Below are positions 1-64,000 of a stretch of 64,000 nt of DNA, piece after piece. Position 1 is the stretch's first letter. Each line of letters starts with the position of its first letter. A model generated the notes under the pieces. That model saw only the letters and a program-made list of their open reading frames with translations. It ran no database searches and was not told the DNA's origin. Source of the DNA: a virus. Lineage: Duplodnaviria > Caudoviricetes. Made by a program: the position numbers and the translations under genes. The DNA lies in the IMG/VR virus record IMGVR_UViG_3300037067_012588; one strand, given 5' to 3'.

Positions 1-256
1 GAATTAATGCAACTTCTTCCACCCCATATCTCTCTTTGAGGTCACACTTTAAATCACCTTGCCTTAAAGACTTTTCACTGTTTTTATTTTGGACCAACGT
101 CTTTCCGAAATGAAACGCACACGCAGACATCACCCTTGAAGCAGGCTTTCCACAATCCTCGCAAGGACGAATCACTTGTCCTTCGGATACTGGCAATAGC
201 TGCTCAAATCTTGCTCCACAACTTGAACATTCAAACTCATACATCGGCATTTCCAT
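1..256 (-). CDS. FmdB-family zinc-ribbon protein (runs off the window start)
   Basis: Not in the ORF track. Manual translation from ATG 256 gives MEMPMYEFECSSCGARFEQL...PCEDCG, the MPxYxYxCxxCG...CxxC pattern. GAGGGG lies upstream. Confidence 0.75.
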   Translation of the reverse strand, partial: MEMPMYEFECSSCGARFEQLLPVSEGQVIRPCEDCGKPASRVMSACAFHFGKTLVQNKNSEKSLRQGDLKCDLKERYGVEEVALI

Positions 257-294
257 ACCCCTCTTTATATTGTCCCGCACAGCGGGGAACTAAC

Positions 295-1401
295 TCAAAG
301 ACTTGACATGGCAATACGATCAATCATCGCTTGACGATTCTTTCTTGAACGAATCTCCTCAACCATGGCATGTGGACGAAGATATTCACCAGATGTAATA
401 GAATCCTTGATGCTTTCAGCACTAAGAACATAGCTGGCAAGAATCTTTCTTGCTGTCGACATTGCAACTCTCTCGACAACCATATTGAAATCTTCTGACG
501 AACAAACAACCTTTTTCTGGTCATTCGTCATCAGAACATCGTTATCGGAAAACAACTTTGTGAAGAACGAACAAACATGAGGGCGCATCTTATCCCACAC
601 GGCACGCCAGAACTCTTCATTTCCCTGATTCGGAGCTTCACGAGGCAAATCCATCAGGATGCCATTGAATTTCTTCTTTCCTTCTGCGGAAAAATAATCA
701 TTATCGATGATGGCTTCGAGAAGCCAACCAAAAAGCTTGCGCTCTTCAGGGTTCTTTGCTTTCTGAAGAATTGTACGCTTAAGCCCACTAAGTTCTTCCT
801 CAAAACTAAGCTCTTCAATAGGCTGATGATTATCATGCAAACCACTGTAGCTTTCTTCATCATTAACGAAATTCCTTTTTTGATGAATAAACTCGTTATC
901 GGAAATACCATCTTTATATTTTTTTCGACCACTTCCAGTTGCCCGACGAATAACAAGAACAACAAGACCCCTTGAGAAATTAAACCAATATTTCTGAATA
1001 TCTATCCACGAAATCATGAGGTCTGGATTCTGCTTCAACACTGCGTTTGGAAGCAACTCTACGGCAGGACCTCTTCCCTCTCCAACAAGAAGAGCTATAT
1101 TGAAATCCGAAAGAATCTCTTCGAAGTCATAAGAAGAAAATTGTTTCGCATATCCAAGAATCGGCTCAACCCAAGAAAATGTCTTGAGCTTTGACTCAAT
1201 ACCATCTGCCAGCAAACTCAACTTATCTGCTTCAGGGGTGTTCCCAAGAGAAATCACCTTTTCCCTTTGTGGAATAACTATCTTTTTCATTATCGCTTTC
1301 GTAAAAGCTTTCTTCGCCTCGATATCATACTCACGAATCATTTGCCGAACATCTCCATAGTCTGCAATCAGAAAACGAAGAGTTGCAAAAACGTTTTTCA
1401 T
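295..1401 (-). CDS. hypothetical protein (368 aa)
   Basis: Long ORF with AGGAG RBS. No motif recognised. Confidence 0.7.
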   Translation of the reverse strand: MKNVFATLRFLIADYGDVRQMIREYDIEAKKAFTKAIMKKIVIPQREKVISLGNTPEADKLSLLADGIESKLKTFSWVEPILGYAKQFSSYDFEEILSDFNIALLVGEGRGPAVELLPNAVLKQNPDLMISWIDIQKYWFNFSRGLVVLVIRRATGSGRKKYKDGISDNEFIHQKRNFVNDEESYSGLHDNHQPIEELSFEEELSGLKRTILQKAKNPEERKLFGWLLEAIIDNDYFSAEGKKKFNGILMDLPREAPNQGNEEFWRAVWDKMRPHVCSFFTKLFSDNDVLMTNDQKKVVCSSEDFNMVVERVAMSTARKILASYVLSAESIKDSITSGEYLRPHAMVEEIRSRKNRQAMIDRIAMSSL

Positions 1402-1456
1402 TTCTCATTCTCCTAAAAATGTGGTCATATCCTATTAACACTCAATCATAAAAAAA

Positions 1457-1738
1457 CTATACCTTAAGCATTCCTGCCCTTCCAAGGTGAGCCAAAATGT
1501 GCTCGACAGCATCAACTATAAACCCTTCTGCTGTCAACAATACTGGCGTAAAATGACCCTGCAGCTCATACTTGTCCAGCAAGTCCCGACAGGCTGTGTT
1601 GGAGAACGTATGATATACCAAGAGTTGTCTTCCATCTTGTCCACGAAAATCATCCGAGAAAATCGCATCTGGATTCAACAGAGACTTAATCTCTGCACAT
1701 TCTGGACAATTCCACATGATGAAAAGCCTATCCATCAT
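1457..1738 (-). CDS. glutaredoxin/thioredoxin-like protein
   Basis: WNCPECAEIK (CxxC) near the N-terminus and FTPVL (cis-Pro-type motif). Start moved to ATG 1738, behind GAAGGAG. Confidence 0.6.
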   Translation of the reverse strand: MMDRLFIMWNCPECAEIKSLLNPDAIFSDDFRGQDGRQLLVYHTFSNTACRDLLDKYELQGHFTPVLLTAEGFIVDAVEHILAHLGRAGMLKV

Positions 1739-2244
1739 TGCTCCTTCGCTCGATAAAACCCACAAGAGTTGCACACTTCCCGTGATACTTTTCCACCCTG
1801 AACACCAACAGCACAGTGAAAAACTTCAATCAATCGTACACGCCCACCACAACACTTCTTTTCCTCCGTTCCAAGAGAATCTCCCATACTCTCACAAGGA
1901 AGACCTCGATAGTTGACCATTCCAGACTGCTCATGAACGGTACTGATTGCTTCAACAGACAATGGCGGAGGTTGTGGAGGTATAAATTCTTTTGATTCCT
2001 GTTTTGGCATCTCGATTTCTTGAACAACAATCTTTTGTTGAACGATAACCTCACGAGGTCTTTCTTTGACCTCTGGAATGTAACCCCAATCAAAACCAAA
2101 AGGACACTCGAAGTTTTCTCCTCCTGATACCTCCCAAACCTTCGAGGTGCGCTCACGCCACACAATGCCAATTTGAGACAGTGAACGACATGTTCGACAA
2201 TGAGTTCTGCTCGTGCAAGCAAAAGAATCATAAAATGAATGCAT
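1735..2244 (-). CDS. Cys-rich protein, similar at its N-terminus to 44088..44618
   Basis: CTSRTHCRTCR...FECPFG at the N-terminus and CCGG...CNSC at the C-terminus. Confidence 0.65.
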   Translation of the reverse strand: MHSFYDSFACTSRTHCRTCRSLSQIGIVWRERTSKVWEVSGGENFECPFGFDWGYIPEVKERPREVIVQQKIVVQEIEMPKQESKEFIPPQPPPLSVEAISTVHEQSGMVNYRGLPCESMGDSLGTEEKKCCGGRVRLIEVFHCAVGVQGGKVSREVCNSCGFYRAKEQ

Positions 2245-2256
2245 GTTCGTCCCCCA

Positions 2257-2322
2257 TCATATGCAACGATTATCAGAATCACACCAAACCCAAACCTCTA
2301 AGTAAAAAGTGTACCCCTTCAT
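2257..2322. repeat. 66-bp direct repeat, copy 1
   Basis: Matches 3039..3104 at 65/66 positions. Confidence 0.95.
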
Positions 2323-2975
2323 GGCTTGGCGTTCTTAAGATACTGATCTACCATCTGTCCAAGATTTTCACCATGCCCACCAGAAACATATTTCTCTACT
2401 ATGCCAACCATGCGATTGCAAAGGTCGTGAACAATTCCACGGATTTTATTGGTAACGTGGTCATGGTCAACTGGTGGCCATTTGTTATCACCACCACCCT
2501 CTACCAAAGGCAAACCACAAACAGCACACAACCCATGTTGTTGCTCCCAAAGACACTCGTAACCTGATATTGTCAATCCATACTTTGTTTTCAAATTCCA
2601 TTCCCGAACAGACTTTAAGCGTTTTTCCCTGTGTTTTCGATAATCCAAACGCCTCTGTTCGTTTTTCTTTGCAGGCTTGTCAACATAATGCTCCTTCACC
2701 CTCTTTGCCTCACAAGCCTTGCATGTATACGTTCTTCCGTACTTACAAGAAGGACCTCTCTTGAAATCAAGCAACGGTTTTGTCTCTCCACAAACTTTGC
2801 ACACTCGAACCATATCAGTGGTTATCAACTCGGCAGGACGATTCTTCCTCATTTCGTTATAACACAGCGTACATTGAGACTTCTTTCCATACAGACCACC
2901 AGTTTGATCGTAAAACTCACTCAAGTCCTTATCAACACCACAAACACTGCATGTTTTTTTTCTAACCTCTTCCAT
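2319..2975 (-). CDS. endonuclease VII-family (HNH-type) nuclease, probably mobile
   Basis: Two N-terminal CxxC..KxxxxF..CxxC repeats, then LKTKYGLT...QQHGLCAVCG...VDHDHVTNKIRGIVHDLCN. Strong AGGAGG RBS. Confidence 0.85.
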   Translation of the reverse strand: MEEVRKKTCSVCGVDKDLSEFYDQTGGLYGKKSQCTLCYNEMRKNRPAELITTDMVRVCKVCGETKPLLDFKRGPSCKYGRTYTCKACEAKRVKEHYVDKPAKKNEQRRLDYRKHREKRLKSVREWNLKTKYGLTISGYECLWEQQHGLCAVCGLPLVEGGGDNKWPPVDHDHVTNKIRGIVHDLCNRMVGIVEKYVSGGHGENLGQMVDQYLKNAKP

Positions 2976-3038
2976 AACACACCTCCTTTTAATAAAAGAT
3001 GTATTATAAAAGATTTATACACTTTTATCATAAGTCCT
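2976..3038 (-). promoter_or_regulatory. AT-rich leader of the endonuclease gene (TATAAT-like box and RBS)
   Basis: Minus strand reads GTGTATAAATCTTTTATAATACATCTTTTATTAAAAGGAGG. Confidence 0.4.
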
Positions 3039-3104
3039 TCATATACAACGATTATCAGAATCACACCAAACCCAAACCTCTAAGTAAAAAGTGTACCCCT
3101 TCAT
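3039..3104. repeat. 66-bp direct repeat, copy 2
   Basis: Encodes the last 21 aa and stop of ORF 3039..3407 (MKGYTFYLEVWVWCDSDNRCI*). Confidence 0.95.
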
Positions 3105-3407
3105 CGAGGTATGGAAATTTGGGTAAGGAGTAGTACAATCATTCTCATAATATTGACTTCCAATGAGTTTTCCTTGTGCCCACAAGTGATTGTGATAATT
3201 TGGCTCATAAATTGCCCAATCTGAACAACCATATGGAGTAATTCCAGACAAAGAATTCAAAACCAAAGCTGGAGAATCATCCTTCATCACAAAAGAATAA
3301 ATCATTGTCGGATTCTCGCAATCTGCGCATCCACATTTGCACGAAGTTATCCTTATAAAATCGACAACCTCTTGGTCGAAACAATCTGTCAAAATATTGT
3401 TGGACAT
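3039..3407 (-). CDS. Cys-rich hypothetical protein
   Basis: GAGGA RBS, CKCGCADC motif, same strand as neighbours. Confidence 0.6.
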   Translation of the reverse strand: MSNNILTDCFDQEVVDFIRITSCKCGCADCENPTMIYSFVMKDDSPALVLNSLSGITPYGCSDWAIYEPNYHNHLWAQGKLIGSQYYENDCTTPYPNFHTSMKGYTFYLEVWVWCDSDNRCI

Positions 3408-3424
3408 TACTCATCCTCAGACAT

Positions 3425-6400
3425 TCAAGCGAGACAATTGCTTTTGATTGTATTCATTAGCGTATTGTATAGGTCAATCTTAGCCTCAGCTTCAGCCTTA
3501 CAATCGCAAGTCAGAATGGCTGGAAGTTGTTTTGCCTGACAAACAAAAGACCTATCAGCACACATAGCCGCACACGAAATCACCATCGACCTCAATGCGT
3601 TAAATTTTGTGAAACATTCATGAAGCAAAAGATGCTGACCTCTAGTCACCGAAACAGAAGCACTCGAAACCGTTGTCCCAATCGTTCTTGAAAACTTACC
3701 ACTCTCACCAGATACCTGAACAACAGATAAGCCACCACTTGTTGCCCACGCATAGTCTCCCTCGTCAGCACCACAACAAGGATACCAAACACTCCCCTCG
3801 TTATACCCCGTAACTTCAAAATTTATATATTCCCCCAACCTTGACATATTTGGTCCATAAATGCTGATGTATTGAGTGTTGTGTGATTCTTCAATGTAAT
3901 ACGAATCACAAGCTCTCCAACTCGACACACCGCTGCTACTCCATGAAGACGTCCAAAGACTTGAAGAATACTGATAGGGGTAATAAATAGTCCAAGATGA
4001 AGAATACATTGAAGATTTAGACGACCAAGAGCACGAAGAGTCTCCTGTGTCAGAATCTTCTGAGCATGAAGATGATGACGTCCATGTTGCCCACGATGAT
4101 GAGAACACCGATGACGAGGACGACATCCAACATGCTGGAACAGATGTCGACCCAACAGCCACCCAAGACGATGACCCTGTACCTCCCCGCAAATATTCTC
4201 GCATATAAGACTGCGAAACAAACTCAACTCTAACATTCCAAGACGATGATTTTTTTGTAGACCTCCCGATGGCAGTTATTACAGCCGATCCACAAACATG
4301 CCCAGTAACAACTCCAGTTGAAGATACGGTAGCCCGACAATGGTCTGATGAATACCAATCATAAATCTCCGTCGTGCAATAAGACGATACAAGAAACTGC
4401 TTCGATTCACCTTCTGTAATGTTCGACCATCCAGTAATCGTAATATAACTGTCGTATACCGTAATACTCACAACCGACCGCATATTCGAAGTCACACCCT
4501 GTACGGTAATGCTACAAGTTCCTGCGTTACCAGCGGTAACAACACCTGACGAATCAACCGTCGCTACCCATTCATTTGATGATGCCCAAACATATGTCTC
4601 GGTAATCGGAATAAGAGACTGCACAGAAAATGTGTAAGTGTTCGGCTGAACCATCTTGTTTTGATACGAGACACAAAGAGGCGTGTTGTAAGATGGGACA
4701 TAAATAGTCACCGACCGAGTCATTGTTGGATCGAAAAGATTCTCATATGTGATTGTCGCAAACCCGCCAATATCTCCTGGTGTCACATCACACAAATTAT
4801 CATTACCTGATACTGTTGCAGCCAAATCGTTAGAGGTTGACCAAATACCAAATGATAGCCCAGGAGGGTTCTCGTTGAAAATCGAACAAGAGAATGTCTC
4901 AGTTTGACCCGGTATCAAAACAGACCTATACGAAATAATCGGAACATTCTCTGTCGATGGATCAATAACCTCGATGTTAATGGTTTTTTCCATCAACGTT
5001 GTAGCGCCAACAATTCGAATCGTTCCTGTCCCTGCTGCAAGCGCCGAAACAGTCATTCCTGTAACACCAAGAATCGTTGGCGAATCAGAAGAAATCGTAA
5101 ACGATGCCTCTGGAAAGTTCTTTCCTTGAGCTATATTCAGATTAATCGTATCGCCAATAACCATATGACTGACAGCATTAGTCACACAGAAAAAGTATTC
5201 CTGAATTTCAACTGGAATACCTGAGAACGTTTTCGTCTTTATTGAATCTCCAACAATCTCTGCAACTCGAATCTCTGTCGACCCAGATGCCAAAGCATGA
5301 ATATACCCAGTGCTTCCATAATACTCAGGGTCTTCCTTTGTGTAATCCTCTTGTAGCGTCACCAAATCTCCCGTAGAACCCCAGAAGTATTCACCAACAG
5401 TATCCCCACACGGCAACACAGCTTCAAATATACATTTCTCATTAACGCCAAGAATTGTCTTCCCGCTCAGAAACAAATTCGGAGATGGCATACCAACAAC
5501 ACCAACAGCAACACTTGCCGCAGGACATGTTCCAGAACGTCCAATATGTTCGTCTCCAAATACAGACTCCCTAAACACTATCTTAATCACAGCCGTTGCA
5601 GAAGCACCAGTATCGTTTCCAACAGCTTTGATTGTGACAGTACCTTCCCTTGTAGGATAAAACACTCCATCTCTGAATTGCCCAACAGGGTCTGTCTCAA
5701 GAACAGACCATGTATATGAAGCATCCGTTCCGTTGATGGTTGTAGCAACAAATGTCACGGGAGTCAGGTCAAAAATCACACTGTCAGACTCAATCGATAC
5801 AAACACGCCCTGTTTGGGATAAACAAGGAAAGGCTGAACAATCTTCTCGGCATCAAAATTGTGTGCCCGAATGTCAACCCCACCTGTTCCTTCTTTCACA
5901 GGATGAACCGTGTTTGTTTCGATAATAGCAGATTCATCAACAGTGGCAACTTTGCGATTAATAGATCGCCATTCATATTCTGGAACAACATCATCTTCAT
6001 TTGATTTGCACATAATTTCTGTCGATATGGCAGTATCTGTCTGCAACTCAAATGCACTTTGTCCAAGATATTGAAGCATGGATTTTTCTTCGGACGGCGG
6101 TGTCACGGTAATCGTGAATACTTCAGTTACCCCATTCGCATAGGCAACGAGAGAACATGTACCAACTGCAAGACCAACAACAACGCCAGAATATCGACCA
6201 ACAGAAGCAATTAATGGGCTTGAAGAGGTCCACACTGTAAAAGATGCCGAAAAGTTACGATATGTCGCCTGATATGTTTCTGAGTTTCCAACACCAATGC
6301 TCGATGGACCACCGATGGAAATGAACTGATCTCCATAAGCCCGAACATTTGTTGTAAATGTTGATTGCTGACTAGAAAGATCACTTGTCGCAGTAACCGT

Positions 6401-7375
6401 ACCAGAACCAACTGATGCTCCAGTATATGTTCCATCTGCTCCAACAAGCGAACCAGAACTCAACGCCCATGACCATGTTGTTGCCTTATTACAAGTTTCT
6501 TTTGGAACATAGGTTATGTTCTCACCAACTTCGATGGAAGACAATCCTCTTAGCGTCACTCTCGGATCAACAACTCCAACAATTTGCATATCGAAAGAAC
6601 CAGATGCTAAAGACGTTTGACCCTGAGCACTGATTTTAACAGAGCCTTTCTTCACAGCAGTTACAATACCAGTCAGCAAACCAACTGTAGCAACCGAAGT
6701 GTCCGAGCTATACCATTTATAGGTCTCTGTGACAGATTTTGTTGTTGCAGTAAGTGTTGTAGTTCCTCCCCATGGAAGTCTTGCCTGACCTGTAATGTAA
6801 ATATATTGAGGCATTTCATCTGGGTCGTAAACGTTTATCGTCCATGTGGCAATACGAAGAGAAACGGTATCCCGCCACTCAGGAACAGGCTCGGAAGGTT
6901 CACATCCATCTGGGTAATACTGTGTGGATGAAATCCATTGTGCGCAAGAAACTCCAGATGAACTTCCAGAACTCCACGAAGCAGAAGAAAGACAACTCCA
7001 ACTCGAATTTACAGATGAAGAAGAGCAACCATTGCATCCGCAGTTTCTATCACAATACCAATGGGAATATCCCTGACAAGTAACAACAGCAGAACCGTGT
7101 TTTATTGCCGTAACAAGTGTCGTATCGTTCGGCCCTTCTTCAACTGTCAATACAGTTGGGTCTGATGAATACCATTTCCTTCTGTTGATGGTGCAACCAT
7201 CAGCATCCGTATCAATATCATTACAACAATTCGCCCCTTCGGAACCACAGGTACAATTGTTCTTGAGAACGTCTTTTCCGTCCATCATTGCATTCGTTAG
7301 TGTCTGTGTCGTTCCAATTTGCATGGACGATTGTCCATGAATAAAAAGAACTCTCTGGCAATCACTCATTAGCAA
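3425..7375 (-). CDS. Ig-like (Big_2-type) repeat virion protein with Ser/Cys-rich ends
   Basis: Repeated W.SSD..VATV...G.VTA...G...I units. Ser/Trp/Cys-rich tracts near both termini. Confidence 0.8.
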   Translation of the reverse strand: MLMSDCQRVLFIHGQSSMQIGTTQTLTNAMMDGKDVLKNNCTCGSEGANCCNDIDTDADGCTINRRKWYSSDPTVLTVEEGPNDTTLVTAIKHGSAVVTCQGYSHWYCDRNCGCNGCSSSSVNSSWSCLSSASWSSGSSSGVSCAQWISSTQYYPDGCEPSEPVPEWRDTVSLRIATWTINVYDPDEMPQYIYITGQARLPWGGTTTLTATTKSVTETYKWYSSDTSVATVGLLTGIVTAVKKGSVKISAQGQTSLASGSFDMQIVGVVDPRVTLRGLSSIEVGENITYVPKETCNKATTWSWALSSGSLVGADGTYTGASVGSGTVTATSDLSSQQSTFTTNVRAYGDQFISIGGPSSIGVGNSETYQATYRNFSASFTVWTSSSPLIASVGRYSGVVVGLAVGTCSLVAYANGVTEVFTITVTPPSEEKSMLQYLGQSAFELQTDTAISTEIMCKSNEDDVVPEYEWRSINRKVATVDESAIIETNTVHPVKEGTGGVDIRAHNFDAEKIVQPFLVYPKQGVFVSIESDSVIFDLTPVTFVATTINGTDASYTWSVLETDPVGQFRDGVFYPTREGTVTIKAVGNDTGASATAVIKIVFRESVFGDEHIGRSGTCPAASVAVGVVGMPSPNLFLSGKTILGVNEKCIFEAVLPCGDTVGEYFWGSTGDLVTLQEDYTKEDPEYYGSTGYIHALASGSTEIRVAEIVGDSIKTKTFSGIPVEIQEYFFCVTNAVSHMVIGDTINLNIAQGKNFPEASFTISSDSPTILGVTGMTVSALAAGTGTIRIVGATTLMEKTINIEVIDPSTENVPIISYRSVLIPGQTETFSCSIFNENPPGLSFGIWSTSNDLAATVSGNDNLCDVTPGDIGGFATITYENLFDPTMTRSVTIYVPSYNTPLCVSYQNKMVQPNTYTFSVQSLIPITETYVWASSNEWVATVDSSGVVTAGNAGTCSITVQGVTSNMRSVVSITVYDSYITITGWSNITEGESKQFLVSSYCTTEIYDWYSSDHCRATVSSTGVVTGHVCGSAVITAIGRSTKKSSSWNVRVEFVSQSYMREYLRGGTGSSSWVAVGSTSVPACWMSSSSSVFSSSWATWTSSSSCSEDSDTGDSSCSWSSKSSMYSSSWTIYYPYQYSSSLWTSSWSSSGVSSWRACDSYYIEESHNTQYISIYGPNMSRLGEYINFEVTGYNEGSVWYPCCGADEGDYAWATSGGLSVVQVSGESGKFSRTIGTTVSSASVSVTRGQHLLLHECFTKFNALRSMVISCAAMCADRSFVCQAKQLPAILTCDCKAEAEAKIDLYNTLMNTIKSNCLA

Positions 7376-8505
7376 TCCTTCGGACGGTCAATTTCAGCCT
7401 CACGCTCTTCACTGATCTTCACGAGCATTCCACACGAATCATATGTGAAATCCTGAACCCACATCTTCAATGCACCCGCTGGATTATAAGACAACCCAAC
7501 ACAAACTGTCACAATAACTCCTTCAAAATTAGGTGGAGCATCTGCCGAATTTGTTCTGTCCCATGTTGCCAAGGTTCCTCTTGTTGTATCTGTATGAACT
7601 CCTGGATATGTCAGGTCTTTCGGCGTTTCATAAGCCCCAACACAACCTCCACCTCCGCCACCACCTGCCCCACGAATGAAATCAAGAATTGGCACTCTTC
7701 CATTGTTGTAAAGATTTCCATCCTGATCCAAATCTGCTTGCCAAATTGGCCAACATCCAATCGCTGTCGGACGATTAAAAAGCGGAAACATGTCGGAATT
7801 TCGAAGTCGAACAGACGAACCCGAAGAATCCATTGGCGGACGAAGACTTTCAGCAAAATATGTCAACTGCTCTGCATATCCACCTTCACTATCCATATGA
7901 TGAACTCGACCAAAAGCACAACACAACGTCCGATAACAAGTCTTGTATACATCACTCGTTAGAGTAAAATCGTCTTCGTTGATTTTAACAATCTTTGTCG
8001 GGTCAAGAACTGTCCCAGGAGCAATATATTCCTTGTAATTTGTCCAATATAAAAGAGTTAGCGAATTCGATTTTGAGTCATATGTGATTTTTGGACTAAT
8101 CACTTCTCGGAGAAGTGCAAGATTCACTACCCCTCCACCAGTCACATCTGGGCTATCCGAATTGATGTAATAAACGAATCTTGGATTGCTCTTCAGTTCT
8201 CCCTGCTGAGAAAGCCGATACCACATCAAAACACGCTCTCCACGCTTCGGATACTCTGTTTCGTCTGGGCAAATATAAGCCCAATCAGGGTCGTCATAGC
8301 GCCATGATAGCCCCAGAAGCTCATCATCAAGCAAAGTCCTATCTCCACCGCACCCAGAAGAATCATTGGCAGAAGTGCTTGATGTGGCATAAGAATAACA
8401 ACCAACAGTATCAGGAACAAAGACAAGAATATCTCTGTCCGAAAGACAAACAATTTCAGGAGACCTTCCAATATGAATTACAGGAGGCAACGCATCTGAA
8501 GACAT
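7369..8505 (-). CDS. putative baseplate/tail-associated protein
   Basis: Long ORF in the tail module. Call is positional only. Confidence 0.5.
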   Translation of the reverse strand: MSSDALPPVIHIGRSPEIVCLSDRDILVFVPDTVGCYSYATSSTSANDSSGCGGDRTLLDDELLGLSWRYDDPDWAYICPDETEYPKRGERVLMWYRLSQQGELKSNPRFVYYINSDSPDVTGGGVVNLALLREVISPKITYDSKSNSLTLLYWTNYKEYIAPGTVLDPTKIVKINEDDFTLTSDVYKTCYRTLCCAFGRVHHMDSEGGYAEQLTYFAESLRPPMDSSGSSVRLRNSDMFPLFNRPTAIGCWPIWQADLDQDGNLYNNGRVPILDFIRGAGGGGGGGCVGAYETPKDLTYPGVHTDTTRGTLATWDRTNSADAPPNFEGVIVTVCVGLSYNPAGALKMWVQDFTYDSCGMLVKISEEREAEIDRPKDC

Positions 8506-8508
8506 TTT

Positions 8509-9531
8509 TCACCTATACAAAACGGTGGCACGAAAGCGCCCCCCGATTCCGCCAGTATTATATACTCGAAAAGTATCAGCCCTTGGGACATCTACATCTT
8601 GCTGAAAATACCCAACACAAACATCGCCAACACCACTATCAGGTATACCACCCTTCTCTGCCATCACAAAAACAGAGTCGATCTCCAAAGCCCCTACAAC
8701 CTCCACGGTAATCCCCGTCACCCCTGCAAACACAGCCGACACAGCCTTGATCTTGTTTCTATCACAAAGCTCATTGATTGCACCAACGAGTGATGTTTCT
8801 TCTGTTTTCAGCTCTGGATTGTTGATATCCGAAAGAGCAACGCTCATACGAACATCCTTCAATACCATCTCACCTTTTGTCTCAATCGAAGGCTCAGACC
8901 CTCCTCTCGTATCATCAATCTGGATAGCCCCACCCTTGACATTCACATCAGAAACAACAGCACGAAGCTGCTTGCGAACAACCAACTCATCCTGAGTCAA
9001 AACAGGCGAGTGAGGATTCGTTGTATCGTTGATATGTGAAGTAAAATCCTTTGCGTAAAGTTTTCCATCAGGGTTTGAATCGATAACAGGAACCTCTCCT
9101 GTCAAATCTAGCGTCGCCAAAAGAAGATTGGTTTCAAGCTGTGCTTGTTTTGACGTATAAGATGTAACAGCAAATGATTCCTCGTTTGTGAACTGAGTAT
9201 TCGTCCACTCCGCATAAAGATAATAGAAAAAACCTTCATTAAGATTTGCCCATTTTACCGTCGAAAACGTTTGAGCAAGTCCACGATTGATAACACCGAG
9301 CAATGCTGGCTTCCCACCATAAGACGAACAGCGGACGACATAAAACCCATCAGAACCCTTCAGTGCCGTATATTCACCGTCTTCGTAAACACAACAATAC
9401 GCACCACGAGAAGCAGCTATCAACTGGTTCTCTATCAGGTTCGCCTTATCCATCTCTGTCTCAGAGTTGATTCTGTCACCAGAACCAGGAACAGGAATAC
9501 CAAAAAATGATGTTCTTCTTTTGTAAGGCAT
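8509..9531 (-). CDS. putative tail fibre/baseplate protein
   Basis: Start moved to MPYKRRT (ATG 9531, GGAG RBS). Contains SHINDTTNPH and LKTEETSLVGAINEL motifs typical of phage tail-fibre proteins. Confidence 0.6.
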   Translation of the reverse strand: MPYKRRTSFFGIPVPGSGDRINSETEMDKANLIENQLIAASRGAYCCVYEDGEYTALKGSDGFYVVRCSSYGGKPALLGVINRGLAQTFSTVKWANLNEGFFYYLYAEWTNTQFTNEESFAVTSYTSKQAQLETNLLLATLDLTGEVPVIDSNPDGKLYAKDFTSHINDTTNPHSPVLTQDELVVRKQLRAVVSDVNVKGGAIQIDDTRGGSEPSIETKGEMVLKDVRMSVALSDINNPELKTEETSLVGAINELCDRNKIKAVSAVFAGVTGITVEVVGALEIDSVFVMAEKGGIPDSGVGDVCVGYFQQDVDVPRADTFRVYNTGGIGGRFRATVLYR

Positions 9532-9535
9532 GAGT

Positions 9536-9745
9536 TCACTCCACAACACAATCGCCGTCAACATCCGACGAGCCACATATGAAAAACTTCCTACCTTCCT
9601 TGTCCTGACCTTTCGATACACCAGCCATGCCATTCGCAGGCGTTGTAAACGCAACAACATTGGCTCCATACACAGCAGGATTCGATGCAGCAGCTATAGC
9701 CCGTTGCAAGAAAAAAGAACCAGGTGTGTTTCCGTTCGCAGCCAT
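9536..9745 (-). CDS. small hypothetical protein (69 aa)
   Basis: AGGAGG RBS. Fills the gap between 9531 and 9758. Confidence 0.65.
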   Translation of the reverse strand: MAANGNTPGSFFLQRAIAAASNPAVYGANVVAFTTPANGMAGVSKGQDKEGRKFFICGSSDVDGDCVVE

Positions 9746-9757
9746 AATATCCTCCTA

Positions 9758-12481
9758 TCAATGTCCAGACTTTGAAAATTCCAAGTCGGTCGTCCATGTC
9801 TTAGATGCAAAATCAATATTATGTGAAACCGATGAAACAACAACACCTGTTCCCCATTGGGAATATGGCCATATTCTTGCGTCTCCCGTAATCTGCGTTC
9901 GACCAATAACTTCATACTTTGAAGATGAAGCCTTCAAACGATTGATAGCAATCGTCAATTCATCGTCCGACAAAATACCCTGAAATGGCTTAAACATCAT
10001 TCTCGACCAAGGAATCTGTGGCGTTATATCTCTGTTCGAAACAGGACGCAAAAATGGCATTACTGGCGCAGAGTCTGGCAACATCCCTGTTGATGATTCA
10101 ATTTGTCGCAGAGCCGACACCACAATCTCATTACGCAAATCTTCAAAATCTGGAGTCTCCTCCAACGTTGTAATCGAAGCATACGGATAATCTGCCGAAT
10201 AATCATCGTGAGGAACTTTTGGTAAACCCGTTGTCTCGTCCAGTGAATACAAATACATCTTTCCATCGGGCTGACAAACCCATGTTACCAAAGAATCATT
10301 CATCGTTGAGTTCAGAGCATCAAGAATCGATGTTCCTGCTGAAAAATTATACTTCGGAGCATCTGGACGTGAAGAGCCCCCAAGATTGACATTGTGCTGA
10401 TCTGGAGAACCAAAATTGTCAAACTTCCTATATACTCCTCCATATCGACACAAAAATTTCGTGCAATCATTCACAGTCATACCGTCAAAAAACGGAGGAA
10501 GAACGAGAATGATTTCCGATAATTTCTTCTCAAGCCCATAGCACTGAATAGTCCAAGTATTACTGTCTGGGCTATTCGAAGACCCGACACCATAAGCCAA
10601 TCCAGAAAACACCCTGCCTCCTCTTCCAGAGAACGGACCACCACTCATGTCGATAGTAATAGCTCCAATCTTCTGAACAGCAGTTGCATCCCAACCAGCA
10701 CAACCATATTTGTCCACCACAATACTTGCCGATGATCCGTCCAATCCTTGTGAAATGCTGATACTCTGAATATAGTCTTGCCAAGAACCCGTATAATCTG
10801 GGTCGCCATGCGTTCCTCCAGTCCATGTCACATTGAACGGGTCACCAGGAACAGAGTTTGGATTGTCTATTTTTCCTGTATCATCAGTTTGAGTATATCG
10901 TACATAAAAACCAAGAAGCTCAGGAGCATATCGGCTATATGTGTTTGCAGTATCCTCGCCCATATCTATCTCAACAGTGAGACACCTATACTCCATCGAT
11001 TCGCCAGAGTCGGGATATTCTATAGGACCACCAAGAGATGCAGGGAGAGGTTTTGCAATCCAATCTGTAGGGTCTGTTGATCCATTTATCTTCAAAATAG
11101 CATCACCATTCCCACCCTTCGTCCAGATAGGATAGAACCTCTGAACATACTGTATCTCTCCAACATCCCCAGTCTTGTTTCCAACAAAAATCAAATCGAA
11201 CTTCACCGTCTTTGAAAAGAAACACGGGTCATATAACCAATCCAATCTACAATTTTTCGTCTCAAGTAGAATATCTGTTCCAAGATTTACAATGACTTCT
11301 GGTTGTCCTGAGTATTTTATCTCGACAATATCAACGGGATTCTGAGGATCGAACGCAGGATCGACATACGGGGGCTTCATCGAATAAGCTCCCTGTGTTT
11401 TTGGACAAAAAGTTGCCCCTGTTTGTGAAATTCCCTTTCCACCATCCCCATCCATGACGCCACTCGATACAACTATCCCGTTCCAAACAGGATAGATAGT
11501 GACCATATACGGAGTCCCATCCGAAGGTGAAACGTTTTGCGGAGGACGATCTGCTCCAGCAACATTAACCAATTGGACTTTTGTCGTTGTTGGATTCGAT
11601 GTTCCAATCGTCACCATTAAAGCCCCACTCTCAACAAGTGTCATTGAGACTTCTCCAAAGGTGATTTTCACTTCGGACTTTGCTTTCTCCATTTGCTCTG
11701 GCCTATTCCTTGAGAAACGAATTGGAATTGGCTTAAGCAACAAACTAAAAGCTCCACCAAGAACAAGCTCACGAGGTTTCCATCTTGTCGCCCCATCAAG
11801 GATAGGGTTTGGTCCATTTGTCCCCAACTGATTCAACCTCAAAAATGTCTGAGATAATGCGGGAGTAACTGTCGTCCCTTCAGGATAAGGGTCGTTTTTG
11901 TCTTTCGTAGAAGGAAACCTCATTCCTGGACTTCCTGTCCATTCCAATGACTTACTCACAGCAATGGGGTCTGTTATCTCTGGATGAAGTCCAGCAATAT
12001 CATTCTCTAGAAGCTTCCAATTGAACAACTTACTAACAGCAGAACCATCTTTCGTTATGGCATTCCAATTCTGAACAGCAAAAACTCCATTATCGGTCAT
12101 GTAATTCGTTGCTGGAAACAATTTCGGCATAATACTATTGTTGCCAGAAACCATTCCGCACTGAACATTTCGATAATATCCCTTACTTATTTCTGAACCC
12201 CACAGCCCAGAAGAAATAAATATTGGACAATCTGTAACAGCAGTTCCTGCTATATCCTCAAATCGATAAAAATAGATTGCCCTTCTTCCTTCTGGATAAT
12301 CATTTGTCGATGTAGAAAACGGAGGCGTTGTTGGCTGCCCTGCATTATAACACCTATTCGTCTCATTGGCCAACAAGACCAACTCCCAACGATGATTCTC
12401 TGCAACATCTAACTCAATGCTTGGAATGTCAAATCCAAGAGTTGCAACAGGATTCGGAATCGTTGCTGGATCAATCGCCAT
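9758..12481 (-). CDS. putative baseplate hub/tail-tip protein
   Basis: 907 aa, directly after the tape measure. The C-terminus (VSSVSHNIDFASKTWTTDLEFS) resembles hub proteins. Confidence 0.6.
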   Translation of the reverse strand: MAIDPATIPNPVATLGFDIPSIELDVAENHRWELVLLANETNRCYNAGQPTTPPFSTSTNDYPEGRRAIYFYRFEDIAGTAVTDCPIFISSGLWGSEISKGYYRNVQCGMVSGNNSIMPKLFPATNYMTDNGVFAVQNWNAITKDGSAVSKLFNWKLLENDIAGLHPEITDPIAVSKSLEWTGSPGMRFPSTKDKNDPYPEGTTVTPALSQTFLRLNQLGTNGPNPILDGATRWKPRELVLGGAFSLLLKPIPIRFSRNRPEQMEKAKSEVKITFGEVSMTLVESGALMVTIGTSNPTTTKVQLVNVAGADRPPQNVSPSDGTPYMVTIYPVWNGIVVSSGVMDGDGGKGISQTGATFCPKTQGAYSMKPPYVDPAFDPQNPVDIVEIKYSGQPEVIVNLGTDILLETKNCRLDWLYDPCFFSKTVKFDLIFVGNKTGDVGEIQYVQRFYPIWTKGGNGDAILKINGSTDPTDWIAKPLPASLGGPIEYPDSGESMEYRCLTVEIDMGEDTANTYSRYAPELLGFYVRYTQTDDTGKIDNPNSVPGDPFNVTWTGGTHGDPDYTGSWQDYIQSISISQGLDGSSASIVVDKYGCAGWDATAVQKIGAITIDMSGGPFSGRGGRVFSGLAYGVGSSNSPDSNTWTIQCYGLEKKLSEIILVLPPFFDGMTVNDCTKFLCRYGGVYRKFDNFGSPDQHNVNLGGSSRPDAPKYNFSAGTSILDALNSTMNDSLVTWVCQPDGKMYLYSLDETTGLPKVPHDDYSADYPYASITTLEETPDFEDLRNEIVVSALRQIESSTGMLPDSAPVMPFLRPVSNRDITPQIPWSRMMFKPFQGILSDDELTIAINRLKASSSKYEVIGRTQITGDARIWPYSQWGTGVVVSSVSHNIDFASKTWTTDLEFSKSGH

Positions 12482-15400
12482 TTATTGCCCCTTCGCAGGA
12501 TATCGCTGATCAAATGCAGTCGTCAATGCACCTGTTTGACCAAGCTCTCTCGAAACAATATCAACAACAGCCGACTTAAACATGTTGTTGTTGAACTCAA
12601 TCGTGACTCTACCATCAACAGCAACATCCATTCTTTGCGGCGTCAAAGCACTTTCAGACAACTTCGCAAGAATAGCTGCATAGTTCTCGCTCGGATACTG
12701 AGGACCCTGTGTTGCTTCATTACCAGTCTTAGACCTCGCAAAATCAATTCCATCCTTCAATTCCCTAAACAATGAATCCATTGTATTCCCAAGGTCCAAC
12801 TTGGCAGCTACAAAATCAAGCCCATCACGAAGGTCCTTTATGGCAATACCAACCTTATCCGTGATTGTGTTCGACATTTCTTCAAGAGCAGATTTGAAAT
12901 CACTTCCACTTTCTGGTTTTTCCGATGGAGAAACTCTTGTTACTGTCTCAGCAGATGCAAGGTCTATACCGCTGATTAAATCCCTCACAAGACCCTCAAC
13001 AGCATCCAATGGAGAAGTGATTTCTGTCACAGGTTTTTCTTTTCCAGACAACTTTGAATCGAACAACTCAATACCATCTTTCAATTCCTTGATTGAAATA
13101 GCGACTTCCTTCAGTCCAGCGTCAATCTTCGACTCCTTCATCGTCGTATTGAAAATCTCAATACCAGCCCTCAAATCACGGATAGACTCAACGATTCCAG
13201 CTTGATTCACTACAGCATCAGAACTTGTTGTCTCTGGTGCTGCTTTTTCAACAGGATTGATTCCTGTTGTCGAAGACATTAACCCAACCATCTTTGCCTG
13301 CGAACTTGCAATACTCCCAAGAGAACCAGCAGCACGACGCTGAACGTCCAGCAATGACCCTATGCCGTCAGCCATAGGTTTCATTCCTTCCTTGACGTCA
13401 TTACCCGTTTGACGTGTGCCTTCAGTCAACGCAGGAGTAACAGCAGACATACCTTGTTTTGTCCCATTGGCAATATCTATCGCCGTCTGATTTTTGTTCC
13501 CATTAAGTGCTGCATTGACAACATTCACGGAAAGCTCACGAGAAGCAACCTCTTGTCCAGTTTTTCTTGGAGCCTCCATCGCAAGCTTCTGTCCAATCTC
13601 AAGCTTTTGAGCCTCAAGAGTCTTCGCTTTGCCCTGCAAGTAAAGTCCACCCGATGTTTGAACCTTTCCTCGTCCAACAAATCGTGCCTCCTGATCCATC
13701 AGTTTTCTTGCACCACGAGATGAACGGATAGCTCCGAAAGCCATACCAACCATCTTCTCGTAAGCATCACGCTGTGCTGTCATGGAATCTTTCTGGAGTT
13801 TGTTCTGAGCTTTCTGGAGGTCAACACGAGCCTGCATAAGGTCCATCTCGACATTCACACCCTGAGCCTTCAAAGCCTCTATACGGGCAACATTCTCCTG
13901 TTCACTCTTTACCCTTTGAGATTGAAGAGCAATCTCTTTCGACTTCAGGGCAAAGATTTCCTCATAGCTCCCTCCGATATCCTCAAGGAATGAAACCTGA
14001 TCCTGAATGGATTCAGAAGCAATCTCGACACTCTTATTTTGAGCCTCTACAACCTGTCTTGAAGCAGCAACAGTATCACGGAGACCCTTAAGCTTAATGC
14101 TTTCTTCTTGAGCTGTAATATCGGCCATTGTCTTGATATATTGAAGTCGAGTTGCCTCAAGAGCAACAGCCGCCTCAGGACCACCATCCTTCTTGATTTT
14201 ATCCCTCTTTGCTGAAAAATCTTTCTCTGCATTATCACGAGCATCTTTCAGATTCTTCAACATATCCTCAACACCTGCAGTAATAGCCATAGAAGCCGCT
14301 GTAAAGGCTTCTCCTGCCTTCGCTCCGTCTCCATAGGCAATAGCCAGCTCAATCTGCGCAGAAGCGGCTTCTTGGGCAGCCTTGGCGGTTCTCTGCATCT
14401 CCGTGCTTCCAAGACTAGATATAAAATCATCCCACTTATGTCCGATTTCCTGTAGTTCTTTTGTAAACTTGTTCTTTGACGTCAACAGTTGAGTCTTGGC
14501 CTTTTCAACCCCACCGGCCAAACCAATCGTAACAGTTTGAACACTATCAAATTGTGCTTCGATAGCAGATGTGTCCATTTCTTTACCTGTGTTCTTTTTG
14601 TATATCGCTTTCATGGCGTTCAGTGTTTCATTGAAAGCAGAACGCTTCGCTCTGATTTCTTCAGCAGCAGCTTTTTGCTGATCTTTGTTTCCATCCTTCG
14701 ATGCCGCTCGGAGCTTCGAATAGGACTCCTTCATTCCATCGATTTGTGAGTCAAGAGCATCTGAAAAACTAACCTCTTCCTCCACCATCTTCCCAGAATT
14801 ATCGGTTCTCTTTATCTTTGTTTTTGTAAGCCCAACCTTAGACTCATCGTTTCCAGACATAAATATTTCATGAAGTGATTTTTTTGCTGTCTCATATGTC
14901 CCGCCTATATTTTCGAGGGCTTTGTTCATCGTATCGCCACCCTTCGAAACTTCATCAAGAAGCGCAATACTCCTATCCGCAATAGAAATCTGCTTGCGAA
15001 TTGTATCCGTTTCGCTTTGAAGTCCAGCAGCAAATTCTGCCGCACCTTTTCCATTCAACATGGCAAGTTCAGATTTCTGCTTCAAGAGTTCTGTTTCTCT
15101 CTTCATATAAACAATTGTCGGATCATTCTCAACACCAGCAACCAGACTATCAAGAGAAGCCAGGACCGACTTTATAGAACTCACCATAGACTCGACGCTC
15201 TTTTTCTCAAGCATCAATAAGTCATTCTGTGCTTTTTGAAGCGCAGAAGCTTTTTCTGCAGAATCTTTTATAGACTTCAAAGCTTCAATACGTCTTTGGA
15301 TGGCAACACGTTCTTTCGATACGCTTCCCAAATGACGTTTTGACAAGTTAACGATTCTTGTCTCTATCTTATCAATCTCTTCCTTTTTTGCATTCGATTT

Positions 15401-18400
15401 TTTTGCATTCTTCAAATCGTTCTCTGCCAACTCGATTTCTTTTTTTGCTGATGAACTGCTGCTTTTTGCCAAGCTAACCATTGATTCAAAAAGATTAACC
15501 CTTTCTTTAGCTAACCTTTCTTCCTCTACAGCAACATTTGCAAGCTCGTTCTGGGCAGTAATGGCCTCTGAGTTTCGTTTGTTAATGTTTGTTCCAATAG
15601 ATGATTTTGAAGCAATCGCTTCATCAATCTTCTTTTTACGTTCAAAGTTTGGATTTGCAAATTTTGACGTATCCCCTGCAGCTTGGAATTCTGCCTCATT
15701 TAAAGCATCAGCGGCATCTCGTGATTTTTCAGAAGCCTGTTCTTTGCTTTGTTTAGCAATTTCCCATTCTTTTGATACTTTCGAGAACGATGTGACAAGT
15801 TCGTCAGGAGAGATATCTCCAATACTCTTCTGAAGCTTATCGATTTTTGACTGAGCTTTTGATGCAATTTCTGCACCAATCCCTTCTTTACCTTCTTTAA
15901 ACTTAACCTCTCCAAGATCAATCGACAAGGAGTCTGTCAAAGAAGCAGCCAAAGAAGCTTCATCTGGTGTTGCTTTTTTCAATATGTTTGTTGCATCCTT
16001 TATTGCGGCAGCCATTTCCTCTGCTTTTTCAGGAGAACTCTTTTGAGCTTCAAGAATAGCGCTCTGAGCACGAGCCAAATCTGGACCAATTTGTGATGAA
16101 ATATCTGCTGCCGCTGCAAATGACGATTGGACATTTGCAATATTCCTCTCGAAAGCAGAACCATCAAACAAATCAGAACCAACCTCTGTCTCAAGTCCAG
16201 ACATGGAATTCCGTATTCCTGCTTTAAGTTCAGCTTGCGCAACAGACGGTATATCCTTGAAGTTTCCCGTCATTTTCAACATGCCATCCATGAATGTCGC
16301 AGCAGCCTCCATTTCAGCCTTGTGAAGCTTCGCCAACGCAGCAGCACGCATTTCAGGCTGCATGTCTGCGTCTTTTATTATCATATCTCGGGCACGCTTC
16401 AGTGCCCGCATTTGTTGTCCGTATCCAGCAGTAACTGCATCGGCCCCACTCTGAACAGCCTGTGCAAAATCAGTTGCTGTTCCACCAATAATTGAAAGAT
16501 TCTCAAGCTTCAGATTAGCAACATCAGCATTCATTTTCGCAAGCTGTGTAGAGGCTGAGTTCGCAGCAGAATCAATCAGCTTAAGAGCCTTTTCCATATG
16601 AAGGGCAGATTGTTGTGTCTTTCTCAAAGACACCATAAGATCACGTTCTGCCAAAGCAGCATCAAGAGTCGCTTGTGCTTTTTCACTTTCAGCTTTTAGG
16701 GTAGAATTTGACGTAACGAAATCAGAAAGTTTCGAGGTCATCTTCGACCAAACACCAGACCAAGCCTTACCAGCTTGCGATAGTTGATTTCCCCAAAACT
16801 TTAAATAACCAGATGCGTTGAACAATCCTAACGAAAACACCCGAACTGTTCCATTTATAACATTCCCAATCGATGAGTCATTGATATATTTAGCGGTATC
16901 TTTTAAAGATTCTCCAACAGTCTCTCCATATTTCCCAACAAGGACAAATGGCGAAATAGCAGCCGTCGCAACACCAGCAACAGCCCCGAGACCAACAGCA
17001 GCAGGTCCAACAACTCTCGTTAGAGCTCCAAAACCTTTAACAAGAGAACCTGTAACTCCTCCCAATCCAGCACCAACTTCAGAAATTGAACCACCTGCGG
17101 ATTTGACACCGCTCATCGTTGCCCGAACAAAACCTGATCCAGCTTCTTTTGACTTTCCATATCCCCCTAAAAATGAACGAGAAGCTGTCGATTTTATCAA
17201 CGAAGCTTTGTCACGAATACTTACACCAGTTCCTTTTGTTTTTCCACCAACAGGACCTATTCCACTTTTACTTGCAATCTCTTCATTGACCTTAAGAATC
17301 TGTTGCAAAAGCTTTATTTGCGCTTTTGCCGCAATCCACACTCCAAAAACTCCACCGCCAACCTTCAATGTAGACCCAGCTATCTGTCCGAGCTTGAGAA
17401 CAGTCGGAGGAAATGACGAAGCAATTGCGTTTTGAATATCTGTCTCAATACGCTGAGCTTCGTCAAGTTTCTTCAGAATTTCCTTGTCACCTTCTGGTAT
17501 CCCTTCTTTTCCCTCTTTCTTTTCACCTCCAAGAAGTCCAGCCATCTGAAGCTCTATAGCCTGAGAAACCTTACCCTTTTCTGCCAATGCAAACCATGCT
17601 GCTGTTTGATCGTCCAACGAAGCTGTTATAGAAATATCCGTATCGAGAGTCGGAATCTCTTTGAGAAGGTCTATGAAATTCTGAAGGTTTCTGGTCGGAT
17701 CATCACCAAAAGCCTCACGCAATGATTCGCCAGCCTCAACCAAATCATCAAAAGAAGCAAGTCCGTTCGATACTCCTTCCTTGACAACATTGAAGAAATC
17801 AACACCCTCATTTTTTGTCAGTGCAAGTTCATTGCGAAGCTCTTCAAGCTCTTCGTAATCTCCGACAAGAGAAGTGTTGGACAAATTTCTCGTCGCAATG
17901 TCAAATTTGGCAAACTCCTTCGCCGTCTCTGCGACTCGCTCCGACAACTCATTAATCTTCGATGCAGCAAACACAACGGCAATACCAGCAGCCAATGCTC
18001 CTGTTGCTGTCCCGCCAAGACCAGCAGCAAAGTTCTTCGCCTCAGAAGATGCCTCATGGTTGGCGTGTCCAAAAAATGTTGTGTTCTTTTCTGCCTCTTC
18101 AATCTCCTTTGAATAACTCTCAAGAGAATCAACAACCTCATCAATTGTCTTGACCGTGACCTGATAACTCTCAATTGTATCATTAAGAGTATCATTGTAA
18201 GCCTTCTGCTTAGCCTCTTCTATTTTTATCGAACTTACAGCTTTTCCGCTGGCAGTAGCAGAAGCCATTAATTTCATAGCCACATCATTTGCAGCATTTT
18301 GTGCCCGAGTTAAATCTTCAACCGTAATCAACTGATTTTTCAGAACATTGAGATATTCCTCTTCAGCTTTTTTCTTTCCAAGCCCTTCAGCATTCGCCTT

Positions 18401-18559
18401 AGCCCTTGCAGCTTGAGCATCGGATGTCGCCTTGAGAACCTTAGCATATGTCTCTTCAACTTGAATAGCCGACAAAACCCCTTTCATCTGCTTTGAAATT
18501 GCAGACGAAGCTTCATTAACATTTTTGATTTTCAGTTGGTCGTTAATGTCAAGCGGCAT
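12482..18559 (-). CDS. tail tape measure protein
   Basis: 2025 aa, Ala/Lys/Glu-rich and helical, with Gly/Ala hydrophobic stretches. Follows tube and chaperone genes. Confidence 0.8.
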   Translation of the reverse strand: MPLDINDQLKIKNVNEASSAISKQMKGVLSAIQVEETYAKVLKATSDAQAARAKANAEGLGKKKAEEEYLNVLKNQLITVEDLTRAQNAANDVAMKLMASATASGKAVSSIKIEEAKQKAYNDTLNDTIESYQVTVKTIDEVVDSLESYSKEIEEAEKNTTFFGHANHEASSEAKNFAAGLGGTATGALAAGIAVVFAASKINELSERVAETAKEFAKFDIATRNLSNTSLVGDYEELEELRNELALTKNEGVDFFNVVKEGVSNGLASFDDLVEAGESLREAFGDDPTRNLQNFIDLLKEIPTLDTDISITASLDDQTAAWFALAEKGKVSQAIELQMAGLLGGEKKEGKEGIPEGDKEILKKLDEAQRIETDIQNAIASSFPPTVLKLGQIAGSTLKVGGGVFGVWIAAKAQIKLLQQILKVNEEIASKSGIGPVGGKTKGTGVSIRDKASLIKSTASRSFLGGYGKSKEAGSGFVRATMSGVKSAGGSISEVGAGLGGVTGSLVKGFGALTRVVGPAAVGLGAVAGVATAAISPFVLVGKYGETVGESLKDTAKYINDSSIGNVINGTVRVFSLGLFNASGYLKFWGNQLSQAGKAWSGVWSKMTSKLSDFVTSNSTLKAESEKAQATLDAALAERDLMVSLRKTQQSALHMEKALKLIDSAANSASTQLAKMNADVANLKLENLSIIGGTATDFAQAVQSGADAVTAGYGQQMRALKRARDMIIKDADMQPEMRAAALAKLHKAEMEAAATFMDGMLKMTGNFKDIPSVAQAELKAGIRNSMSGLETEVGSDLFDGSAFERNIANVQSSFAAAADISSQIGPDLARAQSAILEAQKSSPEKAEEMAAAIKDATNILKKATPDEASLAASLTDSLSIDLGEVKFKEGKEGIGAEIASKAQSKIDKLQKSIGDISPDELVTSFSKVSKEWEIAKQSKEQASEKSRDAADALNEAEFQAAGDTSKFANPNFERKKKIDEAIASKSSIGTNINKRNSEAITAQNELANVAVEEERLAKERVNLFESMVSLAKSSSSSAKKEIELAENDLKNAKKSNAKKEEIDKIETRIVNLSKRHLGSVSKERVAIQRRIEALKSIKDSAEKASALQKAQNDLLMLEKKSVESMVSSIKSVLASLDSLVAGVENDPTIVYMKRETELLKQKSELAMLNGKGAAEFAAGLQSETDTIRKQISIADRSIALLDEVSKGGDTMNKALENIGGTYETAKKSLHEIFMSGNDESKVGLTKTKIKRTDNSGKMVEEEVSFSDALDSQIDGMKESYSKLRAASKDGNKDQQKAAAEEIRAKRSAFNETLNAMKAIYKKNTGKEMDTSAIEAQFDSVQTVTIGLAGGVEKAKTQLLTSKNKFTKELQEIGHKWDDFISSLGSTEMQRTAKAAQEAASAQIELAIAYGDGAKAGEAFTAASMAITAGVEDMLKNLKDARDNAEKDFSAKRDKIKKDGGPEAAVALEATRLQYIKTMADITAQEESIKLKGLRDTVAASRQVVEAQNKSVEIASESIQDQVSFLEDIGGSYEEIFALKSKEIALQSQRVKSEQENVARIEALKAQGVNVEMDLMQARVDLQKAQNKLQKDSMTAQRDAYEKMVGMAFGAIRSSRGARKLMDQEARFVGRGKVQTSGGLYLQGKAKTLEAQKLEIGQKLAMEAPRKTGQEVASRELSVNVVNAALNGNKNQTAIDIANGTKQGMSAVTPALTEGTRQTGNDVKEGMKPMADGIGSLLDVQRRAAGSLGSIASSQAKMVGLMSSTTGINPVEKAAPETTSSDAVVNQAGIVESIRDLRAGIEIFNTTMKESKIDAGLKEVAISIKELKDGIELFDSKLSGKEKPVTEITSPLDAVEGLVRDLISGIDLASAETVTRVSPSEKPESGSDFKSALEEMSNTITDKVGIAIKDLRDGLDFVAAKLDLGNTMDSLFRELKDGIDFARSKTGNEATQGPQYPSENYAAILAKLSESALTPQRMDVAVDGRVTIEFNNNMFKSAVVDIVSRELGQTGALTTAFDQRYPAKGQ

Positions 18560-18577
18560 AATTCAGGTCCCCCAATG

Positions 18578-19183
18578 TTACTGCAAAAGAATCTCTGTCT
18601 CAAACCTTGAGAGGACAATATCCAAAATCGTCGGATGCAACTTGTCGATGAACTTAACAGACTCATCATCAAGAGCTCCACGATCATTGAATTCCAAAAC
18701 AATCGGCTGTCCATCATCTCCACGAACACTCCATCTCTTCAAATGGAAGATTATAAGGAAATTACGCATCCTTACAGGGTCGACCAACATACGACCAAGA
18801 TTCTTGTCGAAAATCATCGACTTCTGACGATACGATGAAATTTCGTCATACGAAGGACGACTAAACTCAAACCATTCTTCTGTTCCACTAAGAAATGCCA
18901 ACTTAGACAAATCGATATTGAATTCCTTCAGAGCGATATTGACAATCTCCCCTGAACGCTTATTGAACAAAACAACAATCTCAACCTTGACTCGATCATC
19001 AGACTTGATGAAAAACTTCGGACGAGCAATAACATCAGGAACTCCCTGATCCTCTTCTTCTTTCTTAGATTCAACAACAGCAATCACATTCTGAGCACTC
19101 ACCTTATTCCCAGACATACGCTCCTGCGTTGTGTTCTGATTCTCAACAACTTCTTTATCTTCAGACATCATAACTCTCCTCAA
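18578..19183 (-). CDS. putative tail assembly chaperone (paralogue 3)
   Basis: Immediately before the tape measure. Shares F...VD...R...W...G.L.DE...L pattern with 20012..20701 and 20676..21167. Confidence 0.55.
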   Translation of the reverse strand: MRRVMMSEDKEVVENQNTTQERMSGNKVSAQNVIAVVESKKEEEDQGVPDVIARPKFFIKSDDRVKVEIVVLFNKRSGEIVNIALKEFNIDLSKLAFLSGTEEWFEFSRPSYDEISSYRQKSMIFDKNLGRMLVDPVRMRNFLIIFHLKRWSVRGDDGQPIVLEFNDRGALDDESVKFIDKLHPTILDIVLSRFETEILLQ

Positions 19184-20010
19184 GCAAAAGTAATAATATC
19201 ACCAACCGACCCACCAGAGGGTGGCAGTGCAGACACAAAAGTATGAGTATATGTCGCCAACTCAGTTGGCGATGTGCTAAACCCATTAGAACCAGTTGTT
19301 CCAGATGTAATCGTTGCAGTCGCAGTCTTAATTGCAACAACCTCCAATTTTTGAATAGCAAGATATGTCGAGACTGTCAATGAAACATCCATCGTTCCAA
19401 TTCTCATATACAACGGTAGAAGTCCAGAAACATTTCCATACATGGGCGTTACTGTTTGGTTTATACTCAATGACCAATCCTTCAAATCATTGATCGAAGC
19501 CGAACCAGTATACCAATACGCCATTGGTGGTTCATAAGTTGCTGAAGATGGGTCTCCATGAGTTGGAGTAAACCCTGCACCATCAACCCAATCATTCTTC
19601 GAATTAAACGACAACGAACCACTCACAAGACCACCTGTTGAACCAGCAAGTGAAGCTGTCGTCATATAACAGTCTCGCATCAACAGCCCACCCTCTCCAG
19701 CATCTATACGAACTTCAAAACGAACACCTCGTTTTGAAAATATGGCAATCATGGCATCCAAAGCACTATCAGTACAATCGAAAGAGAATGAACCAGAAGA
19801 AGAAAGGATTCCGTCCGCATAGGCAAATTTCGACCGAACAGCAGCACCAGAACCACTTGTTGGCGGAGGCATGTCAATACCGACAAGTGTTGGGGTTGTC
19901 TTATCCACTTGAAAAGAAGCACTTGTTGCCAAAATCTGCACAGGAGTGCCATCATTGACAACAATCTGTACCGCACCTTCATATCCAAGTTTTTTGACAT
20001 CAGCCGACAT
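19180..20010 (-). CDS. tail tube-like protein (paralogue 3)
   Basis: LGYEG N-terminus, SLAGSTGGLVSGSLS, PMAYWYT, WSLSINQ shared with the other two paralogues. Confidence 0.6.
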   Translation of the reverse strand: MSADVKKLGYEGAVQIVVNDGTPVQILATSASFQVDKTTPTLVGIDMPPPTSGSGAAVRSKFAYADGILSSSGSFSFDCTDSALDAMIAIFSKRGVRFEVRIDAGEGGLLMRDCYMTTASLAGSTGGLVSGSLSFNSKNDWVDGAGFTPTHGDPSSATYEPPMAYWYTGSASINDLKDWSLSINQTVTPMYGNVSGLLPLYMRIGTMDVSLTVSTYLAIQKLEVVAIKTATATITSGTTGSNGFSTSPTELATYTHTFVSALPPSGGSVGDIITFA

Positions 20011-20011
20011 A

Positions 20012-20701
20012 TTACTTTCCCTTGCTCTTCTTCTTCGCAGACCGCATCTTTGCCGACATCACGGAGTTCTCTCGATGTACCATCATCCTCAATCTCAAAA
20101 ACTCCCTATACGGAAGCTCTCGCAAATCTTTCCTGTTCAATCCAAACTTGTCCCAAAAATTTGACGAAACACAATACAAAGCTATCGTCTCGCAAGGTTC
20201 TGCCACACCGCTTGAATGTTCCGAGAACAACATCGCACACTGCTTCTCAATTTCAAGTTGATCGCCCTCGTCTGGAAAAATATCTGTCTCGTATTTCGCA
20301 GCCAAACTCATCATCAGCGGACCAGACAATGAACATACTTCTTCAAAACATTCATCCGTCAACCAACCAGTTTCATTATCAAAAGAAAGCACAACATCCA
20401 AATTCCAAGAGCGAAGAAATCGCCTCACAAACTGTCTTCTTAACTCATATATATCAACATACGAAGTTACGTCCCTCCCGCCGCCCAGCTCCACTCGAAT
20501 AGTAAGTTCACTCTCCAATCCCCAATATTCCTCACATGATGCCCTCGAAAACTTAGCCTGAACGGTTCCAAGCCCTTCAGGACAAGGAAGACAGACCCCA
20601 TTATGGAATACGGCAGGGATAGATATACAGACACTCTTGGGAGCCATTAGCGCCCGCCATTCACGCCCTATAGCTTCACTCACCACATTCGAGGACTGCA
20701 T
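20012..20701 (-). CDS. putative tail assembly chaperone (paralogue 2, with C-terminal extension)
   Basis: KFSRAS...VD...RRFLRSW...GWLTDE. Start is uncertain. Confidence 0.5.
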   Translation of the reverse strand: MQSSNVVSEAIGREWRALMAPKSVCISIPAVFHNGVCLPCPEGLGTVQAKFSRASCEEYWGLESELTIRVELGGGRDVTSYVDIYELRRQFVRRFLRSWNLDVVLSFDNETGWLTDECFEEVCSLSGPLMMSLAAKYETDIFPDEGDQLEIEKQCAMLFSEHSSGVAEPCETIALYCVSSNFWDKFGLNRKDLRELPYREFLRLRMMVHRENSVMSAKMRSAKKKSKGK

Positions 20702-21167
20702 TCATAGACTCCAAGACAAACCGAATAATACTCGGAAACAAACTCGTAAACGCTTTCCACCCTTCGTCAGCAAGGACACCATTCACATGAAGAAGCTTCA
20801 ACTTGTCGTTCGCTTTGTCAAATGACCAACTCAACATCAACCGCTGTACCTTCAACCGATTCAGATAGTCATTGTCAACAATATGAATCTTCTTGAGCGG
20901 GTCGAAAATCGTCGCCATCTTCCGAAGCTCAACCTCCTCGTTGAATGTCCAAATCCTGAACTCAACCCAGTGGTCTTCTCCTCCAGACTCAGGCTTAATC
21001 ACAACCCATCGCCCTTCTCGCTCCACGAGTCCGAAGCGAACCTTGAATGTCTTGTCCTTTGTTACAACATATTTTCCAGGACCTTGAAGCTTCTCGTCCA
21101 GACGCTCTCCAACAACATTGAACTTTTCACCTTTTTCTTCTGGCTTCTTTGACGACTCAATTTTCAT
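20676..21167 (-). CDS. putative tail assembly chaperone (paralogue 1)
   Basis: WVEFR...IFD...VD...RLMLSW...GVLADE...LFPSII. Confidence 0.55.
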   Translation of the reverse strand: MKIESSKKPEEKGEKFNVVGERLDEKLQGPGKYVVTKDKTFKVRFGLVEREGRWVVIKPESGGEDHWVEFRIWTFNEEVELRKMATIFDPLKKIHIVDNDYLNRLKVQRLMLSWSFDKANDKLKLLHVNGVLADEGWKAFTSLFPSIIRFVLESMNAVLECGE

Positions 21168-21188
21168 ATCTTACCCCCAAATGAAACA

Positions 21189-21224
21189 GCACAGCACCCA
21201 TATGGAAAATGGGCAACGCTGTGC
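21189..21224. other. intergenic stem-loop
   Basis: GCACAGC/GCTGTGC outer arms and CCCAT/ATGGG inner arms. Confidence 0.45.
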
Positions 21225-21287
21225 CGAGAATAGGTTCATCAGATTTTATTTTATATTGCCGCATTTCTGCGAACCACAAGGCACAAC

Positions 21288-22106
21288 TCAAGCAGTCGTA
21301 AATCCATACAACTGGAACTGCATTGGGAAACTCAAAATGTCGCTTGACGATTTCAATGGCTGATTGGTATTGTTCAACTCAGCATCTGGGAACGTCATAA
21401 CTGTTCCACCAATTGTCACAGCGGGCGACATCATATCATCTGGCGTTGCAACATTCAAAAGACTCTCCACAGACAAATCACCAGTCAGCGGACCAACAGC
21501 AATATACTTTGGAGCAGCAGCCTCTATTGTACTTCCGCTTCCCTGACATGTGAAAACCTTTACAACATCTTGATTGAAGTTTATCGACCAGTTGATACAG
21601 TCTCCAAGAGATACTGTTGTCTTCCAATACGGCAACGGCTTCAACTCAAAAACAACTGGTGTCACCACGCCACCTGCAGACGGAGGAGTCGGATAAACTA
21701 CACCGTTTACAATCGTCGCTGTCAAACCTGTCGCAGATAGTGAACCAGTCACTAACGAACCAACGGAACCAGACAAACTTATCGATGACCAATATGCATG
21801 GGAAAATATACCCGATGCTCCCGTACTGGGATAAACAGCGAATGGAAGAGAGGTATTACGTCCAGTAATCCAACCCAAAAGAATCCCAAGAAGTGTTCCA
21901 CTTTCATCCAGCTCAAAATCCAAGGAACCCTCATAGTTTGGATAGTCATACTGATGAGGAACACCCATACCAACAGAACCACCAGAGGCTGTTTGACCAC
22001 CAAACGAAGCCCCCGAGTCCATCCGGTTGCGGGTCTTTGTGACCCCGCCTCCGGTGAACAAGAAGGTTGTCGTCCCAATCGTTGCGTGTCCAAGATATCC
22101 GAGCAT
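21288..22106 (-). CDS. tail tube-like protein (paralogue 2)
   Basis: MLGYLG, YEGSLDFE, SLSGSVGSLVTGSLS, PLPYWKT, WSINFNQ. Thr/Ser/Gly-rich. Confidence 0.6.
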   Translation of the reverse strand: MLGYLGHATIGTTTFLFTGGGVTKTRNRMDSGASFGGQTASGGSVGMGVPHQYDYPNYEGSLDFELDESGTLLGILLGWITGRNTSLPFAVYPSTGASGIFSHAYWSSISLSGSVGSLVTGSLSATGLTATIVNGVVYPTPPSAGGVVTPVVFELKPLPYWKTTVSLGDCINWSINFNQDVVKVFTCQGSGSTIEAAAPKYIAVGPLTGDLSVESLLNVATPDDMMSPAVTIGGTVMTFPDAELNNTNQPLKSSSDILSFPMQFQLYGFTTA

Positions 22107-22124
22107 GGATATTTGCCCCTTTTC

Positions 22125-23520
22125 TTATGCGTACACAATGTCCGGGTCACTCATGATGTGCGGCGGCATCAACGTGCCAGTCGAAGTCGTACAACGACCA
22201 CCGAGACCCTTGATTGTAAACGCACGGGTCGTCGGTTCGCTCTGACCCTTCAAACCGAAATCTTCCGACTCAACAACAACAGCAGGCAGCTCAACATAAT
22301 ACATGTTCGGCGTCACACCGTCCGCACGAACGCCCTGAATCGCAACACGGAACACAGTGTTCTGCGCATACAGGAAAGGATTGTCAGGTGTTCCAGTGCC
22401 AGGAGGATTCGGACCAATGATCGGGTCAAGAACACCTGTCGGGTTGAACAGCGTTACGTTACCAGAAGCACTGATAGCACCCATCAGAACAGCTTTTGCC
22501 TCACGAGAACCACCACAAGTATACATGATGTTGTGATTGTTATTACGTTCAACACTCCAATCCATAACAGAAAGGTCACTTTGAATCGTTGTCCCACCAA
22601 TAAACGGCTCATACGTTGACGTGAAACCCGTCAAAAGCTGTGCATTGGTACGCCAGAACGGAATCGGGTCAGTGTTACGACCCGAAGGATTCAACGGGAA
22701 CGTCTCAGCCAACTCAGCACATGTCGTCACACCCGTAATCTGTTCGATATATGGCTTTCCAGCAGAAACGTCTTCTTCACGAGTCAATGCAACCACCCCA
22801 ATATCACCCGTCACCAAACTACCTGGCGAGGTCGACATCGAGACACTTGTACAGAATGCACCACGGTTGTCAAAAGCTTGCGGCGAGCCACCTGTCGCCC
22901 AATAGTGATAGACTCTGTTACCATCAACAGAAATATCACAAGAACGAGCATAAGCACGGTTGTATACGCCCCACTGACGAATCGTTTCCCAAAGATTCGC
23001 ATTACCCTGCCACTCAACACTCACAGAACCTTCGTACCGAATAGCTCCATCAGCATAGTGAGCGGCTTCTGGTGCATTGAACCAACCAGCACCCCAGACT
23101 GCGCTGGAATACAGCGGTTCAAGCGTCAAATTCACGCTACCTCCTGTTGCCAGCAACAAAACAGGGTCACTCGGAGGAACGGGGGTTCCTGCGAACGGCG
23201 TTCCAAGTGTCCGGAACACTTTTATGAAGCCCATGTCACTCTGTTACTTCAGCCTTTCGGCTTACTAACCACCTTTCGATGGCGGAGAGAACACTTCGAT
23301 TCTCTCTCTCCCCTTTATAAAAACAGGTATGGGGGAGTTCAGACTGTCGCATACACCAACTCAGATACTTGACTCGTCTAAGCCTTTTCCCTGAGTTGTG
23401 CCTCCGGCACTCAGTCGTTCACGCTGCACGGTTTCCCTGCTTGCGCCCTGTCGCCCGCTGTTCGGGCTTCCAAGTCAATCAGCCGAAGTTGAGATGGGCC
23501 ATCATCTAGCCCATAGACAT
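22125..23520 (-). CDS. tail tube-like protein (paralogue 1), spliced: join(23520..23508, 23236..22125)
   Basis: AGGAGG RBS precedes ATG 23520. The spliced product starts MSMGYMGFIK, matching GYLG/GYEG in the paralogues. Contains YEGSVSVE, PGSLVTG, PIPFWRT, DWSVE. Confidence 0.75.
23237..23507 (-). ncRNA. group I self-splicing intron (271 nt, no internal ORF)
   Basis: P1 ATGGGCT/GGCCCAT with U-G at the splice site; P3 CTTCGGC/GCCGGAG; P5 GCCCG/CGGGC; P7 GACTG/CAGTC; P8 AACTCAG/CTGAGTT; GAAA-capped 3' hairpins; terminal G. Confidence 0.88.
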
Positions 23521-23534
23521 AATAAAATATCCTC

Positions 23535-24324
23535 CTATTTCATCATCCGAAAGTATTCGTCGAAAACATTTTTCTTTCTTCGGAGGCAAATTCCTCCCAC
23601 ACCATACGCAATGTTATAAAACTTTTTTGTACTCTCGATACTCGAACACTCAATGTTTCCGCAAGTGTTCCGAACCTTGAACGCACTCCAACCAAAATAC
23701 ATCCCAAATTTCTCCCAGAACGTGTTTTGAATTTGTCCAAGAGGGTCGATATGCCCAGTTATTCTAACTCGTAAACGTCCATTGTGAATGTCAACACACC
23801 CATCACCGTCAAAAAAACCACGAATGAAATGGCAATATGTGTTCTCTCCCATCAATGGTATCCTGAATCCATCTCTTCCTTTTCTGCGACAAAGCCCACA
23901 GGATTCGAACTTCTTCTTGATTCTTGCTGGAATTGTTATACGGAGATTATCTCCTATGTTTCCCAACAGAGATACCACAAATTCCTGCTATTTCACAAAC
24001 AAGGTCTCCATCTTTAAGTTCCAACAACAGATTTCCACCAAGACTTCCATCAGCACAACAAAGACCAAAAAGATAAGACTCAAAATCAGACAAACCTATA
24101 GAGCTGTTATTATCAACAACACAATTAGCCCTTAAAAACGTCTTTTTTCGACAACGAGTTTGAGCTATCTTTTTTGCACCATCAATTTGGCATGACGAAT
24201 AATAACGATACCTACCAATAACCTTCTGAGGAACAAAAATTCCTTTCAAATGCCAATATCGAACAACCGTTGTTGTTACTCCAACTGAAGATGCAAAATC
24301 TCCAATCTTCAATTCTGCATTCAT
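23535..24324 (-). pseudogene. MerR-type HTH + double-motif LAGLIDADG homing endonuclease, split by a frameshift
   Basis: First frame (start 24324): LKIGDFASSVGVTTTVVRYW...YRYY and SYLFGLCCADGS. Second frame: HFIRGFFDGDGCV...LRRKK. The frames overlap at 23947..23978. Confidence 0.75.
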
Positions 24325-24325
24325 A

Positions 24326-24856
24326 TTAGCCCTCAAGAAGCTTCGCAATACGAACAAGCTCTTTCGCAACTTTGCTGTTCACGAAAATCCGTCCTGGCGC
24401 ACGCTTCACAATCGACGGGTCTTGACCAAGCTGCTCCTCACGATTGTATTCACCCCTATCATGAACAAGATTTTCCATTTCTGGTGTCAATTTGAACCCA
24501 GCCCTTGTAATCGGGTTCGAAAGCTCTGTCTCCAGCTTGTCCTTGACCTTTTGATTCGTCCTCTTGAAGAGCTGAATCGCATACTTTGGAAGCAACTTCT
24601 TCAACGTTCCCTTATCCGTGTTGCTCATCACACCAAGCAAATAACGAACAATAATATCCGCAACAGCTCTCGCATCTGGCTTGTTGAACCCACTCATGTT
24701 TTTGTAAATCGTTGTGCGGATAGACTTTTCATCATTCGTCTGTCTTTCGTAAAGCATTCGCATTGCGATTTCGAGCCAATAATCATCATGCTCAAGTTTA
24801 TGACGCATGAATTCGACAAGAACTTTGTCTTTTCCGCTAAAAGCAACGATATTCAT
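24326..24856 (-). CDS. hypothetical phage protein with the shared helix motif at its C-terminus
   Basis: LYERQTNDEK...NMSGFNKPDA core. Ends KVAKELVRIAKLLEG. Confidence 0.7.
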   Translation of the reverse strand: MNIVAFSGKDKVLVEFMRHKLEHDDYWLEIAMRMLYERQTNDEKSIRTTIYKNMSGFNKPDARAVADIIVRYLLGVMSNTDKGTLKKLLPKYAIQLFKRTNQKVKDKLETELSNPITRAGFKLTPEMENLVHDRGEYNREEQLGQDPSIVKRAPGRIFVNSKVAKELVRIAKLLEG

Positions 24857-25638
24857 AGCGCCACAATCCTTTCCTTGATATTATGAACCTCAACCTTATC
24901 ACCAGTCGTCCCAGTGAATCCAGAAGAGGCAAATCCAATCCCTATCACGTCCATAAACCTATCAGTGCTTGCCCCAATAGGAATAGCTGTCCCAGCAATA
25001 GTCCCAGCAGGAATGTTGACTTCTCGAACAACAGGGTCGCCTGCCCAATTTTTCATAGTAACAGCAATGTCAAGGCTTTCAGAACCTATCGTTGTTACCG
25101 CCCTGACCTCCAATTGAGCTGCAGCAAAGTTTCCACCATCAGCTCGCAGATTCGGATTCATGCCCGGCCCAAAATCAGCACCGTCCGTGAAATCGATAGC
25201 CGGTCCGTCTGCAACTTCGGCTGTTCCCATTACCAAATCATCTTCACAAAAAACGTTTGTCGCCAACAAAGGCGTGCTTTTTGTGATTTTGTAGACCTGA
25301 TTGAAGTAATCACTGACTCTACATGCCTGAGTCGAAAGATAACCATCCCATCCACCTACAGAGCCAACTGCATTGAAATGAACCTCCATGCCTGAGATAA
25401 CCGTTGGAAGGTTCCCAGCCAATTGAATCCATCGCTTCGCAATGAATCCTTGATCTACCGTGTAATATGGTCGAAGCAAAGCAATCTGAACATCAACATC
25501 GCCAGTCGCATTGACACGCTCGTAATACAAACCACCGCCTGTTTGGTTCACAACAACAAAAGCGTCAGATATGACTTTGTATTGTGCCGCAACACGGTCT
25601 GAAATACCAAGAAGAGCGGAAGAGGAAATTAGAGGCAT
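24853..25638 (-). CDS. putative virion structural protein
   Basis: 261 aa, Gly/Ala/Thr-rich. Positional call. Confidence 0.5.
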   Translation of the reverse strand: MPLISSSALLGISDRVAAQYKVISDAFVVVNQTGGGLYYERVNATGDVDVQIALLRPYYTVDQGFIAKRWIQLAGNLPTVISGMEVHFNAVGSVGGWDGYLSTQACRVSDYFNQVYKITKSTPLLATNVFCEDDLVMGTAEVADGPAIDFTDGADFGPGMNPNLRADGGNFAAAQLEVRAVTTIGSESLDIAVTMKNWAGDPVVREVNIPAGTIAGTAIPIGASTDRFMDVIGIGFASSGFTGTTGDKVEVHNIKERIVAL

Positions 25639-25886
25639 TTTACTTTAGCCCTTTTCTTGAAATCAACCAACTTGGAACGCATTCCCAAAACCAAATCGAG
25701 AATATATCCTGCACGAACTTCAATAGCTTTAGCATGCTCAGAAAACTTTTCTTCAGTTTTCGAAGAACGCAACGCATTAAGATGTAAACGCAGATAGGCA
25801 TATTGCTGTGCTGACAACTTGAGGTCAGACAGCAACTGAAGATTCATATAATCAGGACATTTTTTAGCGACAAGACCTCGCCGCAT
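25629..25886 (-). CDS. hypothetical protein
   Basis: Short ORF overlapping both neighbours. Confidence 0.5.
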   Translation of the reverse strand: MRRGLVAKKCPDYMNLQLLSDLKLSAQQYAYLRLHLNALRSSKTEEKFSEHAKAIEVRAGYILDLVLGMRSKLVDFKKRAKVKCL

Positions 25887-26076
25887 CTCGAACCCTCCGA
25901 ATTTTATTTGCCCACATCTCCAAGTTGTAAATCATTTCATCGACAGTATCTAGGCCTTCCGATGCGTCTTCAGAAAATGTAAAAGACAACCTTGCATCTT
26001 TGTTTTCATCATAAACAGATTCCGCTGAACGAATAGAGTCTGTTATAGCTTTCGAAATATCATCAACACAAGACAT
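25864..26076 (-). CDS. hypothetical protein
   Basis: GAGGAGG RBS. Confidence 0.6.
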   Translation of the reverse strand: MSCVDDISKAITDSIRSAESVYDENKDARLSFTFSEDASEGLDTVDEMIYNLEMWANKIRRVRDAARSCR

Positions 26077-26123
26077 ACGTTCCTCCTCTCGTCATTGGAA
26101 CGATATAAAAAAATAATACCATA

Positions 26124-26717
26124 TTACGGAATCGGAACAAAAGGTCGCACAATTACAGGCTGAGTCAGGCTGCCTGAAATATCAACCTCACCTCCTCCAT
26201 AGGCAAACTTACTATCTGGAAACGGCTCATGAATCAAGGCAAACCAATCAAATTCTGCCGTTCGAACTGTCCCTTCCTTGTTTGCGTTATAGGTAACACT
26301 TTCAACAAAGCTATCCATGATATATGTTGCAACCAAACCACTATTTGGGTCCCATTTTGATTCGTTCAACACACGCATCTGAAGGTTTTGCGGGTCAGTC
26401 ATCAACTCTGTCAGAATCGAAACGATAGTTGTAATATATTCCACACCAAAAGACTCGTTGTCGTTCCGCACTGTTAACGTACACTGAAAACTGTAACGAG
26501 GACGTTGTGCCCTCGTTACAGCCCATTCATTTGCACCTGTCGTTGGTTCAATTTCAAAACAGGGAAAGGCATCCACAGGAAGAGTCCTGCGCATGCCTTC
26601 GAGAACTGTTAATCCCTTACCTGGTTCATATACCTGAATCACACGATTGATAGAATCCGCATTAGACTCAAGCATACGAATCAACGTAAAAATTATGTTA
26701 TGCGGATTTGTGTACAT
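26124..26717 (-). CDS. putative tail terminator/completion protein
   Basis: Size, position and the FPCFEIEP...RYSFQCTLTV pattern resemble tail-completion proteins. Confidence 0.45.
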   Translation of the reverse strand: MYTNPHNIIFTLIRMLESNADSINRVIQVYEPGKGLTVLEGMRRTLPVDAFPCFEIEPTTGANEWAVTRAQRPRYSFQCTLTVRNDNESFGVEYITTIVSILTELMTDPQNLQMRVLNESKWDPNSGLVATYIMDSFVESVTYNANKEGTVRTAEFDWFALIHEPFPDSKFAYGGGEVDISGSLTQPVIVRPFVPIP

Positions 26718-26728
26718 CGAATCTCCGA

Positions 26729-27760
26729 TTACTTCGCCAAACTCTTGAACTTCGCACGTTCTCCAGAATAATCGAGAGAACCTTCTTTCTCGAATTTGAG
26801 CCCAAGTGGGTTCTTTCCACGCTCAAGAATCTTCCACCCAGAACTACTTTTTGCAGAATACACGTCTTGAGAATGGTCGTCGTATTCAACAAGACAATAA
26901 TCCCAATCGTCAGCAGCACTGCTTTTTGGGTCAGACTTAAACAACTCACTCGTTTCCATCCGACTCGGAAAGAAGATAAAATACTGAGCCTTGACGACTT
27001 TCTTGTCTTCTTTCTCAGCCTTCTTCACCGATGCCTTCACCTCTTTGTAAGCATCAGCCTGTGTCGTCTTCTTCTTGATATACGCATCCACAAGCTTCTT
27101 GGCTTCCTTCTCACCAGCCGCCCCATTCCCAACCACACCCCAATTCTGATAGAGCTTCGGCTGGTTGTTGTCACCAAGACGACCACCAGCAACACCTACC
27201 CCAAACTTTCCATCCTTGTCGCTGAATGCAAAGACACAAAGATGCTTGTTGCTATTACGCTTGCAGTCCTCCCCTGAGCACTCTTTGTGTTCCTGATAGA
27301 CCATGAAACGCTGGAACTCAAGCTTCTCGCCCTTCATTCCTTCTTTCTTCAATCCTTCCAAAACAACCTTCTTCGCCTTGTCAATATCACCAGCAGACGG
27401 CGGGACAATCTTCAAATCCCAAAAAGAAACCAACAGCTTGGCAATGCGAAGCAACTCCGAGGCAATCACCTGACGGTTCATCGAACTCCTCCTTGAAAAA
27501 CAATTACCAACACACTTTCCCGAATCAACGGATACAATCTCGACCATTCCACAATTTTTACACCACACTGGAACACGGTCGGCTTTCAGAGCCATCTCCA
27601 GCATCTTTTTTTTGTCCTTGGTTCGGAAGAACTTTTCAAGGGCTTCCTCGTACTCATCAGGGAGAACACCCATGCCATACTTCTCAAGCTCCTGATCAAA
27701 ATTGACCCGATGCCCACAGCAATCGACATTCGTCATCCAAGGAATAGCCGTTCGATTCAT
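26729..27760 (-). CDS. leader-motif protein with WGR-like domain; probable internal start at 27481
   Basis: AGGAGG precedes internal MNRQVIASELLRIAKLLVS. NSNKH...VAGGRLG...AKKLVDAYIKKKT resembles a WGR domain. Confidence 0.55.
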   Translation of the reverse strand: MNRTAIPWMTNVDCCGHRVNFDQELEKYGMGVLPDEYEEALEKFFRTKDKKKMLEMALKADRVPVWCKNCGMVEIVSVDSGKCVGNCFSRRSSMNRQVIASELLRIAKLLVSFWDLKIVPPSAGDIDKAKKVVLEGLKKEGMKGEKLEFQRFMVYQEHKECSGEDCKRNSNKHLCVFAFSDKDGKFGVGVAGGRLGDNNQPKLYQNWGVVGNGAAGEKEAKKLVDAYIKKKTTQADAYKEVKASVKKAEKEDKKVVKAQYFIFFPSRMETSELFKSDPKSSAADDWDYCLVEYDDHSQDVYSAKSSSGWKILERGKNPLGLKFEKEGSLDYSGERAKFKSLAK

Positions 27761-27783
27761 CGCTCAGCTCCAGAAAACCACTC

Positions 27784-28188
27784 TCAACCGAAGACGGAAA
27801 CAACTATGTCAACAACCTTCCCCAGTGGGAAAAAATTATCAAATTTCTCGTAAAGCCTATCGCTTCTTCCATAAGGGCTTGTATCCGCTATGGACACTGC
27901 ATGGTAGTCTCCCGAAAAATCAAGAATCACATCACACTTGGCAGCTATATCAGAACGGCTATATCCTTCAGCCGTTATAATAAAAAAGTGCCGAGTCCCT
28001 CGGTTTGTGAACCGAACATCAACACTCTCAACGCCATGAATCTTTTTCAACCTCTGCTCGACGATACTCACAACCTTCTTGTGTGCAACCAAGTACAAGT
28101 CAAGCAGGTTAACAATCTCAGAAGACACCTTAGAGGACCCCGTCAACTCATGAGCCATCCCTATTAGTTCTCTGGCGACACGCCTCAT
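27784..28188 (-). CDS. leader-motif protein
   Basis: AAGGAG RBS then MRRVARELIGMAHELTG. Confidence 0.65.
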   Translation of the reverse strand: MRRVARELIGMAHELTGSSKVSSEIVNLLDLYLVAHKKVVSIVEQRLKKIHGVESVDVRFTNRGTRHFFIITAEGYSRSDIAAKCDVILDFSGDYHAVSIADTSPYGRSDRLYEKFDNFFPLGKVVDIVVSVFG

Positions 28189-28222
28189 TTTATGTCTCCT
28201 TCTTGGACAAAACTGAACCCAC

Positions 28223-28984
28223 TCAATACGTATTCTGGTTGAAAATACGATAGACGACAGTATCAATAGGGGCATCGAAAAGATTCCGAACTGCCTTGTA
28301 ATCCTCAATGTCGATATTGTATTTCTTGGAAATCTCTTCTTCGATTTTCTTCCGTACCGCCTGACTCATTTCCCTTTGAGTGTCCACGTATTTTACCTGC
28401 GGCAACTCGTTGTTCACGTTTGAATACTCATACAAGTCCCGCATCCCATCGAAGTGGCCAGACTGATAATCCTTGGCTACATCGTCCACATCCTTAGTCG
28501 TTGGACCATCAACCCACCTCACATTAACAGCATTGCCTCCAGCGAAAGACTCAGAACGAACTGAAAATTTGATGGACGGGAACTTCTTCTTCAGAACTGC
28601 CCTGACAGCCTTTGCCGCATCCGCATGGCGAGAAGCAGCCGTCATTGATTTTGCAATACGAGCCACTCTTTCCTCAATGTCTTCAGGTGTCTCTGAGTTA
28701 TCCATATCATCGTTTGCTTCTTGAATGCCTTCAAGAAAAAGTTCATCCTCATCGCCAGTCAAATAGTTCAACACGGCATGAAGTTCTCCAACATGAACAC
28801 GCTCCTCATCAGCAATACTGTGAAGAACGGTCTGAACCTTTGAGTCATCTGTTGACTCAGCAATTGTCTCATAGAGGCTTGTAGCCTCTTCCTCTGCAGC
28901 CAACGCCTGACGAATGGCACGAATAACAGCACCATGCGACATACGTGTTGGAAGAACAGCTTTTGGGTCAACAAATTGAGCCAT
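28223..28984 (-). CDS. ferritin-like domain + LPD29-like domain fusion
   Basis: RAIRQALAAEEEATSLY...IADEERVHVGEL (ExxH ferritin-like), then KKFPSIKFSVRS...VRWVDGPT...FDGMRDLYEY. Start moved to ATG 28984. Confidence 0.7.
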   Translation of the reverse strand: MAQFVDPKAVLPTRMSHGAVIRAIRQALAAEEEATSLYETIAESTDDSKVQTVLHSIADEERVHVGELHAVLNYLTGDEDELFLEGIQEANDDMDNSETPEDIEERVARIAKSMTAASRHADAAKAVRAVLKKKFPSIKFSVRSESFAGGNAVNVRWVDGPTTKDVDDVAKDYQSGHFDGMRDLYEYSNVNNELPQVKYVDTQREMSQAVRKKIEEEISKKYNIDIEDYKAVRNLFDAPIDTVVYRIFNQNTY

Positions 28985-28997
28985 GACAAACTCTCCT

Positions 28998-29441
28998 TTA
29001 TTTCTTCTTATTCGCAGCCCAAGCTGCCTCAAAACCGCCAGCACCAAAATGCTTGTCGAAAGCTTTTTTGAAAATCAACTTCATGGAAATCTTTCTCGAT
29101 GCAATGTTGTTAAAACGAACACTTATCGAAGGATAAGTCTTTCCAAGATATTTCTTTGAAATCTCTTCTCCGATGTTGTAATCCAAAGACCCAAGAAAAA
29201 TTGCCCTTGGATCTTGATTCTTGCCTCGCTTCAAATAATCAACAATATACTCGACATAATCTGCCTCGAAATCTCTCCTCAACAAATCAACCGCTTTGAC
29301 AATATCATGAATCTGTTCAGGATTGCGAGTATCCACAGACAAATACTGTTCACTCAACGCAGCAAACTGCTTGAACGCAGAATCACCAGCGATCAACTCC
29401 TTAGATATTCTCATCAACTCATCGGCAACACGCTTCATCAT
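28998..29441 (-). CDS. leader-motif protein
   Basis: AAGGAG RBS then MMKRVADELMRISKELIAG. Confidence 0.7.
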   Translation of the reverse strand: MMKRVADELMRISKELIAGDSAFKQFAALSEQYLSVDTRNPEQIHDIVKAVDLLRRDFEADYVEYIVDYLKRGKNQDPRAIFLGSLDYNIGEEISKKYLGKTYPSISVRFNNIASRKISMKLIFKKAFDKHFGAGGFEAAWAANKKK

Positions 29442-29449
29442 AATCTCCT

Positions 29450-29938
29450 TTACCAATCCTGTTCTGGAGCAACAGGAGGCATCATCGTAGGAGGCATAGT
29501 ATGACCCATATGACCCGACTTCATACGTTGTCCTGGAAGACGATGTTGCATCCGTCGCATCTTGAAAACTTCCTTGCGACTATCCTCAATAAACGAAGCA
29601 GCCGACTCATTCGTATTCGGGTCAACACCTTGAAACTGAACCTGCAACATCAGTCCAGCCGTCCAATATCTCGCCAAACGTGTCAAAGCTCCAGGAAAAA
29701 TGGACTTCGTTGTTCCATCTGGTTGATATTGGTTAATTTGAACAAGAGGAACCCAATACATATCCTCAAGCATACCGTCGATTTCTCTATCGACCATTTC
29801 TTGGAATCGATTCACGGTCTGCTGATTGATAGAAGCAATCTTACCCTCGCCGATGTTCAAAACACGACATAGGTCACGGATGTCGCTCCATGATCCTGAA
29901 TAATATGGTTTTCCGGTAACAACTGAGATGTCAGGCAC
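29450..29938 (-). CDS. putative head-tail adaptor
   Basis: PYY...DIR...REIDGMLEDMYWVPL...P..L pattern resembles Mu gp36/SPP1 gp15-like adaptors. Confidence 0.55.
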   Translation of the reverse strand: MPDISVVTGKPYYSGSWSDIRDLCRVLNIGEGKIASINQQTVNRFQEMVDREIDGMLEDMYWVPLVQINQYQPDGTTKSIFPGALTRLARYWTAGLMLQVQFQGVDPNTNESAASFIEDSRKEVFKMRRMQHRLPGQRMKSGHMGHTMPPTMMPPVAPEQDW

Positions 29939-29940
29939 TG

Positions 29941-30324
29941 TTATCTCCTAGAGACAAACGCCCACTTCGGTGTAATCTTGGTATATTCTGGGAGACGCTT
30001 TCCATAACCAGCCTCAATCACATCAACAGCCCTAGACTCCATTTCATTCCAGTTAACGCCAAGCTTTTCCATCTCGGCAACAACCTTCTTGGCATCAAAT
30101 GAATCCATCTTGATTGTACGGATTCGCTTTTCACTTGTGGTCATCTCAGCAGCAATGGCATCGTTCTTTGCGGCAGCGTCTTCAATAACCTTCTTCTGCT
30201 GTTCCTGAAGCGAAGCAATCTTGCCAACAAGATCAATCATCTCAGCGGTGTTGTCATTTGACGCTGAGACAAGACTATTGGAAATACGAATCAATTCTTT
30301 TGCAATGGCTTTCTTGTTCATCAC
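29941..30324 (-). CDS. leader-motif coiled-coil protein
   Basis: MMNKKAIAKELIRISNSLVSA. AGGAG RBS. Confidence 0.7.
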   Translation of the reverse strand: MMNKKAIAKELIRISNSLVSASNDNTAEMIDLVGKIASLQEQQKKVIEDAAAKNDAIAAEMTTSEKRIRTIKMDSFDAKKVVAEMEKLGVNWNEMESRAVDVIEAGYGKRLPEYTKITPKWAFVSRR

Positions 30325-30334
30325 AATCTCCTAT

Positions 30335-39788: not shown

Positions 39789-40340
39789 TCAATCCAAAAC
39801 GTCAGGAGGCCAAGCCACCAACAAATCCTTCGAGCGAATACAATCTTCATAGGTCAACCGATACTCTGGATTGATCTCCATAATGGCATCAATAATGTCC
39901 TTCTCAGGCGGGAATTCAAACTCTCCACGCTGCGCACAAGAAATGTCATCCACCATAATAATGTGATCTTTCCGTCCACTATCACGAATAGCATGAATCT
40001 CTTCAACAAGCGGACACCACTTTACACCGCAACCAGACTCTTCGATATAATGGTGAGCGTCCAAGTAGAAAGTGATTCGTTCTCCATTTGCCATCTTGAT
40101 AAGCTCTGGCATCATAACAAGCGAGTCACCGTGTACAATTGATACACGTCCCGATTTGATGTGTCCCTCGAATCTATTTAGACATTCTTTGTAAAATTCT
40201 TCAGCCAACTCAATACTAATGACTTTCGGAAATCCAACATTTAAACCGCCGCTTATCCCACAACCCTTGTATGAACCAGTCTCCAAAAAGACAGTTGTAT
40301 ATTTCACACTCTTCACCAACGCCTCCGCATTCAAACCCAT
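39789..40340 (-). CDS. SAM-methyltransferase-like protein (tandem copy 1)
   Basis: FLETGSYKGCG, FYLDAH, IMVDD. Visibly near-identical blocks with copy 2. Confidence 0.7.
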   Translation of the reverse strand: MGLNAEALVKSVKYTTVFLETGSYKGCGISGGLNVGFPKVISIELAEEFYKECLNRFEGHIKSGRVSIVHGDSLVMMPELIKMANGERITFYLDAHHYIEESGCGVKWCPLVEEIHAIRDSGRKDHIIMVDDISCAQRGEFEFPPEKDIIDAIMEINPEYRLTYEDCIRSKDLLVAWPPDVLD

Positions 40341-40349
40341 CAGAACCTC

Positions 40350-41639
40350 CTACGCTTCCTTGAGACAACCATCAATCCTCTTTCCAACCCACGCAGCACA
40401 TGGAACCGCCCAACTATTCCCAAGGGCTTTATATCTCGGACCATCTGAACAACTGTCTGCAGTCTTACCATTATAGGGTACTTTGGTGTAATTATCTGGA
40501 AACCCTTGAAGACGCTCACATTCAACTGGTGTCAACCTCCGAATATATGTTTCTTTGGCTATATAGTTTTGCTGCTTCATTCCGCCTTCGGCAGATATAC
40601 ACCCAGCAATATCGCCATCTCCGCCAACAAACCTAACCTCATCTCGTGAGTTTTGGACAAAACAAACTCCACTTGGTCTGCTTGGACGATTTTCACCTTC
40701 TGCCCTCAGTGTCCCAGAAACAGTGTCCTCCACCCAATAGCCCTTTCCTGACTCACGAATAAAAGCAACACCGTGAACACAAGCCGATGTTATTGTTTGT
40801 GATGGGTCTTTGTCTTCACCAACACCAACTCCCTGTCTGTTTGTTGCATCTCTCTTTTCTGGGTCACGAATCGCATTCCTCATGTCAATTGGGAAGCAAC
40901 TGACTCCAATAACTTTTTCAGAGCTTCTGGCAACGCCTTTCCTCTCGATTCCGCTCGTTTCAGAATCCCTTGACAGGCTTTTGGACTCAAAGAGTATTTC
41001 AGCGGGACAGAATCTTTCTCTAGCACTTGCGACAAGGAAACAACGTCGCCGTCGTTGGGCGACTCCGAAGTATTGAGCGTTGAGAGTTCTCCAACCAATG
41101 GCTCTTTGTTTGCCAAACACAATACCAGCGTTTGTCCATTTTCCCCCTGCTGGTTGAAGTGGCTCTTCTTCCCCAGACAACCCAGCAAGGAAGTTACCAA
41201 AGGCGTTTGTTTTGTCACTGTAGACTCCTGGAACATTCTCCCACATAATAACGCAGGGCTTCTTGCCCTGACGCTGGCGCACATCATCAATGGCGTTTGC
41301 TATCTTGATAAACGTCAAGGTCAACTGACCCCTCGGGTCATTCAGTCCCTTCCTGAGTCCGCTCACACTGAAACCCTGACAAGGCGTGCCACCAACTAGA
41401 ACATCTGGAGCCTCAACCTCTCCGCTGGATATTCTCTCTGGAAGCCTTGTCATATCTCCAAGGTTAGGAGTATCTGGGTAATGAAACGCCAACACAGCGT
41501 TCGGAAACGCTTCTATCTCACTCAACCAAGAAGTCTTCCATCCAAGAGGATGAAAGGCTACTGATGCCGCCTCTATGCCGCTACAAACGGAACCAAACGT
41601 TACAGACATTACAACCTCTTCTACTCTGCCAAATGCCAA
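40350..41639 (-). CDS. C5 DNA cytosine methyltransferase
   Basis: SVCSGIEA, GGTPCQ, WENVPG, QRRRR, RRLTPVECERLQGF, ALGNS. Start is probably MSVTF near 41609. Confidence 0.92.
   Translation of the reverse strand: MAFGRVEEVVMSVTFGSVCSGIEAASVAFHPLGWKTSWLSEIEAFPNAVLAFHYPDTPNLGDMTRLPERISSGEVEAPDVLVGGTPCQGFSVSGLRKGLNDPRGQLTLTFIKIANAIDDVRQRQGKKPCVIMWENVPGVYSDKTNAFGNFLAGLSGEEEPLQPAGGKWTNAGIVFGKQRAIGWRTLNAQYFGVAQRRRRCFLVASARERFCPAEILFESKSLSRDSETSGIERKGVARSSEKVIGVSCFPIDMRNAIRDPEKRDATNRQGVGVGEDKDPSQTITSACVHGVAFIRESGKGYWVEDTVSGTLRAEGENRPSRPSGVCFVQNSRDEVRFVGGDGDIAGCISAEGGMKQQNYIAKETYIRRLTPVECERLQGFPDNYTKVPYNGKTADSCSDGPRYKALGNSWAVPCAAWVGKRIDGCLKEA
40880..41290 (-). CDS. overlapping alternative-frame protein resembling M.EcoHK31I beta polypeptide
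   Basis: TLNTSESPN...SLSQVLE...YSLSPKACQGILKRAESRGKALPEAL. Start is uncertain. Confidence 0.55.
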   Translation of the reverse strand: MMMCASVRARSPALLCGRMFQESTVTKQTPLVTSLLGCLGKKSHFNQQGENGQTLVLCLANKEPLVGELSTLNTSESPNDGDVVSLSQVLEKDSVPLKYSLSPKACQGILKRAESRGKALPEALKKLLESVASQLT

Positions 41640-42262
41640 CGCTTTGGAATGAAATACTGCTCAATAAAAGAATCACCTTCTCGCTGACCAGCAAGATTCA
41701 AAGTTGGAGCATAAATCTTGATGTCGCCAAGCCTCGTATGACTTTGCCAAAAAAGCTCATCTGCACCTTTTCCCTGTGCCATCATATGTCCCCAACGCAA
41801 CAAAACGTTGTCGAAAACACGACTCGAAAAGGCACAGCAATTCAAACAGAAGTTCTCGTATATCTGGACAATCTTAAACTCTGTATTCGGGTCGTAATGA
41901 CGAACAGCATCCGTCTCGTAATAGATGTTCCGATAGAAATAAAAAACATCCCACGGATTGTTGTTTAGAAAATCTTTCGCAGTCTCCCAGTGATTCCAAA
42001 ATCCAGGTGCGAACTCATTGTCATCTTCCATAATCAGGACGTTTTTGAGATTCCGACTCTTAGCATCCTCCATAATCGAAATCAATGTTTTCAACAGACT
42101 TACCTGCCGAGCCCTCCTTGAATTGTCTGTTGCAGGAATGGACTGAACACGATGCGCTTGCATACCCATACGAAGCAACTCGGCTTCCATCAAAGCACGA
42201 CGTTTTGTTGCCTCTTCCAGATTCACATAATACGCATCATCAAAATATCCAAGAACGCTCAT
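41621..42262 (-). CDS. GT25-like glycosyltransferase
   Basis: YYVNL....KRR..M and VLIMEDD. Confidence 0.75.
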   Translation of the reverse strand: MSVLGYFDDAYYVNLEEATKRRALMEAELLRMGMQAHRVQSIPATDNSRRARQVSLLKTLISIMEDAKSRNLKNVLIMEDDNEFAPGFWNHWETAKDFLNNNPWDVFYFYRNIYYETDAVRHYDPNTEFKIVQIYENFCLNCCAFSSRVFDNVLLRWGHMMAQGKGADELFWQSHTRLGDIKIYAPTLNLAGQREGDSFIEQYFIPKRWHLAE

Positions 42263-42272
42263 TTTCAGCCCC

Positions 42273-43082
42273 TTATTTCTTCAAAGAATCCAACCACCTT
42301 GCCACATAATCTTCATCGTAAGCCCCACGGATAGAAATCACCCCAACACGTTTATCTCTTGTATACGTCGACAAACGATGCGAGTTTTCCAAATACAACG
42401 TCCTGTCAGGATACATGGACAAGGCAATCGTCAGTGGACCAGAAGCAACCCCAATAAATCCACGGCAACGCTGAAGCAAACCAATAAGACTCGGAACAGA
42501 AGCCTTACACCCACGAACAGTATTTGTCACAAAATCATATTTCTTATTTACAGGATTGTGGAAAATATGCTGGTAGTGAACCTCAAGCGGAACAAAACCT
42601 GCCTCCAATACCTGTTGCCAAAGTTTACGGGCATGATCTTCTGGACAATTCACTGTTCCAGGCAAAGCCGTTGAGTTGAAATGAAGCGCAACAATCGGAC
42701 TGTTGACAATTGGCATCTTCGCAAACTCACGCTCAATAAGAGAAGGCTCAATACCAATTTCCTGAACACAACAATACTCCGTCTTTGTCCAATCAGGAGT
42801 ATGTTCTGACATCGGATAATTGATTGAGAAAACAAGATCATATTGAGACTCATCCCATGTAACTTTACCGAAAATATCTTCCTGCCCGTTCTCAACGTAA
42901 AGATTAAAATTTACATTCGGATAAGCTTTTTTCAAAGCCTCAAACGCTGGATAAAACATCACAGTATCACCAAGACCATGACCAAACAGAATCATGACCT
43001 TTGCACCATCAAATAAATACTCAACCAACTTCTTATTTGTGTATTCTGTAATCGCTGCCATCTCAAGCCTGACCCTTCTCAA
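42273..43082 (-). CDS. GT9/heptosyltransferase-like glycosyltransferase
   Basis: FGHGLGD...ALKKAYP and LLQRCRGFIGVASGP. Start is probably MAAITEY near 43061. Confidence 0.7.
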   Translation of the reverse strand: MRRVRLEMAAITEYTNKKLVEYLFDGAKVMILFGHGLGDTVMFYPAFEALKKAYPNVNFNLYVENGQEDIFGKVTWDESQYDLVFSINYPMSEHTPDWTKTEYCCVQEIGIEPSLIEREFAKMPIVNSPIVALHFNSTALPGTVNCPEDHARKLWQQVLEAGFVPLEVHYQHIFHNPVNKKYDFVTNTVRGCKASVPSLIGLLQRCRGFIGVASGPLTIALSMYPDRTLYLENSHRLSTYTRDKRVGVISIRGAYDEDYVARWLDSLKK

Positions 43083-44079
43083 CCTCGAATTCCAGGTTGT
43101 CCATATACCGACGAATGTGCATCGAAACTTCCTCTGGCGTAATCATCGCCATACACTTTGCAACCCATTGCTCCCCAACCTGAACAGGCATATGACAAAG
43201 CTCATCATCCTTCCTGTCACCATCGTTCAACTTCACCACCCTCGACTTCCAACACCCTCCCATATCACAGCACGCCAACTGCCCGCATGTATGAAGAAAC
43301 TGTTGATTTGGACCTTGCTGCCAGTGATTCGGCTCCCTGCCACCAGACACGACCACACATGCTCTGGACTTCCTATTGAACCTTGGATGGGCAGGAACGG
43401 CATAACCAAGAATCATAGCCATACTGCAAGGAGTTAAGACTCCAAAAGAATTGTAAACAAGACGAATCATCTGACGTAAATCCGTCTGCCCAATCATGTT
43501 GATAACATTGTCACCCTTGAGGTCCGCATGAACGTGATGAGGGTGCTTAGCTCCAACTTGGACGAACGTGACATCCTTATTCATGTCAATCACCCGCTGA
43601 TAATAATCAAACGCCCACTGCTTTGCCGTATAATCGATTTTGTATCCAGCATTCACAACCCAATAAGGAATATCTGCCCCAACAATCTGCCTAACACCAG
43701 AGAACCACCACTTTTCTTCATCACGGATATGAATGAAACCATGCCAAGGAGCAGGGTCGATATGAACCTTGAGCGCAGCCATCATGTCGTAAAGAAACCC
43801 AGTTACGAAATGATATGGAAACTGATTGCTCTTGTGAATCGTTTCGTAACCTAGCTCATAAATCTCAACACTCTTGTCGTTCTCATCAAGTGATGTGATG
43901 TATGGAGCACCTTCAAACAACTGACCATAAGGACAACGAATATCTGTCAGAAATTTCCCAGGATAGGTCATATGCAGCGATAACATGGCATGAACAAGCA
44001 TCACACCATCACCTGGACTTTGACCATTCCTGAAAATAACCTTACGAACAGCTTTTGACTCTTCCGTCATGAGAATCAC
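43063..44079 (-). CDS. GT9/ADP-heptose transferase-like protein with Cys cluster
   Basis: QSPGD, AKQW...Y, GQTDLRQMIRLV, CCDMGGCWK...C...CMAMITPEEV. Confidence 0.75.
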   Translation of the reverse strand: MILMTEESKAVRKVIFRNGQSPGDGVMLVHAMLSLHMTYPGKFLTDIRCPYGQLFEGAPYITSLDENDKSVEIYELGYETIHKSNQFPYHFVTGFLYDMMAALKVHIDPAPWHGFIHIRDEEKWWFSGVRQIVGADIPYWVVNAGYKIDYTAKQWAFDYYQRVIDMNKDVTFVQVGAKHPHHVHADLKGDNVINMIGQTDLRQMIRLVYNSFGVLTPCSMAMILGYAVPAHPRFNRKSRACVVVSGGREPNHWQQGPNQQFLHTCGQLACCDMGGCWKSRVVKLNDGDRKDDELCHMPVQVGEQWVAKCMAMITPEEVSMHIRRYMDNLEFEVEKGQA

Positions 44080-44087
44080 CTTTCATA

Positions 44088-44618
44088 TTATCCATCAGTC
44101 TTTTTCTGAGGAACCGTATCTTTGAAAAATGGGCACTTTTCCTGAGTGCATTCAGGCTCAATGAGAAACTTCTTGGACGAATCGTGTTCTGGCGAGCAAC
44201 AATAGATACGAGAAACAACACCCCAGAACTTGGCCCGAAGCCTTTGAGGTGACTTCTGCATATAAACACAAGGAACCCGAAATCCTTTTGGAAAGAATGC
44301 CTCAACAATCGTGTTTAACCATTCGACAGCCTCTCCAGTTACAACAGAGCGAAGATTCCGAATCGCATCCGGAACCTTCGCCATTTTTTCCATGTTTGCT
44401 TTTGTTTCATCTGAGAATGCTACCGATGGAACTATCGCAGCATTGACTGGCACCGCCTGTGCGCCTGTGGTTAAAGGGATTCCGTGTGGACATGGAAAAT
44501 CGATTTGTTCGACATACCCGTTACGGAAAAACTCCTCTCGACGCCTTCTTGAGTTCCTACATTCTATGCATTGGGTAAACCCATCGCATACATTTTCTTG
44601 GAGAATTTTCACATCCAT
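44088..44618 (-). CDS. Cys-rich protein
   Basis: CDGFTQCIECR...FPCPHG at the N-terminus and C-terminal CC...CxxxxCP. Confidence 0.65.
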   Translation of the reverse strand: MDVKILQENVCDGFTQCIECRNSRRRREEFFRNGYVEQIDFPCPHGIPLTTGAQAVPVNAAIVPSVAFSDETKANMEKMAKVPDAIRNLRSVVTGEAVEWLNTIVEAFFPKGFRVPCVYMQKSPQRLRAKFWGVVSRIYCCSPEHDSSKKFLIEPECTQEKCPFFKDTVPQKKTDG

Positions 44619-44687
44619 CGTAAAATCCTAGCTTTTCATATTGTCAGGACACAAACATCCCGATACCAACAGCTACCTATAAAGTTT

Positions 44688-61241
<16,554 letters not shown>

Positions 61242-61317
61242 AGAAGAGACAATGCTTCTACCCTTGTCACTTCATCAAGATTTTATACGAAGTTGACAGG
61301 GTGTCCCGACAAGTTTT

Positions 61318-63276
61318 TTAGGAATATCTGCTAATAACCTCCGGAGCAGGGATGTAATGAAGCACTCTACCACCAAGAATATACGCAACATTGTCCTCAT
61401 AGCACGACCTACGCCCAGGACCTGTTCCGAAAATACCCGTCGCTTGACGCCAAGTCATGTTGTTCAAGTTCAACTCCCAACAATCTCCACGGTCTCCACT
61501 ACCAGAGCAGATGAACATTTGGTTTCTCCATCCAAAAACCTCATGAGCATATCTGCTTCCCGATGGCTTTGAACCAGTCGCATCCGCATATGGGGTAATG
61601 GTTTCCCATGTATCTGACAAGATGTTGTAGACAAAAATATTATCAGAATATGAACCAGATGCATCTGCTCCAAACGAATGATAAATCTTGTTGTTATAGG
61701 CAAAAGCTCCATGTCCATAACACATACGAGGACCATCGGCGAGCTTCGTCCACTTCATCGATGTGCAGTCAAACGCCCACATGCGAGCAAGACAATTGCT
61801 TGATCCAGTATTTGCCTCATACCCACCATGAACATAAACAACGCCATTCCACAAAACCGATGAATGGAAAATAGAACCACCAGGCATCATCGGGAGGAAA
61901 GCCCACTGATGCGTGTTCAAATCGAAAATACGAATCGTCAGAGTTGGACGACTGCCGTTTCCTGAACCACCAAACATGAAAATTTTGTCATTGAAAGCGT
62001 GCATCGTACCCCACTCGCAATTATCTGCACCGTTTGCAACGACCTTGGTCTTCTTAGTATTTGTGTCAAACTCATACAGAGTACAATCTTGAAACAAACC
62101 ACCTGACCATTCAGTGTTATATCTCGATGTTCCACGACCACCCATGACGTAAATCTTGCCCTTATAAGCACACATCTGATGATTTGAACGACTTCCCCAT
62201 ACACGCTCTTCCTGTGTAATGGCGTAATAACGATCTTCGTCAATTTCGAGATACTCAATCATCGAACGTCCATATCCAACATTCATTCCAAACTGATAGA
62301 TACGTCCGTTGAAATAGGATGCTGCTATTTCTCCACCACTCTCATAATTCGCACAACCTGTAAGCCAAACTTTTGTCGTCATGTTCATCATCAAGTGATT
62401 TCCACTTCCAACAAAATAAACCTTACCATCATCATGCATCGCAGCAACAGCATTTGACCTTGTCGTTGTAGCACCTATGGATGTCCATTTTGTTCCAGCA
62501 GATGCTGGATCATATTCCCAACATTCTGCCAGCCCCGAACCCCCAGAGTTTGTTCCAAATGCCATATAAAACTTGTTGTTATATCCCCACGATGAATGAT
62601 CTCGCCTGTTACTTGGAAAAACTGATCCATTGTCGAGTCCAGACCACAAATCTGTCAACGGATCATACTGCCAAATAGAACCCAGCGTTGTTCCTGTCTC
62701 ATCAATACCGCCATAAACCAAAATCTTTCCGTTAACGACAACAAGATTCCTCCCACAACGATGACGAGCAGGACACGATGAACCAACACCTCGCTGAATC
62801 CAATCTCCAGTTATCAAATCATAAGACCAAAGATCACTCAACGCAGACGAATTATATCCACCGAAAATCCACATCTTGTTGTCGTAAACACAAGCAGCAT
62901 GATGATAGCGAGCAGTAATGGGTTGAATACCAACTTCTGTAATAGACCCATCATTCGTATCGAACACCCACATACGATTCGTTGGGGCATTGTCCGCATA
63001 GAAGTTTGAACGGATAAGACCTCCAAAAATGTAAATCTTTCCGTTATAAGTCACAGCAGAAGAGTTTGAAATCAATGGAAGACACCAGAACTCAGTCCAT
63101 GATGTTTCAAGCGTACCCTCCATTCTTCCATCGATATTCTTCGAAGGCATTGGCCACTTTACTGCAGGCATATTCGCATCTGCAGTCTTGCAGAAATCAT
63201 TAGAAGCTTGGAAAAGATTTGTTGGAATCTTCCGCTGTGTCACCGAGACTGGAAAACCTGAAAATCCTACTGGCAT
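61318..63276 (-). CDS. Kelch-repeat protein (probably two propellers)
   Basis: About 11 repeats of H......KIY.FGG...YD....W. Confidence 0.9.
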   Translation of the reverse strand: MPVGFSGFPVSVTQRKIPTNLFQASNDFCKTADANMPAVKWPMPSKNIDGRMEGTLETSWTEFWCLPLISNSSAVTYNGKIYIFGGLIRSNFYADNAPTNRMWVFDTNDGSITEVGIQPITARYHHAACVYDNKMWIFGGYNSSALSDLWSYDLITGDWIQRGVGSSCPARHRCGRNLVVVNGKILVYGGIDETGTTLGSIWQYDPLTDLWSGLDNGSVFPSNRRDHSSWGYNNKFYMAFGTNSGGSGLAECWEYDPASAGTKWTSIGATTTRSNAVAAMHDDGKVYFVGSGNHLMMNMTTKVWLTGCANYESGGEIAASYFNGRIYQFGMNVGYGRSMIEYLEIDEDRYYAITQEERVWGSRSNHQMCAYKGKIYVMGGRGTSRYNTEWSGGLFQDCTLYEFDTNTKKTKVVANGADNCEWGTMHAFNDKIFMFGGSGNGSRPTLTIRIFDLNTHQWAFLPMMPGGSIFHSSVLWNGVVYVHGGYEANTGSSNCLARMWAFDCTSMKWTKLADGPRMCYGHGAFAYNNKIYHSFGADASGSYSDNIFVYNILSDTWETITPYADATGSKPSGSRYAHEVFGWRNQMFICSGSGDRGDCWELNLNNMTWRQATGIFGTGPGRRSCYEDNVAYILGGRVLHYIPAPEVISRYS

Positions 63277-63293
63277 CGTAAGCTCCTTTTAAT

Positions 63294-64000
63294 TTACATG
63301 TAACAAGTCATCGGTTCTGGCGAAGGCCAATATGAAACATTGTTCGGTCCGCCAACCATATATCCACGACCAGTCTCAGGGTCACAAGCCGCCTTTACGC
63401 CACGGCAATCACCTCGTGGACTATCTTGACCGCCACGAACCCAAGTCATCGTCACAAGGTCAACATACCAAACGTCTCCCCTGTTTGTTCCTTCACCAGC
63501 CGTGATAAACCAATATTGCCCACGACCCCATGATGCGAAGTTATACATCGAATTCGAAGGACGCCCAGCAACACCCGTAGAAATTGTCACAGAAGACCAT
63601 GAATTCGTCACAAAATCATAGACATACATCAAATCCGAATAAACAGTGCTTTCGTTATATCCAAACAAGACATACATCTTATCTCCAAACACATAAGCCT
63701 CATGTCCACGAGTCCTACGAGAAGAAGCTGCCAACTCAACCCATGTATCCAATGACGGGTCATATTTCCATAGTCTATTTTGGACACCTGAATCTCCATC
63801 GGTTACTCCACCAAAGACATAAAGGCAACCCTTATAGACAACAGTCGAATGAGACTGTAATCCAATTGGCATTGGACTGGCATATGTCCATTCCTTTGTT
63901 ATCGTATCCAAAACAGAAACACGATTGAGAGAATAAGCAGTATCTGTTCCACCAACGATATAAATCTTCGTTCCAATGAAATTTGCCGTAGCCAAACGTC
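63294..64000 (-). CDS. Kelch-repeat protein (5' end outside the window)
   Basis: KIYIVGG, LYVFGG, KYDP....W. The C-terminal part parallels 61318..63276. Confidence 0.85.
   Translation of the reverse strand, partial: RLATANFIGTKIYIVGGTDTAYSLNRVSVLDTITKEWTYASPMPIGLQSHSTVVYKGCLYVFGGVTDGDSGVQNRLWKYDPSLDTWVELAASSRRTRGHEAYVFGDKMYVLFGYNESTVYSDLMYVYDFVTNSWSSVTISTGVAGRPSNSMYNFASWGRGQYWFITAGEGTNRGDVWYVDLVTMTWVRGGQDSPRGDCRGVKAACDPETGRGYMVGGPNNVSYWPSPEPMTCYM

Follow-up and report, generated by a model that had tools for sequence, protein, structure and literature searches.

The splicing chemistry of group I introns is well established, as is the role of an in-frame stop codon at the splice site (PMC3984707). 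LAGLIDADG maturases and host splicing factors are known for such introns in bacteria and phages, and translation affects the splicing of the introns of phage T4 (PMC3984707). Group I introns in phage structural genes are also a known kind of element: orf142 of Staphylococcus phage Twort, which carries three introns, was later identified as coding for the tail-tube protein (PMC11878797). A further precedent concerns mobility. In cyanophage S-PM2 an ORF-less intron of psbA and the free-standing F-CphI make up a system of collaborative (trans) homing (PMC3984707; PMC6083498).

Here we describe the 5' end of a tail-tube-like gene located on the minus strand of a 64,000-nt stretch of phage DNA, hereafter referred to as the window. 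It comes from a giant phage, whose contig is ~345 kb long according to the cluster record. Sequence comparisons make it highly probable (about 0.88) that the gene is interrupted by a self-splicing group I intron and that this intron is a member of a mobile family, with a free-standing homing endonuclease encoded upstream.

The tail-tube-like gene and its proposed splice sites

The features of the locus, in the order of transcription, are as follows.

24324-23535, minus strand: free-standing homing-endonuclease gene (MerR-type HTH and two LAGLIDADG motifs), recognized by Pfam and PHROG, directly upstream of the tube gene
23536-23531, minus strand: Shine-Dalgarno sequence AGGAGG of the tail-tube gene, evident from the sequence and overlapping the stop codon of the upstream endonuclease ORF
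23520-23508, minus strand: exon 1, 13 nt, comprising ATG, codons 2-4 and the first base of Tyr5; its last 7 nt are the 5' strand of P1
23507-23237, minus strand: predicted group I intron of 271 nt, with no ORF, no P2 and a terminal G at 23237, delimited by a leave-out profile, covariation and the intron-less alleles L140 and L141
23500-23494, minus strand: internal guide sequence (3' strand of P1), covarying with a Gly codon across the window and relatives L139, L142, L143 and L144
23236-22125, minus strand: exon 2, the remainder of the tail-tube gene; the spliced product would have 374 aa, and the database call starts from internal ATG 23234
22106-21288, minus strand: downstream tail-tube-like paralogue of 272 aa that begins MLGYLG, lies outside the intron and is the origin of the "GY.G" comparison made in an earlier, sequence-only reading of this DNA

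That reading had described an AGGAGG, an ATG, a 13-nt exon, a TAG stop, a U.G junction and an intron end, and every one of these elements was found, on the minus strand. The AGGAGG is separated by 10 nt from the ATG at 23520. In the unspliced frame this ATG opens the sequence M-S-M-G-stop, the TAG straddling the 5' splice site. The end of the exon (23514-23508) and the guide (23500-23494) form a P1 of 7 bp with a U.G pair at the junction. Downstream of the terminal G23237, exon 2 opens with AC followed by the ATG at 23234, from which a 369-codon ORF extends to 22125. Excision of 23507-23237 joins GGC-T to AC-ATG and results in a protein that begins MSMGYMGFIK. The gene start had been said to be missed by ORF callers, and the database call (protein P0001, MGFIK...) indeed begins at the internal ATG 23234, five codons late. 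Inspection of the sequence revealed no good Shine-Dalgarno site ahead of this ATG.

The last 7 nt of exon 1 recur in exon 2 at 23234-23228, as had been pointed out for ATGGGCT. The exon-2 copy is a by-product of the M-G-Y-M-G peptide and may be a competitor for pairing with the guide. With 1-2 bp in the window, P10 is weak there if it exists at all; it was rejected as a conserved helix, since it amounts to just 1-4 bp that are not conserved among introns at the same site.

Sequence matches of the interrupted gene to tail families in Pfam and PHROG are weak; Phage_tube_2, for example, scores 16.9 bits against a cut-off of 27. An AlphaFold model (pLDDT 77) was obtained from alignment A3 of the homologues. 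Its best Foldseek matches are the tail-tube proteins of P74-26 and T5 (E-values of 1.5e-10 to 7e-7, TM-score ~0.5), with 8ed0 (E 1.5e-10), 8xan, 9iny and 5ngj at the top. The predicted fold justifies the designation "tail-tube-like" and points to the duplicated-domain type (T5 pb6 / P74-26). Tube proteins of this type are normally seen in non-contractile tails. In this case a T5/P74-26-type tube protein belongs to a phage contig of ~345 kb, and a shorter tube-like paralogue lies directly downstream of it.

A search for database homologues of the tube ORF yielded 142 proteins. The N-termini of the best 120 of these 142 are almost uniform and read M-[G/A/S]-M-G-Y-[Q/M]-G-F; in A3, the first five columns, M-x-M-G-Y, are at least 90% conserved. 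The N-terminus predicted by the sequence-only reading, MSMGYMGFIK, thus agrees with a motif, M-x-M-G-Y-Q/M-G-F, that is near-invariant in ~120 homologues. The closest relatives of the window gene are intron-free. They read MAMGYMGF (L140) and MSLGYMGY (L141), and their DNA is contiguous precisely at the position where the window gene is interrupted, with the joined M-x-M-G-Y codons present.

Database entries that start with MGF.K (P0002, P0009, P0010, P0012 and P0013) all have an upstream gap of ~350 nt, and these gaps hold a homologous intron at the same position (L139, L142-L145). All five of these independent same-site introns end in G, after which exon 2 completes the Tyr codon with two bases. 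For L139, L142, L143 and L144 the contig includes the 5' end of the intron, while the L145 contig starts within the intron. In these four, the Gly codon that precedes the splice site takes the forms GGC, GGG, GGA and GGT, and the guide base facing its third position is G, C, U or A, respectively. Across the window, L139 and L142-L144 the pair beside the U.G wobble is C-G, G-C, A-U or U-A. As the third base of this codon changes synonymously, the guide base changes with it and, therefore, P1 is maintained by compensatory change. Together with the uninterrupted L140 and L141 alleles, these guide changes support both the splice sites and the P1 put forward from the window sequence.

One homologous tube-gene intron, in L146 (915-1210), is located one base upstream, after codon 4 (phase 0), between Gly and Tyr, and has the U.G pair and the terminal G again. 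Compared with the other introns, both splice sites have shifted by one base between lineages. Database proteins that start with M/L/V-Y-Q-G (P0025, P0051, P0088 and P0120) would fit calls that use the last three bases of the intron (ATG, TTG or GTG) as a start codon; this was confirmed on the DNA for one of them, P0120 (L146).

These data bear on a reading that involves no splicing at all, in which the interrupting sequence belongs to a structured 5' leader, MSMG is an upstream ORF of four codons and the tube protein is made from ATG 23234. That gene callers pick 23234, and that Rfam gives no match (see below), is what such a leader would lead one to expect. However, the lack of a good Shine-Dalgarno site speaks against initiation at 23234, the five residues that would be lost are those conserved in at least 90% of homologues, and covariation of the guide with synonymous codons would be purposeless in a leader. 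In addition, members of this RNA family are found in the middle of capsid, terminase and NrdD ORFs. We consider the leader extremely improbable.

Fold and family of the intron

Folding of a 306-nt region gave a better energy than 100 out of 100 shuffled sequences (z = -3.8). A profile built from 39 non-redundant family members, from which the window sequence and its closest relative L139 were left out, matched 23491-23237 end to end with an E-value of 1.6e-37. Structure pairs were counted in an alignment of 41 sequences (A2). In it, 95.1% of cells are paired under the deduced structure, compared to 74.5% for shuffled and ~42% with slid partners, and 37 of the 50 pairs have changes on both sides, the P3/P7 pseudoknot included. 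The order of elements is P3, J3/4 (7 nt), P4 (4 bp), J4/5, P5, J5/4, P6/P6a, J6/7, P7, J7/3, P3', P8, J8/7, P7', P9 and three more hairpins. They are positioned as follows.

23488-23482 with 23408-23402, minus strand: P3, with compensatory changes in 7 of 7 pairs; encloses J3/4 through the 5' strand of P7
23474-23471 with 23450-23447, minus strand: P4, covarying, also in L146
23467-23463 with 23457-23453, minus strand: P5, with compensatory changes in 4 of 5 pairs
23446-23421, minus strand: P6/P6a, with compensatory changes in 5 of 8 pairs
23417-23412 with 23346-23340, minus strand: P7, whose fifth pair covaries (A-U 30, G-C 6, U-A 4, C-G 1)
23401-23353, minus strand: extended P8, with compensatory changes in 4 of 4 pairs; a long P8 is common to same-site introns
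23352-23347, minus strand: J8/7, matching the Rfam consensus
23337-23241, minus strand: P9 and three further 3' hairpins (two with GAAA loops), with a conserved GUAACAG before the terminal G; helices 7-9 covary

Since all seven P3 pairs and the variable fifth pair of P7 covary, the pseudoknot is supported. The guanosine-binding elements of P7 and J8/7 (R and S boxes) match the Rfam consensus strings, and their columns are invariant in A2. P3, P5, P7 and P8, which the sequence-only reading had listed, could all be assigned, with compensatory changes in A2 for P3, P5 and P8 and covariation of the fifth pair for P7. The GNRA hairpins it had mentioned correspond to a GAAA loop at 23435-23432 and two more in the 3' hairpins.

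Two candidate elements were discarded. A circularly permuted P4-P6 domain, with a hairpin before "P4-P5" and no P6, is ruled out by the 4-bp P4 (23474-23471/23450-23447), which covaries in L083, L093 and L146 and makes the helix order canonical. A 3-bp extension of P3 (ACU with AGU) is unsupported, one subfamily having AAC or AAU there. The second bases of J3/4 and J7/3 (columns 12 and 103 of A2, positions 23480 and 23410 of the window) change jointly: G/G in 27 sequences, A/A in 12 and U/G in 2. This could reflect a tertiary contact or merely the existence of two subfamilies.

An Infernal search against the Rfam group I model had been suggested as a check, and for the window's copy it was negative. 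No RF00028 match was found in the window at the gathering threshold, nor in its 551-nt region at E-values up to 10, and the same-site relative L144 is likewise without a match. The best-scoring family member, L137, which is located in nrdD, matches the full RF00028 model with 38 bits (E 2.2e-8), below the threshold of 50, and the resulting alignment gives the same helix assignment, P3-P4-P5-P6-P7-P3'-P8-P7'-P9. With the Rfam result negative, identification rests on covariation across the family and on this sub-threshold match of one of its members. Taken together, the sequence data place the element among the genuine group I introns, in a divergent phage lineage.

The family is large. Two conserved strings retrieved 63 and 98 IMG/VR loci, and the leave-out profile detected at least 177 family copies in the fetched environmental phage loci, up to four per locus; a profile search of the 64,000-nt window revealed no second copy in it. 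By blastn, 75 nt of the core matched GenBank record MW202674, where the matching segment separates the two parts of a P22-type coat gene. Four phage records in all were matched by blastn, MW202674, Desulfovibrio phage 7757 (deposited twice) and Roseobacter phage CRP-118; no T4 or Twort record was among them.

ORFs that flank representative members code for major head proteins (three PHROG families), large terminase, portal, tape measure protein and the anaerobic ribonucleotide reductase NrdD and are interrupted in the middle. Most members of the family are in capsid, terminase, portal, tape-measure and NrdD genes, and some contain HNH (HNH_3) or LAGLIDADG (LAGLIDADG_1) ORFs in peripheral loops. 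The generalization with which the window's intron had initially been compared, that phage group I introns are found mainly in DNA-metabolism genes, fails for this family, which prefers late structural genes.

Several other loci of the family are of note. In MW202674.1 (L001, 2940-3205) the annotation divides the P22-type coat gene into two CDSs and includes a "hypothetical protein" (3005-3124) that lies inside the intron; judging from P1 pairing, the first CDS is annotated ~45 nt past the 5' splice site. Loci L083, L059, L067, L087, L088, L093, L112 and L127 carry 3-4 copies within a few kb, several of them in one capsid gene. Canonical group I introns, with RF00028 scores of 55-81 bits, are present on family-bearing contigs (L044, 2464-2673; L121, 2103-2389; L108, 1085-1351). 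In L134 (10269-10901) and L089 (1677-2225) an MptE-like ORF (PF01973, E 1e-21) is located just 3' of the family core in a capsid gene, being either intron-internal or the next gene.

RF00028 thus misses an intron family that is represented well over a hundred times in uncultured phages, and counts of introns in viromes are, therefore, underestimates. Alignment A2 and its structure could seed a new RNA model.

The upstream endonuclease gene and proposed mobility

The endonuclease gene is located between a gene for a 176-aa protein and the RBS of the tube gene and is split into two overlapping ORFs. The first, 24324-23947, contains the MerR-type HTH and the first LAGLIDADG motif; the second, 23978-23535, contains the second motif and matches LAGLIDADG_3. 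The two motifs are thus in two frames and not in one intact chain. Both ORFs are colinear with intact proteins P0121 (262 aa) and P0122 (269 aa), with 70-78% identity. Relative to these two proteins' genes there is one extra base near 23950-23955, a mutation or an assembly error. The frameshifted endonuclease of the window may be inactive. A programmed -1 frameshift at GGGAAAC was considered and discarded, because the order of the frames is opposite to that needed for -1 slippage and a single base separates the sequence from its intact homologues. A GGGCTA repeat that flanks the endonuclease gene was likewise considered as a target-site duplication and was judged a chance match, since its upstream copy belongs to the normal end of the adjacent gene.

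Alleles that carry the intron repeatedly have an endonuclease gene directly in front of them, in different states. L147 has the intact gene (P0121) followed by RBS, exon 1 and intron, and the P0051 contig has an intact MerR-LAGLIDADG ORF of 282 aa. In L142 only a homologous HTH ORF of 75 aa is left. In L139, an 85%-identical relative, the intron is kept and the endonuclease gene is absent; L143 and L144 also keep the intron, the ORFs upstream of it belonging to no Pfam family and no endonuclease gene being recognized directly upstream. In L146 this position is taken by an unrelated gene of the LAGLIDADG_2 family. The occurrence of intact, frameshifted, truncated, replaced and absent endonuclease genes, and of the empty sites in L140 and L141, is the pattern expected of a homing cycle. 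As far as sequences can tell, it is also compatible with collaborative homing, where the insertion site of an ORF-less intron is attacked by a free-standing endonuclease (PMC3984707).

In L147 (2395-2500), and also in L148, a duplicate of the last ~75 nt of the endonuclease gene is found directly 5' of this gene, together with the RBS and 17 nt from the start of an intron-less tube gene. The intron-less-type junction in L147 forms a mini-ORF, MSMGYIGK, whose stop codon overlaps the ATG of the endonuclease gene. The duplicate looks like the footprint of an endonuclease copy that landed a few bases 3' of the intron insertion site.

The mechanism that we propose is as follows. In the precursor RNA, the guide would pair with the last 7 nt of the 13-nt exon 1 to form P1 with its U.G wobble. 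A free guanosine bound in P7 would attack after U23508, and the released exon would then attack after the terminal G23237. The resulting ligation would link the RBS and true start codon to the body of the gene, leading to MSMGYMGFIK... On unspliced RNA a ribosome would halt at the TAG across the 5' splice site, and ribosomes would thus be kept from the ribozyme core, as has been described for other phage introns. The intron itself would be a selfish mobile element of a large phage family, with no endonuclease of its own. Judging from the arrangement of genes alone, the upstream LAGLIDADG enzyme most probably targets the 5' end of intron-less tube genes, and intron and endonuclease gene would spread jointly by co-conversion (collaborative, or trans, homing). 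In the window's genome the endonuclease gene would have begun to decay through the single frameshift.

A genuine group I intron need not be autonomous, and the copy in the window might require a protein, be it a host chaperone or a LAGLIDADG protein with maturase activity, or might be inactive. Such maturases and host factors are known (PMC3984707), P2 is absent, P10 is weak and the endonuclease gene is frameshifted. Yet the core helices and conserved joints are all intact, the family profile matches end to end, and the interrupted gene is an essential structural gene. L139, L143 and L144, moreover, retain the intron with no recognized endonuclease gene directly upstream. We therefore think an assisted or inactive intron very unlikely, and favour self-splicing.

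The position of the intron raises another alternative, that splicing acts as a regulatory gate, competition between ribosome loading and P1 formation timing or limiting tail-tube production. The 5' strand of P1 occupies coding positions +7 to +13, which an initiating ribosome covers, the same architecture is present in at least six diverged phages, and in T4 translation does affect intron splicing (PMC3984707). The layout from RBS to ATG is common to L139, L142, L143, L144, L146 and L147. Against a gate stand the patchy presence and absence of the intron and the decaying endonuclease genes, which are the signature of a selfish element. Close relatives, in addition, make the same protein intron-free, which makes a selfish origin the simpler explanation. 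A gating function thus appears unlikely.

A broader reading of the same sequences, which we put forward tentatively and regard as doubtful, would treat the endonuclease gene, the RBS, the 12-13-nt exon 1 and the ORF-less intron as one composite mobile cassette at the 5' end of the tail-tube gene. It would have acquired endonucleases from at least two unrelated LAGLIDADG lineages in separate events, every stage of homing would be represented, including the one-base slide of the splice sites, and splicing would perhaps have been co-opted as a timer of tube synthesis, P1 overlapping the translation-initiation region.

The locus provides a natural series in which to study the cooperation of a free-standing endonuclease with an ORF-less intron: the site may be empty, hold the intron by itself or hold it with an endonuclease gene that is intact, frameshifted, truncated or replaced by one of another family. 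The kind of element is known. What makes the locus moderately interesting is the unrecognized intron family, the fact that this family prefers structural genes, and the range of endonuclease and intron states.

Comparison with described introns

The introns of Twort orf142 (subgroup IA2) are, like the one in the window, small group I introns in a late structural gene that codes for a tail-tube protein. The two systems differ in layout, the three Twort introns being in the body of the gene and the single intron of the window 13 nt from its start. They also differ in structure: Twort introns have P7.1/P7.2, typical of IA2, whereas the window intron has neither P2 nor P7.1/P7.2. A blastn search against phage records revealed no sequence similarity between them.

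With the T4 td and nrdD (sunY) introns and with RF00028 the window intron shares the core, J6/7-P7 and J8/7-P7' being nearly identical to the Rfam consensus. Like the window intron, the td and nrdD introns have an in-frame stop near the 5' splice site, and some members of the window's intron family are, as the T4 nrdD intron, located in nrdD. In contrast to what RF00028 describes, the window copy has a 7-nt J3/4, a 4-bp P4 and no P2, and obtains no reportable score.

A parallel to the proposed mobility is provided by the S-PM2 pair of psbA intron and F-CphI and by related cases. Compared to it, the window's enzyme is of the MerR-HTH-LAGLIDADG and not of the Endo VII type, its gene is frameshifted, and its cleavage of the target is a prediction. 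The window's endonuclease gene is, in addition, only ~30 nt away from the intron insertion site, because exon 1 is 13 nt long.
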